From: Candidatus Thorarchaeota archaeon
GTDB lineage: Archaea; Asgardarchaeota; Thorarchaeia; Thorarchaeales; Thorarchaeaceae
Assembly (NCBI GenBank): GCA_038893995.1
Contig: JAWAQK010000002.1
Span: 32,001-96,000, forward strand
Length of the DNA: 64,000 bases
Direction of reading: 5' to 3'
Shown here: piece by piece, positions 1 to 64,000 of the stretch
Position numbering within the stretch: the first letter of the stretch is position 1
Layout: the number at the start of each line of letters is the position of its first letter
Program-made: the position numbers and the translations under genes
The notes under the pieces: generated by a model
What the model saw: the letters and a program-made list of their open reading frames with translations, nothing else
Databases searched by the model: none
Told to the model about the DNA's origin: nothing

Positions 1-40
1 AACAGATTAGGTAACACATGGTCCGGAACTCAGCAAGCAC

Positions 41-805
41 ATGACATGGGAAAGTCGGATTGAAAAAGAGAAAGGAGACCGCCAAGTCATCAGTCTGGAC
101 CAGATGCAGTCTCTCGAGAGGATCATTGTACAAGGTTTCAACAGGAAGAGGTTTGTGATTCGGCGCAGGTTCCGAAGCAGAAAGAACACCGTCCTGCACA
201 TAAGAGTGATGTCGGATAGTGGGCCCGATGAAGATATTGTTGCAAAGTTGTTTGAGAAGAACACCCTCAGTGTTGAACGCGATGTCCTCCTGGGTTGCAC
301 GGAAGCGGGGATTCCTGTCCCCAGGTTGATTGCTGCTGACAACGACGTGATACTGATGGAGTACGTCCCAGGTGCGAACATGGTGGACCTAATCAATTGC
401 AGCTACGCGGAATCGATGATAGACGCGCTTGCAGAATGGTACCACAGGTTCCACCACTCAATGAAACGAAACAGGGGCGACTCAATCCTGAGGAATTTTA
501 TCTGGACGCACCGAGGAGTGGTTGGGGTCGACTTTGAGGAGTCAGCATCAGGGGAATGGATTGACGATATCGCAGGGATTGCTGCGAGTCTTCTCGATAC
601 AGATCCAGTATTCGACGTGCGCAAGAGGGCTTTGGCCTGGCGGTTACTTGACAGATACCTGGCATGTCTGCGGGAGTGCAGGACCCGCGAACTCGAAAGA
701 GTGTTCGTTGAGAGAGTAGCAGACTGTCTGTCACAGACCGCGGGGAAACGCAACAGCGTCGATATCCACCTGCTCTCTGAACGAGTCAGACGGAGAGGAT
801 TCTGA
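41..805 (+). CDS. Protein kinase-like phosphotransferase (APH/RIO/Kdo-kinase-like)
   Basis: Kinase-fold motifs VAK, 'IPVPRLI..ILMEYVPG', catalytic-loop-like GDSILRNF and DFE. Confidence 0.7.
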   Translation: MTWESRIEKEKGDRQVISLDQMQSLERIIVQGFNRKRFVIRRRFRSRKNTVLHIRVMSDSGPDEDIVAKLFEKNTLSVERDVLLGCTEAGIPVPRLIAADNDVILMEYVPGANMVDLINCSYAESMIDALAEWYHRFHHSMKRNRGDSILRNFIWTHRGVVGVDFEESASGEWIDDIAGIAASLLDTDPVFDVRKRALAWRLLDRYLACLRECRTRELERVFVERVADCLSQTAGKRNSVDIHLLSERVRRRGF

Positions 806-848
806 GACTTGGTGAAACTGAAAAGTCCAGTACCGCCGATATCACAGT

Positions 849-888
849 GCCATTCGAGGCCCCGGGGATGGGGGGCCCCGAACTTGGC
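849..888 (-). terminator. GC-rich hairpin 3' of rps7, between convergent genes
   Basis: Minus strand TTCGGGGCCCC-ccatcccc-GGGGCCTCGAA, extended by GCCA/TGGC. Confidence 0.5.
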
Positions 889-900
889 CATTTGCAGTCG

Positions 901-1590
901 CTACCTAGCTGAGCGAGCTACTCGTTCGCGTTCGTCCTTTCTAGAAACTGCAAAGCTCGCAAGATCTCCCTTGTAGGCCAGAAGCAACTCATCTGCAATG
1001 CATTCTTCGAAGGACTTTGCACTGTTGTGCGTGTTTCTTGATGCCCCTACTACCAGATATCTGAGGGCGATGTCGATTCTACGCTGAGGTCCTATGTCCA
1101 CGGATCTCGGGTATGCCATACCCCCATATGATATTCTGGTCGTTTCCTCGGCAGGAGCTGCGTTCTCGATTGCAGTCACAAGAACCTGAATTGGATTCAT
1201 TCCAGTGCGGTACTCTATCATCTCAAAGGCTCTTTTCACGAGTCCTATGGCTCTCGCCTTCTTTCCTGCATTGCGGCCAGTCCGCGTCTTCTTCTCTCGT
1301 CTATTGCCTCCGCTTAGGAGCTTGTTCACAAATCTCTCAACAATCGGCACCTGCGACTTGTGAAACTTGCGATTTGCATGTCGCCCCGATGTATGTGGTA
1401 TCAGCATGGGCTTGAGCGAGATATAGCGTCTGAGACCGACATCTTGCACTTGAACATCATCGGTACTCCATCTTCCAAACAGCAGGAACTTTTCTGCACT
1501 GCTATCCCCTGAATGCTGAGTGTCTGTTTCAATCGGTTTCTCGCCATTCTCCTCTGTAGACTCAGGGGTTCTTCTCTCATCTTCCGTCAT
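901..1590 (-). CDS. rps7: 30S ribosomal protein uS7
   Basis: LLFGRWS, PIVERFVNKL, NPIQVLVTAIEN, ERVARSAR; follows rps12. Confidence 0.97.
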   Translation of the reverse strand: MTEDERRTPESTEENGEKPIETDTQHSGDSSAEKFLLFGRWSTDDVQVQDVGLRRYISLKPMLIPHTSGRHANRKFHKSQVPIVERFVNKLLSGGNRREKKTRTGRNAGKKARAIGLVKRAFEMIEYRTGMNPIQVLVTAIENAAPAEETTRISYGGMAYPRSVDIGPQRRIDIALRYLVVGASRNTHNSAKSFEECIADELLLAYKGDLASFAVSRKDERERVARSAR

Positions 1591-1595
1591 TCAGA

Positions 1596-2048
1596 TCACC
1601 TGATCGGCTTCTCCTTCTTGCCATATATGAGGGCTTCCAGAGACACGCCATTCACCTTACATACTCTCCATCTTACGCCGGGGAGATCTCCGTATGCCCC
1701 TCCGTAAGCTCCGCCAATGCCCTCGACTACGACCTGGTCGTGCTCATCGATGAACTTGAGTCCACCGTCACCCGGTATGAATGCAGTCACTTGCTTACCA
1801 TTCTTGGAGAGCTGCACTCTGACTGCCTTCCTTATGGCTGAATTTGGCTGCTTGGATTCGATACCGACCTTCTCAAGGACAATCCCGCGTGCCTGCGGTG
1901 CCCCTTCCAGGGGGTCAGTCCTCTTGGCGAGCTTGAGCACACGCCTCTTGTACTCAGCCTTCTTCCATCGGAATTTCTTGCGTCGGGACTTGAGTGGTCG
2001 GGCAGCAAACTCGCCGAGTGGGCTTTTCGAACGATTCAATTGACTCAT
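1596..2048 (-). CDS. rps12: 30S ribosomal protein uS12
   Basis: [21 protein letters not shown]. Confidence 0.98.
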
Positions 2049-2101
2049 CCCCGTTCATTGTTCTCAGTTACTTGCTAGGCAGTGCTCACCACTGGGCTTA
2101 A

Positions 2102-2108
2102 CTTAAAA
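2102..2108 (-). promoter_or_regulatory. Putative internal TATA box for rps12-rps7
   Basis: TTTTAAG on the minus strand about 55 nt upstream of the rps12 ATG. Confidence 0.4.
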
Positions 2109-2129
2109 GTATTATGAAAAGGAGGACGA

Positions 2130-2567
2130 TCAATCTATCATAACACTATCAAGTCCAAAGTGCCTCTTGGCTAACCTTCGCGCACGCTCTACATTCCGTC
2201 CGTCCTTGCCTATTGCTATTCCACGATCCTCAGGCTTGACACTGACAGTCGCCACCAGGGCTCCACTTGCATTTTGACTTATTCTCACTCTCTCAACTCT
2301 CGCAGGTGCCAGCGCCCTCTTTACAAACTCCTCGGCCGTGTCTGCGTGCTCGACAATATCAACGGTCTTGCCAAGCGCTTCCGATGCTGCACGGACATTT
2401 GATCCCCCTTTTCCCACTGCTCGGCCCAACTGTTTCTCTCGAACTACAAATATCACTCTGTCCGTTTCATCGTCACGAATGACATCTATAGGAGATACGC
2501 CAGTTATCCTCTCGAATGTGGCAATAAGAGCCATATCTTCCATTGTCAGCTTGAAACTAGGCAACAC
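2130..2567 (-). CDS. nusA: Archaeal NusA (two KH domains)
   Basis: AVGKGGSNV and AIGKDGRNV KH motifs; conserved position between rpl30e and rps12. Confidence 0.95.
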   Translation of the reverse strand: MLPSFKLTMEDMALIATFERITGVSPIDVIRDDETDRVIFVVREKQLGRAVGKGGSNVRAASEALGKTVDIVEHADTAEEFVKRALAPARVERVRISQNASGALVATVSVKPEDRGIAIGKDGRNVERARRLAKRHFGLDSVMID

Positions 2568-2574
2568 GTCCGCC

Positions 2575-2868
2575 TCATATCAAGTTCAGTATCTTTGAAT
2601 CGCCAGGATCAATGATTGCAATAGCTGAAACCATGAATGGTTTTCCAATCAGTTCACCTAGCTCCCACGACGAGCCACTGTACTTGTAGACTGGAACGTT
2701 CGCAAGTCTTGCATATCTCTCGATATCATTGCTCTCATTGCTGGGACAGTTACCTGAAACGATCACAAGTTTTGCGGTGCCGTTTCTAGTGGCTTGAATG
2801 GATGACCTTGTTCCAATATGGCACTTTCCCGTCCTTACTGCTATTGCTACAGATTGATTGAAACTCAT
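2575..2868 (-). CDS. rpl30e: 50S ribosomal protein eL30
   Basis: AVRTGK, ELGELIGKPFMVS, IIDPGDSKI. Confidence 0.96.
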   Translation of the reverse strand: MSFNQSVAIAVRTGKCHIGTRSSIQATRNGTAKLVIVSGNCPSNESNDIERYARLANVPVYKYSGSSWELGELIGKPFMVSAIAIIDPGDSKILNLI

Positions 2869-2954
2869 CTTGAGCCACCTATCGACTCCTTGTCTTGAAC
2901 CCAGTCTGAACGTACTCCCGAGGCTCTGTTTTTAACAATTACGCCCCGTGTCTC

Positions 2955-6833
<3,879 letters not shown>

Positions 6834-6834
<1 letters not shown>

Positions 6835-9800
6835 TAGATCATCTCCTTCAATCTGAGTCTACAGGCGAGACCGAGTGACATCATCTCCTGGATCAGTAGC
6901 TTGAACGCATACGATACTACTACGCTGCTGACCTTCACACTCGGTCCACACACAGGGCAGTAGTACTGGTCCTTGTTTCGGTCGTATACTCCTATGAGCC
7001 CACATTGTTCACATACTAGCATGTTGCTCTTGTCTGACTCATCGAGGAGCCTTCCCTTCAACAGGATTGCTGCGCCATGACCTATCAGCACATCCCGTTC
7101 CATCTCACCGAAACGAAGACCTCCTTCTCTGGCTCTCCCTTCTGTGGGTTGCCTCGTAAGGATCTGCACTGGGCCCCTTGCACGAGCATGTATCTTGTCC
7201 GCAACCATGTGATGTAACCGTTGATAGTATATCACGCCGATGAAGATGTCTGTCTTAAGCTTCTCTCCTGTGACTCCAGAGTACATGACTTCACGACCAT
7301 TATACTGGAATCCATGGGACTGCAGGACCCTGAATAGCTCATCCTCAGTAACTCCGCAGAAGGGAGTGGCGTCCTGCTGCTTTCCCTCCATGCACCCAGC
7401 CTTGCCGGCTATCATTTCCATTATCTGTCCTATCGTCATCCTGCTTGGAATTGCATGGGGGTTCATGATCAGATCTGGGACAACACCGTCCTCAGTGAAT
7501 GGAACATCTTCCTGTGGCACGATGTACCCTATCACACCCTTCTGACCATGGCGTGATGCGAACTTGTCTCCGAGTTCTGGAATCCTGAGGTCCCTGACCT
7601 TCACTTTCACGAGCCTGTTACCGTCAATGGTTTCGGTCAGTATGACCGTATCTATCACACCTGATTCCCCGTGACGGACCGCATTGGATGTCTCACGCCT
7701 ATCAGGCAATGGGAACTCAAACTCTGAGTATTCCTCAAGGAATCTGGGAGGCGATGTCCTTCCTATCAGGACGTCACCTCCCTGAACTTCCACTTCGGTT
7801 TCGATGATGCCATCTTCACCAAGATTACGATACGACTCAGATGCACGATACCCTCGGACGCTTCGCTCAGGTATCTCAAACTTGTCTTCTTGTCCACCCG
7901 GGTATTTTCGTTCCTCACTTTCGTATACACGGGCGAAGCTGCTTCTTCCTAGTCCTCTCTCGATAGAGGCCTTGTTCATTATCAAGGCATCTTCAATGTT
8001 GTATCCCTCGAACGATAGCACTGCGACAACGAAGTTCTGACCCGCAGGTCTCTCTTCATATCCTATCGAGTCCATTGCACGAGTCTTGACAATGGGAACC
8101 TGTGGATAGTGAAAGAAATGCGACCTCGTGTCTGTTCTGAACTTGAAGTTTGAGGCAGGAACTCCGATTGACTGTTTCGCCATGCCCGCCATGTACACGT
8201 TTCTGGGGGATTGATTTCGTTCTGGAAACGGTATGAGTGCGGCAGAGATCCCCAGAATAGTTGACGGAACTATCTCCAGATGAGTGGTATTCGGACCTAT
8301 ATTCTCTGGATACAATGCGATCAGAGTGTTCTCCTCTTCTTCTGCATCCAAGAACTCCACGATACCGTTTCGTAACAGATCTGAGAAACCCCAGGTTCCC
8401 TCCGTAATCATTCTGAGATGTTCGTCAGTCAGTCTGCTACGCCCATTTTCAACGACTATCAGTGGTCTTCTGACACGACCTGCATCGCAGTTTACTTGGA
8501 CTTCATTCGTCTTCTTATAGTAGGCTATGTTGACCTCCTGATCTATTTCGCCTGCTCTTCTTCGTTGACGAATGGTCTTGACAAGCACCTCCGGTGCTGG
8601 ATGTACTCCTACTAGACGGCCGTTCAAGAACACGTCTGCTGATTTAGTAGTGCGTTTCCCTCTTATCCTCTCAATGGGCTCTACGTCTGCCTTGATCAGT
8701 GCTCTCTCAACCTCCTCCTCGGAGGTTCCTACTGAGATGTGAGCCATCATTGCGATGTTCTTGACTAGCCCACAGTTGGGCCCTTCGGGAGTTTCATTTG
8801 GACAGATCTTTCCCCAGTGTGTTGAGTGCAGGTCACGTGCCTCGAAATGTGGTTGCGACCGAGAAAGCGGAGAAACAACTCTTCTCAGATGCGACAGTGA
8901 TGAGATGTAGTTTGTTCTATCAAGTAGCTGAGACACACCTGCCTTTCCACCGACCCAATTACCAGTTGCAAGTGCATGTTTCATCCTCTGGGTGATCACG
9001 TCAGCTCTGACAGCGGTTCTGATGTTGGGTTTTCTGCCTCTAACTGCGTTTCGCTCGAGCTGGTACTTGATGTCTCTGGTCAGCGAGTAGAGGGCCAGTC
9101 TAAAGAGTGACATCAAGAGGTCTCCGGAAAGCTTCAATCTCTTGTTTGCGTAGTGATCCTTGTCGTCTGGGTCTCGTTTGAGCAGAACTAGTTCGAGGAG
9201 TCGCTCGACCATCTGCCCAAGGTAATATGCTTTTGCAAGATTGTGTTTCTCTTCTGTACCTATGTGTGGCAGAAAGTATCTCTCAAGGACCTTCTGTGCT
9301 CGCACAAGACGGTACTCCTTGGTTTGACCGACTGCGACTCGTTTGCCTATGAAGTCGAGTGCATTCTCTCGTGTGGTACCCCCTTCGGCATCAGCCCCAG
9401 CATTTATTGGTGCTGCTTGTTCCATCGTCACAATGAGCTCATTTCGAATCTCCTCATCATCTGAGATGATATCGACAATCTCCTTGTCGGATTCAATACC
9501 GAGTGCCTTCATAAGGATCGCGAGCGGTATCCTTCCTGGCACAGACGGAAAGACCACACGAAGTTCTCCAGTCCGCTTTCTTTCGATGGTGACTGGTGCC
9601 CTGAATCCCTTTGCTGTTGAAAACACCTTTGCAATATGGGTATAGCTTGAGCTCTTGCTTGCCTCCTCGATCAATACCCTATTGGGCGCCAGATCTTCTT
9701 GTGTGACTAGTACTCTCTCTGATCCGTTGATGATGAAATATCCTCCAGGATCCTTGGGGTCTTCTCCATGTTTGATCAGCTCCTCCGGTGACATGCCATA

Positions 9801-10199
9801 TAGCAGACACTTCTCACTTCGTAGCATGATTGGCAGGTCGCCAATGTACACCCTCTGAGTTTCCATCCTTGTAATATTGGCGCCTTCTTTTCTTACCGGC
9901 GTCATCTCCAAGTAAAGCTTGCTTGCATAGGTCAGATTCCTGATGCGTGCTTCGTTGGGATAGAGTAGGTGCTCGCTACCGTCTGCCTCCCTCACGGTGG
10001 GAGCTTCTACGGTGATCTGGCCGAACTCCACGTAGTATCCCTCTACCTTCGGAGTCAATCTACCTATGCTATCCACGACTTCCTGGAGTCCGTACTTCAC
10101 GAAACGGTTAAACGAGTCCAGATGTTGACCCACGAGGCCTCTCTCTCTAAAGTAGGCCTCAATCACTGGCCAGTATTTTTGTCGCTCTTCCAGACCCAC
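6834..10199 (-). CDS. rpoB: RNA polymerase subunit B (Rpo2, unsplit)
   Basis: GDKFASRHGQKG, GGLRFGEMERD, ETPEGPNCGLVKN; single 1121-aa ORF. Confidence 0.99.
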
Positions 10200-10369
10200 C
10201 TTGCCATCACTACCTGACTACTCAGAGGACGAAGTAATGTTACAGGTTCCCAAGTGTTCAACATCCTCAGTCTTTGGTCCCATTTGATGCCGACCAGCCA
10301 CTGTAACAGCCGTCCGTTTTACGCTCTGCTCGGCCCGTATCTGCAGACCCAGGCATTGAACGTTATACA

Positions 10370-10500
10370 TGGCGGGCTCGGCGGGATTTGCTCCAATACC
10401 GAGACACGCTCGGTCCGATTGAACCCGCAACCCTCAGGTGTCTCTCTCGGTTTCCCTTGAGATAAAAGCCTGCTGCGCTGCCTGGTTGCGCCACGAGCCC
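10370..10500 (-). tRNA. tRNA-Lys(UUU) with two introns: 37/38 (10440-10462, 23 nt) and 58/59 (10388-10418, 31 nt)
   Basis: Minus strand GGGCTCG TG GCGCAACCAGGCAGCGC A GCAGG CT TTT A[intron]A CCTGA GGGTT GCGGG TTCAA[intron]AT CCCGC CGAGCCC G CCA; both introns fold into bulge-helix-bulge motifs. Confidence 0.9.
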
Positions 10501-10819
10501 ATGCGGTTCAATCCAGGCGCGATCTGTTCCTTGTTCGGTACCATCTGGAGTGATGACTCACCCGCTATTGTTCTGACTGGTCACACATGCCTGAGCGGCA
10601 GAACTGCCTAGCAACGGAACCGGTGCTGGAACTGATAAAAGGCTTTCGATGAATCACACATTTCATGACTATGTCATCTCGTCTTACAGTTGTCTGAACT
10701 ATTCCTTGCGTATCCATTGTCTGATCCGTCTAGGAGTAGCCATCTGGCCGACAAACTTAATAGGCATTAGGAGTGGCCGTCAATGTGGAGTGCTAGGATA
10801 CATCTCCGCGTATCGAAGT

Positions 10820-10955
10820 GCCCCTGTGGTGTAGTCCGGCTAGCATACTAGACTGTCACACTTGGTTGACAGGTGTCCCAAGGGCTAGTCTGGTAACCCG
10901 GGTTCAAATTGGGTTGTGGTAAGCACATCCCATGAAGGTCCCGGCGGGGGCGCCA
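10820..10955 (+). tRNA. tRNA-Asp(GUC) with two introns: 38/39 (about 10860-10888, 29 nt; 37/38 register also possible) and 59/60 (10909-10938, 30 nt)
   Basis: GCCCCTG/CGGGGGC acceptor stem plus G-CCA, anticodon GTC at 10855-10857; T-loop intron has a perfect BHB (TTCA/TGAA central helix). Confidence 0.92.
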
Positions 10956-11184
10956 TCTTCTTTTCGTCCTCTCAGGCTTGTGAACATATGTGAGGGATTC
11001 GGTGTGCTTCTCTTCTGGCTATCTGGTGAGCTTTGGGGACGTTCCCTATTGGCTATATCACTCTCGGACAAGTTTTCCTCTGGCACCTATTCGACGTGTT
11101 TGCCATGCCAGTGTTGATCCTTGTTCTGTGCTGTATCTAGTCACAACGTTTATGTGGAGTTCAGTATCGTTCCTCCTTCGAAGC

Positions 11185-11321
11185 GCCGGGATTTCCTAGC
11201 CTGGACGACTCTATGTGTCGGGGCAATATGGAGCCAGCCTGCTAAGTTGGTGTGCTTGCACGCGAGGGTTCAAATGGCATCTGCACAGGCCGGATGCCTG
11301 AAACTCCCTCTCCCGGCGCCA
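11185..11321 (+). tRNA. tRNA-Ser(GCU) with two introns: D-loop after G18G19 (11205-11226, 22 nt) and 59/60 (11275-11304, 30 nt)
   Basis: GCCGGGA/TCCCGGC acceptor plus G-CCA, anticodon GCT at 11241-11243, long variable arm; BHBs GCCT/GGGC and TTCA/TGAA; TTTAT box about 30 nt upstream. Confidence 0.92.
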
Positions 11322-11689
11322 TGACTCCATTGTCGGGCCATTCTCTGTTTCTGAGTGTGACGCTCACGAGTTCATATCTTGAGGTTGGATTCTGCTAGAT
11401 CTCTTCTACCACGACTCTGTTGACGTGATTCTAGGCATTGGCTGCTGAGGTCCCTACATCGCCGGAATCCCGATGCCATGACTTATTCAATCTAGTAAGA
11501 TTGTACGATTAGGGTGTCGAGTATGGAGTCGAGAACATGATCTGTCCAACCCTGTGATGTGAGATGTACCAATCCTTCCGACTGAGTCAGAGGGTGTATC
11601 ACTAGACCGTTCCCATTTGCCACGCAAATTCAGTAGCGAGTGGGGTGATGCGGTTCCCGAAACCTGCTGCCTGTAACTGCTGCCATAGA

Positions 11690-11728
11690 ACAGAAAAGAA
11701 TCGGACTCGGGCCACTCGCCCGGTCCGA
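11690..11728 (-). terminator. Hairpin plus U-rich tract downstream of EF-1alpha
   Basis: Minus strand TCGGAC-CGGGC-gagtg-GCCCG-a-GTCCGA followed by TTCTTTTCTGT. Confidence 0.6.
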
Positions 11729-11740
11729 AGAAAAGACACA

Positions 11741-13039
11741 CTACTGTCTCTTGTTCACTGAGAGCACTATTCCGACCGCCACGGTCATTCCCATGTCACG
11801 AACGGCGAATCTGCCAAGCTGAGGTATCTCCTTGTATGGTTCAATGACCATTGGCTTCAGGGGGACAAGCTTGGCTATCATTGACTCGCCCTTCTTCACA
11901 AACTCAGGATTCTCTTGAATGACCTGTCCAGAGCGTTGGTCGATCTTCTTCAAGATCTGATCAAATCTACAGGCGACCTGAGCCGTGTGTGCATGAATTA
12001 CGGGTGTGTAGCCCGCCGCGATGGCCGAAGGATGTTGGATGACCATTAGCTGGCCCGTGAAGTCAAGTGCCACAGTGGGCGGGTTTTCAACGGGCCCCGC
12101 AACATCTCCTCTTCCAAGGTCTTTCCTCTCAATACCACGGACGTTAAAGCCTATGTTGTCACCTGGAACTGCCTCTGGTAGCTGCTCGTGGTGCATCTCA
12201 ATGGACTTGACCTCTCCCACCTTGTTGGGTGGCATGAAAACCACCTTCTGTCCTGGCTTCAGGATCCCAGTTTCAACACGTCCGACTGGAACCGTGCCAA
12301 CCCCCTTTATGGAGTATACATCATTAATGGGTATCCTGAGAGGCTTGTCAACCGGTTTCGGTGGGATTGGTGTGGAGTCAAGTGCCTCGAGGAGACAGGG
12401 TCCGTTGTACCATGGTGTGAGGTTTGGTGTCCTGACCTTAAGGTTAGCAGCGTCTATGGCTGAGGTCGGAATGAAGGGGATCTGGTCGACCTTGTAGCCT
12501 ATTCCCTTAAGGAAGCCACTGACCTCGTCCTTGATCTCTTTGTATCTTGCCTCACTGTACTTCACTTCGTCCATCTTGTTGATACAGACGATCAGACCCA
12601 TGACACCAAGAGTCATGGCCAGGTATGCATGCTCTTTTGTCTGACCACCAGGTCCCACACCTGCTTCGAACTCTCCGGTCTTGGCGGAGACAACAAGAAG
12701 CCCTACGTCCGCTTGGGACGCCCCGGTGATCATGTTCTTGATGAAGTCCTTGTGGCCAGGCGCATCGATTATGGTTATGTACCGGTGTTCGGTCATGAAC
12801 TTGAAGAACGCAATGTCAATTGTGAGACCGCGTTCTCTTTCCTCCTTCAGTCTATCCAGAGCGAACGCCCACGCCCAAGACGGACGGCCTAGTCGCTCGG
12901 CCTCTGCCTTGTGCTGCTGGAACGTACGCTCATCCACGGCGCCGGTTTCGTATAGTAGGCGGCCCGTCATAGTACTCTTGCCATGATCAACATGGCCTAT
13001 GACGACCAAGTTCACATGTTCTTTATCCTTCTTGCTCAA
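11741..13039 (-). CDS. tuf: Translation elongation factor EF-1alpha (probable TTG start 13039 after GAGGT; ORF track starts 13066)
   Basis: GHVDHGKST, ERERGLTID, DAPGH, NKMD, LGRFAVRDMG. Confidence 0.98.
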   Translation of the reverse strand: MSKKDKEHVNLVVIGHVDHGKSTMTGRLLYETGAVDERTFQQHKAEAERLGRPSWAWAFALDRLKEERERGLTIDIAFFKFMTEHRYITIIDAPGHKDFIKNMITGASQADVGLLVVSAKTGEFEAGVGPGGQTKEHAYLAMTLGVMGLIVCINKMDEVKYSEARYKEIKDEVSGFLKGIGYKVDQIPFIPTSAIDAANLKVRTPNLTPWYNGPCLLEALDSTPIPPKPVDKPLRIPINDVYSIKGVGTVPVGRVETGILKPGQKVVFMPPNKVGEVKSIEMHHEQLPEAVPGDNIGFNVRGIERKDLGRGDVAGPVENPPTVALDFTGQLMVIQHPSAIAAGYTPVIHAHTAQVACRFDQILKKIDQRSGQVIQENPEFVKKGESMIAKLVPLKPMVIEPYKEIPQLGRFAVRDMGMTVAVGIVLSVNKRQ

Positions 13040-13227
13040 CGTGAGAACCTCGGATTCGTGGGTCATTCGCTCCGCTCTTTGGGAGCCTCACGTGTTGTGA
13101 TGACCTGTGTGTTTAAAGGTTACGGCTCTCACATATAGCCTTCCCAGAAGTAAGGATTGTACGCAGGAACTCTAAGATGCTGCTTTTGAAATCTGGAACT
13201 GGAGATGCTGTTTGGGCAGTCCTACTT

Positions 13228-13370
13228 TACGACACTGACTAGCTCCCATCAGAAGCAATCTCGAACTACCCCGTAGGCTCGTAGAAATGACGCCCCGCGA
13301 CAATATGCGGGGTTCTCCCCTAGAAACTGCCGTGAGCGAGATGTGGCTTGATTCACGGCCCTGTGTCGTA
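13228..13370. ncRNA. Candidate structured RNA (multi-helix junction), function unknown
   Basis: Closing helix TACGACAC/GTGTCGTA enclosing three hairpins, in an intergenic region with no convincing ORF. Confidence 0.4.
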
Positions 13371-13450
13371 TGGCTTGGCCAGATCGAACGATATTATTAG
13401 ATTCATTGACAATAAATGCATATGATGGCTGATTGTGGGCCTGATCTACC

Positions 13451-14215
13451 ATGAACCTCAGGCTTGAGAATATGACAATACTTGTGACAGGTGCCTCTAG
13501 AGGACTAGGATTTGCAGTTGCAAGGGCTCTGTCCTCCGAGGGTGCACGAGTCATATTGTGCAGTAGGAACGAAACTCGATTGAGGAAGGCAGTCGATCAG
13601 TTGGGAGACTCTGCTTCATACATCGTTGCTGATGTTTCAAGAGCAGCCGACATCCAAATGATGGTACGGCATGTTCGTGATTCCATAGGCGTCCTTGACG
13701 GTCTCTTTGTAAACACAGGTGGTCCTCCCACTGGCAAGTTCCTCGGACTATCAGACGATGATTGGAGGTCAAGCTTTGAACTCACAGTCATGAGTGCTGT
13801 AAGGCTCACACACGAGTGCCTTCCGTTGCTCACGAAGTCAAGATCCTCCTCCATCCTGTACAACACGTCGATATCCATTAAGGAGCCTATTGAGAACTTG
13901 ATACTATCAAATTCTCTCAGACTCTCGATAATCGGTTTGATGAAGTCCCTCGTAAACGAGCTGGGTCCAGACGGACCGAGGGTCAATGCGGTGTGTCCCG
14001 GGTATTTTCGTACAGAACGCATCGAAGAAGTTCTCGCCAGCTCGAGTGAGAAGGATGAATCGCTCGGCAGGTTAGAACGCAATATTCCTCTTCGCCGAAT
14101 TGGCGATCCGGCAGAATTTGGAGCATTCTGCGCCTTCATCATGAGCCCAGTTGCAAGCTATATCCATGGAGCTGTTCTGGTTATAGACGGAGGACTATAC
14201 CGTGGGATGAGCTAA
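13451..14215 (+). CDS. SDR family oxidoreductase (FabG-like, atypical SNSLR active site)
   Basis: TGASRGLG, NTGGP, VNAVCPG, IDGG. Confidence 0.9.
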   Translation: MNLRLENMTILVTGASRGLGFAVARALSSEGARVILCSRNETRLRKAVDQLGDSASYIVADVSRAADIQMMVRHVRDSIGVLDGLFVNTGGPPTGKFLGLSDDDWRSSFELTVMSAVRLTHECLPLLTKSRSSSILYNTSISIKEPIENLILSNSLRLSIIGLMKSLVNELGPDGPRVNAVCPGYFRTERIEEVLASSSEKDESLGRLERNIPLRRIGDPAEFGAFCAFIMSPVASYIHGAVLVIDGGLYRGMS

Positions 14216-15180
14216 GACATTTCATCTGGATTACTAGTCAACCTGTTGAGTGCCAATCTTGCGTAGTCCCGGACTTGGCTGTCGGAATCATCCAGCAAAG
14301 ATACTAGTTTGCCCTCCGCGGGAGGATATGGTGTCACACTGAGTGCCCATGCAGCCATCCGTCTGACGGAGGCATCCGTGGACTCCAGCAGTTGTGCTAT
14401 CATTCGAAGAAGCACTTCTGAACGGTTCTCTAGCACCAGTCTTATCAACCGAGCCTGCTCTGCGGGTGCTGCTCTTTTCATCGCATCAGCTAGACCTTGA
14501 AGTGCTCTGGGACTGTTGATGGCTCTGAGGGCTCTTATTGACCAGTCCCGAACTTCGTCATCCGTGTCCTCCAGTGCTGCTAGGAGACTGACCACAGAGT
14601 CCGGTGATGCAATCCTGCAGAGTGCCCATGCGCCTGCACGGCGGATCCTGGCATCTGGATCGCCAAGGGAAGCACAGAGTAGTCCGATGTCCAATTCGTC
14701 TGGGTCTATCGTCATTGCGTATAATGCTTCCACCCTTAGCATGACGTCTTCGTTGCAGTTTCGTGCTACTGTTCTAATCAGACTCCCATAGCGTTTGGGG
14801 TCGACGGATGCAAGTATGTGAAGTGCCCACTTTCTCTCTTCGAAGACCCGATTGCAGTCTTCTAACACCTCTACGAAACACTGAGAGAGCGACTCGATTT
14901 TTCCTCGATATGCCACATGAAGTGCCTCGAGTCTTACTGAGGGGTCACTGTCCTGTAACGCAAGCTTCACGGACATCCTAGCGAGAACGGGGTCCATCAG
15001 ATCCAGAATGTTCAGGATTCCATGCTTGAACTCCCTTGTTCCCTTCTTGCTCCAGATTATCTCGAGACTCTTCTGAAACAAGCTGGAATGGGCATTGACA
15101 TAGTCTGCGGCCTCCGTTCTAGTTACCTTCTGACCGATGCTGGCGACTAGATCCCGCAGTATTCTCTCTTCTGTTTCCAT
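14212..15180 (-). CDS. HEAT/PBS-lyase repeat protein
   Basis: Repeated L.D.D..VR..A..AL motifs. Confidence 0.85.
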   Translation of the reverse strand: METEERILRDLVASIGQKVTRTEAADYVNAHSSLFQKSLEIIWSKKGTREFKHGILNILDLMDPVLARMSVKLALQDSDPSVRLEALHVAYRGKIESLSQCFVEVLEDCNRVFEERKWALHILASVDPKRYGSLIRTVARNCNEDVMLRVEALYAMTIDPDELDIGLLCASLGDPDARIRRAGAWALCRIASPDSVVSLLAALEDTDDEVRDWSIRALRAINSPRALQGLADAMKRAAPAEQARLIRLVLENRSEVLLRMIAQLLESTDASVRRMAAWALSVTPYPPAEGKLVSLLDDSDSQVRDYARLALNRLTSNPDEMS

Positions 15181-15198
15181 TCTGTTTCCTCCAGCATT

Positions 15199-16203
15199 TT
15201 AGACGTATATCTTGAATGCATCTGCGTGTGGTTTCCTGAAACCTTTCAGGTCTGGTTCAGACATACTTGCTCCATGATAGGCCGCCATTTGTAGAGCAAT
15301 GATGTGAGGTATTACCTGGACAAGCGGAAACCCGATCCCCGTGGCTCTTGCACAGTTGACGTAGATCGGCCGGGCACCAAGTGATGCAACTACGCTCATG
15401 AAGACATCATCTGATGGGTTCTGAAATCGATTGCCGATCAGAATAACACGGTCTCCACACTGGAGAGACAAAACCTGATGATGTCTAAACTCCTCTGTCA
15501 ACCCAACAACAGACCTCACCAGTGACATTTCGCTGAACTTCATGGCTCCTACCTGGGCAGAAACATAGTTTGCCCCCTCCGATACTATGAACATGACACC
15601 ATCCTGGGTGAGCACCTCCCCGATCTTCCTGCCCTCCGTTTCTGACCATCTCATAGCTGTACCGAATTTGCTAGTCAACTGCAAGAGATCGCCTACTAGC
15701 CCTGAAATATCTGGGTCTGAGTCGCTGATGAGCGCAAGCAAGAGTGCAATCGCCGAAGTAGTCGTTACCGAAGGTGGCAAATCGTAGGTGGCCACTCCGG
15801 AATCCGTCCTCAATACGTAATCTGCTATCTCGGAAGCGGGACTATGTTCCGCGTCGGTCAGGAGCACCACCGGGGTCCCTCTGCTCTTTGCGTGTCTCAT
15901 CGCCCTCAACGTTTCGATACTGCGACCCGATGCAGTGACGGCAACCAGCATGCCGTCATTTCCCAAATAGACTTGCTCGATCTCTGTTGGAGAAATCGCT
16001 GCCGACGGTATGCCGATCGATTGGAGCGCCCATTCACCGAACTGCGCCACACCGTACGAGTCTCCGCACCCGGTGAATATCAACCGACGTGCCTCAATGA
16101 ATCGTTTCTTGATTTCATCATCAATGTTCTTTCGGAGCACACGCGGAATCGTGTGTTCCTGTGATTTGATGGTCTGATAGTACTGGTCTAGAAACTTCGA
16201 CAT
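15199..16203 (-). CDS. Two-SIS-domain sugar-phosphate isomerase/deglycase-like protein (GlmS/FrlB-like)
   Basis: FTGCGDSY, VTASGRSIET, second SIS domain with EEFRH. Confidence 0.85.
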   Translation of the reverse strand: MSKFLDQYYQTIKSQEHTIPRVLRKNIDDEIKKRFIEARRLIFTGCGDSYGVAQFGEWALQSIGIPSAAISPTEIEQVYLGNDGMLVAVTASGRSIETLRAMRHAKSRGTPVVLLTDAEHSPASEIADYVLRTDSGVATYDLPPSVTTTSAIALLLALISDSDPDISGLVGDLLQLTSKFGTAMRWSETEGRKIGEVLTQDGVMFIVSEGANYVSAQVGAMKFSEMSLVRSVVGLTEEFRHHQVLSLQCGDRVILIGNRFQNPSDDVFMSVVASLGARPIYVNCARATGIGFPLVQVIPHIIALQMAAYHGASMSEPDLKGFRKPHADAFKIYV

Positions 16204-16377
16204 CTTAGACGCACAGGCTCTTGAGCACAGACTAACAGAGGATGCTCGAATTCCTTTAAGTGCAAATCTGTGTGTCCCTTAGGCTTGCGGTGTATCGCAT
16301 AGTCAAGTTTGTGAAGTGTAGAATCGAGATGGACTTCAGGAACTGCATATAACCTGCTCTCAGACTGCTGTACTAGA

Positions 16378-16854
16378 TCACACCACTGACTTCGACTGAC
16401 CGACGCCTGTCTTATGACTCACGTAATCCGCGTAGGCCCTTCGTGCAAGATCATTAGCTCGCATATTCTCCTCTCTAGGTATCCATCTGATTTCGATCTC
16501 GATGCCTCTCCTGCTAAGCTCTCCAATCAGTTGCTTCAGTCTGCTGTGCAGAGGTCCAATCCTCTTGGACTTGACTGCATATTCCCCCCTGATCTGTCTT
16601 ATCACCAACTGACTGTCTCCACGTATGACCACACGGTCCCCCTCACCTACTAGAGGCGCGACCGCCTCCAGCGCGCTGATGAGACCTGAGTACTCTGCCA
16701 CGTTATTTGTCATATCGGATCCTTCCCCCACAATACCACCAGCAGAGGCTATTTCCACTCCACTCTCTATCACCGTATATCCCCAGCTTGCCACTCCTCC
16801 TGGGTTGACAGGCTCACATGCCCCATCGAAACTAATGTGGAAGACCCTTGACAT
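16378..16854 (-). CDS. rnhA: Ribonuclease HI
   Basis: FDGAC.P.NPG, TNNVAEY, GDSQLVI, WIPREEN..AN.LA. Confidence 0.93.
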   Translation of the reverse strand: MSRVFHISFDGACEPVNPGGVASWGYTVIESGVEIASAGGIVGEGSDMTNNVAEYSGLISALEAVAPLVGEGDRVVIRGDSQLVIRQIRGEYAVKSKRIGPLHSRLKQLIGELSRRGIEIEIRWIPREENMRANDLARRAYADYVSHKTGVGQSKSVV

Positions 16855-16905
16855 CTGACATACCCTCTTCTGTCTACGCATTCTCACAAGTATTCGGCAA
16901 GTAGG

Positions 16906-17217
16906 TGCAGCGGCCCACTCAGCGTCGATTGTCCTTCCCAGTCAGCTCTCTCGTCGCTCTTCTCGGGGCGGCTTCCTCTGGGGCTCCTCCGCTCTGCCTT
17001 AGGGCTGTTCCCGCCAGGGCCTGACCCGGTTCGGCAGTCTAAGCACACCTGCATCAGTTCTACAACTGATGTTGTGGCCGCGTCGGACTCCAGAGACCAC
17101 CCGTCACCGTCCTTCGACGAATGCTGTCCTGGTCCGGTTTCAACCTCTGCGGTGTTACTGGCGCCACTATTGCCTTGTGGTTTAAGCCGTGGCAAACGGC
17201 CCGCCCTTCCCGCTGCA
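16906..17217 (-). ncRNA. ffs: Signal recognition particle (7S) RNA
   Basis: About 312 nt; terminal helix TGCAGCGG/CCGCTGCA; helix 6 CATCAGTT-GTAG-AACTGATG; helix 8 GAACCGGGTCAGGCCC-TGGC-GGGAACAGCCCTAAG; TTTTAT box about 25 nt upstream. Confidence 0.9.
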
Positions 17218-17278
17218 AATCTTTACTGGCCGGCTTCTCATAAAAGGATTCTCCTGGGTTGCATAGTTGTCCAAGTCC

Positions 17279-19081
17279 TCAGATGATGACGCCGGCATTC
17301 CTCTTGATCTGTATGATCTCTTCAAGAACATCAAGTTCTGACTGTGACAATTCTGTACGGAATCTTTTCTTGATCGCCATGATATGTTTCTGGGGAACGT
17401 CGACATAGAGTGTCTCCCCAGGCTTAATCTGCCTTCCCACAGTTGGTCCCCGGATTGATATGGCGACCTCCATTCCATCAGACGCTTCATCAATCGTTAC
17501 TCCTCGATCCTGGATCTGCATTACGGTCCCAATCCGCTTCCCACTGGAGTTGATCAGGTCATTCTTGGCTCTGAGCAAACCATGAACTCTGACTCCCACA
17601 ATCGCTGGATCCTTGTTACGAAACACGTATTCCGGAAGGAGTTCAATCTTTGCAGGTCTGACGATGCTGTTCAACGATTCTGCCTTAGCTTGTTCTCTCT
17701 TCAACATTACCCATGCGTTGTATTCATCGAAGAGCCGATAGATCACAGTGTTCACAAAGAGCTGAACTCCGTATTCAGCCGCCAGATCTTCAATATCGGG
17801 GGCTATCTTTACGTTGAAACCGAGGACAACCGCATTGATGGGATCTGAGTCTCCAGCTGCCCTCGCCTCCAAGATATCCCTTTTGACGATAGGTCCCACG
17901 TCTGCTATCCTCACTTGCACTTTTCTCTCCTGGAGGTACTGAGTTACGGCCTCCAAAGAACCAAGTGTATCCGCCTTCAGGACTATCCCCGAGGAATCTC
18001 TCTGTATTCTGATTGCATTGATCTCCTCTCTTATTCTTCTGCTGATCTCCTCGAGGTCATCGTCTTCGCCGATGGCATAGACTGGTGCACCAGCAACTGC
18101 TCCATGAATGTCGGGGGACACGATCTTGACTCCTGCTGCTGCATGGACCTCATCAACGGGGGTAAATCTTTCCCTGGGATCTCGTATCTCGTCTAGTGGT
18201 TTGGGGAGCAACAGACTTCGGATCTTGGCAACAATCACATCTTCAAGCCCGCCAATAACAACAGTGTCAGTTCTCTTCAGCACACCTTCATAGATTATGG
18301 TGTCGAGTGTCATGCCGAGGCCCGGTTCCTCTCTAACCTCAAGCACTGCTCCTCGGGCGGGTCCCTCTGACATTCTTAGTCTGTCCTTCATGTACTGCTG
18401 AGTCAATCCCGAAAGAACCATCAGCAATTCGGGGATGCCCTCTCCCGTCCGGGCACTGGTCGGTATTATCGCGACGGTCCTTGTGAAGTCCTTTACACGG
18501 TCGAATCTCTCGGAGTCAATTCCATTCGCAGAAAGTGCGCCAACGATCTCATAGATGAGTTTGTCAATCTGTCTACGAGTACCCTCATCCTGTGCGTTGA
18601 TGCTCTGAACGAGAGTCATATTCGGTTTCTCTCTCCAACCGGGCACTTTGTCCAACTTGTTTGCCGCCACAACGAACGGTGTCTTCCCTGACCGTAGTAT
18701 CTTCAGCGACTCGTAGGTCTGAGTCATAGGTCCATCATTAATGTCTATCACCAGTATTGCAATATCCGCAATGGCTCCCCCACGTCTCCTGAGGTTGAGA
18801 TATGCCTCATGCCCTGGTGTGTCAATAAATAGCAGGCCATCTATCAGGAGTTCCACCTTTGTCAGATCGAGCAGGTTTCCACACATTGACCTTATGGTTT
18901 CGAGGGGAAAAAATGAGGCTCCGATGTGTTGCGTCATTCCTCCCACCTCCCGCTCTTGAACAGCAGTTCCCCTCATCTTGTCTAAGAGGGAGGTCTTTCC
19001 GTGGTCGATGTGCCCAAGTACAGTGACAATCGGCGATCTCAACTTGGCCTTTCCAGGAGTCACAGATTCAGGCATGGTCAC
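17279..19081 (-). CDS. infB: Translation initiation factor aIF5B (IF-2)
   Basis: LRSPIVTVLGHIDHGKT, TQHIGA, DTPGH, NKLD, KADTLGSLEA. Confidence 0.98.
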   Translation of the reverse strand: MTMPESVTPGKAKLRSPIVTVLGHIDHGKTSLLDKMRGTAVQEREVGGMTQHIGASFFPLETIRSMCGNLLDLTKVELLIDGLLFIDTPGHEAYLNLRRRGGAIADIAILVIDINDGPMTQTYESLKILRSGKTPFVVAANKLDKVPGWREKPNMTLVQSINAQDEGTRRQIDKLIYEIVGALSANGIDSERFDRVKDFTRTVAIIPTSARTGEGIPELLMVLSGLTQQYMKDRLRMSEGPARGAVLEVREEPGLGMTLDTIIYEGVLKRTDTVVIGGLEDVIVAKIRSLLLPKPLDEIRDPRERFTPVDEVHAAAGVKIVSPDIHGAVAGAPVYAIGEDDDLEEISRRIREEINAIRIQRDSSGIVLKADTLGSLEAVTQYLQERKVQVRIADVGPIVKRDILEARAAGDSDPINAVVLGFNVKIAPDIEDLAAEYGVQLFVNTVIYRLFDEYNAWVMLKREQAKAESLNSIVRPAKIELLPEYVFRNKDPAIVGVRVHGLLRAKNDLINSSGKRIGTVMQIQDRGVTIDEASDGMEVAISIRGPTVGRQIKPGETLYVDVPQKHIMAIKKRFRTELSQSELDVLEEIIQIKRNAGVII

Positions 19082-19211
19082 TCACCGCGATAGGTATGAT
19101 GGCCTCAAGTGGGTCTATTTATCAAATTGCCGGAGCGTCTTCTGATCGATGCTCTTCGGAATCCTAAAAAAGAGGCACCGTTGCTGCGAGCTAAGAAACT
19201 GACATGAGACA

Positions 19212-19901
19212 ATGGATGGATACATCATGGAAAGCTCGTTGGTAGTGATAAAGCCTGATGGTACCGTCCGCAGACGGGTGGGCGCTCTGACAATAGAACG
19301 CATCATCGGGATGGGGTATCAGGTGTCTGCATTCAAGGAGATGCATGTTTCCGAATCGCTTGCGCGTGCCCACTACTCTGTACATCTCGGGAAGCCATTC
19401 TTCTCTTGGTTGGTCCGGTTCATGACCTGCGCTAGGGTTGTGGCTATGATCATAGATGGACCAGATGTTATTCAAGGCATACGTGCTCTGCTGGGCGCGA
19501 CTTTCGTCCAGAAGGCAGATCCAGAGTCCATACGTGGTCGTTACGGGCTAATAGGGGGCATTAACATAGCTCACGCGTCAGATGGCCCCGAGACCGCAAG
19601 ACAGGAGATTGAACTATGGACCAAGCATGGCGGTTTGAAACGATCTCGAAATGCAGGAACTGAGGCCCTATCATACATATCTCGGTATGCTCACGGTGAG
19701 GTCGATCTCACGATGCAGATTCGGGGGTTGCTGCAGTCAACAATCCTCAATGGCCATGTAGGCGAATCTGTGCAGACTGAGCTTGAGTCCCTGTTAAGGC
19801 AGGAGGCATGTGACATCACTGACGAAGAAGTCATGAAGCTATCAGAAATAATCCTCGATCTTGTAAGGGAAGAATGTGAGAAGGCCAAGAGTCACGCGTA
19901 G
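19212..19901 (+). CDS. ndk: Nucleoside diphosphate kinase with C-terminal extension
   Basis: IKPDG, HY..H.GKPFF, SIRG.YG, NIAHASD catalytic His. Confidence 0.92.
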   Translation: MDGYIMESSLVVIKPDGTVRRRVGALTIERIIGMGYQVSAFKEMHVSESLARAHYSVHLGKPFFSWLVRFMTCARVVAMIIDGPDVIQGIRALLGATFVQKADPESIRGRYGLIGGINIAHASDGPETARQEIELWTKHGGLKRSRNAGTEALSYISRYAHGEVDLTMQIRGLLQSTILNGHVGESVQTELESLLRQEACDITDEEVMKLSEIILDLVREECEKAKSHA

Positions 19902-19954
19902 ATACCTCTACTTGACTACTGTGTAGACTTAGGGTATCCCCCGTCATTCTTAGA

Positions 19955-20155
19955 TCATGTGCCAGTTCCCACGCCCTTCTGGTACAGGAGCGTCCACTTA
20001 GTTTCCCTTGGTTTCATTCCTCTGTCGATACTACTGACCTTGCACTTGTTGGAGCAGAACCATAAGACTGCTCCATCCTTCGTCCTCACAAATGCGATAC
20101 CGGTCCCCGGCTCTATGTCCCGCCCACAGAATGTACACCTCTGTGTTCCGACCAT
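19955..20155 (-). CDS. rpl24e: 50S ribosomal protein eL24
   Basis: CTFCGRDIEPGTG, FCSNKC, KWT. Confidence 0.96.
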   Translation of the reverse strand: MVGTQRCTFCGRDIEPGTGIAFVRTKDGAVLWFCSNKCKVSSIDRGMKPRETKWTLLYQKGVGTGT

Positions 20156-20158
20156 CTC

Positions 20159-20383
20159 TCAGCGCCTCCTCATCTTCCTTGCTTCGCGTTCCGTCTCACG
20201 TAGGATCAGTATGTCCCCCACCCTCACGGGTCCCTTAACATTCCTTGTGAGAACTCGCCCCTCATCCCTCCCCTCCAGCACCTTGACCCGTACTTGTGTG
20301 ATCTCGCCGGTTACCCCAGTACGTCCCAGTAGCTGGATCACCTCGGCAGGAATGGATGGCTCCTTTTCCTCACTCATGAACAC
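20159..20383 (-). CDS. rps28e: 30S ribosomal protein eS28
   Basis: [34 protein letters not shown]. Confidence 0.97.
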
Positions 20384-20396
20384 TGCTCACCTCGAC

Positions 20397-20768
20397 CTAC
20401 TTGCGGAGGCCCTCTATCTTCTGGATGATATCTACGACCATGTCCTTGGCCTTTCCCTCGATCAGGATTGCAACAGCAGCGGTTGGTCGTTCAATACCTG
20501 CTGCAGCGCCAAGGCCCTTCCGACTGTCCACAAATATATACGGTGTCTTCTTGTCGTCACAGAGTCCTGGCAGATGCATGATCACCTCCGACGGTTCGAC
20601 GTCTTCCGCGATTAGAACAAGACGAGCACTGCCACGCTCTACACACTTGGTTGTTTCGTTGATTCCCTTCTTGATACGACCTGAGTCTCTGGCGATCTGC
20701 AGGGCCTCCAAGGCCTTCTTTTTGAGTTCCTCTGTCGCTTCCCAATTGACAAAGCTTGGTCTTGGCAT
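20397..20768 (-). CDS. rpl7ae: 50S ribosomal protein eL8 (L7Ae)
   Basis: KKGINETTK.VERG, IAEDVEP, LGAAAG. Confidence 0.97.
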   Translation of the reverse strand: MPRPSFVNWEATEELKKKALEALQIARDSGRIKKGINETTKCVERGSARLVLIAEDVEPSEVIMHLPGLCDDKKTPYIFVDSRKGLGAAAGIERPTAAVAILIEGKAKDMVVDIIQKIEGLRK

Positions 20769-20770
20769 AC

Positions 20771-20804
20771 CTTCTACCTCTGTTCTTCTACATCATTGGT
20801 GAAG
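20771..20804 (-). promoter_or_regulatory. Kink-turn in the rpl7ae 5'UTR overlapping the SD (autoregulatory site)
   Basis: CTTCACC-AAT-GA-TGT-agaaga-ACA-GA-GGTAGAAG immediately before GT-ATG. Confidence 0.75.
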
Positions 20805-20883
20805 TAGCACGACTAGATGTCCTCTCTAGCTGTGTTCCACCGGTTTTCTGACGACCATCTTTTAAAACTGTCGAACCGATCCG

Positions 20884-21876
20884 TCAGTAGAGTGATCTGA
20901 TACTATCAACAAGATCTTCGTCTGTGAAATTGTCTAGGACCGAGTACCTTCCCCGCTTCTTCATTATTTCGAGCGCGTGATGTATGTCATCCAGGAACGT
21001 TTCCAAGGTGATCGGAAGCTCATGCAGCCTACAGGGTAATCCTCTAGTTCGCATGACCCGTCGGATCTTGTTCAAGTCATGGATCGCATATCCTATCTCC
21101 TCAAGAAAATGTACACATATGGGTGTTGCAAAGGCCACCTGTATCCCATGCAGGCCTACTCCTCTTCTATCCATCGCGTGAGATATGGCATGTTCTGTTC
21201 CAGAGCATGGTCTCGAGCTTCCTGCAAGACACATCGCCCTTCCCGCGTCTATCTCGGCATGTACGAGTGTTTCCAAGTCATCGTGTTCTAGCACTTTGCA
21301 GAGCGCCGATGCCATTGTTCGATAGCTGTCCTCAACGAAGGACTCCCCCACTGCCTCAGCAGCAAGTTTCCACTCAGCTAGGCTTGATGCCTTACTGATA
21401 ATGTCCCCTGTCCCGGCTCGTTTCAACTCCTTGGGTGCTCTTGACATTATGTCGAGGTCCGCAATGACGGCCACCGGAAGCTTGCACTTCCTAGAGTACC
21501 GGTAACCATTCTGACTTACGGAAGCCGCTTCGCTGGCAATTCCATCATGAGACGCTGCCGTTGGCACGGATATCCAATCTAGCCCAGTTTCGGCAGCTAG
21601 CAGCTTGGCCGTGTCGATACTCCGCCCTCCCCCGAAACCAAGTATGACCGACGCAGAATCGGTTTCGATCCCACGAATCTCGTGGGATGACAGCACCCAT
21701 CTGATGTCTGATGAAACTATGCTCTCTATCTGCTTTCTGTAGATGGACAGTATAGACTCGTCGGTGACACATATTACCCGATGTCCTGCGGTGTATTGTG
21801 AGAGCTTCTCTATCGCACCCCTTGCAACTACTACATGGTTGGGACAAACATCGTTCATGTCAAGGACCCCTATCAA
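20884..21876 (-). CDS. egsA: sn-glycerol-1-phosphate dehydrogenase family protein
   Basis: GFGGGRSIDTAK, VPTAASHDGIAS, SSRPCSGTEHAISHA, LHGIQV. Confidence 0.85.
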   Translation of the reverse strand: MIGVLDMNDVCPNHVVVARGAIEKLSQYTAGHRVICVTDESILSIYRKQIESIVSSDIRWVLSSHEIRGIETDSASVILGFGGGRSIDTAKLLAAETGLDWISVPTAASHDGIASEAASVSQNGYRYSRKCKLPVAVIADLDIMSRAPKELKRAGTGDIISKASSLAEWKLAAEAVGESFVEDSYRTMASALCKVLEHDDLETLVHAEIDAGRAMCLAGSSRPCSGTEHAISHAMDRRGVGLHGIQVAFATPICVHFLEEIGYAIHDLNKIRRVMRTRGLPCRLHELPITLETFLDDIHHALEIMKKRGRYSVLDNFTDEDLVDSIRSLY

Positions 21877-21995
21877 CTAGATCTGGTGGGTTCACTAGTC
21901 ATATCGCTAACATTCGACTCAATGTTATCACTGTAACACGACATCTGAAATCCTCTTCATGTGGTCTATTCACCGACCGTTAGGAGCATGAGCAA

Positions 21996-22493
21996 ATGAC
22001 GCAGTACATCAAAGTTGCCCTTATGGGCTCTGGATATGCGGGAAAGTCCACGCTGATTAAGCTATTGACTGACACGCCCGCCAGGCTCGACGGCAATTAC
22101 AAACCTACAGCCGGAATGGACTGTGGGACCATCACACTCGATGGCGGAACAAAGATAACGTTAGTTGAAATGGGTGGTCAGAGCCATTTCGAGTTCCTAT
22201 GGCCAGACTTCCTGCAAGGCAGTAGTATGGTCGTGGTCGTCACCGAGAGCACCCCCAAGGCTGTCCTGAAAACCCGTCAACTGCTTGAGAGCTACAAGGA
22301 CCATCTTGCTGGGCGTCAAGTAGTTGCAATAGCTAACAAGCAAGACCTGCCAGGCTCGATGAAACCAGAGTCTGTACAAGATCTTCTGGGTGTCCCTACC
22401 TACGGCATGGTCGCGATAGACCCCAAACAGAGAATGCAGGGCTACAAGGTATTGATCGAAGGTCTTAGAGGTCTGGTCCAAGTGGCAGGCTAG
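21996..22493 (+). CDS. Stand-alone small GTPase (Arf/Rab/MglA-like, Asgard type)
   Basis: G1 GSGYAGKS, G2 YKPT, G3 EMGGQ, G4 NKQD. Confidence 0.88.
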   Translation: MTQYIKVALMGSGYAGKSTLIKLLTDTPARLDGNYKPTAGMDCGTITLDGGTKITLVEMGGQSHFEFLWPDFLQGSSMVVVVTESTPKAVLKTRQLLESYKDHLAGRQVVAIANKQDLPGSMKPESVQDLLGVPTYGMVAIDPKQRMQGYKVLIEGLRGLVQVAG

Positions 22494-22570
22494 TCCATCG
22501 CTGCAGTGTCTTGCTTGCGCTTCCACCGTACAGTAATCCTTTTATGTGCTCTGGCTCGAAAGCATCCCAG

Positions 22571-22631
22571 CCCAGGACACGGGCGAGTGAGCCAACCAGG
22601 CTGTCTGTTGTTGGCGAGTCCGTCCGGGACA
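22571..22631 (+). promoter_or_regulatory. Structured leader with K-turn-like motif upstream of rpoD
   Basis: TTTTAT box at about 22540; hairpin CCC-A-GGAC-AC-GGGC-GAGT-GA-GCCAAC...GTTGGC-GA-GTCC-GTCC-GGG. Confidence 0.5.
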
Positions 22632-23471
22632 ATGTCTTTTGGGTCAAGTGTACTGGAGTACGATTCAGAATTGGAGGTATCCGTCCTTCGCAAGGAAAGC
22701 GACTCAATCACCCTTCTAGTCGAGGGTATTGATGTTGCCTTGGCTAATGCATTGCGAAGAACAATGTTGGCAGGACTACCTACCATGGCAATTGATGAGG
22801 TCCTTATCCTCGAGAATACAAGTGTCATGTACGACGAGATACTTGCTCATCGACTAGGTCTCATACCCCTCACTACTCCACTCGACGACTACAACCTGCC
22901 AGATGACTGTGAGTGCGGTGGCAAGGGTTGTAGTCTGTGCCAATGTACACTGACTCTTGAAGTGGAGGCAAACAACCAGGAACTGATGGTGTACTCTCGA
23001 AATATTTTATCACAAGATCCCAAGGTCGTTCCCGTAACGGGCGATATTCCCATCGTGAAACTCGCGCCTCACCAGAAGATCATCGTGGAGGCGTATGCAC
23101 GTCTCGGAAGAGGCAGTGAACATGCGAAGTTTCAGCCTGTGTCCACAGTAGCATACAAATATGTTCCTGTTGTCAGTATCAACAGAGAGAAATGCACTAG
23201 ATGCGGTGCATGTGCAGACTCGTGTCCCAAGGGGATATTGGTACTCGAGAACAATGTCATATCGACCCAGAACACACTTGAGTGTACTCTGTGTGAGATG
23301 TGTGTTCGGGAGTGCGAACCGGGTGCAATCTCTGTAGAACACAGAGAAGGTAGTTTCATTTTCAAGATCGAAACTACCGGTGCTCTCTCAACAAAGGAGA
23401 TTGTAGAACGTTCAGCGGAAATTCTGAAGGGAAGGATCCAAGTGGCCCTCGACTTTGCAAACACATTATGA
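22632..23471 (+). CDS. rpoD: RNA polymerase subunit D (Rpo3) with ferredoxin-like 4Fe-4S insert
   Basis: ANALRRTML, DEILAHRLGLIPL, EHAKFQP, two CxxCxxCxxxC motifs; start moved to ATG 22632. Confidence 0.96.
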   Translation: MSFGSSVLEYDSELEVSVLRKESDSITLLVEGIDVALANALRRTMLAGLPTMAIDEVLILENTSVMYDEILAHRLGLIPLTTPLDDYNLPDDCECGGKGCSLCQCTLTLEVEANNQELMVYSRNILSQDPKVVPVTGDIPIVKLAPHQKIIVEAYARLGRGSEHAKFQPVSTVAYKYVPVVSINREKCTRCGACADSCPKGILVLENNVISTQNTLECTLCEMCVRECEPGAISVEHREGSFIFKIETTGALSTKEIVERSAEILKGRIQVALDFANTL

Positions 23472-23488
23472 ATGGAGCTGATCAAATT

Positions 23489-23851
23489 ATGGCTCGAATG
23501 GGAACAACTAATCCTAACACGCTCGCGCTTATCCGCGCACTCCGTCGCGCCTCCGTGCAGCACAACGCAGGAATTTGGAAACGGGTCGCTGAGATAGTTT
23601 CACGGCCCGCTAGGAAGCGCGTTGTAGTAAACGTTGGTGAGATCGAGAGGCACACTCATGACGGTGACCTTGTGGTCGTGCCTGGCAAAGTACTGGGCTC
23701 AGGAAATCTCAATCATCGCGTCACTGTTGCTGCACTGAGCGCATCTGCCTCAGCGCGTCAGATCATTATCACCGCAGGTGGGTCGTTGATGACCATAGAG
23801 GAAATGCTCAAGTTGGCTCCTACTGGAGCCGGTGTAACCATACTTGTTTGA
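23489..23851 (+). CDS. rpl18e: 50S ribosomal protein eL18
   Basis: TTNP, IWKRVAE, VVPGKVLGSG. Confidence 0.95.
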   Translation: MARMGTTNPNTLALIRALRRASVQHNAGIWKRVAEIVSRPARKRVVVNVGEIERHTHDGDLVVVPGKVLGSGNLNHRVTVAALSASASARQIIITAGGSLMTIEEMLKLAPTGAGVTILV

Positions 23852-23859
23852 GGGTGTTC

Positions 23860-24318
23860 ATGATGAGCCAGCAAGACATCAAGGTGTTTGATGCTGAACA
23901 AATGGTCATTGGGCGTCTGCTGACAGTCGCCGCGAAAGCTGCCCTCATGGGGAGCAACGTAGTCATAGTCAACGCAGAGAAGGCGATAGTCACCGGCGAT
24001 CGAAGGGCGCAAATAGAGTCGTTCAAGAGGAAACGTGAGATACGCGCCAACTACAATCCGCGTAAGGGCCCCTTTCACGAACGTCGTCCAGACAAGCTTG
24101 TCAGAAAGATGATACGGGGCATGCTTGCTTGGCCAACTCCACGTGGAAAGGCTGCGTACAAACGGGTGTCCGTTCACGTCGGCGTTCCACCAGAGTATTC
24201 TGCTGTGGAGAAGATAGTGCTTGAGGATGCACGTTACGACAGTCTGAGAAACAAATGCATTACCATCGCAGACCTTTGCTATGAACTGGGCTGGAGAAAC
24301 AGGGGGGCGATGAGTTGA
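23860..24318 (+). CDS. rpl13: 50S ribosomal protein uL13
   Basis: DA...VIGRL, VNAEKAIVTG, GPFH.RRPD, IRGML. Confidence 0.96.
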   Translation: MMSQQDIKVFDAEQMVIGRLLTVAAKAALMGSNVVIVNAEKAIVTGDRRAQIESFKRKREIRANYNPRKGPFHERRPDKLVRKMIRGMLAWPTPRGKAAYKRVSVHVGVPPEYSAVEKIVLEDARYDSLRNKCITIADLCYELGWRNRGAMS

Positions 24319-24716
24319 TGAAAGTGGTAGTCAGTTCTGGAAAAAGGAAGACATCTGTCGCAAAGGCAACTGTGAAGAAGGGCTCCGGTCGCATTCGAGT
24401 GGATGGGAAACCACTCGCCATCATCCAACCCGAGATAGCAAGAATGCGAATTATGGAACCATTGATGCTCCTTGGAGAAGGTTGGAAGCAGTATGACATC
24501 TCGGTCAAAGTACGGGGTGGTGGGTTCATGAGCCAGGCGGATGCTGTACGTATGGCGATAGCCACCGGCCTTGTAAAGATGAGCCAGGACTACGAGGCAA
24601 AGGCTAGAATGATGCAACACGACAGGTCGATGCTCGTGGGCGATCCAAGAAGAACTGAGTCAAAGAAATTCGGAGGTCCCTCAGCACGATCGAGGTATCA
24701 GAAGTCATACAGATGA
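24315..24716 (+). CDS. rps9: 30S ribosomal protein uS9
   Basis: SGKRKTSVA, GGGFMSQADA, KKFGGPSARSRYQKSYR. Confidence 0.98.
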   Translation: MMKVVVSSGKRKTSVAKATVKKGSGRIRVDGKPLAIIQPEIARMRIMEPLMLLGEGWKQYDISVKVRGGGFMSQADAVRMAIATGLVKMSQDYEAKARMMQHDRSMLVGDPRRTESKKFGGPSARSRYQKSYR

Positions 24717-24731
24717 TCGAGGTGTACACAG

Positions 24732-24947
24732 TTGATAATCCCGGTCAGATGCTTTACTTGCGGAAAAGTTGTTGCTGACAAGTATGAACAGTTCCGACGT
24801 GAGATACAGCAGGGTGAGACTCCAGCGGCAGTGCTTGATCGACTAGGCCTCAAGCGGTACTGCTGTCGCAGAATGCTCATGTCACACATCGACATAATTG
24901 ACAGTTTCATTGCGTTTTCGGTTGTTGATTCATCGGAGGCAAGATAG
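24732..24947 (+). CDS. rpoN: RNA polymerase subunit N (Rpo10)
   Basis: [20 protein letters not shown]. Confidence 0.97.
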
Positions 24948-24948
24948 A

Positions 24949-25584
24949 ATGAGTGAAGAGGAAACTGCCGAGGTCAATCTTCTCATATCAATGGACAAGT
25001 ATCTCGCCGCTGGTTGTCACATTGGCACACAGGTGAAGACGAAGGATATGGAACCATTCGTCTATCGACAGAGGCCGATTGGACTCTATGTCCTAGACGT
25101 ACGGAAGACTGACGAACGGATTCGAACTGCTGCACGATTCATATCACGATTTGAGCCTGACAAGGTCGTCGTTGTTTCTGGAAGAGTCTACGGAAAACGT
25201 CCAGTTCAAGAATTTGCAAGGTACACTCGTGCAACTGCCTTCACTGACCGATTCGTGCCTGGCACATTCACCAACCCTCAGCTTGCTGGTTCAAGGCCAT
25301 ATACCGAACCAGAGGTAGTACTGATTACGGACCCCCGTACAGATCAGCAGGCTCTTTCAGAGGCGTCTCGAATCGGTGTTCCTGTGATTGCTTTGTGCGA
25401 TACCGACAATGTCACGACTAATGTAGACCTGGTGATTCCGTCCAACAACAGGGGGCGTAAGGCGCTAGCCCTTGTGTACTACCTATTGACAAAGCAGGTC
25501 CTTATTGAGAGGGGTGAGATTCCCGCTGATGGAGAACCTGCATTCACCCCCGATGACTTCGAACCTCAAGCACAGAAGCTCTAA
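24949..25584 (+). CDS. rps2: 30S ribosomal protein uS2
   Basis: YLAAGCHIGT, RFVPGTFTNP, PSNNRGRKAL. Confidence 0.97.
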   Translation: MSEEETAEVNLLISMDKYLAAGCHIGTQVKTKDMEPFVYRQRPIGLYVLDVRKTDERIRTAARFISRFEPDKVVVVSGRVYGKRPVQEFARYTRATAFTDRFVPGTFTNPQLAGSRPYTEPEVVLITDPRTDQQALSEASRIGVPVIALCDTDNVTTNVDLVIPSNNRGRKALALVYYLLTKQVLIERGEIPADGEPAFTPDDFEPQAQKL

Positions 25585-25973
25585 CTGAGTATCGTGACTG
25601 TTCCATTGGTGGCATCAACTTCGGCAGTCCGTCCAGTTACGAGCTTGCTGAGATCTACTTTGTCAACTGCAGGTATTTCTCCAATGATACACCCTACCGC
25701 TACCACGGGGTCCATCGACTCATTGATGATGGCAAGCGGCGCCTTTCCCGCCTTGCTCAACGCATAGAGAACGTATGAACCAACCGTGCTACCCTTTCCA
25801 GTTGGGAATGCAAGTATCTTGTTGGATATCGATACTCCCTCGAGGGGGTGTCCTTTTTCTACGATCTGTCCCGTCTTTGGGTCGCATCCCCCGAAGAACG
25901 ATATGTCCGATCTACTTACGAGGAGCTCACCTGTGACCTTTCCCCTGAATATGCTACGACAACGAATGATCAT
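25581..25973 (-). CDS. Aconitase X swivel subunit (DUF126; phosphomevalonate dehydratase small subunit)
   Basis: ISFFGG.DP.TG, KGSTVGSYVLY; overlaps the stop codon of the large subunit. Confidence 0.9.
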   Translation of the reverse strand: MIIRCRSIFRGKVTGELLVSRSDISFFGGCDPKTGQIVEKGHPLEGVSISNKILAFPTGKGSTVGSYVLYALSKAGKAPLAIINESMDPVVAVGCIIGEIPAVDKVDLSKLVTGRTAEVDATNGTVTILS

Positions 25974-27154
25974 CCCTGTACAGCCTCCCTTATGCACTCC
26001 TCCACGGTCCTTATCTCCGTCTTGAACTTGTTCTTCCCACGAGCATAGAAGCATGCCTTTGCTGAGTCTGTCATCAGACCCCTGAACATTCCCTTGAGTG
26101 GTGCAACTGCGCAACAGGCATCACTCACTAGGAATGCTCCCGCTTTCTCAATCATGTCGTAATAGCCCATCTTGACGGCAAGCTCCTTCGTAGGTTTGGC
26201 CGTCGTTATCCACACAGTCTTTCCGTGTGCCACATGTTTCCCCCTAAGAAGTCGGGCAATCTCAGCGATTTCAGCTATGCTTGCATGCGGGCAACCAATG
26301 CTGATGAAGTCTATGTCTGCACCCTCGTCGTCCAGTTCCGCCTTTGCTTTCTCCAGGTCTTCCTGTGAGATAGTTTCGACCTTCTCTGGAATAGTTGTGC
26401 GGTTTGGTGTGATCCCCTCGATATGAAAGATCGCAACTCCTCCGTATGTTGCAATGGACGCGCAGAGCGCCTTCAGTTCATCGGTCGAGGCGCGTGATAT
26501 GCCCTCAATGTACGGGATCGAATTTCTGGTCCTGTTACCAATTACCTGCCCGAGTAGTCCGAAGTCCACTGTATTCTCGAGCCTTGCCTCAACCAAGTAC
26601 CTGACTTGAGCCATCCTATTCTTGTCTAGGTGAAGACCATATTCTGCTGTTCGGCCAGTCAGAGCTGCAGCGATTGCACTCGGTCCGCCCTCGCGGTTCG
26701 TATAGGCCCCAATGACGGAGTTCGCAAAACAGACGGCGGAGGACTCTGCCCATGCAATGTGTTCGCCATAGTGTGGCAGATTACCGATCAGGTATGGTGT
26801 GCATGTGCAAGTCGTAATGACGCCCATTCTCCTGAATGCATCTATTACTCTCTCTTGGTCGCGTGCAAATTCCTCTGATATTCCGTGCTTTTTCCATTCT
26901 GTCAGGTCCATCCCTGCTGGGTTGAGGGTCGTCAGGACGCGTACTTGTCCGTCCTCCGCCATTTCTGCAAGGTACTCAAGGCCATACTCCCCTAGGTTGT
27001 CATAGGACACCCCTGCTATCTGAACACTGGAAACAGGTATGAGTCTTGTGGCACCATAGATCTCTCCCAATGCCGTAATGATCTCCATTGCCTTCCGGGT
27101 GGCCTTTCCGTACTCTCCATTCAGCATGCGTTTCTCTTCAGATGTAAGTTCTAA
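25970..27154 (-). CDS. Aconitase X catalytic subunit (DUF521; phosphomevalonate dehydratase large subunit); first ATG at 27127, conserved-looking frame extends to 27154
   Basis: TTLNPAG, TCTCTPY, WAESSA, IGCPHAS, TDSAKA. Confidence 0.9.
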   Translation of the reverse strand, partial: LELTSEEKRMLNGEYGKATRKAMEIITALGEIYGATRLIPVSSVQIAGVSYDNLGEYGLEYLAEMAEDGQVRVLTTLNPAGMDLTEWKKHGISEEFARDQERVIDAFRRMGVITTCTCTPYLIGNLPHYGEHIAWAESSAVCFANSVIGAYTNREGGPSAIAAALTGRTAEYGLHLDKNRMAQVRYLVEARLENTVDFGLLGQVIGNRTRNSIPYIEGISRASTDELKALCASIATYGGVAIFHIEGITPNRTTIPEKVETISQEDLEKAKAELDDEGADIDFISIGCPHASIAEIAEIARLLRGKHVAHGKTVWITTAKPTKELAVKMGYYDMIEKAGAFLVSDACCAVAPLKGMFRGLMTDSAKACFYARGKNKFKTEIRTVEECIREAVQG

Positions 27155-27161
27155 CGTGCCC

Positions 27162-28469
27162 TCATTCCTCCGAGTACTTTCTTATGTCGACCTCATGAAA
27201 CTTGGCCTTCTCAAAGCTCTTTCCCTTCGTTGTCAGCTTCTTGGTACAATCAAAGCCTATCTTCGTCGTGAGCTTTGTATCGGGTTCGGCGCTAGGGTCC
27301 AGAGAGCTCCCAGGTTCGCGTCCTCTGACTATCATGTCAGAGTCTCCCTGAAATCTGGTCGCCATTGCCCATTCTCGCTCTTGTTCATCATAGATGTCTA
27401 TGTCATCGTCATACACCCAGACATGTTTTGCACTTGTGTGTCCTCGGAACGCACCTTCGATCGCCAGCTTTCCGTCATCGTCCTTTTGTTTCTTGATCTT
27501 GACTGCAACGTGTAGCCAGCTGGCACCTCCAGGAGTCATGCTGACATCGAGAACCTGAACTCCCTTCTCGCGCACGCTCTGGTATATCGTTGGTTCTCTC
27601 GGCATTCCCATGAGAATCTTGTGCTCAAGACGTCCTGGCAAGAGCGCCTGCCAAATGGCATTTCTTCTGTGCGTGATTCGCTTGACTTCAAATACTGGTT
27701 CTTGTCTTACCACATCGACGGTTTCCGTAAGGTCTATGAACGGGCCCTCAGCGGCCTTTTCATTCAAGTAGACTCTTCCCTCCAGAACAAACTCACAATC
27801 TGCGGGGATCCTTAGATCAACCGAACTTGCATGGGTCAGTCTTATGGGGCGCAAGGCATTGGCAATCTCGAGCTCATCGATCCCCGTCTTGACCGAAGTT
27901 GCAGCCGCTATCAATACCTCTGGCGTGTTTCCGACACAGAATGCGGCATCGAGTTCTCCAGCCCTCTGAAGGAACTTGTGAAAATCTCTGCCAGACACGA
28001 TCCTCACTGAGAAATGTCGTGAGTCAATCTGCATGGCTCTGTGGAAATCAAGGTTCTGTCCATACTCCGGATCCTTTGCAACAACAACAGCAGATGAAAT
28101 GTAAGGCCCCCCGTCTACGACGTTATGTCGAAGTATTGGCAGATCGTTGAGATCGACAACGGATCTGGTGACCTCCTGGCACGGTGCTCCATCGATAAGC
28201 TCCGGAGGACTCCTCTTCTCAATGGCTTTAGCTAGTGTTGGTATGATGTCTTGAACACCTATGCCAAAGTAGTCTGCTATCTGTTGCTTTGTACAGAACA
28301 GGTTCCCCGCAACACGAAATGAAGACTCCTTTACCTTCTCGAAGAGAGCTGGCTTTGGTTCTAGACACTTGAGAATACCAGCAATCTCAAGATCCTTCGA
28401 AACTGCGGTCCTAATCGTTCGAATGCTTCCCTTTTTGATCAGTTGGTTGATGTATTCCTCTAGTATCAT
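27162..28469 (-). CDS. UbiD-family decarboxylase (probable trans-anhydromevalonate 5-phosphate decarboxylase)
   Basis: DGGPYIS, EFVLEG, EGPF, WAMATRFQ, GSSLDPS; lies between mvk and AcnX. Confidence 0.9.
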   Translation of the reverse strand: MILEEYINQLIKKGSIRTIRTAVSKDLEIAGILKCLEPKPALFEKVKESSFRVAGNLFCTKQQIADYFGIGVQDIIPTLAKAIEKRSPPELIDGAPCQEVTRSVVDLNDLPILRHNVVDGGPYISSAVVVAKDPEYGQNLDFHRAMQIDSRHFSVRIVSGRDFHKFLQRAGELDAAFCVGNTPEVLIAAATSVKTGIDELEIANALRPIRLTHASSVDLRIPADCEFVLEGRVYLNEKAAEGPFIDLTETVDVVRQEPVFEVKRITHRRNAIWQALLPGRLEHKILMGMPREPTIYQSVREKGVQVLDVSMTPGGASWLHVAVKIKKQKDDDGKLAIEGAFRGHTSAKHVWVYDDDIDIYDEQEREWAMATRFQGDSDMIVRGREPGSSLDPSAEPDTKLTTKIGFDCTKKLTTKGKSFEKAKFHEVDIRKYSEE

Positions 28470-28478
28470 GCTCTCACC

Positions 28479-29420
28479 TCAGACTCCAAAGGATGTTACC
28501 CAGACATCCGTCGCTCCAGCTTCTCTCAACGCGCCAGCGACAACTTGCGCTCCTTTCTCATCGTCAGTGAGTGCGATCATGTTGCCTCCCCTTCCTGTAC
28601 CCGTGAGTTTTGCACCAACTGCACCTCGCCTGATTGCAGTGTCAACCAGAGTATCGAGTTCGGGACAGGACACGGTCAGCTGTTGAAGTAGTCTGTGGTT
28701 CTCATTCATTAGCTTTCCAACTCTCTTCTTGTCGAGCTCAAGTAGCGCATCTCGTGCTTGCACTATGAGCCTGTCATATTGTTGTAGAATATTGTCAAAC
28801 CATGATCTATCACTCTGAGCCAGTCTTCTCACATCATCAACCACAGCTTTTGTACTAGATGTCAGACCCGTTGCTGCTATCACCAAGTTCAGAGGTCTTT
28901 TCAGTTTGAGAACCTCGAACACGGGCTTGTCGGAGGATGTGGGTTTCTGATACCACACTAGTCCGCCGAATGTGGAGGCCGTGTTGTCTATGCCCGACGG
29001 AGTGCCATGGTATCCCTTTTCCCCCTCGTACGCTGCGAGATTGATTTTTTCATCGTCGTAATTCAAATCGAACTCTTCGTTCAGTGCTCGCGCAATTGCT
29101 ACACAGCTCGCAGCACTAGCGCCAATCCCAGAGGCACACACAAGATCTCCCGAAAGCTGTATGTGAATGCCTTTCTCTGAGAGATCTATGCCCATGTATC
29201 GAATTATGTTGTCTATCGATGCTGTCTGCTCGTCTGCTTTCTCTTTCTTGTAACCTGGTACTTCCGGGCGCAGGTCCTCAAGTTTCCATCCTGGTGTTGA
29301 TGTTCGATGAACGGTGGCAATGGTTTCGGCAGAGATACCTGCGGCCAGTGCTGGTCTACCGTAGACCACAAAGTGTTCGCCAAAGAGAATGGCCTTGCCT
29401 TTTCCAGATCCTACAGCCAT
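28479..29420 (-). CDS. mvk: Mevalonate kinase
   Basis: GKAILFGEHFVVYG, GIGASAA, HGTPSGIDN, GAKLTGTGRGG. Confidence 0.95.
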   Translation of the reverse strand: MAVGSGKGKAILFGEHFVVYGRPALAAGISAETIATVHRTSTPGWKLEDLRPEVPGYKKEKADEQTASIDNIIRYMGIDLSEKGIHIQLSGDLVCASGIGASAASCVAIARALNEEFDLNYDDEKINLAAYEGEKGYHGTPSGIDNTASTFGGLVWYQKPTSSDKPVFEVLKLKRPLNLVIAATGLTSSTKAVVDDVRRLAQSDRSWFDNILQQYDRLIVQARDALLELDKKRVGKLMNENHRLLQQLTVSCPELDTLVDTAIRRGAVGAKLTGTGRGGNMIALTDDEKGAQVVAGALREAGATDVWVTSFGV

Positions 29421-29628
29421 GTTCTACACGCCCTGTAGTTTGTTGATGCGACGACATTCGGTGCTTTTGAAGTCTTCCTTCGACGGATCACCAATCCCGA
29501 AAAGGCGTCTTCATCGTGCGTGGTTGTTCATGACTACACGGGCGATGTTGTCGCATGAGAACCAGGTCAGAGTCGTGGATTATTTGATAATATCAACTGC
29601 GGTCGTCGTCTGCTAGAATGTTACAATC

Positions 29629-29706
29629 TGGTGGGCCGGGCCGGATTTGAACCGGCGGCCTCTTGGTCCCGAACCAAGAATCATAGCCAATCTAGACCAC
29701 CGACCC
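29629..29706 (-). tRNA. tRNA-Pro(CGG), intron-less
   Basis: GGGTCGG...CTTGG TT CGG GA CCAAG...GCCGG TTCAAAT CCGGC CCGGCCC A CCA. Confidence 0.95.
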
Positions 29707-29734
29707 GCCAACTATCGCCAGGAACGGCGTCGAT

Positions 29735-30571
29735 TTAATCGTTTCGTTGAGAGTTCCGTAATTGTTCTACTGTACCGATATACAGTCCTTCTGTGGTGTA
29801 TGCATCTATCCGTGAAGAATCGATACATCTCAGGTCAAGAATGGGGCCTTCTAGGTTGACCCCTGAGTCATCGACTGGCCTACCATGGATCAGAGGGTTG
29901 TAGCAGGGCAACACAACAATCTTCAATGTTGTTCTGTTGATGTTGATTCCTGTTGCCTCTGAAATACAGTGTCCCCTCACCCTACACACTAGAACGACTG
30001 GAGTGGTTCCAATGCCAACTCTTCTGGCAGGTTGGCCAACATCTTTAGCCGTGAGTGTGCGCATTCTCCTAACACACGGATGGTGATGCCCCATGACGAC
30101 CATATCACACCGAAGTACGTCACCGGATGGCCATGCATGACCATGTACAAGTCCTACTCTTGTTCCGTCCATCACTATGACTTGGCCTCTTGGATCAGAA
30201 ACTTCCACATCGCGCGGCAGTAACGCACGGAGACCTCCATCATGATTTCCAGGAATGATGTGGACCTTGCTGTGCTTCGCTATTGCCTCAACAAATTCTG
30301 GAATGACACTCCAGTTGTAGAGTCTATCAATGAGAATGGTATGTTTCAAGTCTCCAACGATGTACAGACTGTCTACACTGTGTTTCTCTAGGAGGCCTGA
30401 GAGTGACACCATCATTTCATTCTTCTCGTCCTGAATCAAGGTGTCACTGAGTCCCTGAATCTCAGATGAGTATCCAATGTGCAAGTCGGATACGATCGCG
30501 ATCGTTTCGCGAGTCGAATGGATGACAAGAGCTCTGCTGTCTAGTACTGATCGCACAAGTGTTGGATTCAT
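29735..30571 (-). CDS. Calcineurin-like metallophosphoesterase (Lhr-associated type)
   Basis: SDLHIG, GDLKH, PGNHD, HGH, GHHHP. Confidence 0.9.
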   Translation of the reverse strand: MNPTLVRSVLDSRALVIHSTRETIAIVSDLHIGYSSEIQGLSDTLIQDEKNEMMVSLSGLLEKHSVDSLYIVGDLKHTILIDRLYNWSVIPEFVEAIAKHSKVHIIPGNHDGGLRALLPRDVEVSDPRGQVIVMDGTRVGLVHGHAWPSGDVLRCDMVVMGHHHPCVRRMRTLTAKDVGQPARRVGIGTTPVVLVCRVRGHCISEATGININRTTLKIVVLPCYNPLIHGRPVDDSGVNLEGPILDLRCIDSSRIDAYTTEGLYIGTVEQLRNSQRND

Positions 30572-30619
30572 AATATCGTTAAAAGGCAAATGAAGTGTGA
30601 ATGACATCTGTGACCAGAA

Positions 30620-31003
30620 ATGCTCTCGAGTCTTGAGATCGAGCTGCTCTCTGAACCACACCTAGCTCAGAAGGTCATCGAGTATTTCAAGGACAAGTAC
30701 GGTAAGAGATTCATCAGCGCCCTAAGGGCGGCAGAAGAAGGAAGAGTCCTGAAGTACCAATTTGTCCCAAGTGGGGTGATCGCCTGGACTGTGCAGGGTC
30801 GCAAGCGGGAGTACCTTGTTGTCCCGGAGGTCTACTGCAGCTGCAGGAGTTTCTATCAGAGTGTTGTGATATCTCGGCAGTGTGACGTCTGCTACCATCT
30901 TTTGGCTCAGAAGATCGCCGAATCAAGAGGAACGTTCGTAACCAAACACCTTGATGATGACGCACGTCGAAGGCTCTACAAGTCCTGGCGACGTACAGAC
31001 TGA
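30620..31003 (+). CDS. SWIM zinc-finger protein
   Basis: YCSC..F...CYHLLA (CxC...CxH). Confidence 0.85.
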   Translation: MLSSLEIELLSEPHLAQKVIEYFKDKYGKRFISALRAAEEGRVLKYQFVPSGVIAWTVQGRKREYLVVPEVYCSCRSFYQSVVISRQCDVCYHLLAQKIAESRGTFVTKHLDDDARRRLYKSWRRTD

Positions 31004-31057
31004 TTCTGGGATAGATTTAAAACTCGGTCATTGGGTAGGCCTCCGAAGTGAGATCGG

Positions 31058-32161
31058 GTGGGCCCTATTATGGAACGTGGTGCCTGTTTCAAGGTCTGTG
31101 TCCTGCTGCTCGTTGTGCTCATGACCTGTAAGCCCGTTACTGTAAGTGCCCAGGTTCTGGATCAAGTCGTGGTACTTTTTGATGCCTCCCACTCGCCTCA
31201 GTTTGCTCCTGATGATGACGAACAGGGTCTGGGCCTGATACTCAAGATGGTGAACTCTTCAACAAGGTACATGGTGCGTGTTCACAAGGGTTCCCCGCTC
31301 AACACGAGTATCCTTGATGACGTGGACATACTGATCGTGGCATCGCCAGACAAGTCCAATCCATTCTCCCGCTCCGAAATCTTAGCCATATCGGAGTCAA
31401 TTGCAAACGGAACTTCTCTTCTTGTTCTCGGAGACCCCTGTATTGACCAGAAATCAAAATACTGGTCTACTGAGCGACTTCGCGACATGGGCGAGAATAT
31501 AGCTCTGAACCAGTTTCTTGACTCATTGAACATCAGTGCTGTTCGCTTCAGTATCAACTATACTGTTGGGGGTGATGCCTGGGGCGATACGATGTTCGAC
31601 TATGATCACGCCCTGAATAAGACATCTCCCTCTGTAATCCGACTTGGCTCTGCATCGTGGGCCTCCGCGCACCCAATATTCCGGAACATAAACGAGCTGG
31701 TACTTATGACATCGACTCTCAAACCGCTCAATAGTTCCACATTGATCGGTAGGAGCGAAAAGAGCTCGTTTGCACAGTTCAGAAAGGGGCCAAATACCTT
31801 TGCGAACTTGAGTTTTCCGAACATGAGTCTTGAGGAATTCAGAAATCGTCCTCTCTCATATTCAGCCATCAACGGTACTTTCCCATCATGGCTCAGTGCT
31901 TTTGAGTATGGATCGAGTAGGGTTGTGATCTCCGGATCGACGATAATGTTCTCCGGCCTATCTCTTGACCTTCCTAGTTCTGATGCGCGGAAAGATGACA
32001 GATGGTTCTATACTGCGGACAATTCCAAGCTGTTCCTGAACATATTGAGTTGGCTCTCTGAACGCCACGTCAGTCCTCCCAGTGCAATCACTCAGGTCTT
32101 GATAGTTTCATCAGTCCTTCTTGCAGTAGGGGTACTTTACTACGTTGTTCGAAGAGAGTAA
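31058..32161 (+). CDS. Secreted, C-terminally anchored GIFT/DUF4350/Wbp1-like domain glycoprotein
   Basis: N-terminal signal peptide, VLFDASH, L.DVDILIVASP, RVVISGS..MFS, DN.KLFLNILSWL, C-terminal TM followed by RRE, 10 NxS/T sequons. Confidence 0.65.
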   Translation: MGPIMERGACFKVCVLLLVVLMTCKPVTVSAQVLDQVVVLFDASHSPQFAPDDDEQGLGLILKMVNSSTRYMVRVHKGSPLNTSILDDVDILIVASPDKSNPFSRSEILAISESIANGTSLLVLGDPCIDQKSKYWSTERLRDMGENIALNQFLDSLNISAVRFSINYTVGGDAWGDTMFDYDHALNKTSPSVIRLGSASWASAHPIFRNINELVLMTSTLKPLNSSTLIGRSEKSSFAQFRKGPNTFANLSFPNMSLEEFRNRPLSYSAINGTFPSWLSAFEYGSSRVVISGSTIMFSGLSLDLPSSDARKDDRWFYTADNSKLFLNILSWLSERHVSPPSAITQVLIVSSVLLAVGVLYYVVRRE

Positions 32162-32230
32162 CATCATCAAGCACAGCGAGTGAATGAGGTGTTTCGACGC
32201 GCTGGCCACTCTACTGACATAGAGATTGTT

Positions 32231-35047
32231 CTACCAGAAACCCCGTGTCCTGGCGTATTGCTCTTCTGCTGCAGCAATTGCCCTAAGTAACGAGACTCTG
32301 TCCATTCTGCTAGGCGACAATATCCTGGATGCCATAGTCGGCCCGATGCCCCTTCCAGCTAGGACCATGACTGCCCTCTTGCCGTACTCAGCCACTAGCT
32401 GAGCAGTAAGATCCATCTGTCGTACTAGCCTATTCGACGAAACCCTGTTCCGACGACCATCATAGGTACTATCCTTCTGGTCCCCCCTCCGGATCTTGAA
32501 TACAGATATCATCCTTGATAGGCAGGTCGGGCACGTCACGATTTCGTCCAGTGAGTAGACCTTACGAACTGCGCTCCAGCTGCAGTTTCGGCACTGGAGC
32601 CGGAGTTCTGTGGATAGAAGCCTTCGCTCGAGCAGGGCGAGGATCTCTTCTTCCTCCAGGGTTTCGCCAACCAGTTCAAACCTGGACCTCCCTTCGACTA
32701 TCGACTGTGCAAGTGGGGACATTGACGCTGGAATCACGATTTGAAATTGTATTCTGCCATTCCTGCAGTCTTCGAGGAACTCAATCACGCGTTTCTCATC
32801 CGTTTTCTGAAAGAGGACCTCGTTGAGTGCCTCATCGAACACGGGCGTGTTTCTCAGCAATCTGATAAGATTTCTTGCTACGTTCGAGCTAGCCTCCGGT
32901 TCTATGACGCCCATTCTCTTGGCAACTTGTGCAAATCTGGACAGAAACGCATCTGTATTCTTTAGAGCCAACCGCAGCAGTGTTCTTGTCTGTGCAGCTT
33001 CAAGCCCTTTGAGCACGCATTCAATCTCGGAAGGGTCAATGTGCTGAGAGGTAGAGAGTAGTATCCTGTATGGATCGCTCTCCATTCCTATGTCAATCCC
33101 ATGTCTTGTGGACAGAAGAGCAGACAGCAGCAGGCCAAGTGTCTCATTGGCCCTTGTTCCCAGAGGCACATGAACAACGAGCCCCATACTTGTGCTCTCG
33201 ATGACGACGCGCTTGACAGATGGAATCACGCCAAGTATATGCATGCTAGCGTCGATGCACTGTATCACATACTCTGCTGCTTCCTTAGTCAGCCGATATC
33301 GTTTCTCTAGCCATTTGCAAGCCCTCTTCTTTGTCATGGTTGCGACGTGATTCCAAACGGAAGACACTTCGACAGCCACCTCATAAGGAACTGGAATCAT
33401 CTCTCCCGTCCATCGCGGAGGCGCAGTATCAGTACTGACTGCAGGTCTGCATAGTACCTCCTCATCTATGCTGACGACATCGTACGTCCTACCTGCAATC
33501 ACAAGGCTCGTACCTGCCGCCACATTGGTCTTGACATACTCCTCATCGAGGACTCCTACAGTTCTCCTTGTCAGTATGTCCAATACTGGTACTTGTCTGA
33601 CATCGGGTATTGTTCCCAGATGTTCGTAGTAGAACTTCCTTGTCCTCCTCGTGGCTGCAACACGGTCTCCAATAACTGAGATCAGAGATCTCCGCTTCAT
33701 GAACTCTATGAGACGCTCGATGTGTGATCTGTTGAACATCCTGAACGGACATGTTTCCCTTGTCATCTCAAGCAGCTCGGTCAAGCTCACACTCCCGGAA
33801 TCCAAGACAGCACCACATATCTGATGGCAGAGGACATCCCACGATTCCATCGGTATCTCGACATGCTCGACCTTGTTCAGAATTGCTCTCCGCACAATTA
33901 CACCTGACTCAGTCACATCATCGAGGTTCATTGTTGCGATGACAACACCCTCTGCAGCACCCCCTACCCGATGAGATGCTCTCCCTGCCCTCTGCAATTC
34001 CCTTGATACATTACGTGGACTGCTATACTGTACCACGAGGTCCGCCTGGCCTATGTCTATTCCTAGCTCCAGACTGGAAGTAGCTATCATTGCTTTGCAA
34101 GAGCCATTCTTGAACTCGTCTTCTGCCTCAAGCCGTTCGGACTTCGAGAGAGAGCCATGATGGACTCTGAGCTTGAGTGACGGATCGATTACCCTCATCT
34201 TAAGACCTAGTAGTTCAGCAAACGATCGCGTGTTGGTGAATATCAATGTCGAACTGTGTGTGTTTATCAGATCTAGGATCCTCTTCAGTCGCGCCACGTT
34301 GTATGGTGAGACCTTGATCTCCCGAGCAATCCTCATGTCTTCGTCATCTGGCACGGGCATCTCAACCCGTAGAATCATCCGTCGTGATTCAAATCCTCCC
34401 CAGATGATTCTGACGTACTGATCCGTTCCGCCCAACCATCCAGCAACAGTCCTGGGGTTACCAACAGTGGCCGAGAGTCCTATGCGCTGAATTCGTGAAC
34501 CGGCTATTCTCTCAAGTCTCTCCAGACCGAGACTGAGCTGTACACCTCTCTTGCTACCGGCCAGTTCGTGTACCTCATCAATCACGGCCGTTCGTACGTT
34601 TCTGATGTGCATCTGCATTCTCGGAGCAGGGATGATCGCCTGTAGTGTTTCGGGAGTGAGGATCAGCAGGTCTGGTGGATTCTCCAATTGCTTCTTGCGG
34701 AAGTGTTGTGATGTGTCTCCGTGACGTACACTCACACTCAGACCAACATGGGTACAGATTCTCTCGATGCGCTCGAGCAGATCCCTGTTCAGCGCACGAA
34801 GTGGGGTTATGTATAGCAGCCTCACGCCGCCTGAAGAACGATCGTCAGTCTGTTCTAACATCTTACTTAACAGTGGAAGCAGTGCTGCCTCCGTCTTTCC
34901 AGATCCCGTGGGAGCTACGATCAGGAAGTTATCTCTGGACCGAAGAATCTCGGGTATTGCTGCTACCTGAATTGGAGTTGGTTCGACTATTCCTCTATCT
35001 GCTAGGACTTCTCTTATCCGATCATGCAACAGCTCAAACACATTCAT
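32231..35047 (-). CDS. lhr: Lhr-like SF2 helicase with C-terminal Zn ribbon and HhH
   Basis: APTGSGKT, ITPLRALNRD, DEVH, SAT, HHGSLS, SSLELGIDIG, QRAGRASH. Confidence 0.92.
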   Translation of the reverse strand: MNVFELLHDRIREVLADRGIVEPTPIQVAAIPEILRSRDNFLIVAPTGSGKTEAALLPLLSKMLEQTDDRSSGGVRLLYITPLRALNRDLLERIERICTHVGLSVSVRHGDTSQHFRKKQLENPPDLLILTPETLQAIIPAPRMQMHIRNVRTAVIDEVHELAGSKRGVQLSLGLERLERIAGSRIQRIGLSATVGNPRTVAGWLGGTDQYVRIIWGGFESRRMILRVEMPVPDDEDMRIAREIKVSPYNVARLKRILDLINTHSSTLIFTNTRSFAELLGLKMRVIDPSLKLRVHHGSLSKSERLEAEDEFKNGSCKAMIATSSLELGIDIGQADLVVQYSSPRNVSRELQRAGRASHRVGGAAEGVVIATMNLDDVTESGVIVRRAILNKVEHVEIPMESWDVLCHQICGAVLDSGSVSLTELLEMTRETCPFRMFNRSHIERLIEFMKRRSLISVIGDRVAATRRTRKFYYEHLGTIPDVRQVPVLDILTRRTVGVLDEEYVKTNVAAGTSLVIAGRTYDVVSIDEEVLCRPAVSTDTAPPRWTGEMIPVPYEVAVEVSSVWNHVATMTKKRACKWLEKRYRLTKEAAEYVIQCIDASMHILGVIPSVKRVVIESTSMGLVVHVPLGTRANETLGLLLSALLSTRHGIDIGMESDPYRILLSTSQHIDPSEIECVLKGLEAAQTRTLLRLALKNTDAFLSRFAQVAKRMGVIEPEASSNVARNLIRLLRNTPVFDEALNEVLFQKTDEKRVIEFLEDCRNGRIQFQIVIPASMSPLAQSIVEGRSRFELVGETLEEEEILALLERRLLSTELRLQCRNCSWSAVRKVYSLDEIVTCPTCLSRMISVFKIRRGDQKDSTYDGRRNRVSSNRLVRQMDLTAQLVAEYGKRAVMVLAGRGIGPTMASRILSPSRMDRVSLLRAIAAAEEQYARTRGFW

Positions 35048-35225
35048 CGGCTAGCTTTCCTTTCTTGATGCGGCGCTGAAAGTCATTGATGACTATCCGT
35101 ATGTCGGTCGATAGGGTGATATCCGCTTGTCTTGCAAGCTCTTGAAGCTTGTCCAATGCGCTCTCACATAGAACATTCTCTGAAACTATCTCTTCGATTA
35201 TCGTTCTCATCTCTCGAAGATACAC
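35034..35225 (-). CDS. Small hypothetical helical protein overlapping the lhr start (start uncertain)
   Basis: Open frame (GTG)YLREMRTIIEEIV...ECV with a short overlap of lhr. Confidence 0.4.
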   Translation of the reverse strand: MYLREMRTIIEEIVSENVLCESALDKLQELARQADITLSTDIRIVINDFQRRIKKGKLADECV

Positions 35226-35292
35226 TAGATATGGGGCACATGACTGGAATGACTCGGCAAGCAGTGTCCTGCATGAATCTATACGTTCACCA

Positions 35293-35403
35293 TCATTCTT
35301 CAGATTGTTCCTGCCCCCAAACGCTGTAGGCCAGAATGAACACCAAGGCGAACAATCCAAGCATCAACATGACTATGTAGAGCACATTCTGAAGCGTCTG
35401 CAT
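35293..35403 (-). CDS. 36-aa single-TM micro-protein, Ost4-like (not in ORF track)
   Basis: MQTLQNVLYIVMLMLGLFALVFILAYSVWGQEQSEE*; TTTTAAG box at 35433-35439, about 30 nt upstream (leaderless geometry). Confidence 0.6.
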   Translation of the reverse strand: MQTLQNVLYIVMLMLGLFALVFILAYSVWGQEQSEE

Positions 35404-35459
35404 TGGAATCTGGCGACTCTGCGTCTAGTGCACTTAAAACAGTTGCTACTGCCCGTTGC

Positions 35460-35708
35460 CTACTCAGATCTTTGCATCTCTGAGAATCTGTCGACAAATG
35501 TCCCGTAGACGTCAACCGGTTCAGTTAGAGAGGTCACCTTCTCGATCGTCATGTCAAGCCCGCACGACCCACATCTGACGGTGGCAATGCCCTCCTCCTG
35601 ATACACTTCAATCTTTATTGCAACCTCTCCGCAGTTAGGGCACGCGTACACGTCGGGAATTCGCTTCTGGGGTCGTCGAATCACCTTTTGCCTACGTCTT
35701 CTTCCCAT
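35460..35708 (-). CDS. elf1: Transcription elongation factor Elf1
   Basis: MGRRRR, CPNC...CGSC Zn ribbon, EPVDVY..FVD. Confidence 0.93.
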   Translation of the reverse strand: MGRRRRQKVIRRPQKRIPDVYACPNCGEVAIKIEVYQEEGIATVRCGSCGLDMTIEKVTSLTEPVDVYGTFVDRFSEMQRSE

Positions 35709-35858
35709 TAGATCACCCTTGTCGTTTCTTCATCTGGATGAGCAAGGATTATGGAGAATAAAGCCAGCCAAGGGTCCCGGGGGCCTGTTTTAAGCATTTT
35801 GATGCCTCAGTGACCCAAACAAAAGACTTCTTATTGGGAAGGTGTCGCACTTGCCCAA

Positions 35859-36098
35859 ATGTCCTCCCTCAGTAAGAACCTAAGATGTATTCTCCGGATC
35901 TTGGAAGACAAAGGTCCCCTCACCACAGCAGAGATACTTCAGGCTGCTAACTCTGAAGCATACCGCGGTATATGCGATGAGTGTGTGGGAGGCGACTCGT
36001 TTGTTGCTGCTGCAAATCAGCTCGTGGAAATGGGACTTGTGACGAAACAGCTGCGAAAAGGTGGATACCACTGGCAAAGGACGGGTGTGAGCGCGTGA
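35859..36098 (+). CDS. Small winged-helix protein with CxxC
   Basis: ILRILEDKGPLTTAEI...L...GLV...KGGY.W; CDEC; GTGA overlap with the next gene. Confidence 0.65.
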   Translation: MSSLSKNLRCILRILEDKGPLTTAEILQAANSEAYRGICDECVGGDSFVAAANQLVEMGLVTKQLRKGGYHWQRTGVSA

Positions 36099-37339
36099 CG
36101 GACTGGAAGAGAATCAGAGGGGACTTTCCCGTTCTCAGTAGACTGATTCGAGGAAAGCCCATAGTGTACCTTGACAGTGCATGTATGGCACTCAAGCCAA
36201 GACAGGTCATTCGTGCCATGAACGACTACTATGAACTCCAGTCTGCGTGTGGCGGTCGCAGTCTGCATACACTTGGTAAGGAGGTTTCCGACGCTGTTCA
36301 TGTAGCACGAGAGAGTATGTGCAGATTCATCAATGCATCCGACAGTCGCGAGTGCATATGGACGAAGAATGCCACCGAATCCTTGAATATCGTTGCACAT
36401 TGCGTGGAACTTCCAAAGGGGTCGAAGATCGTCACAACATCACTGGAACACCATAGTGGCTCGTTGCCATTTGTTGAACGCGCTCGGCATGACGGACTAA
36501 AACTGGAAGTGGTAAAGTCCAGGGATGACGGGACGTTTGACATTGAGGATTGGAAACGTGCAATCGACTCAGACACTCGACTTGTATCTGTTGTGCATTC
36601 ATCGAACGTCACTGGAACAGTCGCCCCCCTACGAGAGATTGTTGAGATCGCACACGACAGGAACGCACTTGTTGTTTCTGATGACGCGCAATACGCTCCA
36701 CACCATCCCATGGACGTTCGTTCCTCCGACGTAGACTTCTCTGCAATCTCGATCCATAAGATGTGCGGACCTACCGGGATGGGCCTTCTCTACGGCAAGC
36801 TCGAGCATCTTGAGTCGATGAAGATGTTTGTCACAGGTGGTGACACGGTCAGCGATGTACGTTTCGAGGACGGTGAGATCCTGCCTACTTACCTCGGTCC
36901 TCCCGCCAAGTTTGAGGCGGGGCTTCAAAACTACGCTGGAATAATAGGATCGGGAGCAGCCGTCGACTATCTAACTTCTGTCGGTATGCATAATGTGGAG
37001 CACAGAGAGTATGCTCTCCTTCGTGCAACACTCAGACAATTGAAGGACATCAAGGGAATCAGAATCATTGGTCCCGACGATCCTGACCTTAGATCTGGCG
37101 TGGTTACATTTACGGTGGACGAGATTAGATCCGCACACGATGTTGCACTCTTTCTGAGTGAAGAGCATAACATCATGTGTAGATCCGGTTGGCACTGTAC
37201 CGGCCCCTATCATTACCAGGTCGGAATACCCCCCGTCTATGGTACCGTCCGTGCAAGCTTCTACTTGTATAACAATATGGATGATGTTCGCACGTTCCTT
37301 CACGCGCTCTGCGACCTTCTGGAATCTAGCATGGAATAG
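36095..37339 (+). CDS. SufS-like (class II) cysteine desulfurase / selenocysteine lyase family PLP enzyme
   Basis: IRGDFPVL, YLDSA, EHHS, D.AQ, SIHKMCGPTG, RSGWHC, RASFYLYN. Confidence 0.9.
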   Translation: MTDWKRIRGDFPVLSRLIRGKPIVYLDSACMALKPRQVIRAMNDYYELQSACGGRSLHTLGKEVSDAVHVARESMCRFINASDSRECIWTKNATESLNIVAHCVELPKGSKIVTTSLEHHSGSLPFVERARHDGLKLEVVKSRDDGTFDIEDWKRAIDSDTRLVSVVHSSNVTGTVAPLREIVEIAHDRNALVVSDDAQYAPHHPMDVRSSDVDFSAISIHKMCGPTGMGLLYGKLEHLESMKMFVTGGDTVSDVRFEDGEILPTYLGPPAKFEAGLQNYAGIIGSGAAVDYLTSVGMHNVEHREYALLRATLRQLKDIKGIRIIGPDDPDLRSGVVTFTVDEIRSAHDVALFLSEEHNIMCRSGWHCTGPYHYQVGIPPVYGTVRASFYLYNNMDDVRTFLHALCDLLESSME

Positions 37340-37425
37340 CCATTGTCAAACTGTTTCTTTGGACACCTGCATCCGGATTCCTTTCGTTAGACGCACGGCA
37401 CGGTCTCACGTTGCGGTCTGACCTC

Positions 37426-39183
37426 TCAACCCAACTTACTGAGGTCCTCTTCGACCTCCTGTCTCAAGCGCCTTATCTCCTCAAACAGACTGGATTCCTG
37501 GACCTCCCTGGCTGACACCTCGAAAGAGTCTCTGAATTTCCTCACAGTACCACGGACTGTAATTCTGGCCCCTCTTATCTCTTCTAAGAGTCCGGTTCCC
37601 CCTTTCCCCTTCTCGCTGATTTCAATCGCACTGGCCCGTGCCAACTCCTCTGCAACAGAGTCGAACAGAGTGACCCTCACTGTGTTTCCAGATCCATCAT
37701 CCAGCGTGATCTTGTATAGGAGAATTGGCACCGGCTTGTGCACCTTTCCGTGTGCACTACACGCGTATCCTTCCTCAGATTCATCCACCTTCTTTCTACA
37801 TCCCGGGTGATCACAGGCCAAGTAGAATATGTCCGACTCCTGTACTGCCACTACTATTCCCTCAACCTCAATGTATTTCTTCTCGAATGAATCGTCTATG
37901 TCGCACATTCTGACCCTCTTAGGTCTAGGTTGCAAGTGTTCCTCGAGAGATGAGATCTCCACATCTGTGATCACGATGTCCTCTGGGTTTCTCTCCAGTT
38001 CTCCCTGTCTTCCCACATGAAGTTCCGGTTCTCCTCGAATCCCCTCCTTCACATAACAATGCCTGATCCTTACCAGATCTCCTTCTCTGAGTTGAGAAGC
38101 CAGCTCCGCCTTCTCGTTCCAGAATGTGACTCTGACGGCTCCTGAATTGTCCGCGACCACGACGTTTCTGAGCCTGCCACTTCTCCCCTCCTTCTCGAAT
38201 CTCCTTTCCTCCATCACACTTATGACCTTGGCCTCTATGTCCACATCGGTCATGCTGGTTTCGAGTCTCGAAATGGGTGTGAGTCCAACAGATCTAGTCT
38301 GCGTTTCGAAACTGGCCTGGTCAACATCGATCTTGTAATCCAGGTTTCTTTCAATCACTGATGATCTGCCGGCATGAACCTCTATCTCGCCATTAAGTCC
38401 CTGCTTGGTGTAAGCCCCCGTGAGTCTTACTACCTCCCCCACATTCACATCCTTCATCTTCTCTGCATGGGCGTCCCAAAACACTATTCTGGCCGATCCT
38501 GTTTCATCAGCGCCTCTGATACTCATGATCGTCCCTTTCGTGCCATCTCGACTGCGCGTAAATGTCTTGAGTCCCTGTGTTTGGACAACTTTGAATACTA
38601 GTGTGATGTCGCTTGCTGGAACCTGAAGACTACCGATCTTGACCGTTTCCTGTTTCACATTGACTACGGACTTGAATACATCCGCTTCTTCTCCGTCCAT
38701 GACCCTCATCTCCCCTGTGTGGCCGAGGCTCAACTCAAGGGCATCTCTTAGTCCCCTCCTTGCAGAGGCTCCTCGTATCTGGATCACATCACCGACAGAG
38801 ATCTCGCCTTCTTCTACGACCTTCGTCTTGTCATCCCACAGGGCAACTCGTATCTGTCCTGACTCATCTGCTACGACGATACTGGCTACCTTGCCTTCTC
38901 CACTACTCTTAGAGAAGGTCCTCACTGGGTCAATCCTTACTATCATTGCTGTAAGCACAACATTCCTCATGTTCTCATTCAGATCTGATATGCGCATCCT
39001 TGAAGACCTGGGCTGCTGTAGGTCGACACCAAGTTCTCTCGCGACGATCATGGCCGCAGACTCGTCATTGATCAGGTCCATTCCAATATGCTGACGCTTC
39101 TTTCGGATGAGGTCCAGGATCTGCTTTCGGTCGTACTCCGTGTTTCTCAATACTATCTCAATCATTTCTTCTAGTGTTAGCAA
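37426..39183 (-). CDS. rpa: Replication protein A large subunit (4 OB folds plus Zn finger)
   Basis: Repeated D.SG/D.TG..RV.LW OB motifs; YLAC..PGCRKKV...C..H Zn motif. Confidence 0.9.
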   Translation of the reverse strand: MLTLEEMIEIVLRNTEYDRKQILDLIRKKRQHIGMDLINDESAAMIVARELGVDLQQPRSSRMRISDLNENMRNVVLTAMIVRIDPVRTFSKSSGEGKVASIVVADESGQIRVALWDDKTKVVEEGEISVGDVIQIRGASARRGLRDALELSLGHTGEMRVMDGEEADVFKSVVNVKQETVKIGSLQVPASDITLVFKVVQTQGLKTFTRSRDGTKGTIMSIRGADETGSARIVFWDAHAEKMKDVNVGEVVRLTGAYTKQGLNGEIEVHAGRSSVIERNLDYKIDVDQASFETQTRSVGLTPISRLETSMTDVDIEAKVISVMEERRFEKEGRSGRLRNVVVADNSGAVRVTFWNEKAELASQLREGDLVRIRHCYVKEGIRGEPELHVGRQGELERNPEDIVITDVEISSLEEHLQPRPKRVRMCDIDDSFEKKYIEVEGIVVAVQESDIFYLACDHPGCRKKVDESEEGYACSAHGKVHKPVPILLYKITLDDGSGNTVRVTLFDSVAEELARASAIEISEKGKGGTGLLEEIRGARITVRGTVRKFRDSFEVSAREVQESSLFEEIRRLRQEVEEDLSKLG

Positions 39184-39315
39184 TGGAATTCCCTTCGATT
39201 CCAGTGTGTTTCACCTGAAATTACCCGCTGGCCACCTTTAAACGTCTTCATTGATGGATCTCTTCACCGTCATGATGATAAGCGACCAGATCATCCTCTG
39301 CGTTCGCGAACTGAC

Positions 39316-42300
39316 TTGAGTGGTCAAGATTACTCTCTGCCAAAACATAGCCCAAGCTACGCAGAGTACTTCAGGACGATAAGCGACGAGATTGGAAGGA
39401 TATACGAAATTGCCTCTCGTGCCAGGGCAAAGGGCATTGATCCCTCAGAGAAAGTCGAGATCCCGCCAGCACACGATCTTGCTGCCCGAGTCGAGGCCAC
39501 TCTTGATGGCCCTGTAGGTATTGCAAGGAGAATCCGCGAGCTGCAAAGATCAATGAGCCGCGAAGAGGTGGCTTTCCAATTAGCACGAGAGGTTGTAGAG
39601 GGCCGATTTGGTGAAATAGGCAGCGACGAAGTGACCAATCCAGCCCTGAGAGAGGAGAAGGCCGCTGACAAGGCGGTCCGTGTTGCTCTCTCCATTCTGA
39701 CTGAAAGCATAACAGCCGCGCCCCTGGAGGGAATTGCAAAGGTCAAGATCCATGGTTCGAATGAAGACCGGTACTTGGCCCTCTACTTGGCTGGTCCAAT
39801 CAGGGCCGCTGGTGGTACCGAGGCAGCGGTCACAGTACTGGTCGCAGACTACGTTCGACAGGTCCTGGGGTTGCCTCCACTAAGACCTACAGAGAAAGAG
39901 GTAGAACGTGCAGTTGAGGAAGTCGAGCTTTATGCTAGAAACGTACATCTCCAGTATCCCGTGAATTCTGACCTGATACGGTTTGCTGCAAGGCACCTCC
40001 CCATCATGCTCACAGGCGAACCTACTGAAGAGATAGAAGTGTCCGGGACACGAGATCTAGAACGAATTGAAACAAACAGGGTTCGGGGAGGCGCGGTACT
40101 GGTTCTGAATGATGGAGTGGTGGGTAGGGCTGCAAAGTTGGCCAAGATCGTGAATCGCCTGAACATTCCCGGCTGGTCCTGGTTAGACGAGATTGTCGCT
40201 AGGACATCAAAGACAAAGAGCATTGAAACCGATGACGAACGTCAGAAGCTACTCGCTCCGAAACAAGACTATCTTGTCGATGTGATTGCTGGTCGCCCTG
40301 TGTTTTCACACCCATCCAAGATTGGAGGTTTTCGTGTCAGATATGGTCGATCTCGCAATACCGGTCTTGCTGCAGTGGGGCTCCATCCCGCGACCATGGT
40401 CGTTCTCAGTGAGTTTCTCGCATCCGGGACGCATATCCGAACAGAGAGACCCGGTAAGGGTTCCATTGTGGCGCCGGTCGACACAATCGAGGGCCCAATC
40501 GTCCTACTGGTTGATGGTTCCGTCAGGCAGCTGAATGATGTGAATGAAGCACGCGCCTGCATGGGATCTATCAAGAAAGTGCTTTACCTTGGCGATATAC
40601 TGATCGCACTGGGAGAGTTTCTCGAGAACAATCATCCCCTTGTACCTTCTGCATACTGCGAGGAATGGTGGTCTCACGACCTAGAGCAGAAGACACAGGC
40701 CCTGTCTCGAAATCAGCTCGCGAGCTTGCTTCGAGATTCTGGAGTTTCTCCAGAAGAGTATGAGTCTTTCGTGCATAATCCACTGACCCACTACCCGACT
40801 CCGCAACAGGCAGTCCTGATGTCCAAACTACTTGATATTCCATTGCACCCGAGGTATGTATATCGTTGGAATGCGTTGAGCCCGGTAGAGTTTGATGAAT
40901 TCAGAACCTGGCTTCTGACATCGTACGGGGAAATAGTGGAAGACGGTCGCAGACTGATAAAAGCGCCTGACAATTCACGATTCAAGGCCATGTTGGAGCG
41001 TATTGGTGCGCCTCACAGGTACCTGCAGGGCTCAAGAGAAATTGTACTCCTTGATGATCCGCTCACTATACTAGAACAGCTCGGCAACAGAGAGCATGAA
41101 CCACAGGGCTCAACCACGCTCGACGCAGTCAACTCGGTTTCGAACGTCAGAGTCGGTGACAGACTCGGGTTTCACATAGGTGCGAGAATGGGCCGGCCTG
41201 AGAAGGCAGAAGCAAGAAGAATGAAACCCCCCGTTCAAGTGCTCTTCCCAGTAGGCCGAGATTCCTCAACCGAGAGAAACTTGGAGAGGGTGGCACGAAA
41301 TCAGGAGTCCTTACCCCCACTGGACACCTATATGAGTCCCATGGAAACCGGGTATGGAATACCCAGAAACGTCGAAACTGATTCCGGTAGAGGTGTACTG
41401 GTAGAGCTGGTTGTGAGAGTGTGTCCTAACTGCGGAAACGAGACTTTCGAGCCCATGTGTCCCGTGTGTCGAGTACGTACGCAGGTGAAGCGATGGTGTT
41501 CGCAGGAGGGATGCGGTCTCTATGTTGACGAGACTAGGGGTCTCTGTCCACGCAGCCACAATGTGAATCTTATCAGATCAACGAAGGTCCGCAGGGTCGA
41601 TATCGATGCATATCTCGAGCGCGTCAAACAGGAGATTTCGGAGAGTGACGCGTTCGATGTCAGAGGGGTACTTGGCCTAACCAGTGAACTCAAGATTCCC
41701 GAGTATCTCGGCAAGGGCATTTTGCGCGCAAAACATGGCGTGTATTGCTATCGAGATGGTACTGCAAGATTCGATGCGACTGATGCACCTTTGACTCATT
41801 TCACACCTAAAGAGGTGGGGGCGTCAGTCGGTCGCCTGCGCAGCCTCGGATACTCAGTTGACTATCAAGGGAACCCGTTGGTGTCCGACGACCAGATACT
41901 CGAGTTGAAGGTTCAGGATATTGTCGTGTCAGAGGCATGCGTTGAGTATCTATTCCGCGTTGGTCAGTTTGTTGATGATTGTTTGGAAAAAATCTACGGG
42001 CTGGATCGATACTACCGTTTTGCCAGTCTTGAGGACCTGATTGGGCATCTGGTCATCGGTCTTGCACCGCACACATCCGCGGGGATTGTCGGACGCATCA
42101 TTGGCTTCACTGATGCAAGTGTCTGCTACGCCCACCCATACTGGCATGCTGCAAAACGCCGCAACTGTGATGGTGATGAGGACTCAGTGATGCTCGTTAT
42201 GGATGCTCTTCTCAACTTCTCCAAGTCCTTCCTACCCGCCGGAAGGGGTGGCTTCATGGATGCTCCTCTGGTCCTCTCGGTGATACTGAACCCACAGGAG

Positions 42301-42906
42301 GTCGATGATGAAAGTCATAACATGGATGTCTGCTTCCGATACCCATCTCGATTCTACGATGCAACTCGTCAGATGGTCAGCCCAAAGACCTTTGAACGTG
42401 TAGTGGACACTGTCAAGGCTCGTCTGGGGACAGAGGCTCAGTATGAGGGTTTCGGATTCACGCACGGGACGTCTTCAATTCATATGGGTCCTAGAGTGTC
42501 CCGGTACAAATTGTTGAACACCATGGCGGACAAGTTGAAGGCTCAGCTCGCCCTGGCCAAAACCATAGCAGCTGTTGATCCTCGCGATGTCGCTGAGAGG
42601 GTCTTGTCCCATCACTTCATTCGTGACATTCGTGGCAATCTCAGGGCCTTTACCACACAGAGGTTTCACTGTTTCAGATGTCGAAGGATTTTTCGTAGAG
42701 TCCCGTTGTCCGGTCGCTGCACATGCGGTGCCCCCCTTTCACTGACAGTGCGGAAGAAAAACATCTCCAAGTATCTTGAGATTGCAGAAACCACGATTGC
42801 AGAGCATGGTCTGGGCCCCTACCTATTAGATCGTCTGCGTTTGATGAAGTCATCACTGGACTCGATGTTTCTCTCTGAGCAGACCAGTCTGACAGATTTC
42901 TACTGA
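39316..42906 (+). CDS. polC: DNA polymerase D large subunit DP2
   Basis: AGPIRAAGGT, RYGRSRNTG, HAAKRRNCDGDED, C-terminal PIP box QTSLTDFY; no intein. Confidence 0.98.
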   Translation: MSGQDYSLPKHSPSYAEYFRTISDEIGRIYEIASRARAKGIDPSEKVEIPPAHDLAARVEATLDGPVGIARRIRELQRSMSREEVAFQLAREVVEGRFGEIGSDEVTNPALREEKAADKAVRVALSILTESITAAPLEGIAKVKIHGSNEDRYLALYLAGPIRAAGGTEAAVTVLVADYVRQVLGLPPLRPTEKEVERAVEEVELYARNVHLQYPVNSDLIRFAARHLPIMLTGEPTEEIEVSGTRDLERIETNRVRGGAVLVLNDGVVGRAAKLAKIVNRLNIPGWSWLDEIVARTSKTKSIETDDERQKLLAPKQDYLVDVIAGRPVFSHPSKIGGFRVRYGRSRNTGLAAVGLHPATMVVLSEFLASGTHIRTERPGKGSIVAPVDTIEGPIVLLVDGSVRQLNDVNEARACMGSIKKVLYLGDILIALGEFLENNHPLVPSAYCEEWWSHDLEQKTQALSRNQLASLLRDSGVSPEEYESFVHNPLTHYPTPQQAVLMSKLLDIPLHPRYVYRWNALSPVEFDEFRTWLLTSYGEIVEDGRRLIKAPDNSRFKAMLERIGAPHRYLQGSREIVLLDDPLTILEQLGNREHEPQGSTTLDAVNSVSNVRVGDRLGFHIGARMGRPEKAEARRMKPPVQVLFPVGRDSSTERNLERVARNQESLPPLDTYMSPMETGYGIPRNVETDSGRGVLVELVVRVCPNCGNETFEPMCPVCRVRTQVKRWCSQEGCGLYVDETRGLCPRSHNVNLIRSTKVRRVDIDAYLERVKQEISESDAFDVRGVLGLTSELKIPEYLGKGILRAKHGVYCYRDGTARFDATDAPLTHFTPKEVGASVGRLRSLGYSVDYQGNPLVSDDQILELKVQDIVVSEACVEYLFRVGQFVDDCLEKIYGLDRYYRFASLEDLIGHLVIGLAPHTSAGIVGRIIGFTDASVCYAHPYWHAAKRRNCDGDEDSVMLVMDALLNFSKSFLPAGRGGFMDAPLVLSVILNPQEVDDESHNMDVCFRYPSRFYDATRQMVSPKTFERVVDTVKARLGTEAQYEGFGFTHGTSSIHMGPRVSRYKLLNTMADKLKAQLALAKTIAAVDPRDVAERVLSHHFIRDIRGNLRAFTTQRFHCFRCRRIFRRVPLSGRCTCGAPLSLTVRKKNISKYLEIAETTIAEHGLGPYLLDRLRLMKSSLDSMFLSEQTSLTDFY

Positions 42907-43763
42907 GGTTTGTCCTCCCTGAAGAGTATTGGGAGTAGGTCCATGTCCTCAATCATTCCGATCAGACTTCCGGCATATGAGAGAACAGGGGCCTGATCAA
43001 TGTCACTCTTACGTAGCGTCCTGACACACTCTGAAACGGATGTGACTTCCGTCACAGTGATGACATTTCTTGTCACAATCCTCTCAACCGGTACGTCGGG
43101 TAGTTTCAGCAGCTTGCTTGTGACTACAAGGAAGTCCTTCGAAGTCCATCCCCACTCGACTGAGGACTCTGTTTCGCTGTGGGTTACCATCACCTTGTCC
43201 TCGGTGGATTCCTCTGACATTTTGATGAAGTCGCTCACCGAGATTACCCCGGTGACACCCCCTCTCGAGTTGAGCACGACTAGGGCATTCTCGCCCGCCA
43301 TCTCCATTATCATATAGGCCAGGGGCAGCGGGGTCTGATCCCAGACCGCTGACACCTTCCTTCTCACGAATCCACTTATGTTCTCTTCTTCGAGGCCTTT
43401 CGAATCCTTCAATGCGGCATCAAGTACATCGAGTACTGAAACTAGTCCTACCAGGTCATGCTGGGCATCTACTACTGGCACCACGCGATTTCCGGTTTCA
43501 ACCATCTTCTTGGCAACAGTTGCTAATTCGTCGTCCTCCGTGACCGTTGTCGGGTTCCTGTTCATCAGCATCGCAAGCTGGTCCTCATCCGCCTTTCTCA
43601 GCAGGTCGAACCTTGTGACCATACCCACCAAGTTTCTCGTCCCTTTCTTGACTACTGGAATGCTGTCTAATTGTTTCTCCGCCATCAGGTGCAATACATC
43701 CTCTCTCGAACCTGGTACGGAAACGTAGACCATGTCTGTCCGCATGCACTTGGATACCCTCAT
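42900..43763 (-). CDS. Tandem CBS-domain protein (4 CBS)
   Basis: Four h-PVV...L.G.h.S/T..D repeats; start moved to ATG 43763. Confidence 0.88.
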   Translation of the reverse strand: MRVSKCMRTDMVYVSVPGSREDVLHLMAEKQLDSIPVVKKGTRNLVGMVTRFDLLRKADEDQLAMLMNRNPTTVTEDDELATVAKKMVETGNRVVPVVDAQHDLVGLVSVLDVLDAALKDSKGLEEENISGFVRRKVSAVWDQTPLPLAYMIMEMAGENALVVLNSRGGVTGVISVSDFIKMSEESTEDKVMVTHSETESSVEWGWTSKDFLVVTSKLLKLPDVPVERIVTRNVITVTEVTSVSECVRTLRKSDIDQAPVLSYAGSLIGMIEDMDLLPILFREDKPQ

Positions 43764-44031
43764 AGTCGAACACTCCGGTACTCGAGATGACCACTCATCA
43801 CTGCTTCCGCCAAAGATGATATTGGCTCTCTCAGAACGTTGAACAAGCTGGAATTTCAAGCGTACCTTTTTAAGATATCTTCAGCTGGGAAGAGGTCAAG
43901 CTATCAGTTCATCAAGCTCGATTTCTAGCTCACAGCAGTGTTGAGCTTCGTCATGGAATCAGGGCTCTGGCCACAAGCGATATAACGACCCCCTCATATG
44001 CAACACCCAGAATCAGCTCAGAGGGACAGAC

Positions 44032-45354
44032 TTGAAGAGCACCAGAGAGGTCTACGATCACATCTTCAGCCTTATCGAGCAGCACGAAAAGTGGATGACG
44101 AAGACAATCAACTTGATCGCGTCTGAGAATGTTTCATCGCCAGCCGTAAGGTCTGCAATAGTATGTGATTTTCGTGACAGGTATGCTGAGGGCTGGCCTG
44201 GAGAGAGAGTCTACGCGGGCTGTGTCTACATTGACCAAGTGGAAACAATGTGTATCGACCTTGCAAAGGAACTCTTCAGGGCAGAATTTGCGGATGTAAG
44301 ACCGGTGTCCGGCGTGGTAGCCAATCTTGTGATGTACACTGCAATGATGCAGCCGCTGGACAGGATGATGGCACTGTCGATCGCTGATGGTGGACACATA
44401 TCTCATGCAAGAGCGAACCTGGGCGGGACTGCTGGAGCAGTCAGAGGACACAAGGTACGGAACTGGATCTTTGACGAGTCTGAGTTCAACATAGATGTCG
44501 ATGCTAGTATCAAGGAGATTCGGAGGCTTGAGGCCGAGGGAGATCACATAAGCTTCCTCCTGTTTGGTGGAAGTGTGTTCCCATTTCCTCACCCGGTCAA
44601 GGAGTTCAGGGACGTCGCGGATGAGTTCAGTATGACCATAGGCTATGATTCCGCGCACGTTTCAGGTCTTATTGCAGCCGGCCGGTTTCAAGATCCATTA
44701 AGGGAGGGCGCCGACATCATGACTGCCTCGACCCATAAGACATTGCCTGGTCCCCAGCACGGCATTGTCTTGTCCAAGGCCAAGTATGCCGACGCAATCA
44801 AGACCGCTTCGTTTCCAGGGTTGTTGAGCAACCACCACCTCCATAACGTGGCGGGGTTGGCAATTGCGCTCACAGAGATGCTGGAGTTTGGAAAGGCCTA
44901 TGCGGATCAAATCATAAGGAATGCAAAGGCTCTTGCTCAGTCGTTGCATAACAGAGGCTGGAATGTGGTTGCTGAGCACAAGGGCTTCACTCAGTCACAT
45001 GTGGTCCTATGTGATGTTTCCGAGACTCCACTGAAGAACGGTCGTGCTGTTGAAGAACGGCTGGAACGAGCTGGCATCATCATCAATCGTAATCTGCTAC
45101 CGTGGGACAAACGAATGGGCCGTGACTACAAGACTCCCGGCGGAATTCGACTTGGGACCAGCGAAGTCACACGGCTTGGGATGAAGGAATCAGAGATGGA
45201 CGAAATTGCCGATTTCATTCACAGGGTCGTCATGAAGGACGAGGATGTCTTGAAGATAAGCGATGAGGTCAGGGAGTTTCGTAGTGAGTATCAGCGTGTC
45301 CACTATGCATTCGAGAATGAAACGCCTGCATACGCACATCTCAGATTCAGGTAG
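44032..45354 (+). CDS. glyA: Serine hydroxymethyltransferase (archaeal type)
   Basis: NLIASEN, RYAEG, GGHISH, STHKTLPGPQ.G. Confidence 0.96.
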   Translation: MKSTREVYDHIFSLIEQHEKWMTKTINLIASENVSSPAVRSAIVCDFRDRYAEGWPGERVYAGCVYIDQVETMCIDLAKELFRAEFADVRPVSGVVANLVMYTAMMQPLDRMMALSIADGGHISHARANLGGTAGAVRGHKVRNWIFDESEFNIDVDASIKEIRRLEAEGDHISFLLFGGSVFPFPHPVKEFRDVADEFSMTIGYDSAHVSGLIAAGRFQDPLREGADIMTASTHKTLPGPQHGIVLSKAKYADAIKTASFPGLLSNHHLHNVAGLAIALTEMLEFGKAYADQIIRNAKALAQSLHNRGWNVVAEHKGFTQSHVVLCDVSETPLKNGRAVEERLERAGIIINRNLLPWDKRMGRDYKTPGGIRLGTSEVTRLGMKESEMDEIADFIHRVVMKDEDVLKISDEVREFRSEYQRVHYAFENETPAYAHLRFR

Positions 45355-45374
45355 TTACAGGGAGGTGGACACTC

Positions 45375-45659
45375 GTGGACATCTGTGAGGCCCAGTCTCA
45401 TATGAAACAGATCTACGGCTTACGCGATCGAGATGCCGGAGTAAATGTGGCTCTGCTTCGTACCTACCAGGAACTGGCAGAGCTTAGCGAGGCGGTGATG
45501 TCAAATCTATCAACCAGAGAGTTGGCTGGAGAGCTGGCCGACCTACTTGCGTGGGTATGCTCTCTGGCCAACCTCCTTGATATCGATCTGAATGGTGCAT
45601 TCTTGGCAAAGTATGGTCGAGGTTGTTCGAGGTGCCATTCCTCGCCATGTATCTGCTAG
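45375..45659 (+). CDS. MazG-like nucleotide pyrophosphohydrolase
   Basis: E..EL.EA, ELADLLAW..SLAN, C-terminal C..C...PC.C. Confidence 0.85.
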   Translation: MDICEAQSHMKQIYGLRDRDAGVNVALLRTYQELAELSEAVMSNLSTRELAGELADLLAWVCSLANLLDIDLNGAFLAKYGRGCSRCHSSPCIC

Positions 45660-45847
45660 CTTCGAGTCTGTTCACTGTTCAGATGTGTCAGGTACCTGGT
45701 AGACGACTCCTGATGTAAAGAACAGGTCGGGAATGTGATCTTGCACTGACCTCAGTATCCCCTCCCCTGCCCTGTTCGATCGTAGACACCCCCAGTCAAA
45801 AGAGATAAAAATGGTTCAGTTGAGCTCGTTGCTGGAGGCTCCAGACG

Positions 45848-46030
45848 GTGCCCAAGACAACAAAGAAGCGCAGTGGGAAGAAGGGATCCGGACCGATGCC
45901 ATCCGGTGGGGCGGGTCTCATAAGATTCTTCGAAGACGAAACCCCTGGTGTCAAGGTCGGTCCCGTCGTGGTGGTCGTACTAGCCGCCATGCTCATTGTT
46001 GCTACGGTACTTGCGCATGTGCTGACTTGA
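45848..46030 (+). CDS. secG: Preprotein translocase subunit Sec61beta
   Basis: AGLIRFFEDE..G.KVGP followed by a C-terminal TM. Confidence 0.92.
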   Translation: MPKTTKKRSGKKGSGPMPSGGAGLIRFFEDETPGVKVGPVVVVVLAAMLIVATVLAHVLT

Positions 46031-46099
46031 ACGAACGTATCCGAGCCTAAGAATTATAAGGCCTTCCCAGTGCACCCCACCAGGGTCGGTGAAGCAGCA

Positions 46100-46378
46100 A
46101 TGAAAGTGAGTTCATCCGTGAATCGGTACTGTCCCAGATGCAGGGGATACAGAGAACACTCAACATCGATCTACAAGAAGGGAAAGGACCGATCCTTGTC
46201 CGCTGGCGCCCGAAGAATGAGGCGACGTACCAAGGGTTACGGATCGTTTCCAAAACCAATTCAAAAACGTTTTTCGAAGACCACCAAGAAAGTTTCATTG
46301 AAGTATAAGTGCAAGGAATGTGGTTATCAAAGTCAGAAGAAAGGCATGCGTCTCAAGAAGGTCGAGATTGAGCGATAG
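46100..46378 (+). CDS. rpl44e: 50S ribosomal protein eL42 (L44e)
   Basis: YCPRC, GYGS, KTTKKV.L...C.ECG. Confidence 0.96.
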   Translation: MKVSSSVNRYCPRCRGYREHSTSIYKKGKDRSLSAGARRMRRRTKGYGSFPKPIQKRFSKTTKKVSLKYKCKECGYQSQKKGMRLKKVEIER

Positions 46379-46505
46379 ACCCTTCACTGTTTTCTACTAC
46401 TCATGTCGATAGAGTTATAATCACCAGAAGAAGTGTGGTCCTAGCTGCCCCAGAAGCAGCCTCCATTCCCGGAGTCATGTGGATTGAAACCAGAGGTGAT
46501 CAGAT

Positions 46506-46706
46506 CTGAGTAAGGGTGATATTATTCCCCAGCCCACATCACGCTTCCTGCGAGTGAAATGTCTGGACTGTGATAACGAGCAGATCATATTCGGTTGCGC
46601 CTCTACGGAGGTCAAGTGTCTGAAGTGCGGAAAGCTTCTTGCACGACCCTCTGGAGGAAAGGCGCGTCTTGAGCCCACAGCCCGAGAATTGGAGATTCTG
46701 CAGTAG
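46506..46706 (+). CDS. rps27e: 30S ribosomal protein eS27 with CUG start (not in ORF track)
   Basis: (CTG)SKGDIIPQPTSRFLRVKCLDCDNEQIIFGCASTEVKCLKCGKLLARPSGGKA...; SD GAGGTGAT 5 nt upstream; canonical position between rpl44e and aIF2alpha. Confidence 0.95.
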   Translation: MSKGDIIPQPTSRFLRVKCLDCDNEQIIFGCASTEVKCLKCGKLLARPSGGKARLEPTARELEILQ

Positions 46707-46738
46707 ACTCCTTTCTGGCTTCACAAACTGGAGATGAA

Positions 46739-47539
46739 ATGTGTATGGTCCTCAGGAGAGCTGAATGGCCCCAGGTCGATGACTTCGCAATTGCGGTCGC
46801 GACGAAAGTTACGTCCTACGGCGCATATGTGACTCTACCCGAGTACAACAACAAGGAGGGTTTCATTCACATCTCTGAGATCAGCAGCACATGGGTACGC
46901 AATATTCGAAATCACATACACGAGAACCAGCGGGTCGTCGTCAAGATCTTGCAGGTCGATCCAGAGAAGGGACAGATTGACTGCTCGCTCCGAAGAGTAT
47001 CGGCCGAGGCTGCCCGTGCCAAGAACAACGAGTGGAAGCGAGCCCAGAAGGCAGAAAGAATCCTCGAACAGCTTGCAAGCGACTCGAATATGACCCTTCA
47101 GGAGACCTATCGGGCGGTGGGCTGGCCCCTCGAAGATCATTTTGGAGAGATCTACACAGCGCTCGAGAAGATAGCCGTAGAAGGGGAGGCTGCACTTGTG
47201 TCGGTTGACATACCCCGCGAGCTTCGCGCGCGTCTAATAGAACTTGCCAGGTCAAGGATTGAGACTCCCTCAGTGGAGTTGGATGGCGAGCTGAATATAC
47301 AGGTCCCAGGGATTGATGGCGTTGAGGTGATCAAGAAAGCGCTATTAGCTGGTCTCAGTGTTGCGAAGAATAACAGGAGCTCCACAGTTGATATCTACAC
47401 GTTAGGATCTCCTCGTTACAAGTTGAGGATCACTGGTCCTGACTACAAAGAGGCAGAGTCAGTCCTGTCCGCGGTCGTTGAGGCTGTTTCTGGTATCGTT
47501 CGTGCGCAGGGTGGAGTTGTTTCGCTCACCAGGAAGTAG
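46739..47539 (+). CDS. eif2a: Translation initiation factor aIF2 alpha
   Basis: S1 domain YGAYVTL.EY..KEGFIHISEI, IDCSLRRV, GSPRY. Confidence 0.96.
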   Translation: MCMVLRRAEWPQVDDFAIAVATKVTSYGAYVTLPEYNNKEGFIHISEISSTWVRNIRNHIHENQRVVVKILQVDPEKGQIDCSLRRVSAEAARAKNNEWKRAQKAERILEQLASDSNMTLQETYRAVGWPLEDHFGEIYTALEKIAVEGEAALVSVDIPRELRARLIELARSRIETPSVELDGELNIQVPGIDGVEVIKKALLAGLSVAKNNRSSTVDIYTLGSPRYKLRITGPDYKEAESVLSAVVEAVSGIVRAQGGVVSLTRK

Positions 47540-47546
47540 ATCGCAT

Positions 47547-47735
47547 ATGCCATCGCTATTCAAGTGCGCCCAGTGTGGTTCATACACACTGCGGGACACA
47601 TCTTGTCCAAAATGCAATGGCAAGGTATTTGATCCAGAGCCTCCGAAGTTTAGCCTAGTTGACAAGTATGCGGAGTATAGACGAAGGGCAAGGAAGATGG
47701 GCCGAAGTGCCACAGGCATGAATCAGTCAACATGA
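47547..47735 (+). CDS. nop10: H/ACA RNP protein Nop10
   Basis: KC..CG.YTL...CPKC, PPKFS..DKYAEYRR. Confidence 0.93.
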   Translation: MPSLFKCAQCGSYTLRDTSCPKCNGKVFDPEPPKFSLVDKYAEYRRRARKMGRSATGMNQST

Positions 47736-47919
47736 TGGACCTCGTCTGCAGCGGGCGGCAGTCGACGGTCGAATTCTGGACTGTGTGCCTTGTTTCAACA
47801 GTTTGCTTTCGCCGCCCGTGCAGTCTATTTGATGTCCACTCCTCACCTCTTGGTCTCGGCATCGACCTGTCCTACGCATGTTCACCCTGTCACATCTAGT
47901 CTTTCGGATCTGTCCGTAC

Positions 47920-50658
47920 CTAATACAGATCTACGGGTACCCAGAATGAGTACCAATTGGTCATCAGTGTTGGCAGACCTGATTGGGTGTTCCTCCAGTA
48001 CAGGAACTGGATCTGATAGTTCATTCCCGGTTTCATGGATAGATCCTGGGAGTCACGAGAGTTGAGTGGTATTATGTACTCAACGACTTTGTTTCCAGCA
48101 CCGGACTCCGATGGGTTAATACCCGTGCTGTCCTGCTTCCAGGCGCCTCCTTCGACTGAGTAACCGTCATAGTGTGCCTGACCGTTGTAATTGACTGCAT
48201 GGATATCCACGAAATCGGTTCTTCCGATCTGAGACAATTGGATACCGATTGCGTCATTGGCATAATCGTAGTTCTCCATCTCAATCCCGATGTACATATG
48301 GGTCTCATTTGCCCTCATGTAGATGTCAGCATAGTGCCCCGCGCCGAATACTACGCTTCGCTTGGCAAATGTGCGCTCGGTAGCCCCGATTTGTCCATCC
48401 GCCTTGGCAAAGTGGAGAGATCCCTTCTCCGTCTTCCATTCCGCGCTGGTGCGATTCTGATATTGGTAGAGCATTGTGTAATCTATCTCGTATATCTTGA
48501 CCAATCCGTATCGGTAACTGACAAAGACCGGCTTGAATGCACCGTGGAGAGTGGTCGGAATGTTATTGACCCACCTGGTATCAGTTTCCTTCTCTATGTA
48601 GTACCTGTCGTATGCCAGTCGGTCACTTGACAGGGTTGTGCCCTGAGTTGACCTTGGTTCTTCAAATAGCATCAGCTTATAGAGGGTCGAACGGAAGAAT
48701 GCATCAAGTGTATACTCGTCCTCCTTTACGTCTGCCGTATTCGGATTGTCACCGAGGTAGATTGCATCATCTATCTTACTTGATCCAAGTCTGTCCTCAG
48801 CTATGCGTACCATCCAGGGCCATTTTCCGTCATCTCCTCCCACTCCAGGGACACGATGTCCCCAGTACACAAGGACATGAGTGGCATTCCAGATCTTGAA
48901 CGTCTTCAGTGACTCGGTGAGGTTCAGCGCCATCAAGGCGTATCCCATCAGTGCTATTTGTGTGGAATTATGCGTGGAGTTATCCACGATTGTACGGGCT
49001 CCGCCTGCGGTGCCAATCCAGTATCCGTAGTCCCACCAGGAAGCTATTGTTGCTGATGGTGGGAGCGTCCTGATGAACGTCATCGCAGTCTGCCAGTCTG
49101 TATGTGAAGAATCATATGCAAACTCAGGACGATTGGACGCGCTTGTGGCAAAACTGACGCCTGTGAAGACAGTCATTGAAAGCATTAGACCAACCACAAG
49201 GTATGCGGCGAGTGCATGTTCTGAAGTCAGAGCCGAGCTCACCCTGAACCTTCGTCTCTCGAAAACTGATTTCTGGACGACTATTCTTGCAAAGGGTGCT
49301 AACACTCCATTGACCGCGACGGCACCCAATACGGCTGCTCCCACAGACAGAATCAGTGCTAGCCTTATCATACTACCCGTAAAGTACACTGAGGAGATCC
49401 CGTAGAGCACTAGCAGGATGTCCTCGTCTCTTCGTCTCTTGAATAGGAAGTACATTCCCAGCGGCATGAACAGGACAAGTACTGAGAGGTTGCTGTAGAA
49501 GCTTGACCACGGACTTGGAAGGTGTTCTGCAACTGATGCAAATATGCGTTGTTCCATCCTGAAGAACGGGTTTACCACTGTGAGAAACTTTCCGCCGATG
49601 GTCAGGAATGGTGTGGACTCAAGTGTAGCTATCTGCAACCCGATGTTGCCTGTATAGACGAAGTATCCTACCACTCCAATCGCCGACGTGATGGCTCCGA
49701 ACAATATCGGACGCAAGTATGAACCAAACGCGTCCATTGCAGCTGCACGTTGCCCCGCCATCCTGATCCAGATTTCATACCCAACCAGGAGTACTCCAAT
49801 CCCAACAGGTACCATGAATGACACCGAGCTGATATCGGAGAATCCGTTGCGAGGAACCAAGTTGCCTATGAACAGCCCAAGTGCAATAGTGATTGTGTAG
49901 GTGGACAACAATCTCTGGCTGTATCTTCCAAAGAGTATCATCAAGAACGCATACAGTGCAAATAGGCTCACTAGGAAGTCAGCTGCACCCCATGATGCAT
50001 TGAGGTACGCAATGGCAAGGCCTGCTCCTACTGCGGACAGTGTCGAGTTTCGTTTAAGCGACCTAACAAACAGCCAAAGAGCCAGTACGATCGCAAAGAC
50101 TCCTAAAGACTCGTTGTCAAAGAACCCGGCTATCGATCTCTGCATGTATGCAGGGAGAACCGCCATGAAAAGGGCTGTGAGCATGCCGACTGTGTTGTTA
50201 GACGTCTCCCGTCCGAGAAAGAATGAGAGCAGAACAGTAATTGCTCCCATGATTGCTGGGAATACCAGTGCCACATAGGTGATACTCACCTCTATTCCCA
50301 ACGCGTTGGCCAGATAGTACACAAATGCTCCCGTGAACGGTACACCCAGGTACGCTCTCTCCGCGATCTGACGCCCAAATGGAACCCAGCTCGTGTCGTC
50401 ATACCAGCTGAAGAAAGCCACATAGCCATGTTGAGCTACATACTCAACTAACTTCAGCTGGAACCATGGGTCAAAGGCACGTGGAATTGGCTGGGACTGC
50501 ATCAATGGATATAGCCGCATCATGAGTGCCAATATCAGAATCATTGGCATTGTCACTGCTACTATCACAGTTCCACGGGTGATCTTTGCCTTTGGTCTAT
50601 GAAAGACAAGCGACAGAAACTTTGATGCGGACTTCTTGAGTCTGCTGAGTTGGGGCAT
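47920..50658 (-). CDS. aglB: Oligosaccharyltransferase catalytic subunit STT3/AglB, eukaryote-like, with extra C-terminal beta domain
   Basis: FDPWF, G.FDNE, SVAEH, WWDYGY, DNST, DDGKWPWMVRI. Confidence 0.95.
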   Translation of the reverse strand: MPQLSRLKKSASKFLSLVFHRPKAKITRGTVIVAVTMPMILILALMMRLYPLMQSQPIPRAFDPWFQLKLVEYVAQHGYVAFFSWYDDTSWVPFGRQIAERAYLGVPFTGAFVYYLANALGIEVSITYVALVFPAIMGAITVLLSFFLGRETSNNTVGMLTALFMAVLPAYMQRSIAGFFDNESLGVFAIVLALWLFVRSLKRNSTLSAVGAGLAIAYLNASWGAADFLVSLFALYAFLMILFGRYSQRLLSTYTITIALGLFIGNLVPRNGFSDISSVSFMVPVGIGVLLVGYEIWIRMAGQRAAAMDAFGSYLRPILFGAITSAIGVVGYFVYTGNIGLQIATLESTPFLTIGGKFLTVVNPFFRMEQRIFASVAEHLPSPWSSFYSNLSVLVLFMPLGMYFLFKRRRDEDILLVLYGISSVYFTGSMIRLALILSVGAAVLGAVAVNGVLAPFARIVVQKSVFERRRFRVSSALTSEHALAAYLVVGLMLSMTVFTGVSFATSASNRPEFAYDSSHTDWQTAMTFIRTLPPSATIASWWDYGYWIGTAGGARTIVDNSTHNSTQIALMGYALMALNLTESLKTFKIWNATHVLVYWGHRVPGVGGDDGKWPWMVRIAEDRLGSSKIDDAIYLGDNPNTADVKEDEYTLDAFFRSTLYKLMLFEEPRSTQGTTLSSDRLAYDRYYIEKETDTRWVNNIPTTLHGAFKPVFVSYRYGLVKIYEIDYTMLYQYQNRTSAEWKTEKGSLHFAKADGQIGATERTFAKRSVVFGAGHYADIYMRANETHMYIGIEMENYDYANDAIGIQLSQIGRTDFVDIHAVNYNGQAHYDGYSVEGGAWKQDSTGINPSESGAGNKVVEYIIPLNSRDSQDLSMKPGMNYQIQFLYWRNTQSGLPTLMTNWYSFWVPVDLY

Positions 50659-50787
50659 TCAGTACCGCTTCTCCCTTAGGTTGGGTTGTGCATCGTGCCC
50701 CCAGTAGCGCTAAAAAGATTACGTTCGGCCTAGGCATGTACAGCTTCGTCCCCCGATGGAGGGACAGGCAGTACGTCGCCTGCGACC

Positions 50788-51201
50788 CTAGAGCGACTTG
50801 ATGTAATCGGCGTACTCCGTGTCGTTCATGAGCTTCTTCAAATCTGGATCCAGCGACGAGGGTTTCATCTTGAACAACCATCCCGCACCATAAGGATCTT
50901 CGTTGACGATCTCGGGCGATTTCTCAAGGTTCTTGTTGACCTCTATCACTGTTCCAGAGATAGGTGAGAAGACATCTGAAGAGGCCTTCATGGATTCGAC
51001 CAGGCCGCATGGGGCGCCTGCCTTCAGTTCTGTACCCACTTCACTTACCTCCACGAAAGTTATCTCGTGGAGCGCATTCTGTGCGTAGTCTGTAATTCCG
51101 ACTATGACCACATCACCCTCGACCCGTGCCCATTCGTGGTCTTTCGTGTAGTATAGCCCGGGTACGACCCTTTTCCCATCAGTCATTGAATACACCACCA
51201 A
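50788..51201 (-). CDS. gcvH: Glycine cleavage system H protein
   Basis: YTKDHEW, GITDYAQ, VESMKA lipoyl Lys, NEDPYG.GW. Confidence 0.96.
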   Translation of the reverse strand: MVVYSMTDGKRVVPGLYYTKDHEWARVEGDVVIVGITDYAQNALHEITFVEVSEVGTELKAGAPCGLVESMKASSDVFSPISGTVIEVNKNLEKSPEIVNEDPYGAGWLFKMKPSSLDPDLKKLMNDTEYADYIKSL

Positions 51202-51240
51202 CTTCCCGCATTGTTCGTGCTTAAATGAATTCCTTCTCGA

Positions 51241-52380
51241 CTACTGCTGCACCCTGTCTTCTCCGTACCTTCTCGTGTCGTAGAATGGCCAATCAACTAC
51301 TCTCGCCTTTCTCACCCGACCCTTTATGTCTATCCCGACCTCGGCTCCTGTACTGACAGTATCAGGTTTGACGTATGCCATTCCAATGCCGTTCTCAAGA
51401 GTTGGCGAGAGGCCACCGCTTGTCACCTCCCCAATCTGAGTGTCATCCAATAGGACCGCATAATGCTGGCGCGGAATTCCTCTCTCTATCATTACTAACC
51501 CTATTCGTGTTTTCTTCCCTCCTTTCTCCTTGTGCTGCCTAACAATGTCGTATCCAATGTAGTGGGGTTCGACCTTGAATTTCACAGCGTAGGCTATTCG
51601 CGCCTCAATGGGGGAGGTGTCCTCATCGAGTTCATGGCCGTAGAGCACGAATCCCGCTTCCAGTCGGGTTGAGTCTCTTGCTCCCAGTCCACACGGCTTT
51701 ACTCCAAACTCGGCACCCTGGTGAAGTAGTTCCTCCCAGAATGATATCGCCTTATTCTTACCCTCGGCGGTCATTGGCGTGTCGAGAAGGAGGATCTCGC
51801 CCCCTGCTTCTCCTGTGTAACCCGTCCTGCACAGATAACAGTCGTAGCCCGCCAGCTTCAACCGGTGGCAGCTGAATCGTGGAAACTCACTCACATCTCT
51901 ACCCGCGAGCCTGGACAGTAGTTCTAGTGCTCTGGGTCCCTGAACGGCAATCATGCTGACCTCTGCAGATCTATCAATGACCTGCACATTGAAACCTCTT
52001 GAATGGTCGATCATGTGTCTGTAGATCTTTGGCCCGTTTGATGCATTTGTGACCCATATGTATTCCAGATCTCCCACACGGTATAACAACAGGTCGTCCA
52101 TTACCCCCCCTCTCTCGTTTAGGCAGGTAGAATAGTGCCCCTCCCCTACTTGCAGCTTGGTCACGTTATTTGTGGTCAGAGTTTGGAGAAACTCCGCAGA
52201 TTGCGGACCGCTGACAAAGAATCGGGACATATGACTGGTGTCGAATATACCTACACTGTTGCGGACCGCCATGTGCTCTTCCCGGATGTCTGTGTAACGG
52301 ACCGGCATTTCCCATCCGGCGAATTCTACCATGTCGGCATTGTTCACATGCCAGTCGTAGAGTTGTGTTCTCATAGGCAT
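51241..52380 (-). CDS. gcvT: Glycine cleavage system T protein (aminomethyltransferase)
   Basis: FAGWEMPV.Y, FD.SHM, RTGYTGE.G.E, GLGARD..RLEAG. Confidence 0.96.
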   Translation of the reverse strand: MPMRTQLYDWHVNNADMVEFAGWEMPVRYTDIREEHMAVRNSVGIFDTSHMSRFFVSGPQSAEFLQTLTTNNVTKLQVGEGHYSTCLNERGGVMDDLLLYRVGDLEYIWVTNASNGPKIYRHMIDHSRGFNVQVIDRSAEVSMIAVQGPRALELLSRLAGRDVSEFPRFSCHRLKLAGYDCYLCRTGYTGEAGGEILLLDTPMTAEGKNKAISFWEELLHQGAEFGVKPCGLGARDSTRLEAGFVLYGHELDEDTSPIEARIAYAVKFKVEPHYIGYDIVRQHKEKGGKKTRIGLVMIERGIPRQHYAVLLDDTQIGEVTSGGLSPTLENGIGMAYVKPDTVSTGAEVGIDIKGRVRKARVVDWPFYDTRRYGEDRVQQ

Positions 52381-52459
52381 TCATAGTCACCTTTATGATG
52401 GTTGTTCAATCATAGAACCGCAGCTGTGCCTCAAAACAGCGACTGACGAGGCATGTCAT

Positions 52460-53671
52460 TTGGTACTGTATAGGACAGTCACGATAAGGAAGCTCAGCTG
52501 TGGCCATGGACATGGCCCCCGTGTGATGGGCATCATGAATCTTTCGCCAGAGTCGTTCTATAAGGGTTCTGTATACTCCGACTCAGAGTCTATAGAAACA
52601 GCAGTCAGACGCATGGAGACGGAAGGCGCTGACATCATAGATGTTGGTGCCGCCTCTTCTGCTCCAGTCAACATCTATGCCACCTCCCCGATTTCCGGGG
52701 AACTGGAGGCAAGTAGAATTGAAGAAGCATTCCCCCGAATTAGGCAGCTGACGGAACTTCCAATATCTATTGATACCACATCTTCCCGGGTTGCCAGGAT
52801 CGCACTCGACCTCGGTGCAGACATGGTGAACGATGTGTCTGGACTCAGGGATGACCCAGAGATGGCATTACTTATTGCAGACAGAGGTGTTCCTGTGGTG
52901 ATCATGTCACGCTGCTCACCGCCATGTCATAGTCTTAATCAGGCACTGGAGGCGCTTTGTGAAAGCATTCGAATCGCAGGAGACGCAGGCATACACGACG
53001 ATCGCATCATCGTTGACCCGGGTATCGGCTTCGGAAAGCCTGCGGCGGTAGACCTCGACCTCGTGAAGTCTTTGGGCTCCTTCAAGATGCTTGGATATCC
53101 TCTCCTCGTAGGATTATCGAGAAAGGCATTTCTCGGTAGCATTGCCTGTTCATCGAGTCCAGATGAACGTCTCACTGAAACCATTGCAGCAACTGCCATC
53201 TCTGTGGCCTATGGTGCTGACATAGTCAGGTCACACGATGTTGCAGAAGCAAGAAAGGCAGTAAGAGTTGGTGCAGCACTGGCAACACATTCTCACCTCA
53301 CTTCGGGAAGTGTCGAGCTTGTAGATGCGCTCGACGAACAAGAGGCATCCGTCCTGTTGAAGAGGATTGGTGTGTCTCCCGAGGTGGTGCCGGCGCTGTC
53401 AAAAAAGTGCTCCACACTGAATGTCCTGGTATCTGGTGTGACTCCTTCTGCAGGTGTCGTGATGAAGCAGGAGATGCTGGCCGTAGGGGGGGACGCTGCC
53501 TATCACCATGGAACCATCGATCATTCAGTGGATTGCACAGATGTCCTTGTGATGGGTAATCGCCTTCAACTCAGCAAGCTGGCGAAGAGGCTTCTGAAGA
53601 TGACGTACTTCGGGCTGGACCGGATTGGTCGCGAGATTGCGGATGTTCTTGATGTCCACATCCAAAAGTGA
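52460..53671 (+). CDS. folP: Dihydropteroate synthase with C-terminal dihydropteroate-reductase-like domain
   Basis: VMGIMNLSPESF, ISIDT, NDVSG, DPGIGFGK, GLSRK, RSHDV; C-terminal KQEMLAVGGDAA...YFGL. Confidence 0.9.
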   Translation: MVLYRTVTIRKLSCGHGHGPRVMGIMNLSPESFYKGSVYSDSESIETAVRRMETEGADIIDVGAASSAPVNIYATSPISGELEASRIEEAFPRIRQLTELPISIDTTSSRVARIALDLGADMVNDVSGLRDDPEMALLIADRGVPVVIMSRCSPPCHSLNQALEALCESIRIAGDAGIHDDRIIVDPGIGFGKPAAVDLDLVKSLGSFKMLGYPLLVGLSRKAFLGSIACSSSPDERLTETIAATAISVAYGADIVRSHDVAEARKAVRVGAALATHSHLTSGSVELVDALDEQEASVLLKRIGVSPEVVPALSKKCSTLNVLVSGVTPSAGVVMKQEMLAVGGDAAYHHGTIDHSVDCTDVLVMGNRLQLSKLAKRLLKMTYFGLDRIGREIADVLDVHIQK

Positions 53672-53683
53672 GGTGACCTCCTG

Positions 53684-54382
53684 ATGAGGTGGTCCGAGTG
53701 GGAACCAACATATCGTGCCATTGCGAGGCGCCTTTCGCTTGACGTCTCTCTTGACTTCAAGGCTACTGAGATGCTGACTCAGATCCTCGCAGACCAGAGG
53801 CCAAGACGGGAATTTGAACATCTCAAACATATCATGACCGACAGAGATGTCGTCATATGTGGTGCTGGTCCCTCGCTTGACGACCATATTGAAACATTGC
53901 GGGCCAAGTCTGATCTCGAAAACTACACGATTGTGGCCGCAGATGGAGCTTACAGAGGCCTCCTTTCCCATGGTGTGAGGTGTGACCTGATCGTCACCGA
54001 CTTGGACGGAATTGATATTCTGCATCCACCTGAGTCACTTGTCATCGTTCATGCACACGGCGACAACATGCCTCTTCTGGAAAGATTTGTTTCCCAATTG
54101 GGGTTTGTCCTGGGTAGCACACAGGTGAAGCCCACTCCTCGAGTACACCTTTGGGGAGGCTTCACAGATGGAGACCGCGCCTGTCACATCGTCGCACACT
54201 ACCGTCCCCGACGAATCATACTTGCAGGAATGGACTTTGGAGTAACCGTTGGCCGTTGGTCCAAACCTGAGTTTGATCGGCCTCATCCTGCAAGCCGACG
54301 AAAGCAGATCAAGCTCGAGATCGCGAAGCAGTTGGTTCAAAGGGTTCTTTCTACCAGTAACGTAGCATTCACCTTTCTCTGA
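53684..54382 (+). CDS. mptE: 6-hydroxymethyl-7,8-dihydropterin pyrophosphokinase (MptE/DUF115)
   Basis: GAGPSL, AADGA, VTDLDG, VHAHGDN, GGFTDGDRA, GMDF. Confidence 0.92.
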   Translation: MRWSEWEPTYRAIARRLSLDVSLDFKATEMLTQILADQRPRREFEHLKHIMTDRDVVICGAGPSLDDHIETLRAKSDLENYTIVAADGAYRGLLSHGVRCDLIVTDLDGIDILHPPESLVIVHAHGDNMPLLERFVSQLGFVLGSTQVKPTPRVHLWGGFTDGDRACHIVAHYRPRRIILAGMDFGVTVGRWSKPEFDRPHPASRRKQIKLEIAKQLVQRVLSTSNVAFTFL

Positions 54383-54430
54383 CGAGTGCACCAGGATGAT
54401 TTCAGAAGATTCGTTTAGGTTCGGCGAGGT

Positions 54431-54847
54431 TCAACCATAGGCCGTCTTGAGGCTCATGAGGTACATCATTAGGACCACGGTGATACCGAGCATTAGGATT
54501 GCGATGAGCATGTACCGTGTAGCTCGGCCTGGTTGGAATACAAGTCTTGACGCATGATATAGCAAACCAAGGCCTAGCGATCCAAAGAATACAAGGACCG
54601 CCACAACAAATCCCTCAAGTCCAAGCTGGAAGTCCGGCGTGGGGTATACTACCACCGGTCCACTCGATCCACTGACGACCGCTGGTGGAGTCTTCACCAA
54701 TGCAAAGATGTTTCCTCCAACTACAAACACGTACAGAACGAATATGAACCCAAAGATGACCATGTCTGGAGGTCGCGATACAGTCCCCAGTTTGGGTCGT
54801 TTCAGATTCAGCCTTGGTCTTACTATGAATCGTGGCCACCATGGCAT
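54431..54847 (-). CDS. OST3/OST6-family (OSTC/DC2-like) 3-TM protein
   Basis: TM-GGNIF.LV..PP....G...P......Q...EG-TM-TM pattern as in DC2/OSTC. Confidence 0.8.
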   Translation of the reverse strand: MPWWPRFIVRPRLNLKRPKLGTVSRPPDMVIFGFIFVLYVFVVGGNIFALVKTPPAVVSGSSGPVVVYPTPDFQLGLEGFVVAVLVFFGSLGLGLLYHASRLVFQPGRATRYMLIAILMLGITVVLMMYLMSLKTAYG

Positions 54848-54934
54848 CTCCGAATGCCTCGAAGTGCGCCTTCATGAGGACGCTTTTAAGAATATCGCGA
54901 AGACTCGTCGCAAACTGTCACGGAGGAAATCTTC

Positions 54935-57049
54935 TTGTCGAGGACCCTGGTGATCTCTGAGAAACCATCGGCTGCGAGGCAAATTGCATACTCCCTCGAC
55001 CAGTACAACTCTCCCCGTAAGATCATCAGGGGTGGTGTATCGTACTACGAATGTAGACGTGACAGTGACATAGTCATCGTCGTCTATACATCGGGCCACC
55101 TGCTCGGATTGAAACAGAGAGAGCAGGGATGGTCTTACCCACGGATGGACGCAGAGTGGGTACCGATATACGCCCTGGATCGAAGGGCTTCAAGGGCCCG
55201 GGCCATTATCAACCTGATACAAGGCCTCTCTAAGGAAATTGATCAGATCGTTGTGGCAACAGACTATGACATGGAGGGGAGCTTGATCGGATACCTGACC
55301 GCAGTATATGTCTGTAATGCCGACCCTCGCAACACGAAGAGAATGAAGTTTTCATCTCTGACGAGAGAAGAGATTCTTAGCGCGTACAATTTCGCCTCTC
55401 CCTCCCTCGATCTCTCAACCATCAGGGCCGCCATTGTACGTCATTACGTCGACTGGCTATATGGCATAAACATGACACGTGCATTGACTCTTGCGCTCAA
55501 GAGGGTTTCTGGCAATTTCAAGATACTCTCAACAGGTCGAGTACAGGGGCCCGCCCTTGCATTGGTTGCCTCTCGCGAGCAGGCCATCAATACTTTCGTT
55601 CCTAGTCCTCGTTGGAAACTCCTGGTCCTGGGGGATGTCTGTGGACAAGAGATACAGCTTCAGTACAACGGTCAGATCGAAACACTCGATGAAATGCTAA
55701 AGATAATCGAAAAGCTCGATAGCTCGGGCTCCATCGTGCATGTGGACCAAAGACTGGCTCACATCCCCCCACCTCCACCGTTCAATCTCAGTACACTTCA
55801 GTCAGAGGCATTCCGACTCCTCGGGATTAGACCTAGTAAGACCCTTGAACTGGCGGAAAGTCTGTATCTTGATGCATTGATCTCCTATCCTCGCACAGAC
55901 AGCCAGCAGATACCTACAACAATTGACCTGAGCGAGATACTGACTGACCTCGGTAGGAACAATGCATATGCTCCATTGGTGCAGACGATCCTTGGCAGGG
56001 GAGGTCCGAGGCTGAGACCGGGACCCAGAACCGATCCTGCTCACCCTGCAATTCATCCGACGGGCAAGCTCCCATCCCGACGTCTGCATGGGCTCAAGGC
56101 TGACGTATATGACCTGGTGGTTAGAAGGTTCCTCTGTGCTCTTGACGAAGAGTCTGTGAAACAGATGATACGGGCCGATGTGAATATCGGCGGTCTTGTC
56201 TTGAGTACATGGAGCGAGCAGTTGCTGAAAAGAGGCTGGCAGAGCATCTATCTACCTGGAACGGCACGCGAGAATCGGGTGCTTCCACCTCTGAGCGAGG
56301 GCATGCATGTCAGAGTACTGTCGGTGATGTGCGAGAGGCTTGTGACCCATCCTCCCGCCAGATACAGTCCCTCTACTCTTGTCAAGGCACTTGAAAGCAA
56401 TGGACTGGGCACAAAGGGCACAAGGGCTGACATTGTTGATTGTCTGCTGTTGCGTGGGTACGTGCTAGATGACAAGTACCACATGTCAGCTCTGGGTCAT
56501 GCCCTCTTCGAAGCCCTCCTAGAGTACATTCCAGAGCTTCTGTCAACCAGTCTGACAAGGGCTCTTGAGGAGAAAATGGCCGAGATCCGAATCAATCAAC
56601 AGAACTGTGACGCGGTCATCAGGGAAGCAAAGGACCATTTACTTAGACTACTAGCTGAGTTGAAACTGAGAGAACAGGAGATAGGTACACTCCTGGCAGA
56701 GGCTCTGAGTATGTGTTGGGACGATCATGAGAGTTTCGGAAACTGCCCCAGGTGCGGCGTTGGTATCCTTAAGCTTGTACGATCGGGGTCAAAGTCCTTG
56801 GTCAAGTGTTCGGGTCAATCGGACGGAACCTGCGACCTGACGTTTCCAATGCCACGGAGAGGTCATATCATCCCAACCGGTCGGGTATGCAACTTCTGCA
56901 ACACTCCAATTGTGCAGGTCGTGTCTGGTCGCAGAACCTGGGAAACTTGTGTGGGATGGGTACAGTGTCCCGGTCGTCAGATCGAGTGTGATAACGTCAC
57001 TGAAAAAAGTCCGAAGAAACGGACTGTGAAAGGTCGGAATACTAAATGA
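54935..57049 (+). CDS. topA: Type IA DNA topoisomerase (archaeal TopA/Topo III) with C-terminal Zn ribbons
   Basis: ISEKPS, ATDYD.EG, STGRVQ.P, ISYPRT, AHPAIHPT, GLGTK.TR. Confidence 0.93.
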   Translation: MSRTLVISEKPSAARQIAYSLDQYNSPRKIIRGGVSYYECRRDSDIVIVVYTSGHLLGLKQREQGWSYPRMDAEWVPIYALDRRASRARAIINLIQGLSKEIDQIVVATDYDMEGSLIGYLTAVYVCNADPRNTKRMKFSSLTREEILSAYNFASPSLDLSTIRAAIVRHYVDWLYGINMTRALTLALKRVSGNFKILSTGRVQGPALALVASREQAINTFVPSPRWKLLVLGDVCGQEIQLQYNGQIETLDEMLKIIEKLDSSGSIVHVDQRLAHIPPPPPFNLSTLQSEAFRLLGIRPSKTLELAESLYLDALISYPRTDSQQIPTTIDLSEILTDLGRNNAYAPLVQTILGRGGPRLRPGPRTDPAHPAIHPTGKLPSRRLHGLKADVYDLVVRRFLCALDEESVKQMIRADVNIGGLVLSTWSEQLLKRGWQSIYLPGTARENRVLPPLSEGMHVRVLSVMCERLVTHPPARYSPSTLVKALESNGLGTKGTRADIVDCLLLRGYVLDDKYHMSALGHALFEALLEYIPELLSTSLTRALEEKMAEIRINQQNCDAVIREAKDHLLRLLAELKLREQEIGTLLAEALSMCWDDHESFGNCPRCGVGILKLVRSGSKSLVKCSGQSDGTCDLTFPMPRRGHIIPTGRVCNFCNTPIVQVVSGRRTWETCVGWVQCPGRQIECDNVTEKSPKKRTVKGRNTK

Positions 57050-57267
57050 GCCGATGCACAATATGCGGTAGAAGGTCCGTGCATGAACGACCTCTGTGTC
57101 GGTATCACAGTGCAGCCTACGACATCATTGAACGCAAGTTCAACGAATGGAAATGTGCCACGGGCTGCTCGTGGACGGAATACATCGATGAACTCCTTGA
57201 GATGGAGGAGACTGGAATATGGGTGCGAGATGTGCTGGACTGGATCAAGTCACAAAGTGATTCTTGA
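57046..57267 (+). CDS. Small Zn-binding hypothetical protein coupled to topA
   Basis: C..CGR....LC.YH motif, ETG.WV; ATGA overlap with topA. Confidence 0.65.
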   Translation: MSRCTICGRRSVHERPLCRYHSAAYDIIERKFNEWKCATGCSWTEYIDELLEMEETGIWVRDVLDWIKSQSDS

Positions 57268-57592
57268 GCACATGAGACGCCTCTAACATCGTCTGCCGAT
57301 CCATGTCTTTGACAGACATTATCAACATGCACATGGAGCCAGTCCATGCAGATACTCTCTCTGCCAATGCTCGCGCAATCATTATGTCTTGGCCTGTTCC
57401 AGACATCGCTGTGGATGTGGGTTCACGTTGACCCGGCTTTGATGGGACAGAGAAAACAGTTGCTCCAAAACGGAACGTTTCAGTGTCTGATATCATGACA
57501 AGCAGTCCATTGTCCATCCGGATGACCCTGAAGAACAGCGTCTTGCCTGTTGGGGTGTTCTCACTGAATTCTTGAATGCTTTGTAGGTCCAT
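57245..57592 (-). CDS. Proteasome assembly chaperone 4 (PAC4/PSMG4)-like protein
   Basis: FFRVIRMDNGLLVMIS...P.ST...G......A..LAER....T pattern matches the recalled PAC4 consensus. Confidence 0.7.
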   Translation of the reverse strand: MDLQSIQEFSENTPTGKTLFFRVIRMDNGLLVMISDTETFRFGATVFSVPSKPGQREPTSTAMSGTGQDIMIARALAERVSAWTGSMCMLIMSVKDMDRQTMLEASHVLKNHFVT

Positions 57593-57696
57593 TGAGATTG
57601 CTTTCCTGTCGTAGAATAAATCGTTGTTGGGACCGTTACGCGAGACAACACGGAATCAACATCATTATCTGCGTATATGCTCCCTCGCCCTGAAAG

Positions 57697-59640
57697 ATGA
57701 ACGTCAAGCAGTTCTCCCATCTGGACTTCTTTCCCTATTTGGATCCCCGAACTGGTCAGGTCGAATTGATGAAGGCAATCGAGAACGCAGTCAGAGATGG
57801 GAAGGACCTATGCTGTGAAGCCCCAAATGGATTTGGAAAGACCTGTGTGACCCTGTGTGGTGTTCTCCCGTGGGTCAAGGAGAACGATGCTAGAGTGCTC
57901 TATTGTGCCCGGACTCACACACAACTGGACCGTGTTGTGGAAGAAGTCAAGTCGATATGCGCGAAGCAGGGCGTGAGTGCAATCTCTTTCAGAGGCCGGC
58001 AACATATGTGCCTCAACAAGTACGCATTGCAGTTCTTTGATGGAGCAAGTGTCGGCGACATTTGCACTGAGTTACGGTCAGAATCACGATGTCCATTCTA
58101 CGACAAGAGCCGCCTTACATGGGCAGCTGACAGTATCCGCAGTAGCCATGAGACAGCTTGTCTGACGGCATCAGAGATTGTAGCTTTTGGGAGCAATCAC
58201 GACACTTGTCCATATGAGATTGCCAAGGAACTTGTCAAGAACACGGATGTTATTGCTCTATCCTACCTCTATGTCCTCGACCCTTTCATTGCTGAGACCT
58301 TCATGGTCGAACTTGACATTCCTGCATCGAGGTTGGTTCTGATACTTGATGAGGCTCACAATGTGCCCAGTACCGCGCTGGAGTCTGCGAGTGATTCGCT
58401 TAGTGTCGGCAGTGTGAAGGCTGCCATCCAGGAGTCAAGTACATACGATGACGCAGTTGCGGGGGACATCTGCAGAAGACTGGCCAGAATCATGATAGAC
58501 ACGTCATCTGCGATGGATGTCGGGGAGATGATAGTTGACCCGCAGCTGATCTACGATCAGATCATGCCACATTCCGCTGATGGGTCTGAATTGGACCCGC
58601 TGACTCACCTGACAGACCTTGGACTAGCAATAAGGAAAAGGGAGTTGAGAAACAACCGTGCCCCTCGTTCATCGGTGTACAGAGTCGCAAGTTTCCTGAC
58701 GAAGTGGGTGGCGGCAATCGAGAAGGGGGGTTATGGTTTCACAATTTCTTCAAGTCGCTCTTCTCAAGAGGGCGCGCAGACGGCACTCAACCTCATTGCG
58801 CTCGACCCCACCTCGGTAACGCTGCCAGTCTTGAGGCGTGTGAGGTGTACGGTGGCCGTTTCAGGGACTCTGTCCCCAGTTGAGTCCTATCGTGAGATGC
58901 TCGGTCTTGGTTCTCGGTGTATCACTATGACGTTTGGAAGTCCATTCTCCCGCGAAAGACGAATGTGCATAGTTGTAGATGGCATTGACACCTCATATGA
59001 ACACAGGCAAGAGTCACTCTACGAACGATTGGCGGAACATTGTGCTTCTGTCGCGAATGCGACCCCCGGAAACACAGGGGTGTTCACGTCAAGCTATCAG
59101 ATCCTAGAATCTCTCCTTACGGCTGGTCTCTCCAGGAGAGTAGATCGGAAACTGTTTGTGGAGAATCAGAAACTGGGTGGTCGGGACAACGATAGGCTAG
59201 TGGATGAATTCAAGAAGCTTGGATCCATGGGTGGTGCAGTCCTCCTCGGAGTTCAAGGAGGACGAAATTCGGAGGGCGGCGACTTTCCAGGTCCCTCCAT
59301 GGAGAGCGTAGTGGTAGTGGGCGTCCCTTACGCCAAACCAAATCCACGGACTGATCTGCTCATCGAGTACTTTGACACTCGATTTGAGGGGCGTGGCAGA
59401 GAATATGCCTATGTGATCCCCGCGATGACTCGATCAGTCCAGGCAGCAGGAAGGCCGATCAGAAGAGACACAGACAGAGGTGTAATTGTGTTTCTCGACA
59501 GGAGATTTGGGACTGACTATCTCAAGCGGTTCATGCCGATGTGGCTTAGAGAGGTGCTCGTTCATGCTCCAGACGACCCTGATACAGTCTATCAGATGGT
59601 CAGAGAATTCTTCAGTCGGGTTCGTCCAGTAGATCACTGA
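57697..59640 (+). CDS. xpd: XPD/Rad3-family Fe-S DNA helicase
   Basis: EAPNGFGKT, ARTH.Q, Fe-S cysteines (MC, IC, CPFY, CPY), DEAHN, SGTL, SEG.DF, QAAGR.IR. Confidence 0.93.
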   Translation: MNVKQFSHLDFFPYLDPRTGQVELMKAIENAVRDGKDLCCEAPNGFGKTCVTLCGVLPWVKENDARVLYCARTHTQLDRVVEEVKSICAKQGVSAISFRGRQHMCLNKYALQFFDGASVGDICTELRSESRCPFYDKSRLTWAADSIRSSHETACLTASEIVAFGSNHDTCPYEIAKELVKNTDVIALSYLYVLDPFIAETFMVELDIPASRLVLILDEAHNVPSTALESASDSLSVGSVKAAIQESSTYDDAVAGDICRRLARIMIDTSSAMDVGEMIVDPQLIYDQIMPHSADGSELDPLTHLTDLGLAIRKRELRNNRAPRSSVYRVASFLTKWVAAIEKGGYGFTISSSRSSQEGAQTALNLIALDPTSVTLPVLRRVRCTVAVSGTLSPVESYREMLGLGSRCITMTFGSPFSRERRMCIVVDGIDTSYEHRQESLYERLAEHCASVANATPGNTGVFTSSYQILESLLTAGLSRRVDRKLFVENQKLGGRDNDRLVDEFKKLGSMGGAVLLGVQGGRNSEGGDFPGPSMESVVVVGVPYAKPNPRTDLLIEYFDTRFEGRGREYAYVIPAMTRSVQAAGRPIRRDTDRGVIVFLDRRFGTDYLKRFMPMWLREVLVHAPDDPDTVYQMVREFFSRVRPVDH

Positions 59641-60370
59641 GTAACTTATGTCCCTCTACTATTGCCCTTGCATCCTCATTAGACAGGTGCCCCTTACCCT
59701 GTGTCAAGTAGGTATGAAGTCGTCTGATCGATTCCAGGTTTCCACTTCGGGTTGACACAACATAGTCGTTTCCACTCACACTTCGGCCTGTACGGTTTGC
59801 GATGAGGACCGCTGATGAAGAATCTGCCCCAGGTCCCACTGAAACGCTGGTGTTGCATTCGTTTACTATCTCTATGAGCGCCGTTTCTACATCCGATACC
59901 TCTCTGAGATACATCACTGCAAAAAGCTTGGAGCCCGTACCAATTCTGATCATTGTTCTACACATTGGAAACCTGCTCATGAGGTACTTGATCCAGTGCT
60001 TGGTTGTAGTAGCTGCGTCTGGGGGAGAGACTGCAGTGTGTTTCAGTATGACTGCCCTGTCTATCACCAAGGCGAGTCCGAACCTCATTCCAGGATCAAC
60101 CCCGATGACTATGGTGGATGGTGTCGATATCCCCCTCAACCTAAGCAGTATCTCCAACATCGTGATCTGGTCGTCGTTGTTCATGATCACGGTCCTGGGG
60201 TCCTGTTCCGAGGTTTCAACGTCATCTGTGAGAATGACTTGAGCATTCTGAAGTGCGGGGTCCTCCTGATCACAGACCGCGAAACTCACATCCATCTGCT
60301 TCAGTAGAGCAACCGCCCTGTAAAGGCTCCTGGGGTCTCTCGTCACAACGGCTACGTCTACTCTGAACAA
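59612..60370 (-). CDS. YqgF/RuvX-like RNase H-fold protein with N-terminal extension
   Basis: IGVDPG..FGLA, IRIG, VNE..TS, DSSSAVLIA. Confidence 0.6.
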   Translation of the reverse strand: MFRVDVAVVTRDPRSLYRAVALLKQMDVSFAVCDQEDPALQNAQVILTDDVETSEQDPRTVIMNNDDQITMLEILLRLRGISTPSTIVIGVDPGMRFGLALVIDRAVILKHTAVSPPDAATTTKHWIKYLMSRFPMCRTMIRIGTGSKLFAVMYLREVSDVETALIEIVNECNTSVSVGPGADSSSAVLIANRTGRSVSGNDYVVSTRSGNLESIRRLHTYLTQGKGHLSNEDARAIVEGHKLLSDLLDEPD

Positions 60371-60419
60371 GGCAGAACCCCTTTTCAGCTATCCTTATCA
60401 CTCATGCCTGATAAGACAG

Positions 60420-61121
60420 ATGTCAATGCCCAATTTGACTCTTCCGTCAGGTATACAGTCTTTGGATGAGCTGTTCGACGGAGGCCTTCCCTTCGGAAAG
60501 ATCACTCATGTTTTCGGCGAAGCAGCGTCAGGTAAGACGACGCTGGCACTGCAGTTTGTGAGCTCAGCATATACCTCCCATATCAAGAGTGTGATTGTAT
60601 ATACTGAACCATCTTCTCCCATTGAGCGACTAGAACAGATTACTGGACGCAGATATGAAGATCTTCAAGACATGGTCCTCCTGCTTGTTCCCAAGGACTT
60701 TCAACAACAGGGCATCGTGGTTGACGACTTGGAACTATACGCTGCTGACAGAAGGCTGATCGTTGTCGACACACTGACTCGCCTGTATCGGGTTGCTCTG
60801 AGCGACAAGGAATCTACATATGCTGCTCACAGGGAACTCAACCGACAGGTGGGCATGCTGAAGGGGCTTGCAAGATATCATGGGACTGCCGTTCTAGTAC
60901 TAAACCAGGTGCGAGCTCGTATGGGGGATGAGAACGACTTTGAACCTGTTGCCAGAAGCATAATGGAGTACTGGGAAGATCTCAGTGTCAAGATGCACAT
61001 GGGTGCTTTACCTGGCGAGAGAATTATAGAGCGCCTGATCCCCAAGACCAATAACTGTACTCGTCGTCTGGCTCTGACATCCCGAGGACTGCAAGACATG
61101 GCAGACGCATACAAACAGTGA
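60420..61121 (+). CDS. radB: DNA repair protein RadB
   Basis: SG...LDEL..GG, FGEAASGKT, IVVD.LT.LYR, LNQVR; no N-terminal HhH domain. Confidence 0.85.
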   Translation: MSMPNLTLPSGIQSLDELFDGGLPFGKITHVFGEAASGKTTLALQFVSSAYTSHIKSVIVYTEPSSPIERLEQITGRRYEDLQDMVLLLVPKDFQQQGIVVDDLELYAADRRLIVVDTLTRLYRVALSDKESTYAAHRELNRQVGMLKGLARYHGTAVLVLNQVRARMGDENDFEPVARSIMEYWEDLSVKMHMGALPGERIIERLIPKTNNCTRRLALTSRGLQDMADAYKQ

Positions 61122-61148
61122 AATGCAAGCTGATGGTGACTAGTCACA

Positions 61149-61709
61149 ATGTACGACTTCTTGGCGCTACTCGGGTTATCTGTGTGGTTTGGCCTTCCTG
61201 CATGGATTGCCAATGCGGCGCCCGTGGTTTTCGGAGGAGGTAGACCAATCGATGGTGGTCGTCTATTCATCGACGGGAAGCGGCTCTTTGGAGATGGAAA
61301 GACTGTGCGCGGATTCGTTTCAGGAGTACTCATGGGAACCATGACTGGCACTGTGGAACACATGTTGGCCCCGTACCTGAAACCACTCATAGAGTCATAT
61401 GTCTCATTCAGTGCTGACATGGAGCAGCTGCTATTCATGACTATTCCCGTGGCTGCTTCCCTGTCCGTGGGTGCCCTGCTTGGTGACCTATTTGGATCCT
61501 TCCTCAAGAGGAGGTTTGGCATTGTCAGCGGCGGTCCTGCGCCTCTCTTGGACCAGATTGGATTTCTGATAGTTGCGTTAATTCTATCATCTGTATTCAT
61601 TGAGCCATCACCAGTATACGTACAGCTTCTGGTACTGCTTACTGTGCTTGCACACTGGATCTCCAATATGGGGGGCTATCTGCTGGGGATCAAGAAGCAT
61701 CCCTGGTGA
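61149..61709 (+). CDS. carS: CDP-archaeol synthase
   Basis: PAWIANAAPV, PIDGG, GDGKT.RG, GDL.GSFLKRR, LDQ, K..PW. Confidence 0.95.
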   Translation: MYDFLALLGLSVWFGLPAWIANAAPVVFGGGRPIDGGRLFIDGKRLFGDGKTVRGFVSGVLMGTMTGTVEHMLAPYLKPLIESYVSFSADMEQLLFMTIPVAASLSVGALLGDLFGSFLKRRFGIVSGGPAPLLDQIGFLIVALILSSVFIEPSPVYVQLLVLLTVLAHWISNMGGYLLGIKKHPW

Positions 61710-61863
61710 CGGACCGAAACAGTAACTCCGACCGTGCGGCCTCTAATGATCTCGTAGACAAGGATGGCATACTAGAACAACAACACAGGTTTCAGTTGCT
61801 GCAAAGCACTTTTCTAGCACAACACCAAAACCTCTATAAACATGGCCTAGACATTGAACCTCA

Positions 61864-62000
61864 GGGCCAGTGGCTCAGCTAGGTAGAGCGACAGGCTCTT
61901 AGTTCTCAGCCTCTACATACTGGATTGAGACACTTGTACGTCGGGGGTTCGATCATGCTGAGCATAGCTCTGCATGGAACACATCCCCCCTGGCCCGCCA
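61864..62000 (+). tRNA. tRNA-Lys(CUU) with two introns: 37/38 (61902-61931, 30 nt) and 58/59 (61953-61982, 30 nt)
   Basis: GGGCCAG/CTGGCCC acceptor plus G-CCA; anticodon CTT at 61898-61900; T-loop intron BHB GTTC/GAAC; TATAAA about 25 nt upstream. Confidence 0.92.
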
Positions 62001-62353
62001 TTTGTCAGAGAAAAGACTATGATATCCTTGCGTTTCCTTCGGCGATTACGTCCGAACAGGTATAGCTGTACCGAGTTCTTCAGTAACAGGACTGTTGATG
62101 CGCAATCCATTTTGCCCCTTGGTCTTTGTACTGGAACCGCTGTACGGGTGGCCAGGTCTTCTCGTTACTCAAGTCTTGTGTACGATGTCTATGGGTCCCT
62201 CAAAGGCCGAGATCGTACTCATCTCATCGGTAGCCATAACCCCCTGACTGATCTGTGACCATTCCGATCCTTATATCAGTGACATATCATCCTGGCTTCC
62301 TCTGCGTGTGCTACGAATGACTCTCTCCCGAGGCACCTCTCCTACGTAGATCA

Positions 62354-62409
62354 AACAGGTCATGCTCGGCTCGGACCGTTGTTCCAGCGTCCGGTAGCCA
62401 TGACCTGTT
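62354..62409. other. Long stem-loop 3' of the tfrB-like gene
   Basis: AACAGGTCATG...CATGACCTGTT, 11-bp perfect inverted repeat with inner CGGAC/GTCCG pairing. Confidence 0.5.
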
Positions 62410-62444
62410 CTTGCCGATCTTCTAGACCCGTGATTCATTTTTCT

Positions 62445-63992
62445 TCATGAGGAGCTATCTCCCTTTCTGTAGGACTCTGCTAGTAGGTCTGGAATGTACT
62501 TGGTTTCTATCTCGGTTCCTTTCAGTATGTCGCTGATCTGAATCGTACAGAATGGACACTCAGTGGCCACCATGTCAGCCCCGGTGGCCTCGATGTACTC
62601 CCTCTTCGTAGTTGCAATCTTCTGTGAGAGTTCGCGTTTTCCTGCTCGAACTCCCCCGCCTGCGCCGCAGCATCTGTTTCTGTAGGGATCCTCTATGTAC
62701 TGGAGCCCCGGTATCAGTTTCAGTAGTTCGACGGGTTGATTCACAACTCCCTGCCCACGGCCGAGATGGCATGGCTCGTGGTAAGTCACTCTCCTTCTGA
62801 TCTCTCCCTGAGGTTTAACGATGTTCTCCTTGCCAATCACATCCAACATGTACTCAGCAAGGTCGTAGACCTTGAACTTGGGTGGCTCGCCACGCTCCTC
62901 TTCTATCATCGGTCTATGATCCTCTCTGAGGGTCTTCCCACACCCTGCGCATGCCACAACTACTGTATCGAGATTGTATTTCTTCATCACATCCTCGAAT
63001 ATCTCTGTGACCCGTTTGGCGGCAGCCCTTGCGGTGTGAAGGTCTCCTGTCCTGAATGCTGGACTTGCACAGCACCATTGTTCCTTGGGCACCACCACAT
63101 CAATGCGGTTTCGATTCAGTACCTCGATCAGTGCCCTGCCAGTTTGCTGCATCCTGTAGTCAATGAGGCATCCTGTGAAGAACGCCACTCTTCCCCTCGG
63201 GTTCTTCACGAAGAAGGTCTCCGTTTCGATACTCTTCAATAGTGGTGGTTCTTTCTCGGGTACCGAACGTCCAGTGGCATTGATTGAATCTATGAATCCC
63301 TGCTGTCCCTCCGCAAGCTTATAGCCTGCCTCGACGGCCTTCGCGCGAAGTAACTCCACAGCAAGACTGGGTATCTTGATACGCTTCGGACAGATATCCT
63401 CGCACATCTTACACGTGGTGCAGGAATACACTGACTCGTTGATCGCCATGGCGACACGGTCTTCAACATCCCTCGGGTCGAGTTCAAGTCGTGCAATCTG
63501 TCTTATGATCATCGGACCAGGGTAATCCCATGTTTCATGCACAATGGGGCAGTTTGATAGACAGGCACTACATTCTATGCACTTACGGATTTCCCTGAGC
63601 TTCTCTATCTCTTCAGAGTGGATTATCTCTGGTCTCTGAGGTGGCCTGTCCCTCGCCACATAGGGCCGAATCCTTCGTATTCTGTATGTCACCTGTGAGA
63701 TGTCCACCACTAGGTCTTTGATGATGGGCATTTTTTCCAGAGGTTCAAGTCTGAGAGGTCGAGATGAGTCGATCTTTGTCCTGCATGCTATCCTTGCGGT
63801 ACCGTTGACTCTGACGGCGCATGATCCGCACTGTCCACTTCTACACTCCCATCGAAATGCAAGCCCTGAGTCGTACTTATCTTGGATGTAGAGAAGTGCA
63901 TCCAAAACAGTCATCCCGTCGATGTACTCAACATCAAAGTCTTCGAAGTATGGCTCGACATCTGTGTCAGGATTGTACCTTTGAACACTCAC
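62445..63992 (-). CDS. SdhB/FrdB Fe-S subunit fused to two CCG domains (thiol:fumarate reductase TfrB-like); N-terminus may lie outside the window
   Basis: CRSGQCGSC 2Fe-2S, CIECSAC...CP, CTTCKMC...CP, WCC, YHEPCHL, CCGAGGG. Confidence 0.88.
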   Translation of the reverse strand: MSVQRYNPDTDVEPYFEDFDVEYIDGMTVLDALLYIQDKYDSGLAFRWECRSGQCGSCAVRVNGTARIACRTKIDSSRPLRLEPLEKMPIIKDLVVDISQVTYRIRRIRPYVARDRPPQRPEIIHSEEIEKLREIRKCIECSACLSNCPIVHETWDYPGPMIIRQIARLELDPRDVEDRVAMAINESVYSCTTCKMCEDICPKRIKIPSLAVELLRAKAVEAGYKLAEGQQGFIDSINATGRSVPEKEPPLLKSIETETFFVKNPRGRVAFFTGCLIDYRMQQTGRALIEVLNRNRIDVVVPKEQWCCASPAFRTGDLHTARAAAKRVTEIFEDVMKKYNLDTVVVACAGCGKTLREDHRPMIEEERGEPPKFKVYDLAEYMLDVIGKENIVKPQGEIRRRVTYHEPCHLGRGQGVVNQPVELLKLIPGLQYIEDPYRNRCCGAGGGVRAGKRELSQKIATTKREYIEATGADMVATECPFCTIQISDILKGTEIETKYIPDLLAESYRKGDSSS

Positions 63993-64000
63993 TTTGATTG

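Follow-up and report, generated by a model that had tools for sequence, protein, structure and literature searches.

The closest known counterpart of the gene described here is the eukaryotic oligosaccharyltransferase subunit Ost4 (yeast Ost4p, human OST4; PF10215; 1RKL, 2LAT, 6EZN, 6C26, 6S7O, 6S7T). In cryo-EM structures Ost4 sits between TMH1 and TMH13 of Stt3, and charged substitutions at its residues 18-24 disrupt the Stt3-Ost4-Ost3 subcomplex (PMC7226087, review). Homologues of Ost4 and Ost5 have also been identified in most Asgard classes (Eme et al. 2023, Nature 618:992, PMC10307638), in a report that places a small Ost4-like subunit alongside STT3, Ost3/6, Ost1 and Ost5; an initial annotation of the locus analyzed below had taken Ost4 to be unreported outside eukaryotes, a premise which that publication overturns. 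That report carries no docking, promoter or synteny description of the Asgard Ost4, and its supplementary discussion is silent on Ost4; the present case concerns the same phylum and the same claim, and is likened to those homologues by description only. The MK-D1 translocon paper (JBC 2024) lists only OST1, OST3/6 and STT3.

Against this background we describe a gene for a 36-residue membrane microprotein, found in 64,000 nucleotides from a Candidatus Thorarchaeota genome (hereafter the window, meaning the whole stretch that was analyzed; Table 1). We lean, with modest confidence, toward viewing its product as an Ost4-like partner of the catalytic subunit STT3, a reading that draws on one in-silico test taken together with size, register and topology. 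The novelty of such a reading is modest, Asgard relatives of Ost4 having been reported in 2023.

Table 1. Positions of the microprotein gene and associated features in the window, with the basis of each assignment
Feature	Position	Strand	Basis
Microprotein gene, 36 aa, single-pass membrane (predicted)	35293..35403	minus	ATG 35403-35401, TGA 35295-35293; frame, orthologs, synonymous variation, STT3 co-fold
BRE/TATA-like promoter element	35433..35448	minus	Window reads ..AGCAACTG-TTTTAAG; ortholog consensus ..CAGCAATGA-TTATAAG
Elf1, transcription elongation factor, 82 aa, upstream neighbor	35460..35708	minus	PF05129, E 2.5e-18
Four-helix protein, ~75 aa, downstream neighbor, PF2048.1-like fold	35034..35273	minus	Ortholog family, model, PDB match
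Lhr-type helicase, 938 aa, last gene of conserved cluster	32231..35047	minus	55-63% identical orthologs, same position in 23/25 same-family loci
STT3/AglB catalytic subunit, 912 aa, predicted partner	47920..50658	minus	PF02516, E 9e-51; co-fold interface; helix map
DC2/Ost3-6-like three-helix membrane protein, 138 aa, second eukaryote-type OST subunit	54431..54847	minus	PF04756, E 2.7e-8, above cut-off

The initial annotation had picked out this minus-strand frame, with one transmembrane helix and a polar tail; the frame was confirmed, and comprises a single hydrophobic helix (approximately residues 7-27) followed by a tail that is acidic. Shared with eukaryotic Ost4 are the length of 36 residues and one membrane helix at the same position in the chain, which is the build expected of PF10215, as well as a Gly followed, nine residues on, by a Tyr. 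This spacing had initially been noted for human OST4, and it agrees with the OST4 chain retrieved in our PDB search. An acidic residue near position 4, conserved in Ost4, had been called absent; this is correct for the window copy, but D or E stands at position 4-5 in many orthologs. Residues M1, Q2, L20, Y26 and G30 are invariant among orthologs, G16 and A19 are almost so, and within the helix it is positions 10 and 14 that vary most; the Tyr is invariant across 28 sequences drawn from several families. An N-out/C-in topology and a seat between TM1 and TM13 of STT3 are likenesses by prediction only. Unlike Ost4, the microprotein is encoded in an elf1/Lhr cluster, lacks a His after the Tyr (the Ost4 motif being Gly15, Tyr25-His26), has a strongly acidic tail where that of Ost4 is neutral to basic, and shows no significant sequence or profile match; its binding to STT3, moreover, is a prediction.

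The open frame is a genuine gene under purifying selection. A six-frame search with the peptide succeeded in all 24 sampled genomes of the same family, each match lying in an open frame of 39-59 codons, and a profile search recovered an ortholog in 84 of 85 other same-family genomes (E 1e-13 to 1e-19). The orthologs, ranging from 33 to 41 residues, retain start, stop, frame and length. Pairwise codon differences among them amount to 4060, 2331 and 6656 at the first, second and third positions, respectively, and an invariant Leu is encoded by six different codons, an invariant Gly by four. It is the combination of ortholog conservation, differences dominated by the third codon position, and a conserved promoter element (described below) that establishes the gene as real. 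The proposal that it is no gene, and that the spacer between elf1 and lhr merely happens to contain an open frame, is barely credible: the frame is short, and its exact sequence has no match in a collection of 15 billion proteins, but the preservation of start, stop and frame in 84 of 85 genomes refutes it, as do the excess of third-position differences and the prediction of related members elsewhere by gene callers. Among 1.84 billion representatives, a profile search yielded approximately 18 small-protein clusters of the family, all gene-caller predictions; the top match of that search (P0001) was discarded as a repeat artefact. Public records name the relatives of the microprotein 'hypothetical protein' only. 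A strongly conserved gene of 36 codons is either absent from public records or carried there under that name.

Upstream of the gene, the TTTTAAG box that had initially been seen about 30 nt away was located at 35439-35433 (minus), with 29 nt separating it from the ATG at 35403. The element is held at a constant distance, approximately 29 nt before the ATG, in all 24 aligned orthologous loci, in which a conserved GATTCC-like stretch immediately precedes the start. To judge from its sequence the element probably represents a BRE/TATA promoter, and its end, 29 nt short of the ATG, implies an mRNA that is leaderless or nearly so.

Comparison of sequences did not bear out the similarity to the Pfam Ost4 profile that the initial annotation had envisaged. 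A Pfam scan of the window copy and 24 orthologs gave no match to PF10215 (Ost4) at E<=10, and six-frame PF10215 searches of 41 and of 400 genomes from the phylum produced none over the curated cut-off of 25 bits and none at the microprotein locus; nor did a profile of 24 microprotein orthologs (alignment A1), run against PDB sequences, reach any OST4 chain at E<=10. Alignment by hhalign gave a probability of 2.6% against yeast Ost4 (the sequence used being identical to 1RKL and 6EZN) and of 6% (P 0.006) when a broader alignment, A3, was set against yeast plus human Ost4, both runs selecting the register in which the Gly and Tyr of one sequence fall on those of the other. When yeast and human Ost4 were placed in a ranking with 1739 membrane-helix windows from the genome to which the window belongs, they came 77th and 80th, respectively, with the A1 profile, and 1200th and 161st with the broader A3 profile; in the reverse ranking test, members of the microprotein family were scattered across the whole range. 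By these measures the microprotein resembles Ost4 in sequence no more closely than ordinary membrane helices do. Yeast and human Ost4, for their part, reach only E 0.08 against each other in the PDB search, which implies that the profile test has little power either way. Sequence cannot prove kinship between the microprotein and Ost4.

Several candidate matches were examined in the course of these searches and rejected. The best near-threshold PF10215 match (22.8 bits, genome G178) falls on the C-terminal helix of a 345-residue multi-pass protein, and is no Ost4. Matches of the A1 profile to helices of CP43 and MrpC in the PDB are weak (E ~1), and Pfam matches of individual orthologs to DUF4500, Sarcolamban and others, also weak and scattered, were read as noise.

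Docking at the Ost4 site of STT3, as initially conjectured, was obtained in silico. STT3 residues 1-730 (alignment A2, 23 Asgard STT3s) were co-folded with the microprotein (A1), and gave ipSAE values of 0.78, 0.78 and 0.76, against 0.00 for the best of three controls, which were unrelated 36-residue proteins rather than matched membrane helices. In calibration of the tool, 58 of 80 solved complexes and 2 of 110 mismatched pairs attained the corresponding mark; these counts apply only roughly here, custom alignments having been used for the co-fold. Contacts agreed to at least 89% among the three runs, the partner pLDDT was at least 77, and the expected error for the best residue pairs was approximately 1.1-1.3 A. 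With the STT3 helices assigned from hydropathy and from where the DNE and SVAEH motifs fall, the predicted contacts fall at residues 27-54 (TM1), 154-167 (TM3), 450-461 (the cytoplasmic end of TM12) and 486-505 (TM13), and contacting pairs link STT3 residue 43 with peptide residues 12-19, 36 with 19-23, 156-160 with 23, and 497 with 16-20. The groove so defined, between TM1, TM3, TM12 and TM13, is the predicted binding site of the microprotein and corresponds to the published Ost4 site at TMH1/TMH13. The predicted interface takes in all five helix residues that are invariant or nearly so, and leaves out the variable positions 10 and 14. In the Gly-Gly register, moreover, the peptide residues in closest predicted contact (19, 20, 22 and 23) fall within the equivalent of Ost4 residues 18-24.

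The co-fold also bears on topology, for which the positive-inside rule cannot decide, neither end of the microprotein being positively charged. As modelled, the peptide is antiparallel to TM1, and it takes the direction of TM3 and TM13 when these in-to-out helices are read in reverse; the contact pairs suggest an N-out/C-in orientation with a cytoplasmic acidic tail, which in the model lies beside the basic N-terminus of STT3 and its basic TM12-TM13 loop. Both the topology and the binding to STT3 are predictions of the model. Since STT3-OST4 complexes have already been solved, the favorable outcome may derive from the model's memory of them, and so report likeness rather than binding. One might suppose that the microprotein is a generic small membrane protein, belonging to some other complex (a transporter, translocon or respiratory enzyme) or embedded in lipid with no partner at all, and that its docking reflects a model filling the known Ost4 groove. 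Chance matches to many families are common among short helices that bear Gly and Tyr motifs, as the weak hits to DUF4500, Sarcolamban, CP43 and MrpC illustrate, and the controls, as stated, were other than matched membrane helices. We nevertheless consider this supposition quite unlikely, given the low predicted error, the consistency of three runs, and an interface centered on the conserved face of the helix, and given that neither genomic context nor any search suggests another partner. What stands of the archaeal Ost4 identity originally put forward is a conserved ORF with predicted docking at the Ost4 site of STT3; profile similarity and membership in PF10215 failed.

If the microprotein is indeed an Ost4-like partner of STT3, its own promoter would drive its expression, the mRNA being probably leaderless, and it would span the membrane once, the short N-terminus lying outside and the acidic tail at the C-terminus lying in the cytoplasm. 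A conserved face of small residues (G16, A19, L20, then Y26 and G30) would pack against the eukaryote-type STT3 in the groove that TM1, TM3, TM13 and the end of TM12 enclose, with the tail adjoining two basic parts of STT3, its N-terminus and the TM12-TM13 loop. So placed, the microprotein could stabilize the catalytic subunit, and perhaps aid recruitment of the DC2/Ost3-like protein, as Ost4 does in eukaryotic subcomplex II of the oligosaccharyltransferase. The stabilizing role and common descent with Ost4 are inferences.

The genomic neighborhood tells of other associations. As the initial annotation had anticipated for relatives, the gene recurs downstream of elf1, which is found upstream on the same strand in 25 of 25 same-family loci examined; in the window it begins after a gap of 56 nt from the elf1 stop. 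A gene of about 75 codons for a small helical protein comes next, and then lhr, which tblastn located in 23 of the 25 loci; in the window the helical-protein ORF overlaps the start of the Lhr-type helicase gene. Only short spacers separate the genes of the cluster, and a single promoter element is present, ahead of the microprotein. The helical protein belongs to no Pfam family. Its model, built on aligned orthologs, has a pLDDT of 94, and its best PDB match is the uncharacterized PF2048.1 of Pyrococcus furiosus (6e4j), with which it shares the same four-helix fold (TM 0.79/0.86, rmsd 1.0 A) at 24% identity and a weak Foldseek E-value of 8e-3. A small ORF directly precedes the helical-protein gene in Asgard families f1, f2, f7, f8, f13, f15, f21 and f33, often with lhr next, and those in the seven families beyond f1 likewise encode a short N-terminus, one helix, an invariant Tyr and an acidic tail. 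The pairing of microprotein and helical protein in at least eight Asgard families argues that the pair is old. STT3, by comparison, is encoded about 12.5 kb from the microprotein gene in the window; in relatives the distance is about 20 kb. This reflects general regional synteny rather than an operon. The elf1, helical-protein and Lhr context lends no support to a role in glycosylation.

These associations favor the main rival to the STT3-partner reading, namely that the microprotein is a small membrane protein working with its PF2048.1-like neighbor, and perhaps with Lhr, for example as a membrane tether acting through the acidic tail, with no role in glycosylation. Its position directly upstream of the helical-protein gene in eight families, the single promoter and short spacers, and a similarity to Ost4 at background level are all in keeping with such a partnership, which we hold to be a possible, if on the whole unlikely, account. 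The helical protein and Lhr are, however, soluble and have no link to membranes; candidate relatives in family f18 lack a helical neighbor; and the STT3 co-fold beat its controls. Dependence on the neighbor is also difficult to reconcile with genus g2, in both species of which the helical-protein gene is broken and the microprotein gene is intact and the highest-scoring of all, which argues weakly against such dependence. In those two species (L002 = G016:C30; L005 = G001:C2) a stop codon and a frameshift interrupt the helical-protein gene in its variable middle, and both halves still look conserved.

The two associations might also be combined, in that the microprotein and the PF2048.1-like protein would form a two-gene module, the peptide sitting on STT3 as an ancestor of Ost4 and its acidic tail recruiting the helical protein. 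We regard this combination as doubtful; were it true, the Asgard oligosaccharyltransferase would possess a cytoplasmic accessory with no eukaryotic counterpart.

The microprotein ORF is short and comes first after a conserved promoter, and could in principle serve as a regulatory leader peptide (an upstream ORF) controlling the helical-protein and lhr genes, instead of encoding a stable protein, and its most conserved part, the C-terminal run of Tyr, Gly and acidic residues, faintly resembles arrest peptides. This seems very improbable, however, considering that conservation takes the form of a helical stripe of small and hydrophobic residues along a 20-residue membrane helix, that 36 residues are too few for the helix to exit the ribosome before termination, that in many orthologs a Shine-Dalgarno-like sequence of its own precedes the downstream gene, and that the ORF persists where that gene is broken.

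Returning to the preferred reading, in which the microprotein is an Ost4-like partner of STT3, the genome carries other components of the appropriate kind: a eukaryote-like STT3, the DC2/Ost3-like protein, and a sub-threshold Ost5-like frame. The Pfam search for ribophorin I found no match anywhere, and is hence uninformative. If the peptide truly binds STT3 at the Ost4 site, an STT3-Ost4-Ost3/DC2 subcomplex would predate eukaryotes, which fits the assembly of a multi-subunit oligosaccharyltransferase in Asgard archaea, a claim already made by Eme et al. (2023). To this the present analysis adds the coordinates of a gene that usually goes uncalled, together with its conserved promoter, its predicted interface and residues amenable to testing. 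It also counsels caution, in that the companions of the gene are elf1, the helical protein and Lhr rather than genes of glycosylation.

Some further observations concern individual members of this gene set. The Ost5-like candidate is a 69-codon open frame on another contig (G000:C45:12342-12518, minus), which aligns with positions 10-70 of the 73 in Pfam Ost5/TMEM258 at 20.3 bits, under the 27.4 cut-off. The STT3 and DC2-like genes, given initially with no strand, are both on the minus strand, and the plus-strand translation of 47920-50658 contains 33 stops. In family f18, an ORF of 44 codons with a TTG start occurs at 1977-2111 (minus) of L068 (G102:C1) and also in four other genomes of that family, between genes for a HerA-like ATPase and the ribosomal protein eS1 and with no helical-protein neighbor; it encodes a similar helix, an Ala-Tyr pair and a long acidic tail, and its relationship to the microprotein family is uncertain. 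As regards the helical protein of the window, no in-frame ATG, GTG or TTG lies at 35262-35292 (minus), between the microprotein stop and the conserved N-terminus, and its sole canonical start is TTG 35360, within the microprotein ORF. An in-frame CTG at 35264-35262 agrees with the N-termini of its orthologs, and a CUG start is possible for this protein.
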